64,000 nucleotides of DNA, from assembly GCF_033153115.1 (NCBI RefSeq), contig NW_026889772.1, positions 1,984,001 through 2,048,000 of the forward strand, in the 5' to 3' direction. Source of the stretch: Saccostrea echinata. Taxonomy: Eukaryota. Below are positions 1-64,000 of the stretch, piece by piece. Position 1 is the stretch's first letter. Every line of letters begins with the position of its first letter. A model generated the notes under the pieces. That model made no database searches. It was not told the origin of the DNA and saw nothing but the letters and a program-made list of their open reading frames with translations. The position numbers and the translations under genes are program-made.

Positions 1-1034
1 ATCAAACATATAAAAAAGCTCTATATAACAATTGAGGAAAAAGTATAATTACTTTGAAAACTAAGAAAATATATTACTTATCATTAAAATACCTCAACAA
101 GACCAGAAGATAGTCATTAATCATATCATTCCAGCGTGTCTGTGACGTAGAGACGTATCATAAAAATATTTAATTAGTTTTCAGCTTATGATTCATTTTT
201 TATATAGGTTTTTTAGTTGTTTTTTTTTTAATTTCAATTTTCCCCCAGGAGGAGTGGGGGTAGGGAGGGGGTGTTTCTTTTTTGTTTTATCGCATAATCT
301 TCCTTCTCGATACAGTGTATGTATATATGTGTGTGTTTATCGTACATGTAAAATAGAATTACGCAAGGCTTACAATCAGCTTCTGTCATACAATCTATTA
401 AAACAAAGTTACTTTAAACACAAATATCCGGTTTTCTCGAATCTCATCACTTTCAGTCACTGACACTGCCTCGCTCATTGAATCTATGTTGTTTTTTATT
501 ATTCTTTTTTTTTTTCAAATATTTTCCTCTTTTTATTAGTCATCGTTTATTAAATTGATACATAACGTGTTTACCTTGTTTTTATCTTGTAAATAATTTA
601 ACGCGAGCTTCGTAGTCAGCTGTTGATGTATTGATCAAACATATGAACATGCCAGACAGTTTAATTCTATTTTTATTACTTATGATCGGAGATTTAGCTG
701 TAAACTTGATTTTGCCAGAAATGCAATTCAGATCTGGTGCCATCAGTGTAAGAACAAATACACAAAAATATCTTTCATATTAATAGGACTATGGCTGAAC
801 AGAAAAAAAGAAATATTGGAATTAATTACGGAAAATTCAAGGGCAAGTCAATACATTGTCCTATGCCGATTGTTGACTGGGATAATGATAGAAAAGATTG
901 ATACAGAAGTGCCGTGGTACGGCGTTAGCCTGTTATAATGCGAATGTGATGCGAGGCGTAGCAAGCCCGATAGAGTTCACTGGCTGAGGGAGACAGCTGT
1001 GTGTCTTGTTGGTTTATATGGGGGGACTGTCACC

Positions 1035-1851
1035 ATGGGAGGAAAGAAATCTAAATATCAGAGCATGGAGGGGTAGGTAGAACGCGCGCTACAGAGCGCG
1101 TGCTTGATTGCGCGGTGTATCTGCACTTCATTATACTTGGAGAAAATCATGAATTCCGTTGCGATGTTATTTTTTTCTATGATAGAGCTTTATAGGGACT
1201 TGACTGAAATGTGATACGTGGTAGGCGGACCAAGTTACTGTTCTAACATTGTTCTTTTTTTTAATTTTACAATATTAAAACACTTCAAAATTTTTGTGAA
1301 AAAAAAGATAATTAAGATTTAGCAATTGTCATTTAGAGCATTGATGAATTCGGTATAAATATATGCATGCATCAAAGCAGAAATCGATGGCATCTGGTTA
1401 ATTTTTCATTTCTGCATAATATGACTTGATGTTGAGATTTTCTACGTGAGAAGGGAGTTACAACATGCACTAGCTCAATGACGAAGAAAAATGACTTTTT
1501 TTTTGTTTTGTTTTTGGCTTCAGGTGCTCATTTTAAAGTGCTTCAGTAAAATATAAAGAATAGCTGTAGAATCCCAATGATTTATATTGCTCAAATCTTT
1601 TTGATGTCTCATTTGCCTTTTTTAAACTTAAAAGAGGAATTTCCCCAATCCCCCTTCCCGACTCATTAATCTTTCAAGTCTTGTACTGTACATAATGTTG
1701 CACAAAATATCGATAGTAAAACAAGTGTATCTGCAATTAATAAAGTCTCAATATTACCTCTGTATGTGGTGAAAGTTGTTACTCTTAAAAAATCGAATTC
1801 ACGTTTATATCTCCCTATAACTTTTAAACCTCACTATGGTGAACATATGTT

Positions 1852-1908
<57 letters not shown>

Positions 1909-3642
1909 AGTTTTTCAAGGTGTTAATTTAACCATGATCAAACAACATATTTTATCAAGCAGCTTTTTTAAAGTCATATGAGACTCACAAATGTTTAAAT
2001 ATGAAACATGACCTTGGAAAAAATGTTCATTACAGGCCTGAAGGAAGCAAAATCAGCTTGGGGCACGACCAAATGTTTTCATCAGACGTAATTATTGAGG
2101 GGGGCCACACCCATAAAGAAGCTTTGTTTTGTGTAGTATATTATTTATCGGCAAAATTATTGGGGGAACCCCCCCCCCCTCCGGTTTCTACAGCCATGCA
2201 TTATGTGTATGAAAAAAAAAGTGTTACGATGGGTGGTCATCTTAAGTGTTGTGCATTCAATTCAGTGTTGTTGTATTACTGACCACGGCATTGCATAGCA
2301 ATCCGGATATTTAAGTGTTGATAAAAATATCTAATTGCAGTAAATGCACAACAGCCAAAGATGATGCTTCTGAAAAGAAGGGGGCGGATCCAGACCCAAT
2401 CGATTACGAGAAGCTCTATTTCAAGGCCGAATTTACCGCCATGGACAAGGAATACCGCGGGAAATTGACCACGGCGGAGTTTGTCAAACTGATGATGTTT
2501 CTGGGATATGGAGAGAGGTGGAAAGTGGAGGTCAGTGTCATCTAATTAAAATTAGATCCACTCTCACGTACATTATTCAGTAAAGCGAGTACTCAAGCGG
2601 ATCTAACATTAAGTGTAGCGAGATTGAGAGGGGATATGTATGAAAGCGGATCTAACAATTGGTGTAGCGAGTATGCGAGCGCGGATCTAACATACAGTGC
2701 AAGTAGATCTAACATTGAGTTTAGCGAGTATGCGAGCGGATCTAACATTTAGTAAAGCGAGTATGCGAGCGGATCTAACATTTAGTGTAGTGAGCATGAG
2801 AGCGGATCTAACATTTAGTGCAGTGACCATGAGAGCGGATCTAACATTTAGTTAGCGAGTATGCGAGCGGATCTAACAGTTAGAGTATCAAGTATGCGAG
2901 CGGATCTAACGATTAGTGCAGTGAGCATTAGAAAGGATCTTATAGACTGAGGTCTGCAAGAAATGAACACCAGAATCGTTTCCTTTTTCTGAATAATAAC
3001 TTCGTCCATCTTTCTATCAACAGTTTTATGTGACGCAATAATTTGAGTCTCTTCATTTAGAAGGGTTTCTTGTTAATAGTTTTGTTGCAAAGTTAACATC
3101 TATTTCTATTTATGGACTTGTAGGAGCTGCTTAAATCTATCAATATCGAGGGAGATGGATTTATTACTATTGACGAATTCTACGACGCCATGAGCCGCCC
3201 TGGTGTAAAGGACGGGTGAGTGACACTCAAACATACACTGTGGATACTGAAATTACGACACGGTTAAACATTAATATCTAGAAAATCGATTTCTTGTATA
3301 TCATGTCAAAGTCAATTAGAAGTCCAACCACTGTTTACTTTGTGCATTAAAAACTCAATCTCGAATCCTCGGATACAGTATTTCCAAGTTTTTTCAGAGT
3401 CTCTGGTTTTTTCCAGGACCCACCACGTTCAAGATAATGAGGTTTTAATGTACTTTCCTACAACTCTTCAATTATGTCTAATTAATGAAATTTATGGCTG
3501 AATTCGATTAAGAGATTAAATACTTTATTAATGATACCGTCTTTCTACTTTGATATTTATTTTCAGAACATCAAGGTTACGAAATATCTTCTTTAAGTTT
3601 GATGATAACAAGGATGGACGCGCGACAAAGGAACAGATACTT

Positions 3643-3674
<32 letters not shown>

Positions 3675-3783
3675 TGACGAAATAAAGGACAAGGTCAACA
3701 AACTGGACACCAACAATGACGGCAAAGTGGCTTATCAGGACTTTGTCCAGAGTCAGCTGGTGACGAAAGGTGTTCTCCACTAG
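1035..3783 (+). CDS. Calmodulin-like 4-EF-hand calcium-binding protein with N-terminal myristoylation motif (4 coding exons, 178 aa)
   Basis: Exons 1035-1072, 2341-2530, 3124-3215, 3567-3783; all GT-AG, phases 2/0/2 consistent, 537 nt total. Kozak caccATGg; N-terminus MGGKKSK; EF-like loops DKEYRGKLTTAE, NIEGDGFITIDE, DDNKDGRATKEQ, DTNNDGKVAYQD; AATAAA at 4065. Confidence 0.88.
1857..1907. repeat. (GA)n microsatellite
   Basis: About 25 GA units in intron 1 of the EF-hand gene. Confidence 0.98.
2585..2942 (+). repeat. ~33-bp minisatellite (gcgagtatgcgagcggatctaacatttagtgta) in intron 2 of the EF-hand gene
   Basis: About 10 degenerate copies of a gcggatctaaca core. Confidence 0.9.
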
Positions 3784-4969
3784 CGGAAGAAATCTCCACT
3801 AGGGGGAGATAATCAGCTACTGGCAGACATTGAGTTCAGTTATTGCATTTGGTGGTTAAGGGAAGGTGAGCTCTACTGAGGAATGACGAATTGGATTTTT
3901 TTATGAAGAACATTAATGTAACAAGACTGGGATAACTCAGAGTTGATCGATGTATTCATTTACTATATCTTTTTACTTTACTATATTTATTTCTTTATTT
4001 ATATTTTATCTACTTGAGAGAGTTCTCTACTTTTGATTGATTTCAGTATTTGACAGCTTTAATGAATAAAATGTGCAAGTTTTATCAATTCACTATTATG
4101 TGTTATGTTTATTTATGTGCAAAAAGAAGCAAATTTATAAACTATTTACCATTTATTGTTTTGGACAATACTGAAAAATTGTCACATTACTCATAGCATA
4201 ATATCACTGTATGGTACTTAGAAACTACACTATAACTTTGCAAATATATCCTAAAACAACATCTCTGAAAAAACCACATTCATAACAACAACAGCTGTTT
4301 GTGCTTACATTTGAAATATTTTCTGACAATTGATTCACATGAAAGTTTGTATGCTAAAAATTTCCTTTCTGGTCTGTACAGAAAACAATAAGTGAAAAAA
4401 ATCTAGCTATCACAAAAATCTTGATTGGGTAAACTGCTTCAGACCAATGTTCCAAAAATTCATCATTTAAATCTAAAATACATTTAATATTCGAATATGA
4501 AGTGAAATCAATATATAAGATCTGTATAAAATCTATAGAACAATGGTAACAAAGTCAAATAATCTACAAACATTTCCCTGTAAAGCATCATCCCAAATAA
4601 ATAAATAATGGACGGTATGATGTCAATAGAATCCATAATCCAAGTACCGGAGGGACTTGTAATACAAAACAAGTACTGCAAATAATAAATATTGTAAAAC
4701 TAAAATCAATATATAAATAGTCAAAATATTAATGGTACATGTTAAAAAAGTCTAATCTTTAGCATTCACATTATCTAAAGTTACATATACATATGTTTCT
4801 AATTTCTGTTTACAAAAACTTTCTCAAGTAAAACAATTTTAAAAATCCCCTTCAGAGCACAATATCTTTACACACAATGGAATTTTTTGAAATCAAACAC
4901 AAAAAATTTAGTGGAATGAGACAGCAATGTATATGATGGACATGTATGGTTGATACCAGTTTTGGAATA

Positions 4970-5115
4970 CAGTCAAACCTTGTTATCTCAAACTCTATGG
5001 GACTGAGAAAAAACTTCAAGATTTCTGAACAATCCAGATATTGGGGGTTAAAATACAATAAGAAAATAGTGGTTGGGACTTTCAAATCAGAGTTTGAGAT
5101 ACCGAAGTTCAACTG
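4970..5115. mobile_element. Short Tc1/mariner-type MITE in the FBXO16 3' UTR region
   Basis: TA|CAGTCAAACC...AGTTCAACTG|TA: imperfect TIRs, TA TSD. Confidence 0.65.
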
Positions 5116-5200
5116 TATTTTAAAAGTAGACATCTATGATTGACTGGACTTTGGAATATCAACTGGATTTATGGCTGACTGGACACCAGGTTTTGGAACA

Positions 5201-8200
5201 TTAAATGTCTTCATCAGAATCCATGCCATCAGGAACTTTCCATGGTTTCTCTGGGAAAAGTCTGGCAGCTACAGAGAGAGGGAGAAAAGTAAGAAATAGG
5301 TGAATGGTTTCTACACTGTGTAGTAACATCAACAGCTACACCCCCAACCACCCCAATCAAGAAAATTATAGGACATCTTGTTTTTGGTACATGTTCACTT
5401 GTTTACTGCATAATTGCCCTGTTTCATAAAAATGTGATACCATAACCATAATCATGGTGTCTAAGCTTTATGTACAGATGACTCTTGATCTCTTGAAGTT
5501 CAAGGGACCATAAGAAAAGTTCGAGAGATCGGGGGGTTCGAGAGATAAAAAGTAAATAAAATCCGGAATTTTCAGTCCGATCATCATTGTTCTACTATTA
5601 TACATACAGAAGTATATGTTGATAATGTCATTACACGTTTTCATTCATATTTTACAGGTAAATCACTTGATTTTAATAACAATGATCGTGTTTTGAATAA
5701 ATAAAATGATTAATAAAAGTTTCAATATTTATTTGTTCTCATTTCATGATTACATGAAACCTGAATAGCAATTGTCGATATTGCTATCCCCCGGGCACGG
5801 GTTTGAACGGTCCTTCACAAGATTGCTCGTAATCGGTATACAATACTTGAGATAGGATTTCTTGTGCAATGTTTGCCAAACTGGGATTGTGTAGACTCTA
5901 ATAATATTAAAGTTCATTATCTATGGAAAACTACTGACACGTCCCTAAATTATTTTCTCAAAATTATCATCTCGTCCAGTCAAAATAAGTTGTGAAGCGA
6001 TTTGTTTATAATTTACCAATTAACCAATTAATTATAGCAACACTCAGACGACTCACAGGTGTAGTATCATGTAATCACCCAATTTACACGTCCATCCCAG
6101 CCCCAGGTGTTCACTGTTAAGTCCAAGCTGAATTAATTTTACGCTTGATTGACGTGTATACATGCGCAATCAAAACTTTGAGAGATAGAGAGTAAAAACA
6201 ATGAAATATGTGTAACGGGGCCCAAGTCTTGGTTCAAGAGATAGAGAACTTCGAGAGATTGGGAGTTCGAGAGATCAGGAGTAAATTTGCTTAGTTATAT
6301 AGAGGAAAAAAACGGGACCGGAGGTTCACTTCGAGAGATCGAGAACTTCGAGAGATCGGAGTTTGAGCCATCAAGAGTCACCTGTATATAATATACAGAG
6401 AAAATCAAGATCAAACAGAGAAATTGGTCACATCTAAGGCATCAACTTCTGTGGACACTTCTTTTGGTGCACGTTTTTATGAAACTTTCATTCTTTTAAT
6501 ACAATACAGGCAAATTTCATTCTTTTTTCTGTTTGTTTGTTTGTTTTTGTTTTGTACATGTAAATAAATTGATTTCTCCCTTATTACTACAGAAATCTTT
6601 ACAAATCTAGTCATAAAAACAGTTGGTGAGGACATACATAATATCATATGATTTATATTTTCACTGTGTTACTTAAGGAGTTATCAGGTTACTTCTGGTA
6701 AATGCAAACTGGTGTTTGAGAATGTATTATTTATTCCTCAATCATTGGATGTTGTATGTGCTGTTCACTATGTGAACTCCACAATAAGCCAACTTCTTGT
6801 GCACAACAATTTTTTGCTACATATTCATTCATTTTAAGAATCTGTGATGATTTAAAATAAATATGGAAATATATTATAATACAGAGAATGATTTGGAAAG
6901 ATTAAAGCTGATAATATCTACATTTTAAGCTGGTTTCTTAATATTGGTAGAAATAGCCATTATTAATAAATTCTTTTGTTTACAGTAACAGGTAATTGTT
7001 TTCTTCTTGTTATGAGCCATATGTTGTATAAGCATATATATTACAAATCAGCATGAGATACTCACTGGGCGGGTCTCTTTCTGATCTTGCTGTTACAGGT
7101 CGTGACCCTGATTTGATTGGTGAAAATGTCTGTGAAGAATTGATAGTATTGCGAGTTGGACTTATGTTGCGTTTGTTTTTATCCACGACCTTGGCCTCAA
7201 ATGACACATAGGGTGAGTTCATGGTCGCCCACTGGGGTCTCTGATTCGTCATGGCGTCCTCCGAATAACTTAACAGCTACAACGAGAATTCAAACTTACT
7301 GAGTTAGTGACCTCCGAATAACTTAAAAGCTACTACGAGAATTCAAACTTACTGAGTTAGTGATATTCTTGTGTAATGATGGCATTCAATTCTTATGATG
7401 ATACTGTTCAGTAGATTACTTGAAATATTTTATGCTGTTTGTTATTTGGCTGATAGGATCTGCCACTTTTTGTGAGTTTATCTCAGAGTTGAAAGCCAAT
7501 TAGCAAGGGAATAGGAAACAAAAAGCAAGACAAGGGATCAGGAAATATAGCAAGGCAAAGGAATAGGACAGATAGCAAGTCAAGGGAATAGGAAAGAAAC
7601 AGCAAGGCATGGGAATAAGAAACAAACAGCAAGGCAAGGGAATAGGAAACAAACTGCAAGACAAGGGAATAGGAAACAAACTGCAACGCAAGGGAATAGT
7701 AGAAAACAGCAAGGCAAGGGAATAGGAAACAAACAGCAAAACAAGGGAATAGGAAGCAAACAGCAAGACAAGGGAATAGGAAACAAACAGCAAGGCAAAG
7801 GATTAGGAAACAAACAGCAAGGCAAGGGATTAGGAAACAAATAGCAAGGCAAGTGAATAGAAAACAAACAGCAAGGCATGGGAATGAGAAACAAACAGCA
7901 AGACAAGTGAATAGAAAACAAACAGCAAGGCATGGGAATGAGAAACAAACAGCAAGACAAGGGATTAGGAAACAAACAGCAAGACAAGGGATTAGGAAAC
8001 AAATAGCAAGGCATGGGAATGAGAAACAAACAGCAAGACAAGGGATTAGGAAACAAACAGCAAGACAAGGGATTAGGAAACAAACAGCAAGTTGGATTTA
8101 TATAACTTCCTATTATACCTTGATCTTCAATGGCTACATATGTTTCTATTTGCTTATGACATTAAGTGATGTAGAAACACAAAAAGGTACGATATAAAAG

Positions 8201-11200
8201 GACAAGGTATGGTAACGGCAGAATCTGGCCCCTTATCTGATGTAAAAATCAGAAGACAAAACTTTGATAGTTTGTAGTTAACACCTTAAAATGATGCTTG
8301 TTTTAAAACCAGCGATAATTTTGATTCAAAGCTACATAGAGGCCACAAGAGGGTGCAGAAGTAGGACATTTTCCTGAATTTCCTCAATTCTGGTGGAATT
8401 TAGTCAAAATTGAGATACTTTTCACTTTGGGAAACATAGAGCAAAAGCCTGCCTATCTGAGATTTTTATACACAAGATGCATCTGATACTAGTGTATGAA
8501 ACATATAAAATTGGTAGATAGGCAAGCTTGTGCTTTATGTTTTCTGAAACAAATGTGCTGTAAAATCGATGAAAAATTGCATAAAAATGAGAAAATTCAG
8601 AAATTGACATAATTTCTGACCTTTCCATGACCTTTGTGTACCCCATAACTTAGAACCAATACTCATTTTGTGGCAGGGGTGACAACAGGTTTTTATTGAT
8701 AAACTGTTGCATCATTCTAAAAGACACCCCAAACCAGGGGTCAAAAAGGGGTCTTAGCCTATCTTATCCTTTATCTATTTGCCAACATCCTTAGATAAAT
8801 AGGGAAAAGGCAATTAAAGCACAATTATATATGAAACTTCAAATTTCGAAAACTTGATGATGAATGTTGAAGAAAACTTACAGATAGAGACTGGGACTTC
8901 CTGCTCTGATTTAGAACATTGGTTCCTGTCTTCACTTTACTCTTGGCATGCTTAGTGATGTCTTCTGCTTCATACCCATAGTATCCCCGCTCTCTCCTAC
9001 AAAATATCAATATAACCATAGTAACCCCGCTCTCTCCTACAAAATATCAATATAACCATAGTAACCCCACTCTCTCCTACAAAATATCAATATAACCATA
9101 GTAACCCCACTCTCTCCTACAAAATATCAATATAACCATAGTAACCCCGCTCTCTCCTACAAAATATCAATATAACCATAGTAACCCCGCTCTCTCCTAC
9201 AAAATATCAATATAACCATAGTAACCCCACTCTCTCCTACAAAATATCAATATAACCATAGTAACCCCGCTCTCTCCTACAAAATATCAATATAACCATA
9301 GTAACCCCGCTCTCTCCTACAAAATATCAATACAGTGGACCTTAAGATATCCGGTCGATTTTTAATGGGAACGAAATTTTTTAACGTTATTTTGTCTTGT
9401 TTAACCGGAATTCCGCGTTCTGTATCCGGACGGTCCTTTTTCACCACAAAATGAATTTTTACATTATATATTGGTTCATTTATCCGGACGATAATTTTTT
9501 AACTGGTCTGTCAAGTCTGCTCAGATTTCTTGATCTGGGTGTTAATTGTTGTAAAAACACTGGTCTGGTTGTTTGTTTTTAAAGATGATCACCTGCGACC
9601 TGTTATCAATGGCTTGCGCCAAGGTTAATTGTAGGTCGATAGGTACGCACGAGACTCTCGCTTCTCTAACATGGTTTTGATACGTTTTAATTAAGGAAAA
9701 TAATTTTATAAGTGTAGAATAATTTTTTTCGTAATTGGCAAATATATTTCTTTTACTGTTAGAATACAGTCGTAACATGGTTTTATGTATTTATAAACAT
9801 GATATCGGAGTTTTTTTATGCACAGTATTTTGTGCGCGAAACACATTCTATGATTTGATGACATTTAAAAATCACTTTCAAAATTACATTCGTTAATATG
9901 ATCTCGCTTTGGATGATTACGATTAGTGTTTGTATACATATGCAGATTATGTCACATTTAGCATTGATGGGCGTTCATATTAAATAAAACTCTACCGACA
10001 TTACCATACCGACATGGCTACTATAGGAGAAGTTGATTCATTAGACACTGGGAAGTAGAAATAATTAATGTGACCATATAAACACGTTTTTTTCCAATGA
10101 CACATGTACTTTTTATTTATTTAAACAAGTATTGAGTAGTACTAACTTATATTAAAGTATTTAAACAATAAAACATATTGATAAAAAGCAACATTCTTCA
10201 CTATTGAAATGGTATGAAAGGCAATATAACTAAAATCAAGGCAATTCAGGTATCCGGACGCTTCACATATCCGGACATATTGACTGGGAACCAAAGAGAC
10301 CGGATAAATGAGGCTCCACTGTATAACCATAGTAACCCTGCTCTCTCCTACAAAATATCAATATAACCATAGTAACCCCACTCTCTCCTACAAAATATCA
10401 ATATAACAATAGTAACCCCACTCTCTCCTACAAAATATCAATATAACCATAGTAACCCCGCTCTCTCCTACAAAATATCAATATAACCATAGTAACCCCA
10501 CTCTCTCCTACAAAATATCAATATAACCCTAGTCATCCCGCTCTCTCCTACAAAATATCAATATAACCATAGTAACCCCGCTCTCTCCTACAAAATATCA
10601 ATATAACCATAGTAACCCCGCTCTCTCCTACAAAATATCAATATAACCATAGTAACCCCACTCTCTCCTACAAAATATCAATATAACCATAGTCATCCCG
10701 CTCTCTCCTACAAAATATCAATATAACCATAGTAACCCCACTCTCTCCTACAAAATATCAATATAACCATAGTAACCCCACTCTCTCCTACAAAATATCA
10801 ATATAACCATAGTAACCCCGCTCTCTCCTACAAAATATCAATATAACCATAGTAACCCCGCTCTCTCCTACAAAATATCAACATAACCATAGTAACCCCG
10901 CTCTCTCCTACAAAATATCAATATAACCATAGTAACCCCGCTCTCTCCTACAAAATATCAATATAACCATAGTCATCCCGCTCCCTCCTACAAAATATCA
11001 ATATAACCATAGTAACCCCGCTCTCTCCTACAAAATATCAATATAACAATAGCAACCCTGCTCTCTCCTACAAAATATCAATATAACCATAGTCATCCCG
11101 CTCTCTCCTACAAAATATCAATATAACCATAGTAACCCCGCTCTCTCCTACAAAATATCAATATAACCATAGTAACCCCACTCTCTCCTACAAAATATCA

Positions 11201-14200
11201 ATATAACCATAACCATAGTAACCCCGCTCTCTCCTACAAAATATCAATATAACCATAGTAACCCCACTCTCTCCTACAAAATATCAATATAACCATAGTC
11301 ATCCCGCTCTATCCTACAAAATATCAATATAACCATAGTAACCCCACTCTCTCCTACAAAATATCAATATAACCATAGTAACCCCACTCTCTCCTACAAA
11401 ATATCAATATAACCATAGTCATCCCGCTCTCTCCTACAAAATATCAATATAACCATAGTAACCCCACTCTCTCCTACAAAATATCAATATAACCATAGTC
11501 ATCCCGCTCTCTCCTACAAAATATCAATATAACCATAGTAACCCCACTCTCTCCTACAAAATACTAGGATATCCTTAATTAATAACCCCACACCCTACTA
11601 CAAATTATTAACATATAATCTTACATATAAACATATATCAACATATAACCTAACCCTAATACCTGAGTAACCCAAATAACCCTGACATCTCTTATTTAAA
11701 TATAATCATTATAGTCCAGACCTCTCTTACAATAAAAAATTATTCTTCAAAAAAAGTAAAACGTCAAAACTGTAATAACCCTGCTCTCACCCACAAAACA
11801 GATAAAATGTCAAAACTGTAATAACCCTGCTCTCACCCACAAAACAGATAAAATGTCAAAACTGTAATAACCCTGCTCTCACCCACAAAACAGATAAAAT
11901 GTCAAAACTGTAATAACCCTGCTCTCACCCACAAAACAGATAAAATGTCAAAACTGTAATAACCCTGATCTCACCCACAAAACAGATAAAATGTCAAAAC
12001 TGTAATTACCCTGATCTCACCCACAAAACAGATAAAATGTCAAAACTGTAATAACCCTGCTCTCACCCACAAAACAGATAAAATGTCAAAACTGAAATAA
12101 CCCTGATCTCACCCCAAAAAGAGGTAAAATGTCAAAACTGTAATGACCCTGCTCTCACCCACAAAACAGATAAAGTGTCAAAACTGTAATAACCCTGCTC
12201 TCACCCACAAAAGAGGTAAATGTCGAAACTGTAATAACCCTGCTCTAACCCACAAAAGAGGTAAAATGTCAAAACTGTAATAACCCTGCTCTTACCAACA
12301 AAACAGGTAAAATGTCAAAACTGTAATAACCCTGCTCTCACCCACAAAAGAGACAAAATGTCAAAACTGTAATGACCCTGCTCTTACCAACAAAACAGGT
12401 AAAATGTCAAAACTGTAATGACCCTGCTCTTACCAACAAAACAGGTAAAATGTCAAAACTGTAATAACCCTGCTCTCACCCACAAAAGAGGTAAAATGTC
12501 AAAACTGTAATAACCCTGCTCTAACCCACAAAAGAGGTAAAATGTCAAAACTGTCATAACCCTGCTCTCACCCACAAAAGAGGTAAAATGTCAAAACTGT
12601 CATGACCCTGCTCTCACCAACAAAACAGATAAAATGTCAAAACTGTAATAACCCTGCTCTCACCAACAATTAAGGTAAATTGTCAAAATTGTAATAACCC
12701 TGCTCTAACCAACAAAACAGATAAAATGTCAAAACTGTAATACCCCTGCTCCCACCCACAAAACAGATAAAATGTCAAAACTGTAATAACCCTGCTGTAA
12801 CCAACAAAACAGATAAAATGTCAAAACTGTAATAACCCTGATCTCACCCAAAAAAGTAAAATGTCAATACTGTAATGACCCTGATCTCACCCAAAAAAAA
12901 AGTAAATTGTCATTATGTAGCTTACTGGTACACTAACTTCTACACAGGCATATTCTTACCTGTACATGTACTTTCTTATTATAGATTTTAAAACAAGGCT
13001 ATATACATTGTAGATTACCTCTTTTTAACACTGTCAACATAATCATCATTTTCCAGAACATTATTCCTCCACGTGTCTTTAGGGTGGGGGTCAGACCCTC
13101 TCCAGGGTGTGATTTTCTGTTTGTCTTTACTGGTCCTCACTGACTTAGCCCGCTTTTTCTCCGTCTCCAGCTGCAGGTTTTCAAGCATCAGCGTTGTGTC
13201 CTATAAAAAAAATCATCAACATTATATAACTCGTAAAAATGTTAAAAAATAATTTATCTTTTTTATATAAATGTTAGTTTGATATTTCAGTGCACAGTGT
13301 ATTTTATTTACATAACTGGGTATACCAGATGACAAAGTTTTTTTTTAATTTGTCCTTACTCAGTAATGATTGGAGAAATAGATGTCCTTGATTTATCTTG
13401 ACCCTGCATTTATGACTCTACAGTCAGCATGTACTTGATATCTTACTATCTTGAGTCTAACTCACTGGCCTCGGATCACTTTTATCTGACTTACAAAAAA
13501 TATGGGGTGTAATAAAAGATAGATGTATGAAACGCTTTACATATGTTAACCACTTTTGCCAATGAAATACTAAAAGTTTACTTTCTTTTCAAATCTATTC
13601 ACATATAAACAATCTACTTTACTACCAAAGTTCATTCAAAAATTCCTAATACTTCCCAAGATATGGTGAAATCAATTCCAAAATTGACCCGTTTTTTTTT
13701 TACTTGAAATAAGCATGGGCCCCTGGTCATTCACATGTAAACAGACAGTGTTTGAACTGCAGCAAACAGTTGCATTGTATTTGCACAATCTATCAACAAT
13801 TTAAAGTTGATTTTTTTACTCTAGGCCTGTGGTCTAACTTAATGGGAGAACTTGATACTTTCACATTGAGCCTAAGTACATTAATGTCCTTGATGATTCC
13901 TTGAGTCTAGATACATCAATGCACATGATATTTTCTTACCTTGGGCCTATCTATATGAATGTATTTGATATTTTCCCAACCTACATTTGATTCATAGATA
14001 TACCTGACTCATTCTTACACAGGGTCTAGGTACATAGATATACTTGAGAGGTACTTGCTATTTTTTTAACCCTGGGTCTAGGTACATAGATTTACTTGAG
14101 AGGTACTTGCTATTTTTTTTACCCTGGGTCTAGGTACATTAAGTACTTGCTATTTTTTTTACCCTGGGTCTAGGTAAATTAAGTACTTGCTATTTTTTTT

Positions 14201-17200
14201 TACCCTGGGTACAAGTACATGGATGTACTTAATACATTCTTACCTTGGGCCTAGTCGTTGTGTTGATACTTTCTTAACCTATCTAGATAAATATTCTTAT
14301 AATCTTACCCTAGGTCTGAGTACATGGATGTACTTGACACTTTCTTACCCTGGGCCTAGTCGTTGTGTTGATACTTTCTTAACTGATATTTAGACAGATA
14401 AATATACTTATATTCTTACCCTAGGTCTGAGTACATGGATGTTCTTGATACTTTCTTACCCTTGGGCCTAGTCGTTGTGTCGATACTTTCTTAACCTTTA
14501 TCTATCTAGATAAATATACTTATAATCTTACTATAGGTCTGAGTACATGGATGTACTTGATACTTTCTTACCCTGGGCCTAGTCGTTGTGTTGATACTTT
14601 CTTAACCTTTATCTATCTAGATAAATATACTTATATTCTTACCCTAGGTCTGAGTACATGGATGTACTTGATACTTTCTTACCCTGGGCCTAGTTGTTGT
14701 GTCGATACTTTCTTAACCTATATCTAGACAGATAAATATACTTATATTCTTACCCTAGGTCTGAGTACATGGATGTACTTGATACTTTCTTACCCTGGGC
14801 CTAGTCGTTGTGTTGATACTTTCTTAACCTTTATCTATCTAGATAAGTAATGGATATATGCCGAATACTGTTCTATATGTAAAATTATCAGACTGTTTGA
14901 GGCCGAAAACAGTCTGATAATTTTACATATAGAATTGTATGAGGCATATTTCTTACTTAAAACATTGCTATTTAAATGTCCAAAAGTTACCTGGAGGAGT
15001 CCGATAATTACACAATAGGAGTTCAGGCATCAATAGTTTTCTACCTGAAACCATCTAATAAGTAGACAAAAGAAAAGAGAAAGTTTTTTTTTAAAACAGT
15101 AAAATCAGTGAGTGAACTCTTTTGTTTCATTCATTCAATGGCAGTCGTTTGGCTTAGCAGGAACTATGGACAGTGGTCAGGTGATGAGGGATTTTTTTAT
15201 GATTCGCAATATTTTTTTTTATTAAGTGCGTTTGACATTGATACAGATACAGTGTTGGATGATATCTTCGAAATGCATTTAAAGTAATAATGCGGATTTT
15301 TATCTAAATTTTGATAGGATGATATAATGAAAATCTTGGGTTTTAAAAGTGCGGTCATCATGGTCATTGGCGAACAAACCTCGTTAAATGAAGAGATTTG
15401 CAGACTGGTTCTTTATCAGAAATGGATTTAAATTGGCTTATTCCCAGTGATGTATCGAAAACGCTTTGCAAAAAAACTGAATGGAAAGTGTTACTTTTGA
15501 GGAAGTTTAAGACTACAGTTTCTTCTTGGATTTGCTATTTTTAACAACTTAATTTCCTCGCGTTCGCTTACCCTGAATTTTTTCTCCCTAACCTTTTTTT
15601 GGTTTCTGGACAAATTAAACCTTGATTTCACTCTTGTTGTTGTTTTTCAACTACTGTCCGATTTTGTTATCACTGCCGTCCGATAATATATTATTGGACT
15701 GCTAATCATTATTATCGGAAGACTACAGGTAAATTTTTAGACTGCAAGAACAAAGGCATGACGTCACAGCAATGTTTTAAATATACTTATATTCTTACTC
15801 TAGGTCTGAGTACATGGATGTACTTGATACTTTCTTACCCTGGGCCCAGTTGTTGTGTTATTTGATACTTTCTTAACCTATATCTAGACATATAAATATA
15901 CTTATATTCTTACCCTAGGTCTGAGTACATGGATGTACTTGATACTTTCTTACCCTTGGGCCTAGTCGTTGTGTCGATACTTTCTTAACCTATATCTAGA
16001 CAGATAAATATACTTATATTCTTACTCTAGGTCTGAGTACATGGATGTACTTGATACTTTCTTACCCTGGGCCTAGTCGTTGTGTCGATACTTTCTTAAC
16101 CTTTATCTATCTAGATAAATATACTTATATTCTTACTCTAGGTCTGAGTACATGGATGTACTTGATACTTTCTTACCCTTGGGCCTAGTCGTTGTGTTGA
16201 TACTTTCTTAACCTTTATCTATCTAGATAAACATACTTATATTCTTACTCTAGGTCTGAGTACATGGATGTACTTGATACTTTCTTACCCTGGGCCTAGT
16301 CGTTGTGTTGATACTTTCTTAACCTTTATCTATCTAGATAAATATACTTATATTCTTACTCTAGGTCTGAGTACATGGATGTACTTGATACTTTCTTACC
16401 CTTGGGCCTAGTCGTTGTGTTGATACTTTCTTAACCTTTATCTATCTAGATAAATATACTTATATTCTTACCCTAGGTCTGAGTACATGGATGTACTTGA
16501 CACTTTCTTACCCTGGGCCTAGTCGTTGTGTTGATACTTTCTTAACTGATATTTAGACAGATAAATATACTTAAAACATTGCTGTGACGTCATGCCTTTG
16601 TTCTTGCAGTCTAAAAATTTACCTGTAGTCGTCCGATAATAATGATTAGCAGTCCAATAATATATTATCGGACGGCAGTGATAACAAAATCGGACAGTAG
16701 TTAAAAAACAACAACAAGAGTGAAATCAAGGTTTAATTTGTCCAGAAACCAAAAAAAGGTTAGGGAGAAAAAATTCAGGGTAAGCGAACGCGAGGAAATT
16801 AAGTTGTTAAAAATAGCAAATCCAAGAAGAAACTGGAGTCTTAAACTTCCTCAAAAGTAACACTTTCCATTCAGTTTTTTTGCAAAGCGTTTTCGATACA
16901 TCACTGGGAATAAGCCAATTTAAATCCATTTCTGATAAAGAACCAGTCTGCGAATCTCTTCATTTAACGAGGTTTGTTCGCCAATGACCATGATGACCGC
17001 ACTTTTAAAACCCAAGATTTTCATTATATCATCCTATCAAAATTTAGATAAAAATCCGCATTATTACTTTAAATGCATTTCGAAGATATCATCCAACACT
17101 GTATCTGTATCAATGTCAAACGCACTTAATAAAAAAAAATATTGCGAATCATAAAAAAATCCCTCATCACCTGACCACTGTCCATAGTTCCTGCTAAGCC

Positions 17201-20200
17201 AAACGACTGCCATTGAATGAATGAAACAAAAGAGTTCACTCACTGATTTTACTGTTTTAAAAAAAAACTTTCTCTTTTCTTTTGTCTACTTATTAGATGG
17301 TTTCAGGTAGAAAACTATTGATGCCTGAACTCCTATTGTGTAATTATCGGACTCCTCCAGGTAACTTTTGGACATTTAAATAGCAATGTTTTAAGTAAGA
17401 TATATGCCTCATACAATTCTATATGTAAAATTATCAGACTGTTTTCGGCCCTAACGGGCCTCAAACAGTCTGATAATTTTACATATAGAACAGTATTCGG
17501 CATAAATCCATTACTTATATTCTTACTCTAGGTCTGAGTACATGGATGTACTTGATACTTTCTTACCCTGGGCCTAGTCGTTGTGTTGATACTTTCTTAA
17601 CCTTTATCTATCTAGATAAATATACTTATAATCTTACTCTAGGTCTGAGTACATGGATGTACTTGATACTTATAATCTTACCCTAGGTCTGAGTACATGG
17701 ATGTACTTGATACTTATAATCTTACCCTAGGTCTGAGTACATGGATGTACTTGTTACTTATATTCTTTCCCTAGGTCTGAGTACATGGATGTACTTGATA
17801 CTTATAATCTTACCCTAGGTCTGAGTACATGGATGTACTTGATACTTATATTCTTACCCTAGGTCTGAGTACATGGATGTACTTGATACTTTCTTACCCT
17901 GGGCCTAGTCGTTGTGTTGATACATTGTACTTTCTTAACCTATATGACAGATAAATATACTTATAATCTTACCCTAGGTCTGAGTACATGGATGTACTTG
18001 ATACTTATAATCTTACCCTAGGTCTGAGTACATGGATGTACTTGATACTTATATTCTTACCCTAGGTCTGAGTACATGGATGTACTTGATACTTATATTC
18101 TTACCCTAGGTCTAAGTACATGGATGTACTTGATACTTATAATCTTACCCTAGTTCTGAGTACATGGATGTACTTGATACTTATATTCTTACCCTAGGTC
18201 TAAGTACATGGATGTACTTGTTACTTATAATCTTACCCTAGGTCTGAGTACATGGATGTACTTGATATTTTCTATGTAATTTCTTTTCCATACACCGACT
18301 TCATAAGGACTGGGAGTAAACGGCAGAAACCAACCAAATCGTAGACATTTAGGCATCCATAAGGAATCAGTTTCTGATAGGGTTTTCCAATACCAGCTAA
18401 CCTATGAGAATATGTGTAAATTTGATAACATTTTTATTACACACTGTATTCTTTATGAAATCCATTGGAAATCTACAACATTCAACCCCTATAACACACA
18501 CAAACCTTGTCATGGCACAGTAGAAAACACAATAGGAACTACATACACTTTTTATACACTAGGAACTCCAAAGTGTATAATTATTGTTTGGGCTCAATTT
18601 AATTAAAAACAAATACCTTATCAAATTCAACGAAAAACATCACATTTGATAAAACATTTAATCAGGCCACCATTAAAATTTTTTTGTTTGATGTACTCCG
18701 ACCCACATTTTTTAAGGTGGGTAGGTTGTTTTTTTTTTTAAAAAAAAAAAAAAAATATTTTCTAACATTTTGACAATTGCTTATAAACCACAGACTTAGA
18801 AATTTTCATTATAGACACCTGACAGCTAAACAATTTAAAGAAGTTATCTATTTCTGTAAAATCTTTTAATCTAAAAAGTATCTTAGAGAATTGATAGACC
18901 TTAACTTTAAAAACAATACAGATAATTTGTTTTAGAAAAAAAGAATTTGAAGTACTGAAAAAAAAAAAAACGATTGGGTAGGGGCAATTTTAATGGGTCG
19001 GTCTAAGTACATCAAACAAATCATCTTTTATTTTTGGCCTCAGAATTCAGAAAATTAATGTTATTCAGGTAAAGAGGAAAGCAAATCCTTTTTAATGTCT
19101 ATTTTAATGTCTATTCTAATTTTATTTTTTGGATGTAATCAACCCTCTAAGGAAAATTTGATTCAGATTAAGTAGTTTAAACAATCAACGTCATTTCCCT
19201 CTTTTTGGGGTGGGCAAATACACTAATATCAAAGTTGAACTGTTTTTATTTTATTTTCCATGGAGTGAGTTTAATAAAATCTCAACTATGGTTATCACTA
19301 GAATCAAGGATCAAGGCGTCTTTTGATCATGACACAAATACACCTCAAAGTGGGAAAAAGTTTACTTGAGACTGAGAATACATTGCACATGCCTGGCATT
19401 CAAAATGAACGAGGAGTACATAGCATATAAATGTGATGTCATAAGACACTGCTCTCGACATCTAAGTCTCCCTTTTTTGTTTTTCTATAAAGAGGTTTAA
19501 AAATGCACTCTAGCAGAATAGAAAATAATTCTCAATGTTGTAAAATACACCCTTCAGTCTCAAGATTTGTATGAAAACAAACTTGCCCCTCCGGCTACAT
19601 TTTTTATTTCCCAACGAAATCTCTCAATAATCGGGGTATATTCTCAAACAAATCCTCTGATGCAGGAATTCTTTCTTAAATCTGAATAATTTTATGTATT
19701 CTTTTAAAGAAACATGTAGGCATCCCTCACTTCATACTTACTGAATAAAAAAAAATAAGAAATTGACACAATAATCTATTCAAATATGCAGGAAATTAAA
19801 TGTACTTCAAAATTTAAAATCTGTATATGAAATAAAGAGCTAAACTTACCCTCGCACATCGACTTAAACTTCTGGGGTCCAGGAATGAAAAAATGTAAAT
19901 AGATAAAATTTTTGGCAGTTCTCTGGTAAAGTCTTCACGTATACACGGTACTTTTTCATTCACAATCTCCTGCACAAATTTTAGCTGTTTTATTTTAGAC
20001 CTATTCATCAAGTCTTCTAAAACTTTTCTTCTTTGTTCATCTGTCCACTTATCATACTGTAAGAAAAGGTATTAACAAATAGAACACACAAAATATTGTC
20101 CAATGTGTGCTTTATAACTGAAACAAAGAGAAAATATACATGTATTGATTTCTCAAGTTTGAAACTAGAACTGTCCAAAAGGGACAAATACCCCCCGCTG

Positions 20201-23113
20201 GGTTTTTCAGAGGTGCCAAATCACTAATATTTTATGGATCTAAGAGGTGTTCACATGCAATTTTCTTACAAACATTTAGAGTGAAAAAATAATTGCTCAT
20301 TATATTTTTTTTTTAATGAATGAAAACAAGGAACAACCTAATAAAACATCAATACCAATACATTGTAATTACATTGTTTTTTTTAATACATTGAAAAAAT
20401 AAATTGCAACTATCTGTCATCTTTTTGAGACATGACACTCTGCAAATTGATTGTTGAAAAAAAACAAAACAATTAATTACAAAATCAAATTAATCTTGAT
20501 AACTTTATATCAAATTCATTTTAAAAATAAAAGGCTGGTCATCCAGTAACTATGTACTATGACAGACAATAAATTACAATTAAGAGAATTAAAGAACAGA
20601 GATCTTTAAATTCCCAGGAGATATAGATAACACCTGCTTGATCAGAGATGCTCTAACAGCTTCCCACACTGAACTCATTAATTTATCTTTAACTGGATGA
20701 TGTCCACTCATTACTCCCAAGGGACAAACGGATTTACACTATCTGATGTGTAATGTAAAAATTGTTTTTAATACTTGGTGATTTTTTTTTGTTTTAAGGA
20801 ATAGTTTTAAGCTGTAGTTCACATTTTTGTACAGATGTTCTAGATTCTATGTCTCAAACCTTAGAAATAAACCCAAAATGACTAAGTCAATAAAAATGAA
20901 AAAAAAAAAACCCTGTAAAATGCAGAAAAATTATCAAATAATGTTGAAAATATCAGGTGTACATCTTCATATGGTAAATAATGAGTGTGCGAATTTTCAT
21001 ACAATTCTATGAAATAGCCTTTGAGAAAAGGTCAGGACAAAATCACATAATAAAAATGAACAAAAACACCTGTAAAATGCAGAAAAATTATTCAATCATG
21101 ATGAAAATACCAGGTGCACACCTTCATATGGTGAATAATAAGTGTACAAATTTTCAGACAAATCTATGCAATAGTTTCCGAGAAACGCTCTGGACAAAAT
21201 CTTGTCTACAGACAGACGGACAGACAGACGGACATGGTGATTCCAATATACCCCCCCTAAACTTCGTTTGCGGGGGGTATAAAAAGGGCATTTTCATCTG
21301 CATTGTCAATTGATGAATGATAGAACAAATAAGTATTACAGCTGATTAATCATTATGGCTGTAACTTTTTTCTCTTATCAGCAAGTACATACACCATTAT
21401 GGCAAAAGTCTGTCAGAATACTCACCCATTTTCCTAACAAGGAAGATCTTTCTTCAAATATCTAAAAAGTATAAAAATGATCACATATAATCAAAAAAAG
21501 CCTTTGGAATAGTGAGCTGAAAACCTAAAATCTACATCTAATGACTTAAAAGAAACATGAATTAGTATCATAGAACATAGTTTGGTCTAGTCAATTTAAT
21601 GCAGTGGAAGAATCAAAAATGTTAAATATAACCATGAACATAATTATATGGTTATATAATGCCTAATAGGGCTGCCACGATTAACCGAAATATCAGTTAA
21701 CCGCGATTCAAAATCTTTCGGTTCGATTCACTACTTTTTTCCCGGATTTTGATTCAATTCAGGTTTGATTTTTTCAGACTAACATCCTCCGTTGTTAGGC
21801 ACATTCTGATTGGTTGATCGGAAGAAATGATGGCAAATCATGTTATAGTAAACAAAAACACGAAAATGGCCGTGAAGAAGTTGGTGGGGGACTACTTCCA
21901 AGTTCCATTTTCTACGGAAAGATGGCACAGAAGATACGTGCATTTACTAGTAGGCAACATCCATCAGCCACAGAATTCTGAATTTAGAGGACCCGACACT
22001 AGTGCTACGAATTTTCTTAATTTTTTTTTTTTTTTTTTTTAATATTGACATTGTTTTGAATGTGAAATTAATTATTGACTGTATTGTTATGACAGCAATG
22101 TGTTTCGGCGGTTTGATATCGTATTGGTGAATCAAAACTTTATATCACATCAGGAATTCAACCGTAATTTCTATTGTGGCAAAATAGCTTTTGTAAGCAA
22201 ATCACCAATACTTTTATGTTTAGCATATGAAATCATTGGTTTTGTTTGAAAGATTTGTTTGCATGTTTCATCTGTTGAAACCAATGACCAGTATTTTAAT
22301 AATTTGAATTTCAGACATTTGATTCTTGGGTCATTCTTTGTAATTAAAACATTACGTATTTCCTTTGTTTTCTTGGCTTTACATTCCATAAATACATACA
22401 TTAATAAATCTAATTAAAGTATGAATCATTATTTATTTTGAATTATCAAACATTACATATTTTATACAAAAATAAAAAAGGTTCTTTTTCTTATAATCGA
22501 ATCAAAAATATTCGAAAACTGAGGTTTTTCTTTGAACCGAATCGATAAGAAAATTTTCTGATTCGTGGCAGCCCTAATGCCTAATCAGCAATAGATCGAA
22601 ATATATTTCCTTGGGTGCTGGAAGCAGCTATATCATTGTATTCTATTGCCAAGACCCAATAGCTGAGGGCAATGGAACAAAATGAGCTGTTCCCATTACT
22701 GAGGGAAATACAGTTCGATCTATTACCTGATTTAGGCCCTTAATAACTGTTTTATTACCTGATACTACAGTTTCATAAGTAATCATAATATTAAACCTAT
22801 AAAATTACTCATAAGCATTGAAGCAAAACAAAGGCATATGCCTTCGCACAACATGAATTTGAACGTCAATTCAATAAATATACAACTATGCTGAATTTTC
22901 AAAGCTATGGTTTATTATTGAGTTTCTTTCATAATACTAAATGGTTTACAGAGCCAGATACACAGATACTGTTATTCAAGTCTTCGCTAAAACTATTTGT
23001 GGATGCGGGAAGAACGGGCACCTGCTTGTCTAGGAGATTACCTTATTATTGGTTTCCTCGTTACTCAAAGGTGTCCAGGAACTCTTTGTGCGATTCTTTG
23101 CAATCATAGACAT
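5201..23113 (-). CDS. FBXO16: F-box only protein 16 (8 coding exons, 351 aa)
   Basis: Minus-strand exons 23113-23042, 21461-21426, 20056-19850, 18401-18237, 13200-13019, 8996-8882, 7276-7066, 5268-5201; all GT-AG, phases consistent, 1056 nt. Translation includes SWTPLSNE..IFEERSSLLGKWYDKWTDEQRRKVL, F-box DFTRELPKILSIYIFSFLDPRSLSRCARVSWYWKTL, LWMPKCLRFGW and PWRGSDPHPKD, matching vertebrate FBXO16 as recalled. Confidence 0.9.
5475..6384. mobile_element. Tc1/mariner-type MITE
   Basis: TIRs cagatgactcttgat / atcaagagtcacctg, TA TSD, subterminal ttcgagagat repeats. Confidence 0.85.
7258..7363 (-). repeat. 53-bp tandem duplication of the FBXO16 exon-7 3' splice site
   Basis: Two copies (7258-7310, 7311-7363) spanning a branch-like CACTAAC, the TAG acceptor and 19 exonic nt. 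Confidence 0.9.
7500..8090. repeat. 27-bp purine-rich minisatellite (aacaaacagcaaggcaagggaatagga)
   Basis: About 21 copies; generates several spurious repetitive ORFs. Confidence 0.95.
8975..11565 (-). repeat. 40-bp tandem array copying the FBXO16 exon-6 acceptor and exon start
   Basis: Minus-strand unit ttgatattttgtag|GAGAGAGCGGGGTTACTATGGTTATA, roughly 39 copies, interrupted by a MITE at 9333-10321. Confidence 0.95.
9333..10321. mobile_element. Tc1/mariner(pogo)-type MITE inserted in the 40-bp array
   Basis: TA|CAGTGGA...TCCACTG|TA; internal atccggac repeats; the array resumes in register on both sides. Confidence 0.85.
11760..12910. repeat. 46-bp minisatellite (gtcaaaactgtaataaccctgctctcacccacaaaacagataaaat)
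   Basis: About 24 copies; core taaccctgctctc..cacaaaa resembles the adjacent 40-bp unit. Confidence 0.93.
14844..15780. mobile_element. Non-autonomous Crypton-like element, copy 1
   Basis: Long terminal hairpin (~14845-14958), inner inverted repeat ttaaaacattgct...agcaatgttttaa, inserted at a TAA core of the array; no ORF. Crypton assignment is by architecture only. Confidence 0.6.
16571..17517. mobile_element. Non-autonomous Crypton-like element, copy 2 (inverted relative to copy 1)
   Basis: Near-identical reverse complement of 14844-15780, 10 nt longer at the hairpin tip; inserted at a TTA core. Confidence 0.6.
18665..19039. mobile_element. PIF/Harbinger-like MITE
   Basis: GGCCA...TGGCC termini, subterminal IR tttgtttgatgtact/agtacatcaaacaaa, 3-bp TSD TCA. 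Confidence 0.65.
20162..21283 (-). mobile_element. Helentron/HINE-type non-autonomous element
   Basis: aactag end with a short hairpin, (cagacgga)n microsatellite, palindrome ataccccccc...gggggtat, A/T-run flanks. Confidence 0.7.
21667..22576. mobile_element. hAT-type MITE containing a Penelope-like fragment
   Basis: TIR tagggctgccacga / tcgtggcagcccta; perfect 8-bp TSD atgcctaa. Confidence 0.88.
22171..22360 (-). pseudogene. Fragment resembling the RT-to-GIY-YIG linker of Penelope-like retroelements
   Basis: LITKNDPRIKCLKFKLLKYWSLVSTDETCKQIFQTKPMISYAKHKSIGDLLTKA resembles the PLE pattern (..P....l.k.w..l..d..l..iF...P...y.r..nl.d.Lv.a) as recalled. Confidence 0.55.
22581..22780. mobile_element. 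Degenerate Crypton-like terminal hairpin
   Basis: Imperfect long palindrome aatcagcaatagatcgaa...ttcgatctattacctgatt. Confidence 0.45.
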
Positions 23114-23280
23114 CTTGGCAAAGTTACTGACGATGCAATTCAAATTAAAAGAGAAGAGGCCACAATCTATTCGAACAAAACAAATCAATTCATCCCCCAG
23201 TCGCCATTTTGAAGCTATTTTCGTTGCTACACTAATTAGCGTAAACTAGTTCTCAGAAGATGAAAACCAATCAAAAATCC
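23114..23280. promoter_or_regulatory. Putative promoter region of FBXO16, possibly shared head-to-head with Staufen
   Basis: Immediately upstream of the FBXO16 ATG; YY1-like CGCCATTTT at ~23202 and CCAATCA at ~23267; Staufen is transcribed divergently. TSS not determinable. Confidence 0.35.
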
Positions 23281-26200
23281 CTATTTTGATATGCCATTAT
23301 TTTATGTTAAATTTATCTTAAACAATCAGAAAAATTTAATCTTAAATCAATTTTATTCTTGTGAAATTTATTGTAAGAAAAAAAAATACATTCATATATG
23401 TAATCGCAAAAATGTTTCACAAAGTGAGAATGCAGTGTACAAATTCAAACACTTTAGTAACATTGATCAGATACTTTGGGTGCAGACAAAACATGGTGGA
23501 GTGTTAGTCTGAAGTTCTCTTTACTGTTTGCCAAATATTTATCTTCTCTTTCATCGCAAATGAACTTTTAGGCCATTTTTTACTTTTAGTAAGGAACATA
23601 CTACAGCTTTCCATTAAAAATGAAGAAGGTAATGTGTGAAAAACAGAAGAAATGTAAATTGAAATGCAGATCATTAATTTCCTCATCATCAAGATGATCC
23701 ACTCCATGTATGGCATGCTGCCATGTTTTAAAGCAAGAATGACTGTTTATGTCTGTGTATATTTTAATAGAATGTGAAAGTGATTTGTTTAAACAAGGTT
23801 TAATTTAGAACGTTACTTCTACACTTTTGGCTTTGTAGTTTGAGTTACATGCATAGGTTTATTTAGCTACTTGAAAATTACTTTAGAAATAAAGTATTAA
23901 AACTGTATGTTGACAATGTGCCCGTTGGGGCGAGCACAGTTGTGTATTACTGGATATTCACTTTTAACTAAGATCTCAAACCGCATGAGACATTTGGAAC
24001 GTCTAGACTGTGACATAACATGATGTCAAATGTTAGCTGCATTTCCATAAATGAAGTTTAAAATGTTAACAAAGAATGTTTAATTAATCTACTCTCTGTA
24101 TGCAATATCCATTAAATCAAGGTGAGTTTATTTTTTCATGATATTCTTAATTGTTATGAAAGTGATAACAAAGTTAGCAATGAGATGCAGTGTTGGTCAA
24201 GGTAACTGCAGAAAAAATCATTTGAATCAACGTGTAAACTCTGAATTTTCTCTTCACCCAGGCGTTGTTCGAGCTCGCATTGTGAGCGGCGCTTTGCGTA
24301 AACATGTAAACATATCTTTTTAGTATGTTAAAAAATCACACTTAATGACTTTAATGCAGCAATAGTCTTCAATTTTGAACAGTTCTGAAATTTTCAGGTG
24401 TATATGTTTAAAAAAAAAAATCAGTTTATAATTTTTTATGACACTTATCAACATGTTTGATAATCTAAAATAAAAAAAGAAAACTATGTACCTATCCATC
24501 TTGGAAAATGTGGATCAGAGTACCTCTAACAATTTTTTTTCATGATGGCCTCTAAAAAATCAAAGCCATGATTAGTCATATTGATATAAAAGCATCCTCA
24601 GGTAGTGTAGATTCAAATTTGTTCAAATCATGACCCCCTGAGCTAGGGTAGGGGTAGGGTAGGCATACAATTTTTTACATAGGAATGTATATGAAAAAAA
24701 AATCTGATGAAGAACAGCAAAGCCATGTTTATTCATGTGGAAGCATTTTCAGCTTGTGTAGATATGATTTAGTTCAAATCATGACCCCTGGGGCTAGGGT
24801 GGGGCCACTTTAGGCATACAAAGTTTTACATAGGAATACATGTTTACAGGAAAAATTCTCAAGAACAACAAAGCCATAAATAGTCATATTAATATGGAAC
24901 TTATGATGGAAGCATTCTCAGGTAGTAGACGTTCAAGTTTGTTTAAATAGAGTGGAATGAAAAAAATGTTCAAAAATCATCTGGAGAATAGCAAAGCTCT
25001 TTTTAGTAATATTAATGTGGATGCATTCTAAGAGCATGTAGATTCAAGATTCTTCAAATCAGTACCCCAGGGCCTGAGGGGAAGGGGCCAAAAGGACAAA
25101 CCTGATGCCCACACACTAGTGCAAAATGTAAGTCAGCAGTAGCTTGATTGGGCTACTAAAATTTTCATTGATGTTTATCTATTTATCTTTTAGTATTTTA
25201 TTTAAAAAATGTCAATAAACAGTTTTTTTTCTGAAAGAAAAGAAATCCTGATTAAATATTTACAACTTCCTTATGATTTTCCCATCCCGATAGATTTTTT
25301 TCTGTTCATACTTAATTAGATGTTATTTTTTGTCATTTTTTGGTCATCATGCTTAAAAGTGCTTAAGAACACAAAGTAAGGAGACAGTTTTTTTTTTTTT
25401 TTTTTAAAAAGTTGAGAAGGAGACTGTCACTCAAGTATAGAAATGTTATAAATTAAATGCACTAGAGACCTTCAAAACAAAAAGATAAGAAGCTATGGCT
25501 TACTTATGAACATAATGTGATGAAATAACTTCTGCATATATACAGTTGTGTCAAAAAACAATTTCAAGTCTTGGAAATAACCCGGGAGTCCGATGCCTGG
25601 GACCTGGTAAAATTGCAGGCGGGCGTGTAAAAAATGAAGAGTCACATGCCCGCTGGCCATGTGTAACGTTTTCTCCATTGTAGAATGCATATGACTTTTG
25701 TGTAAAAGTAATTTACACTGTGGATTTTAGTCTATACTTTCAGTTCTGACATTAAGGTGTAGTGAGAGAGCAAAAGCGGCACAAAAATGTTGTCAGTTTG
25801 TGTTCAGTGATGTGTGCAAAGTTAAAAAATTGAAAACACCCAGTAAAACGTAAACAATAACATAGCTCGTGCCCATGTTTACAAATACTGATGTCTAAAA
25901 TGATGTTATAAAGAATGTCTTTGTCAATGAATCTTAAGTATTTTCATGTAAATTCAATTCATTAAATTGAGGTTATTTTTTGAATAAAAATGGAAATTGA
26001 AAGTTGTAAACAAAACAGCAATGCAACTGTGTCCAGGCCCCTTTAAGGACTGAAATTAGAAAGATCAGTCTAATTTTTTTTTCAGTTGTATTGTTTATGA
26101 CCTGAGGGTTTGTGATGACCTTGAACCAAGATCATTCCAGCAAGTTCAAGGTCACTGGTATAAAAAAGTGTAAAATTCATAACAGGTCTATAATTTTCTA

Positions 26201-26494
26201 CAGGAGAAACATTGCATGTCCATATTTCACTGAAAGATTACTAATGACCAGAAGATGTGTCATTTTTTTTAATCAAGGTCTTTTTGGTAAGTTCAAGGTC
26301 ACATTTACAAAATTTGAATGGGCACCTTAAAAAATTGTGGCGGGGGTATTATTTTGTTAGCTCACTCACAGTGCCTCTAGTTTAAATTACTATACAGGGT
26401 TAAGGCTAGTAGATGACATATAAAACACTATAGACTTGTTCTTTTTCATTTTTAGCAAACCAGAGGAATTACAAATTTTCCAGCTAATGCAGGG

Positions 26495-40100: not shown

Positions 40101-43100
40101 TTGAATTTTATGAATATTTTTTGGCAGTGTAGTAGTATCACATCCATTTAAGAGAATGCTCTATAATGATGAAGTATTAATTAATTGTTTAATTGCTCTA
40201 TAGGTGATAAAGATATTGTGAAATCAGAGATCAGCCTTGTACATGAAGTAGCTCTGAAGAGGAACATGACTGTTAGTTTTGATGTAAGTGATTCAGCCAT
40301 TGAACAGAGTTGTAAAAATTCTCTGTAGGGTTCTGTATAGTAAACATTACAAGTAAAGGATTTACAGGAATGTGTGGCAGGTTTTAACGTGGTACCAAAG
40401 AATTTCAAAAGGTTAGAGAATAAAATTTCAAGTGGAAGACACATTCATGTTTTCATTTTTCAAAAAATAACAGAATCGAGAAACATTTTCCTGTCAATAA
40501 AAAATTTGAGTCCAGATGAGGGTCCCAGTCAAATAAATATGTTCTTTTTAAGTTTATCAGTGAGTTGTATCCCCTCAAATTTATACTTTCTTCTTGAGGT
40601 TTACAATGAGTTGGGCCCCCTTCATATCACTGTATTTTCTATTTTAGGTTATCCGTGAGTCAGGTCCCCCTCATATGAAGACGTTTGTGACCCGCTGTAA
40701 GGTGGGGGACATGGAGACAGAAGCCGAGGGGAACAGTAAGAAGGTGTCCAAAAAGAAGGCGGCAGATCTGATACTGGAGAAACTGAAGGAGCTCCCACCC
40801 CTCCCTCCATCAGTGATCCGCCCCCGAGCCAAGATCAACAAGAAAAAGAACAAAAACATCATCAAAGTTAGTCCAGTCATAAAAAACCTTTATGGTTTAC
40901 TGCTTATATCTCTGTATTTTCATATGTTACTTAAATGTATAATAGATGTCTGGTGCTAAATGTATAATTGGTGTCTGGTGCTAAAAGAATTGTATTGATC
41001 CATACATGATCATGTTGTGTGTGGAACAACCTTACTTGCATCAGACACAGAGTCATTAGACAAAAAAAATGTCCACTGAAAACAGGCATGTTGAACAAAA
41101 CTGAATTAAAAACACTGGCCATGGGCCCCATTAGACAGTTGGATGATTAAAAGAGTTAAAATACAGTGAAAAAATGATCGGATAGAATTCAAACTAGTGC
41201 CTCAGAGGGAGTGGCTACTGGTTTCAGGTGGCCATAATGGCGGATGTGACTGTATCTTACTAATGATAAACAATCTGTCAGACTTGTTTTCACTTCCTAC
41301 AATATTAAAACTTCAGTTTAATGCATTTAATATGCTCAAGTGAACTAATGTATAAGTGAAAAATTTACATTAAAATTTACTGATTACAAGTATGTTGGAA
41401 CAGCAAAAGATAAAAAAAATTGTAAAAGTTTGAAATGGATGAAGAATGTACAATTTAAACTGGTTAATGAAGTATTTATGTCTTTGTTTTAAAGCAACAA
41501 ATGCAGAAGGCAGATCCTAATTACGGAGTGGGGATCAACCCAATCAGTCGTCTAATTCAGATTCAGCAAGCACAGCAGAAAAAGGAACCAGTTTACACAT
41601 TACTAACGGAAAGGGGACTTCCTAGAAGACGAGAGTTTGTCATCCAGGTAAAACATGAGTAATGGCTGAAGTGAAATCTATGTGTCATTGATTTACTGTC
41701 ATGCAGGTACACAATTAATGTAAAAAAAACAACACACAATTGATTTAAAAAATTGGGAAATAAAATTTGTGAAGTTGGAAGCAAGGAAACACTTGTACTT
41801 AAATTAGATGGTTAGATTCAGTATTTTGTGAGGTATAGAATGATTGTTTTCGTACCCATTGCTAAATAGATTGAGAGGATCTTGTTTACAGTAACAGTAC
41901 ATGTATGTAGTAAAAACAATGTCCATTAGTTTACTGTTTGGGAATATAAGAAGCTCAAGTATACTTTGCATAAGGATTGCTCAAGACCAGAGGGTACTTA
42001 AACCCTGAACCAAGGTCATTTGGAATATGTCATTTTTACAGAGTAATGAAGTGTAAAGGTCATTTAATTTGTAAAGAAGGAAATTAGAAACCCATACTTG
42101 GCTTAAAAGTTATTATGACTATAATCTGTGTGTTGACCCTGAACCAGTCAGTTGGTCATTTATCAAGGTCAATGTTACTTGTTTCCATGGTGTCATGGGC
42201 ATAACTCTATAATACAGGCATGGTAAAACAGTTTTGTTGCTCTTAATGAGGATGTGTCATGACCGAAGCAAAGGTCATTAGAACCATGTCACAGGATTTC
42301 TTGTCCAAGTCATAGCAGTGTTATTCAGAGTTTGCACAAGCTAGACTCAGAGGTTTTTATTGGATCAAAGGATATACCATGATTGTATATTAAATACACT
42401 TACAGAAGTTCAAGACTTCATATAGTGGAAGTGGAGCAAGGGCCACTTAGGGCCTTTATTAGCCCTGTGAATTTCTGAAAAATTGGAACTGCTTACTTTT
42501 GGTTGACAATGCAGTATTATCACTTGGACCCTTGGTGACCACGTATCTATTGAACATGACGTAATTTTCTCTCTAGTCAATGCATTATGACGTCATGAAA
42601 TGCATCATTTTTCCCATATCCTGTAAATTTAAAAAATAGCCAAAAGTTGAAGTATTTTTTTCAATATTTTATATAGAGCACAACCTCTTATCAATTAGAT
42701 AATGAAAGATCTGTTTCTGAAGATCATAAAACATGTTAAAGTTTTTGGATTGAGGGCTTTGCTCATATTTTAATTCTTTGCTGAAGGTACTCAAATAGGC
42801 CTGTTTTCGGGTACGTCTTTTTACCACAAGGAACCACAAGGTACCACAAGGAACCACAAGGATACCACAAGGAACCCCTAGGTCACCATATACAACCTTA
42901 ATTATTCTAAATATGGTTTATATAAAACCAACACAAATGACATTTACAAATTTATTCAAATTGCCTTTTGGTAACTACTCAGCTATTATAAAATTGCAAC
43001 AAACTATAATGAAAAATTACACACGCAAACAATGTATTTACAGTACTCTAGATATTTACACTAATTATCAGGCAACGTGCCTGATACAACCAGGCATTGT

Positions 43101-46100
43101 TAATGAGTAAATGCAATGTGTATTAGGCCGATGGCCGAATATGGTAGCTGATGGCTTGTATGTGTGGTGGGCTGCAGGCCCCCATGTATGTGAGGCCGAT
43201 GGCCTAGTGACAGTGTGAGGCCGATGGCCATGAGTGAGTTAGGCCGATGGCCTTGCATGCATGTAAATGGCCGATGGCCTTGAGACAGTGAAATGAATGC
43301 AGCCGATGGCCTGTGTGCGTGTGTAAAAGTGGATCTAACATGGATTTACAATAAACAAAATTTCTTTTGGGGTTAAATAACACACTTGACCAAGTGTGAA
43401 ATGCCCAAATGAAGTTATTATAATGTCAATATAATAGCTGAGAGCCCCAAAAGGAATTATCAAACACCACCACTCTTGATCTGATATCAAAAATTATAAA
43501 ATCCAATGAACATAGATACAAAGCAAATTCATCTTCTTGAATTCCAACTTAACCCGTATTATGAACATGAGATAAAATAAAATGTAAAGTTACATTCACT
43601 TATAAAACTACATATGTACATAACTGTTCATTGTTTAACAATCCGCTCCAAATTTGTGAAAACAAACCAAATACACAACATGATGTGAACATAAAATGTT
43701 AAATTGCATGCTTAACTGATCTATTACATTTACATACACAACTGCCTTAAACATACAGCTAGTCTTTTTTACACAGTTTTTTGACAACACATTGCCTTTT
43801 GTGCACGTGACAAAGTTTGATCATCGGAACGAATGTACCTGGTGTAACAGTCTGAGCTCCATCTACCCAAGGTTTTGATCAAGTGGTCTTCTACTTGGCC
43901 ACCGGCAGCAGAGGTAGCAGCTCCTATTCTGAAAGAGTGGCCATTGAAATTCTCGTCATCCAAACCCAGCAATTTGAGTATCTGCTTTAGTTTGGTAATG
44001 AAAAAGTGACTTGATAATGGATTTCCACTTTCATCCGTAAATAAGGCTGAAGACATGACACAGTTGTACCACTTTCTTCGAAGGTTTAAATATTTTAACA
44101 TGGATTTCACTGGACACACGGTTTGGTCTGACTGAAATAAATGGATCTGAATTCCTGTACGAAAAGGGTCTGTTTTAGATCGTTTAAGCGTGATAGTATA
44201 AGCTTTGTAGTTTCGATCCATGACGACATCTTCCACACACAATAGGTTGTCTTGATTTATATCGTTCACAGTGAATTCCCCGCATCGAAGGAATGCGAAA
44301 AATGCTAGAGAACAAGCAGCTTGCAGCATGGTATCTAGGAAATAACCGAACATACCCCGCTGTAAGACATTTTGAATTTGGATCAAAACACTGTATGTAA
44401 TGGGCCTCCTTTTCTGTTTAGAACTTTGTTGTTTTTGAATTCCCCTCAACACTGTTTGCAACCTTGCACACGATTCATCTGATGATAGAGGATTAGAAAT
44501 ACCAGCCTTCACATAATGGAATCTCACAGCTGCAAGATACAATTTGATGGTATTGTACGTTAGTTTTAGGGAATTGCAGCAATGTGTAACAAAGTAAATA
44601 AGGGTTTGTTCTGAGATCTTTGGTGGATTATAATTAGGCGCTTCTATTCCAATCGATGAAAGGAACTGGCAATATACTGTAAATCCTGTCCTGTATGCCC
44701 TCCTTGTATTGTCGCTGATTGAAGATTCGCATAAGTCCCTAGACTCTTTCTCTAATACAGGATTAATTCTTTCAAGGATGGTACTGGTACTGGCATTGCT
44801 GCTGCTGCTGGAGCTACTTCTCTGAATTTTGTCATCTGGAAACGAGAAAGAGAGTCAGCAATAATGTTTATCTTTCCTGGAACATGATCACATAATACAA
44901 GGAAATTATTATTAGCTGATATCCAAGTTAGTTTTCTTAGTAGCTTCATAATCATAGAGGATTTTGATCTGCGTTTTTTAATTATCTGAACAGTGGCCAG
45001 ATTATCACACCAAAATTTAATTCTCTTTCCTGACCATTTATGCCCCCATATCACAGCGGCAACAACTATGGGATACAATTCTAACAATGCCATAGATAAT
45101 GTGTCATCGCCGAGGTCTTGAATTTCTGGAGGCCATTTTCCTTGGAACCATTCTCCGTAATAGTAACCCCCGTAACCAATGGTAGAAGAAGCATCTGTAT
45201 ACAAGGATATGTCTGAGGCACAAGTCACATTTTCCTCCAGAAAGAACGAATGTCCATTCCACTGCTTTAGAAATGTTTCCCACATAGCCAAGTCCATTCT
45301 GCATTCTTTAGTTAAATTTACGTGATGATGTAATTTAGTAACTGAATGGGCCAGAGTTAAAAGATATGAAATAAATGATCTGCCTGCTGGAATAATTCGT
45401 GCTGCGAAATTGAAATGCCCTAATATGCTGAGTAGTTCTCTTTTTGTGCAGGAACGTTTTGACTTTAAATTGCCAATGAGAAAAAATATGCGCTCTATTT
45501 TTTTCTGGTGGGATTCGTGCTTCCATTTTAACAGAGTCCAACATAATTCCCAAGTATTCCATTTCTGTACAAGGTCCTTTTGTTTTCTTCTCCGAAATGG
45601 GAATTCCTAAATTGCCAAACACCATTGTTAGTATTGCCATACTTCTGAATCCTTCTTCCTCTGTAGGATCCAATGTCAAGAAATCATCTAACAAATGTAA
45701 CACCTGCTTGATTTTGTAATTATTGGTTAAAATCCAGCAGACAGCCTGTGAAAGCATATCAAATATTTTGGGGCTACTTCTGCACCCAAACACTAAGCGT
45801 TTATAAAAGTAATATTTGTTTCTCCATTTTATACCATAAAAAGGTTGCACTGTTTTTGACAAAGGTAATACCTTGAATGCGTCAACAATGTCAGTCTTGC
45901 ACATCAATGAATTAACACCTAATGATTTCAAAATACTTATGGCATCATCAATACGCACATACTGTAACGAGTAATCTTCCTTATCGATGAGGCTATTGAT
46001 GCTAACTTCGGATGCCGAGTCATGAGGGGATGAGAGGTCTACTATCAATCTGTATTTCTTTGAGTATTTTCCTTCGGCAACACCAATAGGGCTAATACGA

Positions 46101-49100
46101 TAGACTTCAAATGGTGGTTCGTCATATGATCCATCTACATAACCTTTGTCAATTTCATACTTGAGTAAAGTGTCTACTACTTCAGGTTTCTTCCTAGCTG
46201 TACTTAAATTTTTGCATTCAAATGAAGTCAATGGCAGCTTAGAAATTCCTGTATCAAATCCATTCTCCAATCCATTAATGAAAGTATCTACAAAGTCTTT
46301 GTCTGGATGATGGTGTAATTCTGACTTAAATGCTTCGATGTTGATCGTAGTTAAAATTTCTTGTTTTTCGGAATCTGACTGTAAGGTAAAATCAGGTAGT
46401 CATTGCTTCTCACTTTGGTTGCCCTCCTTTTGTTTCGTGGTTGTTTTACATTGCGTGGAAGTATGTTTTCCCATCTTACAAGTTGAACATATATGTACCA
46501 AGTTACACGATGGTCTGTTGCATCCTGTCTCGCTGTTAAAATTGTTACAGATTTCTCTGCCCCTATGCGTGATTCTGGGCCTTCCTTGCACATCCAGTTG
46601 GTTTTGTTGTCCTCTGTTCCTGTTTTGTCCTGGAAGTGAACTATTTGAAACTGCACTGAATTTTGCTCTTGGGCAGAAATGTGAAGTGTGTGTAGTACTG
46701 TTGCAATTCTCACATCTTATTACCGTCTGGCCAGCAAAAATAGTGGTAAACAGTTTCGTGTCCCTAATTGACCAGTCAACTCTGATATTTCTTTGATGAA
46801 GAAGGGCACTGGCTCTCGCTGAAAAGGCCTTGTGATATTCATAAAATGCAGAACCACGTGTCATGGACGCCATCTCCACGATATCACGTTCATATGCATC
46901 CAATTCTATCCTTCTTTCCGGATATATTTCACTTTTGAATTTTGAGAATGCCAGTATAAACTCGCTTATGGTTAAGTTTCTTTGTAATCTGGCATCAGTA
47001 TTTTGTTTCAGTAAGATATAACGGCCTTCCGTATCTTGAATTTTGTGTTCCTCATTTTCACGAGGCAGAAGTAAAGCGGCAAGATTGACATCCTTACCTT
47101 GTATAATGTTGTTCCTGAGGTTTGTGGACACAGTCTCGACATACGGGACCGAATCCGATGGAACACGAGAGCCCGATGGTAAATTAACACGGTCCGGTTC
47201 CGATGTCGGTGTACTCTGGTTAGGATTTTGCTGTTGTAACTTGCTGACAACATTTGTAAGTGACAGAAGAGATTGTTGTATTGTATCAATTGCTTGGCTC
47301 AGCGAGTCTATTTTGGTTTCATTTGTTGACTTCCGCCCAGCCTCGTTATGAATTGCTCTCTCCGAAGATGCCGGAAGTTCATGAACTTCATCGCCATTTT
47401 GATTCTCACTAATGTCAATTGTTCTTTCGTCTGACAGAGAACTGCTAAGCTCTTACGACTGTTTTGTACATTGTCTTTATAAATTTGAAGTAATTGAGAT
47501 TTCTTTAAAGTAGACGGCACTACTATATTTGAGTCTTTCAGTTTTTGTATTAAGTCTGATGACGACCAATTTTCGGGTATATTAGTGTCCCATCTAGATG
47601 TGCTTTGATTTTCACTGCGAGTACGCACATTCCTACCTGGAATCTCACTTGTCTTTCTTTTCCTTCCCGTCATTTTTATTTTCTATAATCACAATAATAA
47701 GAGCCTCGGGCTAAAGTTCAAGTCATTCGGCCATAACATGTAAACATTGAAACGAAACAAACACACGTGTATCCTGGATCGGTAGTCACATACTGTATAT
47801 GCATTTACCACTTGTAAATAGTCCACATATTATGAATACGCTACAAAAATCCAAGTTGGCTAGGAGACGAAAATATTCCAAAGGAATCTAGAGAAAATCT
47901 TTGAGATGTAACTCTACAGTTGCAGGAACTAGACAAGATGCTAAGAATCTGATTGGCTTATAGAATCACGTGATAACAAGCATGTTGAAATATGATACAA
48001 TCTACAAGATTTTATATAAACAATATTTAATAAATTAAATAACATTTTATAAGCACTTGTAAACTACAAAAAAAAGTTTTGAAAGGCAAATTAACACTTT
48101 AATTGTCTTAAATAGGTACAGTATAGCGCTATTAACCAAGGTAAAAATCTAAATTAAATTCACTAATTTCAGCTAAATTATGCATGCATAGTTCAGAGGC
48201 AGAGATTGTATTTTTATGATGTATAAAAAGTTAATGGTTTATTGTGTATTTCAATACACAAACCATAAGTAAATACCCAAGAAGAACCCTAATGTCATGT
48301 CCCCTGTACAATGTCATGTCCCCTGTACCACTAGGATAGGCCAAGGTACCTACAAAATGACACTTAAATGCCACTTAATTCAACTTTTAAAAAATCTAAT
48401 CATAGTTTAAATGCATTTGTTTACAAGTGCATATAAACCATATTTAGAATAATTAAGGATGTAAATGGTGTCCCTGGGGTACCTTGTGGTATCCCTGGGG
48501 TTCCTTGTGGTTCCTTGTGGTATCCTTGTGGTTCCTTGTGGTACCTAGTGGTTCCTTGTGGTAAAAAGACGCACCCCCTGTTTTCTGCAAAACTCGAGAA
48601 CATTGCATTTTCACATAGTCTGTTTTCCAATATCTGGATTCTCAAAAAGAAATTTTGTTATAGGAAATGAAAACACTAAATCTCTACTTTATTTTGATAT
48701 ATGAAATGGGACACAGGTTGATAGTCAATTAATTGATATAAGGACAGGGCCATATTCTGCATGAAGTGAACCTAGCTCTTTACAGAGTTTTTGTGTCAAA
48801 TAAATACAAGCTCTGTTAGGAAAATTTTAGATAATTCTGCTCTGTAGGTACAAGTTGATGAGCAGACCTGTACAGGAGTGGGTCCCAATAAGAAGCTGGC
48901 CAAACGACATGCTGCTGAAGCCATGTTGACTCTGCTTGGATACAACAAACCTTCCCCACAGCCAGCAAAACCCGCCATAAAATCTGCCAACAACCAGGAG
49001 GTAATAATAACTGACCGGAGTAATAACTGACCGGAGTAATAACTGACCAGAGTAATAACTGACCGGAGTAATTACTGATCAGAGTAGTAACTGACCAAAG

Positions 49101-52100
49101 TGATAACTGACCGGAGTAATAACTGACCAGAGTAATAACTGACCAGAGTAATAACTGACCAGAGAAATAACTGACCGGAGTAATAACTGACCAGAGTAAT
49201 AACAGATTAATAACTGGCCAGAATAATAACTGACCGGATTGATAACTGACCAGAGTAATAACTGACCAGAGGAATAACTGACCAAGGTAATAACTGACAG
49301 CGCCCCAGAAACATGAAACAGCTTAGGCCTAGTTCAAAATCTGTATATTGCTCTGAAATACAGAAAAATGTGGTAAAAGGGAACTTGTTTACAAATATCT
49401 GTTGTAAGGAAATTTTTATGAATTCTGTAGAAGACTTTTACTATGTTTTCTATATGGATATAAAGTATCTCGGGAAGCAGAATACAAAGTCCCAGTTACT
49501 CCCTTATAACTAAGTTTTACTGTAGTATAGAGGTCAAATGGTCAAAAATATAAATGTTTTGAAGATGGTATACTGGGGTGTTTTATCTGCAGATTTTGAG
49601 TTTCAGCATCCAATTAATAAGCATTTAACAGATGACTGACATTTTGATTTAAGTCCAAGTCTGTTTCATGACCCAGGACAAGATCTGTATTTTAATCTTG
49701 AGTTTATTGGACCTAGCTGGTATGTAAATCCAGGAAGTGTGGTTATCCATTTACTGTTTAAAGGAGAATTACATGAATATTATTTTTGAAAAAATACATC
49801 CCAGTAGATTGTCATGATCATTCTTCTCTCTGTTCCAGGAGACGGGAATTAAAAAAGTGACATTTCAAGAGATGTCCGAGGATGGTGGTAAGTTTCTAAT
49901 TATTTATAGCTGCTGTGTGCATCTTTCTTACATTCCACTTTCTTGGTAATTAGTCTACAACTAAGTGAGAATATCTGTCAAGTCAAAGAGAAGCTGAATT
50001 GCAACTAGTGAATTTTGTTGTTTTTTTAATTAAATTTTGATATCTGTAACCAGAGATTTGTGGAATTTTATAATAAATTATGACCTTCATGATAAGAAAT
50101 GGAAAAGAAAGAATGGAAACAAAAACCTAATGGAAAAAAAAAAGATGAGTGTGTGAAACACTGATGCCCCATATGGGTACAGCCCACTAATTGTTTTCCC
50201 ATAGGTGGCAATGTTAACGTTTCTTCACATAGCAATGTCCCTAATTTTCGTTCAGCAGTGAGTGACCCCTCAAATCAAAGCACATCAAGTTGTCTTTCCT
50301 TGGTTAAAATCTCAAGGTGGCATGTCAGATTCGTGTTCCGGCAAAATGCATCTGTCTGCGTTAACCTCTGAAAATGAAAGTGAAAGTAGGGGAATTCAAG
50401 ACTTCTCACTGGTGTTATAATACATAAAATAATTCTGCTGATCTTCTTGATAAATTACACCTGCCAAGCTTTTTTGCAAGGGAACATACTCCTTATCAAC
50501 AAGTATGAGGCTCAGTTTAATACATTATCACAGTTTTTTTATTCAGGTCTGCAAATTAAGGAACTTGTAATTTTTTCTGCACTACTTTCTTCCCCTACTG
50601 ATTCTAAAAATAATTAGAGGTATGTACCCATATGGCAGCCCATGGACAAGATGAAAGTTTTATAATGTAGATCCAAGCTCAAGGTCAAGAGGTCAAAAAT
50701 GTTGGTACCCAAAGAGAGGTCTTGTCACAAGGAATAAACATATACTGTATAGGGGATTAATTTCACGGGTTGTAATTTTCACGGTTTTTTCTCCTCTGAC
50801 ACGATTGCGGTTTGTTGAATTCGCGGAATCGGTATATAATAAAAGTTACCTCCCTTGTCTATATCTGTTTAATCCAGAATGACATTAATCAGCGTTAAGT
50901 ATTCACTCCAAAAACAACAGGGTAGGTTTATATGAAATAGTTAGATTTAATAATTAATTGACGACTAATTAAAACAAGTGTAGTAAATAAAAGTCCTTGA
51001 CTATAAACGTCGAATGACTTTCTTATATACTATTACGATGAGCACATGTACACCCCAAGATCTTCTTTCTGAAGGGATAATACATCGCAGCGAAAAAACA
51101 CTAGGCGGTAAGAAATGTGTTAATGTAGATCGAAGAAATAATATCCTTTCACATCTTCAGCAAGTTCAATAGTTATTTGATTGATTTTTTAAAAACAAAA
51201 TGTCGATAAAAACTAATACGCATGATAATGCAGGTAACAAATACACGGAGTCACATAGTTATGCAATGGTAATCAAAATCCATGACCCACGTGTTATGAT
51301 TGATGTAGCGTGGGCTATTAAAACAGCTTTTAAACAAATACGGGTTTATTATCTAGCTGCTCTAAATTAAAGTAAAGCGTGATAATTAAAATAATTGTGC
51401 GACTCATAATTACTGTAATGACCATGTAATACACGTATATATACCTATCGTAGTCTATTCTCAAATTTCCAAAATAAAACATGGAGGTTATTGAAAACTT
51501 ATTCACTGTTTCTTGAATTCACGGATTTATTAACACCGTGAATATAGCGAATATTAACACCGCGAGTTATTTTCCCCCTATACAGTATATGAATATGAAA
51601 GTCGTAATACCAACCATTCAAAATTATCACTAACGCCATATCAATTTGCAATATAGTTTGTCAGATTCACCGCTTCTATTTGTAACAAATCCAAATTATG
51701 ACATTATCAAAAAAATATATCCACCCGCGCATCCAAAAATATCCGAGTACATTTTTGTTTTCAACTTTTTAAACCAAAGGCACAAAAGACTTTGGAACAC
51801 GTGGTTGAGGAATGACAGAAGCGTGGGATTGAGAAAGTTTGTACTTCGTAAATCATGCTATGTAACAATGTGTGAAGTTTTTCACGATGCCTGACTACTC
51901 TTTATATGTACGATACGTCAATAGTTAAAAACAGTGGATGTGAATTTTTTCCTTATACTGCAATCGAACTAGAAGCCGAGGAAACTTTTGAAGCGCTGTT
52001 CGATGTTACACGAAAGGTTTGGTGAATATTGATGATGTTTGCTCTATCAAAAAAACAAAAAAAAAATCTAAGAGTGATGTAATTGAGATTTCAAGACCAG

Positions 52101-55100
52101 ACATGTCCCTGGGAATTTGCACAGAACTGAACAGAACGTTTGTAGAAATGAAACTAAATTGCAATGTAACACTTACTTCATTCAAAACATGACAAACAGA
52201 AAGTAGACACGTTTTCACGTTTTATGAATGCTTCCAAAAATTTTTCTCTCCCTGGAAAAAATTACAGGCAAACAAGACCAAAGAATTTATTTAATGATTT
52301 GATAGAATGGGCAACAAATTGGAGAGGAAATTCTTCAAATAGACCTAAGCAAAACACTACTTGTTACGAAGATAAAGGCTTTGAAAGTTGAAACTTTATA
52401 TGCCCCCCCATGAATATGGCCGGGGCATATAGTGTTTGTCATGTCCGTCTTCCGTCCTTCCGTCCTTCCGTCTGTCCTTCCGTCACACTTTGCTTTTAGC
52501 TCTGTTCAAAGCTCAGTTTCAAAGAAACTATCCAAGATATTTTTATCAAACTTCATATGCTGATAGATATTGATGAGGGCTATGCAACTGCATCAACATT
52601 TTTTGACCTTGACCTTTCCTTTGACCTTGACCTCACTTTTCTTAAATTAGTGTTTAGCTCAGTTTTAAAGATACCATTCAAGATAGTGTAATCAAACTTC
52701 ATATGTTGATACATACTGATGTAAGCTATTCAATTGCATCAACATTTTTTTGACCTTGACCTTTATTTTGACCTTGACTGCACTTTTCTTAAATTAATGT
52801 TTAGCTCTGTTTTAATGAAACCATTCAAAATATTTTTAACAAACTTAATATGCTGATACATACTGATGAGAGCTATTCAACTGCATCAATATTTTTTACC
52901 TTGACCTTTCCTTTGACCTTGACCTCACTTTTCTTAAATAAGTTTTTAGCTCAGTTTTAAAGATACCATTCAAGATAGTGTTATCAAACTTCATATGCTG
53001 ATACATACTGATGAGAGGTATTCAACTGCATCAATATTTTTTGACCTTGACCTTTCCTTTGACCTTGACCTCACTTTTCTTAAATTAGTGTTTAGCTCAG
53101 TTTTAAAGAAACCATTCATAATATTTTCATCAAACTTCATATGCTAATACATACTGATGTAACCTTTTCAACTGCATCAACATTTTTTGACCTTGACCTT
53201 TCCTTTGACCTTGACCTCACTTTTCTTAAATTAGTGTCAAACTTCGTATGCTGATACATACTGATGAGAGCTATTCAACTGCATCAATATTTTTTGACCT
53301 TGACCTTTCCGTTGACCTTGACCTCACTTTTCTTAAATTAGTGTTTAGCTCAGTTTTAAAGAAACCATTCATAATATTTTCATCAAACTTCAAATGCTAA
53401 TACATACTGATGTAACCTTTTCAACTGCATCAACGTTTTTTGACCTTGACCTTTCCTTTGATCTTGACCTCACTTTTCTTAAATTAGTGTCAAACTTCAT
53501 ATGCTGATACATACTGATGAGAGCTATTCAACTGCATCAGTATTTTTTGACCTTGACCTTTCCTTTGACCTTGACCTCACTTTTCTTAAATTAGTGTTTA
53601 GCTCAGTTTTAAAGAAACCATTCATAATATTTTCATCAAACTTCATATGCTAATACATACTGATGTAACCTTTTCAACTACATCAACATTTTTTGATCTT
53701 GACCTTTCCTTTGATCTTGACCTCACTTTTCTTAAATTAGTTTCTGAATCAAACGTCATATGCTGATACATACTGATGTAAGCTATTCAACTGCAGCAAT
53801 ATTTTTTGACCTTGACCTTTCCTTTGACCTTGACCTCACTTTTCTCAATTTGTGTTAAAATGTTGCATTACTAATATACCCTTGGCGGGGCATTCATGTC
53901 CTATGGACATATTTCTAGTTATTTATTGAAAACAATATCAAAAAAGTTCAAAATCGTAAATTCATGTGGTACACAAATGATATCTATAATTTTATGTTTT
54001 TTTTTAAGTGCTTGCTCTTTGAAATCATGCTTTATTCATTGAAAAAAATGATATTACTTGTATTCGCTCGCCTCAAAATTTTCAACTCCAAACTGAAAAA
54101 TATTAGTTGTAAAATTATTTCGCCCTCTCGCCTCACTTTTTATTTTTGAAAATCCAAAGAACTATTTTACAAATTGGTGTGGCCTAAGGTTAAAATTTAG
54201 TGAAAATATTTTCAGAAATAGGACAAACTCCAAAGTCAAGGTCATAAAGTAAAAAAATGTTTGGTCCAAACAAGGTCTTGTCACAAGGAATACACAGGTG
54301 AAATATGTAAGCCCTAGCACAACAGTTCAAAAGTTATGGGCAAGGATAAAGTTTTTTTCAAAAGTAAGTCAAATTCCAAGTTCAAGAGGTCAAAAATGTT
54401 GGTACCCAAAGAAAAGTCATGTCACAAAGAATGCATTTGTGACATATGGAAGCCCTAGCACCAACTATTCAAAAGTTATGGCAAAGGTTAAAGTTTGGTA
54501 AAAAAAAAAGTGAAAGTTGGTTAAACTCCAAGGTCAAGAGGTAAAGAAAATTGGTACTTAAAGAAAGGTCTTGCTGTAAGGAATACACATGTGAAATTTA
54601 AAAGCCTTAGCACCAACCATAAAAAATTGATGGACAAGGTTAAATTTTTTGTGGGCTGACAGACAGACCAATAAACTATATGCTCCCGAATCTTTGATTA
54701 TAGTGGCATAAAAACTTGATTAACATTCATTCATCTGTCAATGTGGCATGACAATATTTCAGCAACTGAGAGTGTTAGTAATGGTAAAAGTTCTGGAGGA
54801 CGTCAGCTGGTTCCCGGCCTCTTACTGCTGCCCGATTCTAAATACAACGGAACAGCCTACAGACCACCTCATGGTAAGTGTGCAGTGTACATCTACATGT
54901 ATCAGAGGCAGATTTATTTTGCCTCTGACTACTGTAGATTTAAATATTTTTACAGGGTATAATTTCAAAATGTTCTTGTTAAAAAGCTTTTGCTTGGGGT
55001 TATTTATGTGAAAGTTAAAGAATTAACAAAACTTTGCTGGTTAGTTGTTTAGCATGCTACCTTTTTTCATAACTGTTTATGTGGTGTTCAATTCTATGAA

Positions 55101-57142
55101 AATTCACTCATTGCAAAATTCGCAAAACTTTCCCCCACATGAGTATTTCCATGTTTGCAGTAAGAAAAATTGAATCCTTTCTAGGTAGAGTTTAAAATTT
55201 ATTGTTGCTGGGTGTTTTTTATCATCTGAATTTGGACAGGGTAATTTTTATCTTCTGAGTTTGAAGGTATCAGGTTATAAACAGAGTGTAGAAAGTATAG
55301 GCATTAGGAATGAAATATACATGTAAAAATATTTCATGTATCCAAATACACTTGAATGTATTGAATTTGGATAAGTCTTGTTCATATATCAGGATCTGCT
55401 ATATTTTTTAGCAGAGGCTGGAATGTATAAATACTGTTCAAAAGTAATAAAAAAACAAGATGTGTTTGTGAAACACTATGCACCCAGCGGCAACAAAGTT
55501 CGAAAAAGCTATTTTTAGCGTATAGGTCACAGTCAAGGTCACAAGGTCATTGACCTTGGTGTCATTTGAAAGAACTTAATTAGTGGAGTATGCATACCAA
55601 ATATGAAGTCTCTATCTCCTATGGTTCAAAAGTTATGGCGAAAGTTAAAGTTGACAACAGACAGACAAACAGACAGACAGGACAAAAACAATATGCGCCC
55701 CCAATCTATCGATCCGGGCACATAAAAAGACAGAAAGTCAATGTACTAAATGTATGTTCCCTGTGTATGGTTTTAAAATTTATTTTGTCTGATTTTGTTA
55801 AGGTGGTTCACAACCTCTGGATGGACATGCTACTTTTAATAGTTTGACTAAGACTGCTACAAGACCCGAGATTCATCTCCGAGAACTGACCAGTAGGAGT
55901 AATCTGGACATCAAATTTGACGAATTTCAGTCTGGACAGGTATGTGATATCATTATTTCAGTCTGGACGGGTGTTTGATATCATTATTTCAGTCTGGACA
56001 GGTACATGATATCATTATTTCTGTCTGGACAGGTATGTGATATCAGTATTTCTGTCTGGACAGGTGCTTGATATCATTATTAGGGCCCCACTCTGCGGGC
56101 GCCCTATAGTGATCAGTCTGTCCGTCCGTCTGTCCATCCGAGATTTCTTGTCCGGAGCATATCTTCTCTCTCCTTGGCCCAATCTGGCTCATACTTTACC
56201 CACAGAATGTCTTTGGGTAAAGGGTGTGCAGTGACCTTGAACCATGTTTCTAGGTCTAAGTTCAAGGTCATAGCAGAATTATATGAAAAATCCTTGTCCG
56301 GAGCATATCTTCTCTCCTCTTGGTCCAATTTGACTCATACTTCACTCACAGAGAGCCACTGGTCAATGGATGTGCAGTGACTTTGAACAAAGTTTCTAGG
56401 TCAAGGGTCAAGGTCAAAAATAGCCTCTCTGTTTAAATTCTTGTCCGGAGCATATTTTCTCTCTCCTTGGCCCAATCTGGCTCATACTTCACCCACAGAG
56501 TGTCTTTGGGTAAAGGGTGTGCAGTGACCTTGAACCATGTTTCTAGGTCTAAGGTCAAGGTCATAGCAGAATTATATGAAAAATCCTTGTCCGGAGCATA
56601 TCTTCTCTCCTTTTGGTCCAATGTGGCTCATACTTCACTCTCAGAGTGGCACTGGTCCAGGGGTGTGCAATTAGCATCACCAGACGCCGGGGGCTACCAT
56701 TTTTTGGGGTCGGGCTAGTAGTTTTCTGCATGGAGGTAGCCCCTTGGGCTAGTAAAAATTAAAACTACCAATGTAATACATGAAAATCACTATCGGTATT
56801 TTTACTCATTTTTTGCTATCAAATTCTTAAGCAATGAAAAAATTTCGGCAGCATGCTCCTATTGTTCGTAAATTTCCATAGTCTTATCCATTTTGCAGTA
56901 CTACCTGACTTATTTACTTCCAAAAAGGATCGTTTTTATCTAATCCGAATTTCCTCTATTCCTCTGTTTATGGTAAATACACATGCAGATATCTCATTAA
57001 ATTATTTATGATCACTCAGTCAATGGAAAAATAAGTGTTATGTGGTTTACATAAAATATATTTCCAGCGTATTTAATGATTTGAGATGAAAAAAAAATGA
57101 TTTTCATTTCATTTTAGATAAGATATAATTTATTTGAATTCA

Positions 57143-57182
<40 letters not shown>

Positions 57183-57551
57183 CCGTTTTCGTCCGTCGTC
57201 GTCCATCGTGCGTTGTGCGTCGTGTGTTAACATTTGAACATTTTCAGCTTCTTCTCTAAAACCGCTGAACCAATTTCAGCCAATTTTGGCATATGGCATC
57301 TATGTGTGAAGGGGAACAAAATTTGTGAATTTCATGGTCCCTGCCCCCCTGGGGCCTGAGGGGTGGGGCTAAAACCACCAAAATTAATGCAATTTTTAAA
57401 AATCTTCTTCTTTACTCCTGGACAACAAGGGGTCAAACTGTTGGCATGATTGTAATAAGCATTGAGCCCTCTACCAAAATTGTGAAATTCATGGCCCCAG
57501 GGTCAGGGGTTCTGGTGCTAGGGCGGGGCTATATAGATCATATAGTGAAAG

Positions 57552-57586
<35 letters not shown>

Positions 57587-57719
57587 TGGGTATTATTGAA
57601 ACAAATTGAATACATAGTTATGATAAGCAAGGGTGACTCTACCAAAATTGTGAAATTCATGGCCCCAGGGTCAGGGGTTCTGGTGCTAGGGCGGGGCCAT
57701 ATAGATCATATTGTAAAAG

Positions 57720-57754
<35 letters not shown>

Positions 57755-58729
57755 TGGGTATTATTGAAACATATTGAATACATAGTTATGATAAGCAAGG
57801 GTGACTCTACCAAAATTGTGAAATTCATGGCCCCAGGATCAAGGGTTCTTGTGAAAAGGTGGGGGGGCTCTATTGATTTTATGGTGAGAAAGCAAAATTT
57901 CTTTGAAAATCTTCTTCTCAACTCCTGGGTATTAATTAAACAAGTTAAATACATAGTTATGATAGGCTGACTCTACCAAATTTGTGAAAATCATGGGTCA
58001 AGGGTTCTGGTAAAAAAGGGGGGGGGGCTCTATTGATTATATAGTGAAAAAGCAAAATTTCTTTGAAAATCTTCTTCTCTACTCCTGGTTATTATTTAAA
58101 CAAATTGAATACATTGTTATGATAGGATGCCTCTTCCAAAATTGTTAAATTCATGGCCCCAGGGACAGGGGTTCTGGTGCTAGGGTGGGGCTATATAGAT
58201 CCTATAGTGAAGGTGAATTATTTCTTTGAGAATTTCTCCTTTGAAAATCTTCTTCTCTGCCCCTGGGTATTATTTAAATAAACTAAATACATTGTTATGA
58301 TATGCAAGGATGCCTCCTCCAAAATTGTGAATTTCAGGCTCCCAGGATCAAGGGTTCTGGGGAAAAGGGGGGGGGGGGCTCTATTGATTATATAGCGAAA
58401 AAGCAAAATTTCTTTGAAAATATTCTGGTTAAAAAGCAAAGAAGCTAAGTGTATAGTTATGATGAGCAAGAGTGCTTCTTCCAGAGTAGTGAATTTCATG
58501 ACCCCCTGGGTCATATGTGCTGGTGTAAGGGTGGGGCTCTTGATAATATAGTGAAAATGCATTAATTCTATTAAATAATCCTGTCTGCTCTCAGTGTTAA
58601 GCAGACAAACAAAGTGATTACTTATGATGAGCAAACTTCTGGTCCCAGGGTGAGAGGCTCTGGTGTTTCTCAGTGGGGAGAAGGGGGGGGGGTGCTCTAT
58701 TGATAATATAGTGAATATAGTGAATCTGT

Positions 58730-58762
<33 letters not shown>

Positions 58763-61700
58763 CTGCACCTGGGCATATCAGAGGCAAAAAGAGTAAAAGT
58801 TTTAATAAGGAAGGGTATTCTTACCAGATTTTTGAACATCTGGACCATTTGTTCAAGTGTTCTGGTCCTGTCCAGGGCTCTATTAATTTGTATTCTACTG
58901 AGAGGAGTTATTCCCCTTTGCCATTTACTTTTGATAATTAATCACTGTAAATAATGTACTTGAAAGGTTAATAGAATAGGAGAATTATGCAAGAATTGTT
59001 ATTGTATAATACAAAAAGTACTTTCTTAGTTTTAATGATCAGGTAGACATGTAAGTAGTAGATAAATAAAAATCAGACAAAAATAACTTGTCTTATGAAA
59101 TGTTCATCAAAGACCAAGAGAGGTCAATGTAAGAGATTTCAACAAGGTATGAAGCACTGATAGTTTGTTAATATACTTATGGTGAGAGTGATAAATGGGG
59201 AAGAGATTAGAACCTAATTTATGAACTGTTAATGAATACTAGACTAATTATTTTGTTGATCCTGATCACCCTATTTTTCTTGCTTTTGGGCAACAAAGGT
59301 TCACCTTTTAGTTCATTTTATACTCTATGGATTCTCTAAATTGTTGTATGATACTCAGATGACCGTTAAGGCCCTTGGGCCTCTTGTTCTATTTACTATC
59401 ATAATTATTAATTTATACATGATTTAATTTTACTAGTGAGAATTACACTTAAATTTTAAAAAGAATGACATTAAAACCCTGACTTTTTCAATAATAAACT
59501 ATTTTTTAAATATTAGTTTTTACCCCCCCCCCCCCCCCCCCCCCCACATTTGGGCTAGTAACTTTTTACTTTGGGCTAGTAACTTTCTTGCTGCCACTAG
59601 CCCGTGGGCTAGTGCTTAATTTTTTTAATTGCACACCCCTGTGGTCAATGGATGTGCAGTGACCTTGAACGAAGTTTCTAGGTCAAGGGTCAAAAATAGC
59701 CTCTCTGTTTAAAATCTTTGTTCGGTGCATGGTTTCTTTCTCTTAAGTCCAGTCAGCCTCAAACTTTACCAATTGACTTAGGGTACAGAACATTTCTGAT
59801 TTTCCTTCCATATTTTGATATGTATGTAACAGTTTTCAGAGAGGATATGCAACATTTGTGATTTTTGTGTGGATTTTTGATAGAGGGTATGGAGCACTCG
59901 TGATTTTCATGCCATTTTTTATTGTAACAAGGATGACATAGAAGCTCTTTAGACTCAAACAACACATCCCTTAATAGTACACAAGTGTTCCTCTTCAAAA
60001 TAAACCCTTTTCAGCTACCTTATATTTTCATGTTCGTTGCTGAAAGCGGGGCCCTTTGAGATGGCCACCATCTCAATGATATCTAGTTTTTGTCTGTAAA
60101 GGTGCTTGATATCATTATTTCTGTCTGGACAGGTATGTGATATCAATATTTCTGTCTGGACAGGTGCTTGATATCATTATTTTTGTCTGTAAAGGTGCTT
60201 GTTATCATTATTTCTGTCTGGACAAGTACGGGATATCATTATTTCTGTGTGGACAGGTGCTTGATATCATTATTTCTATGTGGACAGGTGATTGATATCA
60301 TTATTTCTGTGTGGACAGGTGATTGATATCATTATTTCTGTGTGGACAGGTGATTGATATATAATTATTTTAGTCTGGACAGGTACATGATATCATTATT
60401 TCAGTCTGGACAGGTGCTAGATATCATTATTTCAGTCTGGACAGGTGCTAGATATCATTATTTCTGTGTGGACAGGTGATTGATATAATAATTTCAGTCT
60501 GGACAGGTATGTGATATCATTATTTCAGTCTGGACAGGTTCATGATATCATTATTTCTGTATTTCTGTGTGGATAGATGATTGATATCATTATTTCAGTC
60601 TGGACAGGTAGGTGATGTCATTATTTCAGTCTGGACAGGTTCATGATATCATTATTTCTGTATTTCTGTGTGGATAGATGATTGATATCATTATTTTAGT
60701 CTGGACAGGTGCTTGATATCATTATTTAAGTCTGGACAGGTGCTTGATATCATTATTTCTGTCTGGATAGGTGCTTAAAATCATTAGTTTAGTCTGGACA
60801 GGTATGTGATATCATTATTTCTGTCTGGACAGGTGATTGATATCATTATTTCTGTCTGAACAGGTGCTTGATATCAATATTTCTGTCTGAACAGATGCTT
60901 GATATCGTTATTTTAGTCTGGACAGGTGCTTGATATCATTTTTATTGGTCTGGACAGTGATTGATGTTATTTCTGTCTGGACAGGTGCTTAATATCATTA
61001 TTTCTCTCTGTACAGGTGATTTATTTCATTATTTCTGTCTGGACAGGTGCTTGATATCAATATTTCAGTCTGGACAGGTGCTTGATATCATCGTTTTTAG
61101 TCTCGACAGGTGCTTGATATCATTATTTCTGTCTGGACAGGTGCTTGATATCAATATTTCTGTCTGCACAGGTGATTGATATCATTTATTTAAGTGTAGA
61201 CAGGTGCTAGATATCATTATTTCTGTCTGGACAGGTGATTGATATAATTATTTCTGTCTCGACAGGTGATTGATATCATTTATTTCTGTCTGGACAGGTG
61301 ATTGATATTAATATTTCTTTCTGGACAGGTGACTGATATTATTCCATCTGGACAGTTGCTTGATATCATTATTCTTGCATTGATATTCTTGGAGTACTTT
61401 GTAAAAGAAAGTCTTCAGCTGTCGGAGAGACACAGATATACAAGTTATAATATACAGGAAGTGAAAGCTGTGTGTAATATCAATGAACAATATATTGTAG
61501 AAATTTCATAAAAGTGAAAATTGATTTTAAAATTTTATAAATTTTAGGGTGCTACAAGTGAGTATCTGAGTCGAGTTTCCCTCCTCTCCAACCCTCCCCG
61601 TGTGTTTCACGGCAGTGGAATGTCGACAGAAGCGGCCCGTGATTCGGCTTCTCTGGAAGCTCTCAAATTTTTGGAAGACCTCGGCAAAGGTGACGGGTAA

Positions 61701-62340
61701 GCATAAATTGTATCTACAGCACAGCTCAAAAGCCAGGCAGATATCAGTCTTATAATCATCTGGCAGATTAATACATAATTTGTTTTTCATTTAAAGTTTG
61801 ACAGCAAAACCCAAAGTTGTTTTACATTCAGTACTGTACATATGAAAATTGTAATGCAAAATTTAAGTTATAATTTTGGAGAGTTACTTCCCTTCTTTAA
61901 AATTAGAAATAAATGTTAAGATAGTTGTTCAAAAATTTTTCACTAGTTCTACTTAACATTTACCACGTAATTTTATGGAGATGGGTAATTTTTAGACTCT
62001 CTGCTTATTCAGTAAACTTCTTGATAAAACATCTGCAGTTCTATATCAGAATTTGTAAAGTCTGTTTCCCAAATGTTGATTTACAAAATTAAATTGAACA
62101 CACATTCACTATTTTGATAAAACAGGCAATGACTTTTTTGTCTTTCTTATTACCCTCTGCCTAATAAATCACATAGTATATGATCTTGATTTTCTTTTTA
62201 GGAAAGTCACATCAATATGAAATCTCCTACCTACATTTATTTGTTTAATCTTTTTTTATTACAGTCCACAAGTGAAAATGGAAGGAGATCTGGCCAGCAC
62301 TCCCTCACCAGGTGGCGCCCAGCGCGGTGCCACCATGTAG
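26495..62340 (+). CDS. STAU: Double-stranded RNA-binding protein Staufen homolog (15 coding exons, ~723 aa; start codon uncertain)
   Basis: Exons (26456)26495-26549, 26826-27038, 27534-27745, 38274-38478, 39099-39267, 39707-39897, 40204-40283, 40648-40866, 41495-41647, 48848-49000, 49839-49887, 54763-54873, 55803-55939, 61548-61696, 62265-62340; GT-AG, phases consistent, 2172 nt. Motifs [96 protein letters not shown]. The first exon is open upstream of the ATG, so an earlier start is possible. Confidence 0.93.
27148..27285. repeat. 51-bp tandem repeat (~2.6 copies) in a Staufen intron
   Basis: tgggtatttatcattaggtgacgattatctgtaggttgtgttatatttgcg repeated. Confidence 0.85.
28064..31090 (+). 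mobile_element. HINE (non-autonomous Helentron) with ~166-bp satellite-like array
   Basis: 5' agctcacctgagccgaaggctcaagtgagct, (gtct/gtcc)n microsatellite, about 16 ~166-bp units, 3' ggtgagcgatgtggcccatgggcctcttgtt. Confidence 0.88.
33220..33356. other. Assembly gap (137 N)
   Basis: Run of N. Confidence 1.
33858..34362. mobile_element. Degenerate Crypton-like non-autonomous element
   Basis: ctatacaa...ttgtatag ends, ctgattgg motif near the start and a long 3' hairpin ttgcatga..atgaagatttattca...tgaataaatcttcat..tcatgcaa. Confidence 0.45.
36478..37378. mobile_element. hAT-type MITE
   Basis: TIR tagggatg/catcccta, 8-bp TSD gaaaaaag, subterminal gaatattc palindromic repeats. Confidence 0.88.
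38433..38995 (+). repeat. ~58-bp tandem array copying a Staufen exon end and donor
   Basis: Unit cctacccccaccctccagcaaagccgaccaaaccacatcataatg|gtaa; ~9 copies degenerating away from the exon end at 38478. Confidence 0.93.
43125..43312 (+). repeat. Array of 8 short palindromes (AGGCC-GAT-GGCCT consensus) with 9-20 nt variable spacers
   Basis: Units start at 43125, 43146, 43169, 43193, 43218, 43241, 43269 and 43301. Confidence 0.85.
43769..44835 (-). CDS. Tyrosine recombinase of the DIRS/Ngaro element (frame open well upstream of the called ORF, no own ATG)
   Basis: [11 protein letters not shown] (R), LKRSKTD (K), [10 protein letters not shown] (HxxR), [14 protein letters not shown] (W, catalytic Y); N-terminal [14 protein letters not shown] helix; overlaps the RNase H end in the -1 frame. 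Confidence 0.92.
44752..46399 (-). CDS. pol: reverse transcriptase + RNase H (one +1 frameshift in a 7-nt homopolymer at 45498-45504)
   Basis: [42 protein letters not shown]; RNase [28 protein letters not shown]. No methyltransferase domain seen. Removing one A restores [24 protein letters not shown] and fuses RT to RNase H. Confidence 0.9.
46400..47673 (-). CDS. gag-like ORF1 with C-terminal Cys/His finger (one frameshift near 47450)
   Basis: MTGRKRK start; [53 protein letters not shown]...H....C, typical of Ngaro/DIRS gag. Confidence 0.8.
48993..49298 (+). repeat. 16-bp tandem array starting at a Staufen donor site
   Basis: Junction accaggag|gtaataa followed by ~18 copies of acc(a/g)gagtaataactg. 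Confidence 0.9.
50745..51585. mobile_element. TA-TSD MITE
   Basis: TA|CTGTATAGGGG...CCCCTATACAG|TA. Confidence 0.8.
51634..54184. mobile_element. Harbinger-like MITE with nested HINE
   Basis: cgccatatcaatttgcaatatagtt versus aactattttacaaattggtgtggcc; TAA on both flanks. Confidence 0.65.
52394..53920 (+). mobile_element. HINE with ~146-bp tgaccttgacc-rich array
   Basis: 5' hairpin atatgcccc...ggggcatat, (ccgtcctt)n, tandem units, 3' atgtcctatggacat..ctagtt. Confidence 0.82.
55454..55728 (-). mobile_element. Short HINE
   Basis: aacaagatgtgtttgtgaaacac..., (caga)n, terminal hairpin then ataaaaa. Confidence 0.7.
56658..59641. mobile_element. TIR MITE with 5-bp TSD nested in a HINE
   Basis: TIR caggggtgtgcaatta / taattgcacacccctg; TSD tggtc on both sides; gggctagta subterminal repeats. 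Confidence 0.82.
57145..59388 (+). mobile_element. HINE with ~168-bp satellite-like array nested in the MITE
   Basis: aggtcacctgagtcactcaggtgacct 5' palindrome, (cgt)n-like tract, 168-bp units, 3' aggcccttgggcctcttgtt. Confidence 0.85.
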
Positions 62341-64000
62341 AGGGACTTTGGTTTAAACTTTGAACTTTTCTTCATGTTGAGGGTTTTACAGAGCTTTACC
62401 TGGTTTGTGGATGATTTGAATGCCGTTATTTGTTTTTTATAGCCATGATTTTTTGGTGGTTTTTCTTTTCAAATTATCCATTTTCCAAAAATTTGTTTCT
62501 TTTTTTCTTTGAATATCAGGAAATTTGTGGATGTTAATAATTAGAAGACAGACAGTCTTCCTGTATTTATATTGTTAAATATTAATGCATAAAAACAAGT
62601 CATATTGCAGTGTATGTTATGCCAGTACTAGCTACTTGTTCTTGTGCATTAAAGCTGTAAAAATTTCCTGTCATATTTAAATTTGAGATTTTTTTAATTG
62701 TTACATTTTAAGATAAGCTGACCGCTATATTTTTGCTTTTGAAAACCCTCAAATACAATAGAATGAGTGGCTCCCTCTTCCAATAGGAATGGAATATAAT
62801 TTGTTGTTTTGTCCCCCCCCCCCCCCCCAGCCTCCATTCTACATTAATAGTTCAAAGTTTAGTGTTGAATTTAACTGGATTCAATTTATCTTTTGTTCAG
62901 TCCCAAAATATTACATAAAACACATTTGATTGAAGTATGGATTTCTAACAATGCATGTAAATTAATTCAAAAACTTCCCCCACCCCTTAATTATTAAATT
63001 TGTTATTTTGGTGATTGACCTTGTTAAATTTAATCCAGGTTATGTTTATGAATATTTGTGAAGACAAATGTTAAGGAACTTACTTGAGCACAATTTTGTT
63101 AGACAGTTAGACAGTTTTCTCACAATACAAGAGACTATTTTATTTGATAAGTACATAAGCATTTACTACAAAGTGTCCTAGGACAATATTTTCACAAAAA
63201 AAAAAATGATTTAGAAAGTAAAGATTTGACTGAATCTTATTTCTCAAAACTTCCTTAGCCTTATTCTTCTCAAGCAGGTGCTTGAAGGAGTTTAACAGCT
63301 TGCTGTCTTTATTGTGAGAAAGACTGGGCTTTTTATGTCAGAGTATATCTATATGGCCCTTGAATCTGGTCCACAGCTCACAGAAAAGGGATCCATAGTT
63401 ATTGTTACTAAGGGTTATGGAGGTATACCCAAACTGTGTTCGGGAGAATCCTGCTATTTGATATTTTGTTTGATGAACAGGAGGAATCTAAAAATGTTGT
63501 TCCGTAACAAGCTTCTACTTTCCAATATTTCGCCATGCATTTATACTTCATAGATAAAAACAACACCCGGGATGTTTGATCAAACTCTGTATCACTGTTG
63601 TAATTTTTATTTTCTGCATAATTAGATTGTCTTCATTTATAGTCATTTTGTTTTGTGGGGGTGTATACAAGGTTATGTGAAGGTCAAACTAAATGGTCAG
63701 TGTCTTGGTGCTATTTGATCTGACCTGACCTGTACATCGCTCACAGTTTTGTCAAAGGTAAATCAAGTATTATCAACCTCTACAATATACATGTAATTTA
63801 AATCCCATTGTTAAAAGTCTGTGTGATTTTTGTAGTAATTAACGGATTGGAGCAGTTTTCTAGGAAGTGATTTTCTCGGTAATCCAGTTTGTATATACTT
63901 GATTTATCTTTACCACTTGTGTGTTTTTCCGTTGTACGTATTGCTTTATTCATTGTCTGCAATGTAAAAACACACAGAATTTTCTGTATTCATTAAAATA

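What the first reader, a model, noticed from the sequence alone, without database searches (positions are those of the whole stretch)
42800..48585. Ngaro-type RT + tyrosine-recombinase retroelement packaged between foldback/Mutator-like TIRs with a perfect 9-bp TSD
Seen: gag-RT-RNase H-YR with no methyltransferase and only two frameshifts. It is flanked by 115/146-bp inverted repeats starting GGGT(A/G)CGTCTTTTT and built from tandem accacaagga subunits of unequal copy number, with an exact cctgttttc duplication outside. No transposase or DDE integrase is encoded, and I could not find split direct repeats. Known: YR retroelements integrate without long TSDs, Ngaro/PAT carry split direct repeats and DIRS1 carry ITR+ICR, whereas 9-bp TSDs with G-starting, internally repetitive TIRs are typical of Mutator/Foldback DDE transposition. 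Inference: this is either a hybrid element in which a YR retroelement travels as cargo of a MULE-type transposase acting in trans, or a YR-retroelement lineage with undescribed termini. A simple nested insertion into a MITE is the mundane alternative.
Basis: partly seen in the sequence, partly recalled or inferred. Interest (0 to 1): 0.85.

Follow-up and report, generated by a model that had tools for sequence, protein, structure and literature searches.

The report
Ngaro retroelement nested inside a MULE
A tyrosine-recombinase (Ngaro-type) retrotransposon has landed inside a short, internally deleted Mutator-like DNA transposon, so the apparent hybrid is an ordinary nested insertion of two known kinds of mobile element.

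Summary
Inverted repeats starting GGGT(A/G)CGTCTTTTT lie at 42809 and 48576, with an exact 9-bp duplication (cctgttttc) outside them. Between them sit gag-like, RT/RNase H and tyrosine-recombinase frames on the minus strand.

The two parts are separate elements.
- **The shell is a Mutator-like family.** The genome holds 82 such termini, forming about 33 pairs. Fourteen bounded copies were inspected: 12 have an exact 9-bp duplication, one a 10-bp one and one an imperfect one, all different.
- **No other copy carries the RT/YR core.** They share only the TIRs and a 377-bp subterminal stretch with the window copy.
- **A candidate autonomous copy exists.** A 29-kb copy with the same termini holds an intact 1007-aa Mutator-family transposase frame.
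- **The core is an insertion.** It spans 42924-48052 (5129 bp) and splits the left arm. The inverted repeat resumes at 48053, and uninterrupted copies read straight across the site.
- **The core has its own family.** At least seven other copies are 97-99% identical, and none of the six checked has these TIRs within about 2 kb. One shows the Ngaro repeat layout A1-[ORFs]-B1A2B2. The window copy is a unit-length A1-ORFs-B1 form, which is why no split repeats were found here.
- **Integration looks recombinase-mediated.** The ends join the flanks at a 2-3-nt T core, as described for DIRS-order elements.

The hybrid and new-termini readings are not supported. Interest is low.

The parts
42800..42808 (.). 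Left copy of the 9-bp target-site duplication (cctgttttc) of the Mutator-like element
   Evidence: identical to 48577-48585. The other family copies have different flanking duplications.
42809..42923 (+). Left TIR arm of the non-autonomous MULE, cut short by the retroelement insertion. Holds 5.3 copies of the 10-bp unit ACCACAAGGA.
   Evidence: It matches L001, L002, L004 and L007 up to ...GGTTTATAT, then diverges.
42924..48052 (-). Unit-length (A1-ORFs-B1) copy of an Ngaro-type YR retroelement, 5129 bp, inserted into the MULE arm
   Evidence: Searches give the insertion boundaries against uninterrupted MULE copies. Searches give 7+ copies elsewhere at 97-99% identity; no TIR hit in the six loci checked (L009-L014).
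47897..48051 (-). A repeat (A1) at the 5' end of the retroelement
   Evidence: this 155-bp stretch occurs a second time, downstream of B1, in L009 and L010 (as A2).
46403..47682 (-). ORF1 (gag-like, no Pfam domain). The frame is broken by a single-base indel near 47454, and there is a 9-nt in-frame difference near 46932.
   Evidence: It is followed by an in-frame TGA at 46400-46402.
44755..46399 (-). ORF2, RT plus RNase H. The frame is broken by a single-base indel near 45504.
   Evidence: RVT_1; invariant D/E/D/D columns in the C-terminal half; fold matches RT-RNase H chains over about 530 columns.
43772..44854 (-). ORF3, tyrosine recombinase: 361-aa open frame with an N-terminal SAM-like domain and a catalytic domain carrying HSFR and a C-terminal Tyr
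   Evidence: Phage_integrase 26.5 bits, SAM-like domains; weak XerH alignment.
42924..43408 (-). B repeat (B1) in the 3' region of the retroelement. Contains the GGCCGATGGCC palindrome array at 43116-43311.
   Evidence: retro positions 1-485 occur twice in L010 (B1 and B2). family D3.
48053..48421 (+). Subterminal region 'X' of the MULE. In uninterrupted copies it follows the left TIR arm directly.
   Evidence: 97-99% identical to six other copies, in each of which it abuts the TIR. Positions 48053-48064 pair with 48419-48430.
48419..48576 (-). Right TIR arm of the MULE, with 9.4 copies of the 10-bp unit. The join of X to this arm is an internal deletion of about 5.4 kb relative to L001-type copies.
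48577..48585 (.). Right copy of the 9-bp target-site duplication

Best explanation
Two unrelated mobile elements are nested here.

The shell (42809-42923 plus 48053-48576, about 640 bp in all) is an internally deleted, non-autonomous member of a Mutator-like (MULE) family. It was inserted by a DDE transposase supplied in trans, which made the 9-bp duplication cctgttttc.

The core (42924-48052, minus strand) is a unit-length copy of an Ngaro-type tyrosine-recombinase retrotransposon. It integrated into the inner part of the MULE's left arm by recombination between the element's B|A junction (...AACATTTTATAT|AAAACC...) and a target reading GGTTTATATGC. This left only a 2-3-nt T core on both sides and no long TSD.

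Shown: the boundaries, the separate copy families and the different end structures. Inferred: the order of events (MULE first, retroelement second) and the circular-intermediate, YR-recombination route, which is taken from the published DIRS/Ngaro model.
For: (1) Uninterrupted MULE copies (L001, L002, L004, L007) read ...AAATATGGTTTATAT|GCACTTGTAAAC... straight across the point where the window holds 5129 extra bases.

(2) Inside the window, the inverted repeat resumes across the insert: 48053-48064 pairs perfectly with 48419-48430. The bases that actually follow 42923 do not pair.

(3) The genome holds 82 TIR termini, about 33 pairs 2.6-29 kb apart. Fourteen bounded copies were inspected: 12 have an exact 9-bp duplication, one a 10-bp one and one an imperfect one, all different. 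Copies L001-L008 share with the window element only the TIRs and the 377-bp X region.

(4) C27:7772985-7802152 has the same termini, a perfect 9-bp duplication, and an intact 1007-aa frame matching PF00872 Transposase_mut above its cut-off.

(5) The core has at least 7 other copies at 97-99% identity. A TIR query found no hit in the six loci checked (L009-L014), each with about 2 kb of left flank. None of their positions falls inside a TIR pair.

(6) L010 shows A1-[ORFs]-B1-A2-46 bp-B2, and L009 a truncated version of it. This is the Ngaro layout described in PMC8547959 and PMC4157794.

(7) In 12 left-end junctions, drawn from this family and a more divergent (about 81-87% identical) one, the flank ends xTTTATAT before AAAACC in 11, with x varying; one reads TTTATTT. 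The other end reads ...AACATT(T) followed by variable sequence. The internal junction has four T's. This fits crossover at a TT(T) core shared by junction and target, as proposed for DIRS elements (PMC7192593).
Against: The order of events is not demonstrated.

No other about-640-bp copy of the deleted MULE was found. The shell is therefore itself single-copy, not a common MITE.

The right junction reads TTTTATAA where TTTTATAT is expected, one substitution.

The link between the C27 transposase and this TIR family rests on one element. Its TIRs are only about 80-83% identical to other copies beyond the terminal 23 bp.
Confidence: 0.9

Rival explanations
1. Hitch-hiking composite. The retroelement entered the MULE at an earlier locus. 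The whole 5.8-kb unit was then cut and pasted to this site by the MULE transposase acting in trans, making the retroelement passive cargo in the manner of a Pack-MULE.
For: Both termini and the duplication are intact. The 5.8-kb size lies within the 2.6-29 kb range of mobilised family members. Cut-and-paste leaves no donor copy, so a single copy does not exclude one move.
Against: Only one composite exists. No other TIR pair holds the core, and no other core copy checked has the TIRs. Nothing requires this extra step.
Confidence: 0.07
2. A YR-retroelement lineage that has adopted MULE-like TIRs as its own termini, that is, undescribed ends or a true hybrid element.
For: Only the co-location seen in this one copy.
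Against: The family's own ends are defined by 7+ copies and by 12 left-end junctions, and they are unrelated to the TIRs. The family has classic split direct repeats. The TIRs with subterminal X occur in dozens of elements without any RT or YR.
Confidence: 0.01
3. DIRS1-type element whose inverted terminal repeats are the observed TIRs.
For: DIRS1-like elements do have inverted terminal repeats.
Against: The window has no internal copy of the terminal sequence, so no ICR: the terminal 11-mer occurs only at the two ends. Flanking 9-bp duplications that differ between copies are not a YR signature. The TIRs belong to a separate family. ORF2 leaves no room for a methyltransferase.
Confidence: 0.01

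Closest known systems
Ngaro retrotransposons (DIRS order; Poulter and Goodwin; described in PMC8547959 and PMC4157794)
   Same: Three frames: gag-like, RT/RNase H and YR. No methyltransferase. [quoted passage not shown] No long TSD.
   Different: The window copy is the unit-length form A1-ORFs-B1, lacking A2 and B2. Five of the seven close copies examined share this form. ORF1 and ORF2 are separated by a conserved in-frame TGA. Placement on an RT or YR tree with reference Ngaro sequences was not done.
Non-autonomous Mutator-like elements (MULEs, Pack-MULEs; PMC6431247)
   Same: 9-bp (once 10-bp) duplications that differ between copies. G-starting TIRs of more than 100 bp. Internal sequence unrelated to the transposase. 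Mobilisation in trans. One family member carries a Mutator-family transposase.
   Different: The arms are built from 10/21-bp tandem subrepeats, giving a foldback-like look. The candidate transposase has a weak N-terminal OTU-like protease match. The cargo here is a nested retrotransposon, not a captured host gene fragment.
Ngaro insertions into EMALE virophage-like elements of Cafeteria (PMC8547959)
   Same: A YR retrotransposon interrupting a TIR-bounded DNA element, which produces a composite that looks chimeric.
   Different: There about one in four EMALEs is hit, a clear preference. Here only one of about 33 MULE pairs, and one of 8 or more retroelement copies, is involved.
DIRS1-like elements and the trinucleotide integration model (PMC7192593, citing Goodwin and Poulter)
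   Same: The element ends are flanked by a short identical core, here TT(T), which is also present at the junction of the joined ends.
   Different: The ends are split direct repeats, not inverted repeats plus an ICR. There is no methyltransferase.

Membership tests
Ngaro (YR retrotransposon) | Reverse transcriptase | tested here: met
   RVT_1: E 4e-11 in the window piece and 2e-11 in L010 ORF2. PDB RT hits.
Ngaro (YR retrotransposon) | RNase H downstream of RT in the same frame | tested here: met
   AlphaFold model of L010 ORF2 (pLDDT 88) aligns over about 530 columns to RT-RNase H chains of CaMV, foamy virus and HIV. Invariant D402, E440, D465 and D515 columns. Sequence profiles alone did not reach RNase H.
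Ngaro (YR retrotransposon) | Tyrosine recombinase instead of a DDE integrase | tested here: met
   Phage_integrase scores 27.2 bits in L010 (cut-off 27.1) and 26.5 bits in the window, plus SAM-like N-domain matches. HSFR motif and C-terminal Tyr. No rve domain.
Ngaro (YR retrotransposon) | No methyltransferase domain (separates Ngaro from DIRS1 and PAT) | tested here: met
   There are only three frames. The 548-aa ORF2 is fully accounted for by the RT-RNase H fold. No further domain hit.
Ngaro (YR retrotransposon) | Split direct repeats A1-[ORFs]-B1A2B2 with the internal repeats downstream of YR | tested here: met
   Met in the family copy L010 (A 155 bp, B 485 bp, 46-bp spacer) and partly in L009. 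Not met in the window copy itself, which stops after B1.
Ngaro (YR retrotransposon) | RT/YR phylogenetic placement with reference Ngaro sequences | not tested
   No named Ngaro, DIRS or PAT reference sequences were available from the tools. The nearest named homologues are unannotated bivalve proteins.
Mutator-like element (MULE) | Target-site duplication of about 9 bp (8-11) that differs between copies | tested here: met
   Fourteen bounded copies inspected: 12 exact 9-bp, one 10-bp and one imperfect, all different in sequence.
Mutator-like element (MULE) | Terminal inverted repeats shared by the family | tested here: met
   82 termini match the 23-nt tip with at most one mismatch, none in the reversed control. 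Arms of 115-160 bp.
Mutator-like element (MULE) | Mutator-family DDE transposase encoded by an autonomous member with the same termini | tested here: inconclusive
   One element (C27, 29 kb, perfect TSD) holds an intact 1007-aa frame. It scores 28.3 bits on PF00872 (cut-off 21) and 25.9 bits on PF10551 (cut-off 27.6). It is a single copy, with the next relative at 39% identity. The functional link is not shown.
DIRS1-like | Inverted terminal repeats plus an internal complementary region that copies both tips | tested here: not met
   The terminal 11-mer occurs only at the two ends of the shell. The retroelement's own ends are direct, not inverted.
   No such copy beyond the window.

The most novel reading that the evidence does not exclude
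The retroelement entered the MULE before the MULE's last move. The 5.8-kb composite would then have been mobilised at least once by the Mutator transposase, making a YR retrotransposon a passive passenger of a DNA transposon. The evidence cannot exclude this, because cut-and-paste leaves no donor copy and no empty allele could be examined.
Probability: 0.07. Interest if true: 0.35.

Novelty: new member of a known kind. Interest (0 to 1): 0.12.

Why it matters
Mainly as a correction. An architecture that looked like a new hybrid class (a YR retroelement with Mutator ends and a 9-bp TSD) resolves into two ordinary elements, one inside the other.

The work also gives usable annotation for this genome, which is probably a bivalve judging by the named homologues.
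- Exact boundaries and repeat layout of an Ngaro-type family.
- Its T-core integration junction.
- Definition of a MULE family with subrepeat-built arms and a candidate OTU/Mutator transposase.

It is also a reminder that unit-length Ngaro copies lack split repeats, so single copies can mislead classification.

Tried and rejected
- **Empty-allele test:** The order of the two insertions stays inferred.
- **ICR search:** the terminal 11-mer with one mismatch allowed found only the two ends.
- **Coding capacity of the 5-9 kb MULE copies:** few frames reach 100 aa, and the ten longest have no significant Pfam family. They are non-autonomous.
- **Short (about 640 bp) MITE-like copies of the shell:** none among the 82 termini or the 41 X-region hits. 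'Common MITE' is therefore not the right description.
- **RNase H by sequence:** Pfam and a 28-sequence profile against PDB reached only the RT part. The fold search settled it.
- **A 7-nt homologous core (TTTATAT) as the rule for integration:** rejected. The left TTTATAT is largely element-derived, and only 3 of about 12 right junctions extend beyond the T core.
- **L012 and L013 as independent insertions:** rejected. Their left flanks are 99.1% identical over 1.9 kb.
Full report
**What is there.** Window 42800-48585 holds a 5768-bp unit bounded by inverted repeats. The left end starts at 42809 (GGGTACGTCTTTTT...) and the right end stops at 48576 (...AAAAAGACGCACCC). The exact 9-mer cctgttttc lies outside each end. 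The arms are 90-95% complementary. They consist of 10-bp ACCACAAGGA units, 5.3 copies on the left and 9.4 on the right. On the minus strand lie frames with RVT_1 (E 4e-11) and Phage_integrase (E 3e-6) matches. No transposase or DDE integrase domain was found.

**The shell is a Mutator-like family of its own.** The window belongs to a 923-Mb genome, at G000 C23. A 23-nt tip pattern finds 82 termini, 41 on each strand and none for the reversed control. They form about 33 convergent pairs 2.6-29 kb apart. I inspected 14 bounded copies: 12 have an exact 9-bp flanking duplication, one a 10-bp one and one an imperfect one, all different in sequence. That is the signature of staggered-cut DDE transposition of the Mutator type.

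Copies L001-L008 share only two things with the window element: the TIRs and a 377-bp subterminal stretch, X, at window 48053-48430. None of them has the RT/YR region. The 5-9 kb copies have no recognisable coding capacity.

One element, C27:7772985-7802152 (29,168 bp), has the same tips and subrepeats. Its duplication, gttactgaa, is present on both sides. It carries an intact 1007-aa frame that scores 28.3 bits on PF00872 Transposase_mut (cut-off 21). The same frame gives sub-threshold MULE and OTU-protease matches. It is a plausible autonomous partner. It is single-copy, though, with the next relative at 39% identity, so the link remains an inference.

**The core is an insertion into the left arm.** Uninterrupted copies read ...AAATATGGTTTATAT|GCACTTGTAAAC... 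without a break. In the window the first half ends at 42923 and the second half begins at 48053, with 5129 bp in between. The window shows the same thing by itself. If 42924-48052 is skipped, the inverted repeat continues for 12 more perfect pairs, 48053-48064 against 48419-48430. The bases that actually follow 42923 do not pair.

Without the insert the shell is about 640 bp. It corresponds to an L001-type element that has lost about 5.4 kb between X and the right arm. No second copy of that deletion derivative was found.

**The core has its own family, its own ends and split direct repeats.** Both ends of 42924-48052 occur together at seven or more other loci at 97-99% identity. A TIR query found no hit in the six loci checked (L009-L014), each with about 2 kb of left flank. 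None of their positions lies inside a TIR pair.

In L010 the layout on the coding strand is A1 (155 bp) - three frames - B1 (485 bp) - A2 - 46 bp - B2. L009 has the same layout with a truncated B2. This is the A1-[ORFs]-B1A2B2 structure that defines Ngaro elements, together with the absence of a methyltransferase (PMC8547959, PMC4157794).

The window copy stops after B1, as do L011 to L014.

In L010 the three frames are:
- ORF1: 430 aa, with no Pfam domain.
- ORF2: 548 aa, with RVT_1.
- ORF3: 361 aa, with Phage_integrase plus SAM-like N-domains.

An AlphaFold model of ORF2 (pLDDT 88) aligns over about 530 columns to RT-RNase H chains. The C-terminal half has invariant D, E, D and D columns. 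The YR frame has HSFR and a C-terminal Tyr.

The window copy is 99.0% identical to the L010 unit. Its frames are broken by single-base indels near 47454 (ORF1) and 45504 (ORF2), and there is a 9-nt in-frame difference near 46932. Named homologues of ORF2 are unannotated bivalve proteins at 53-57% identity, from Mytilus, Mercenaria, Pecten and Ylistrum. The host is therefore probably a bivalve.

**How the core got there.** I collected 12 left-end junctions, from this family and from a more divergent one about 81-87% identical. In 11 of them the flank ends xTTTATAT directly before AAAACC, and x varies; one reads TTTATTT. At the other end ...AACATT(T) is followed by variable sequence. The internal B|A junction reads AACATTTTATAT|AAAACC, with four T's. 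The simplest account is crossover at a TT(T) core present both in the joined-ends junction and in the target, which leaves the core on both sides.

This is the behaviour proposed for DIRS-order elements, where a short species-specific core at the circle junction defines integration sites (PMC7192593). In the window the target, GGTTTATATGC, happens to match the junction over seven bases. The right junction shows TTTTATAA, one substitution away from expectation. There is no long TSD around the core, so the 9-bp duplication belongs to the shell only.

**Verdict on the interpretations.** Other retroelement copies have ordinary ends without these TIRs, and TIR elements without the retroelement are common. 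The 'undescribed termini' and DIRS1-ITR readings are contradicted: there is no ICR, and the family's own ends are direct repeats.

A single hitch-hiking move of the composite cannot be excluded. The ends and the duplication are intact, and cut-and-paste leaves no donor copy. Nothing supports it either.

**Novelty.** Both elements are new family members of known kinds. The composite is an ordinary nested insertion. That agrees with MULEs being recently active here, but I did not compare it with this family.

**Handling.** Copies were only compared and described.

Noticed in passing
window 46400-46402 (minus strand); same position in L009, L010, L011: ORF1 and ORF2 of the Ngaro-type element are in the same frame, separated by one conserved TGA followed by CTA. 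ORF2 has no early Met. This suggests gag-pol expression by stop-codon readthrough.
   Followed up: partly
L010-L014 and window 42924-48052: Five of seven close copies are unit-length A1-ORFs-B1 without A2 and B2. They could arise by recombination between B1 and B2, or by integration of a resolved monomer circle. L012 and L013 are not independent, because their left flanks are 99.1% identical over 1.9 kb.
   Followed up: partly
G000 C27:7772985-7802152 (L026-L028); frame L026:4918-7938 minus: A 29-kb TIR-bounded MULE with a perfect 9-bp TSD and an intact 1007-aa frame. The frame combines a Mutator-family transposase match with a weak N-terminal OTU-like protease match. The rest of the 29 kb was not examined.
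   Followed up: partly
window 43116-43311: An array of seven GGCCGATGGCC palindromes lies inside the B repeat (3' region) of the retroelement. It differs from L010 by a 23-nt length change, so it is a variable minisatellite within the element.
   Followed up: partly
L016:6510-7418 plus and L008:4722-5630 plus: A 303-aa open frame without any Pfam match recurs inside two 8-20 kb MULE copies that are 99% identical in that region. It could be cargo or another nested element.
   Followed up: no
window 8972-12912: Long 40-bp and 46-bp satellite arrays (about 9, 31 and 25 copies) account for the strongly negative GC skew of 10-14 kb. The window as a whole is rich in tandem repeats, for example 28324-30979, 52510-53856 and 60087-61373.
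   Followed up: no
window 49005-49298: A 16-bp tandem repeat (TAATAACTGACCAGAG, about 19 copies) lies 430 bp downstream of the MULE.
   Followed up: no
G000 C49:786453-787787: A Mutator-transposase-like frame, 45% identical to the C27 protein, lies about 1.1 kb outside the right end of another TIR pair (C49:778364-785381).
   Followed up: no
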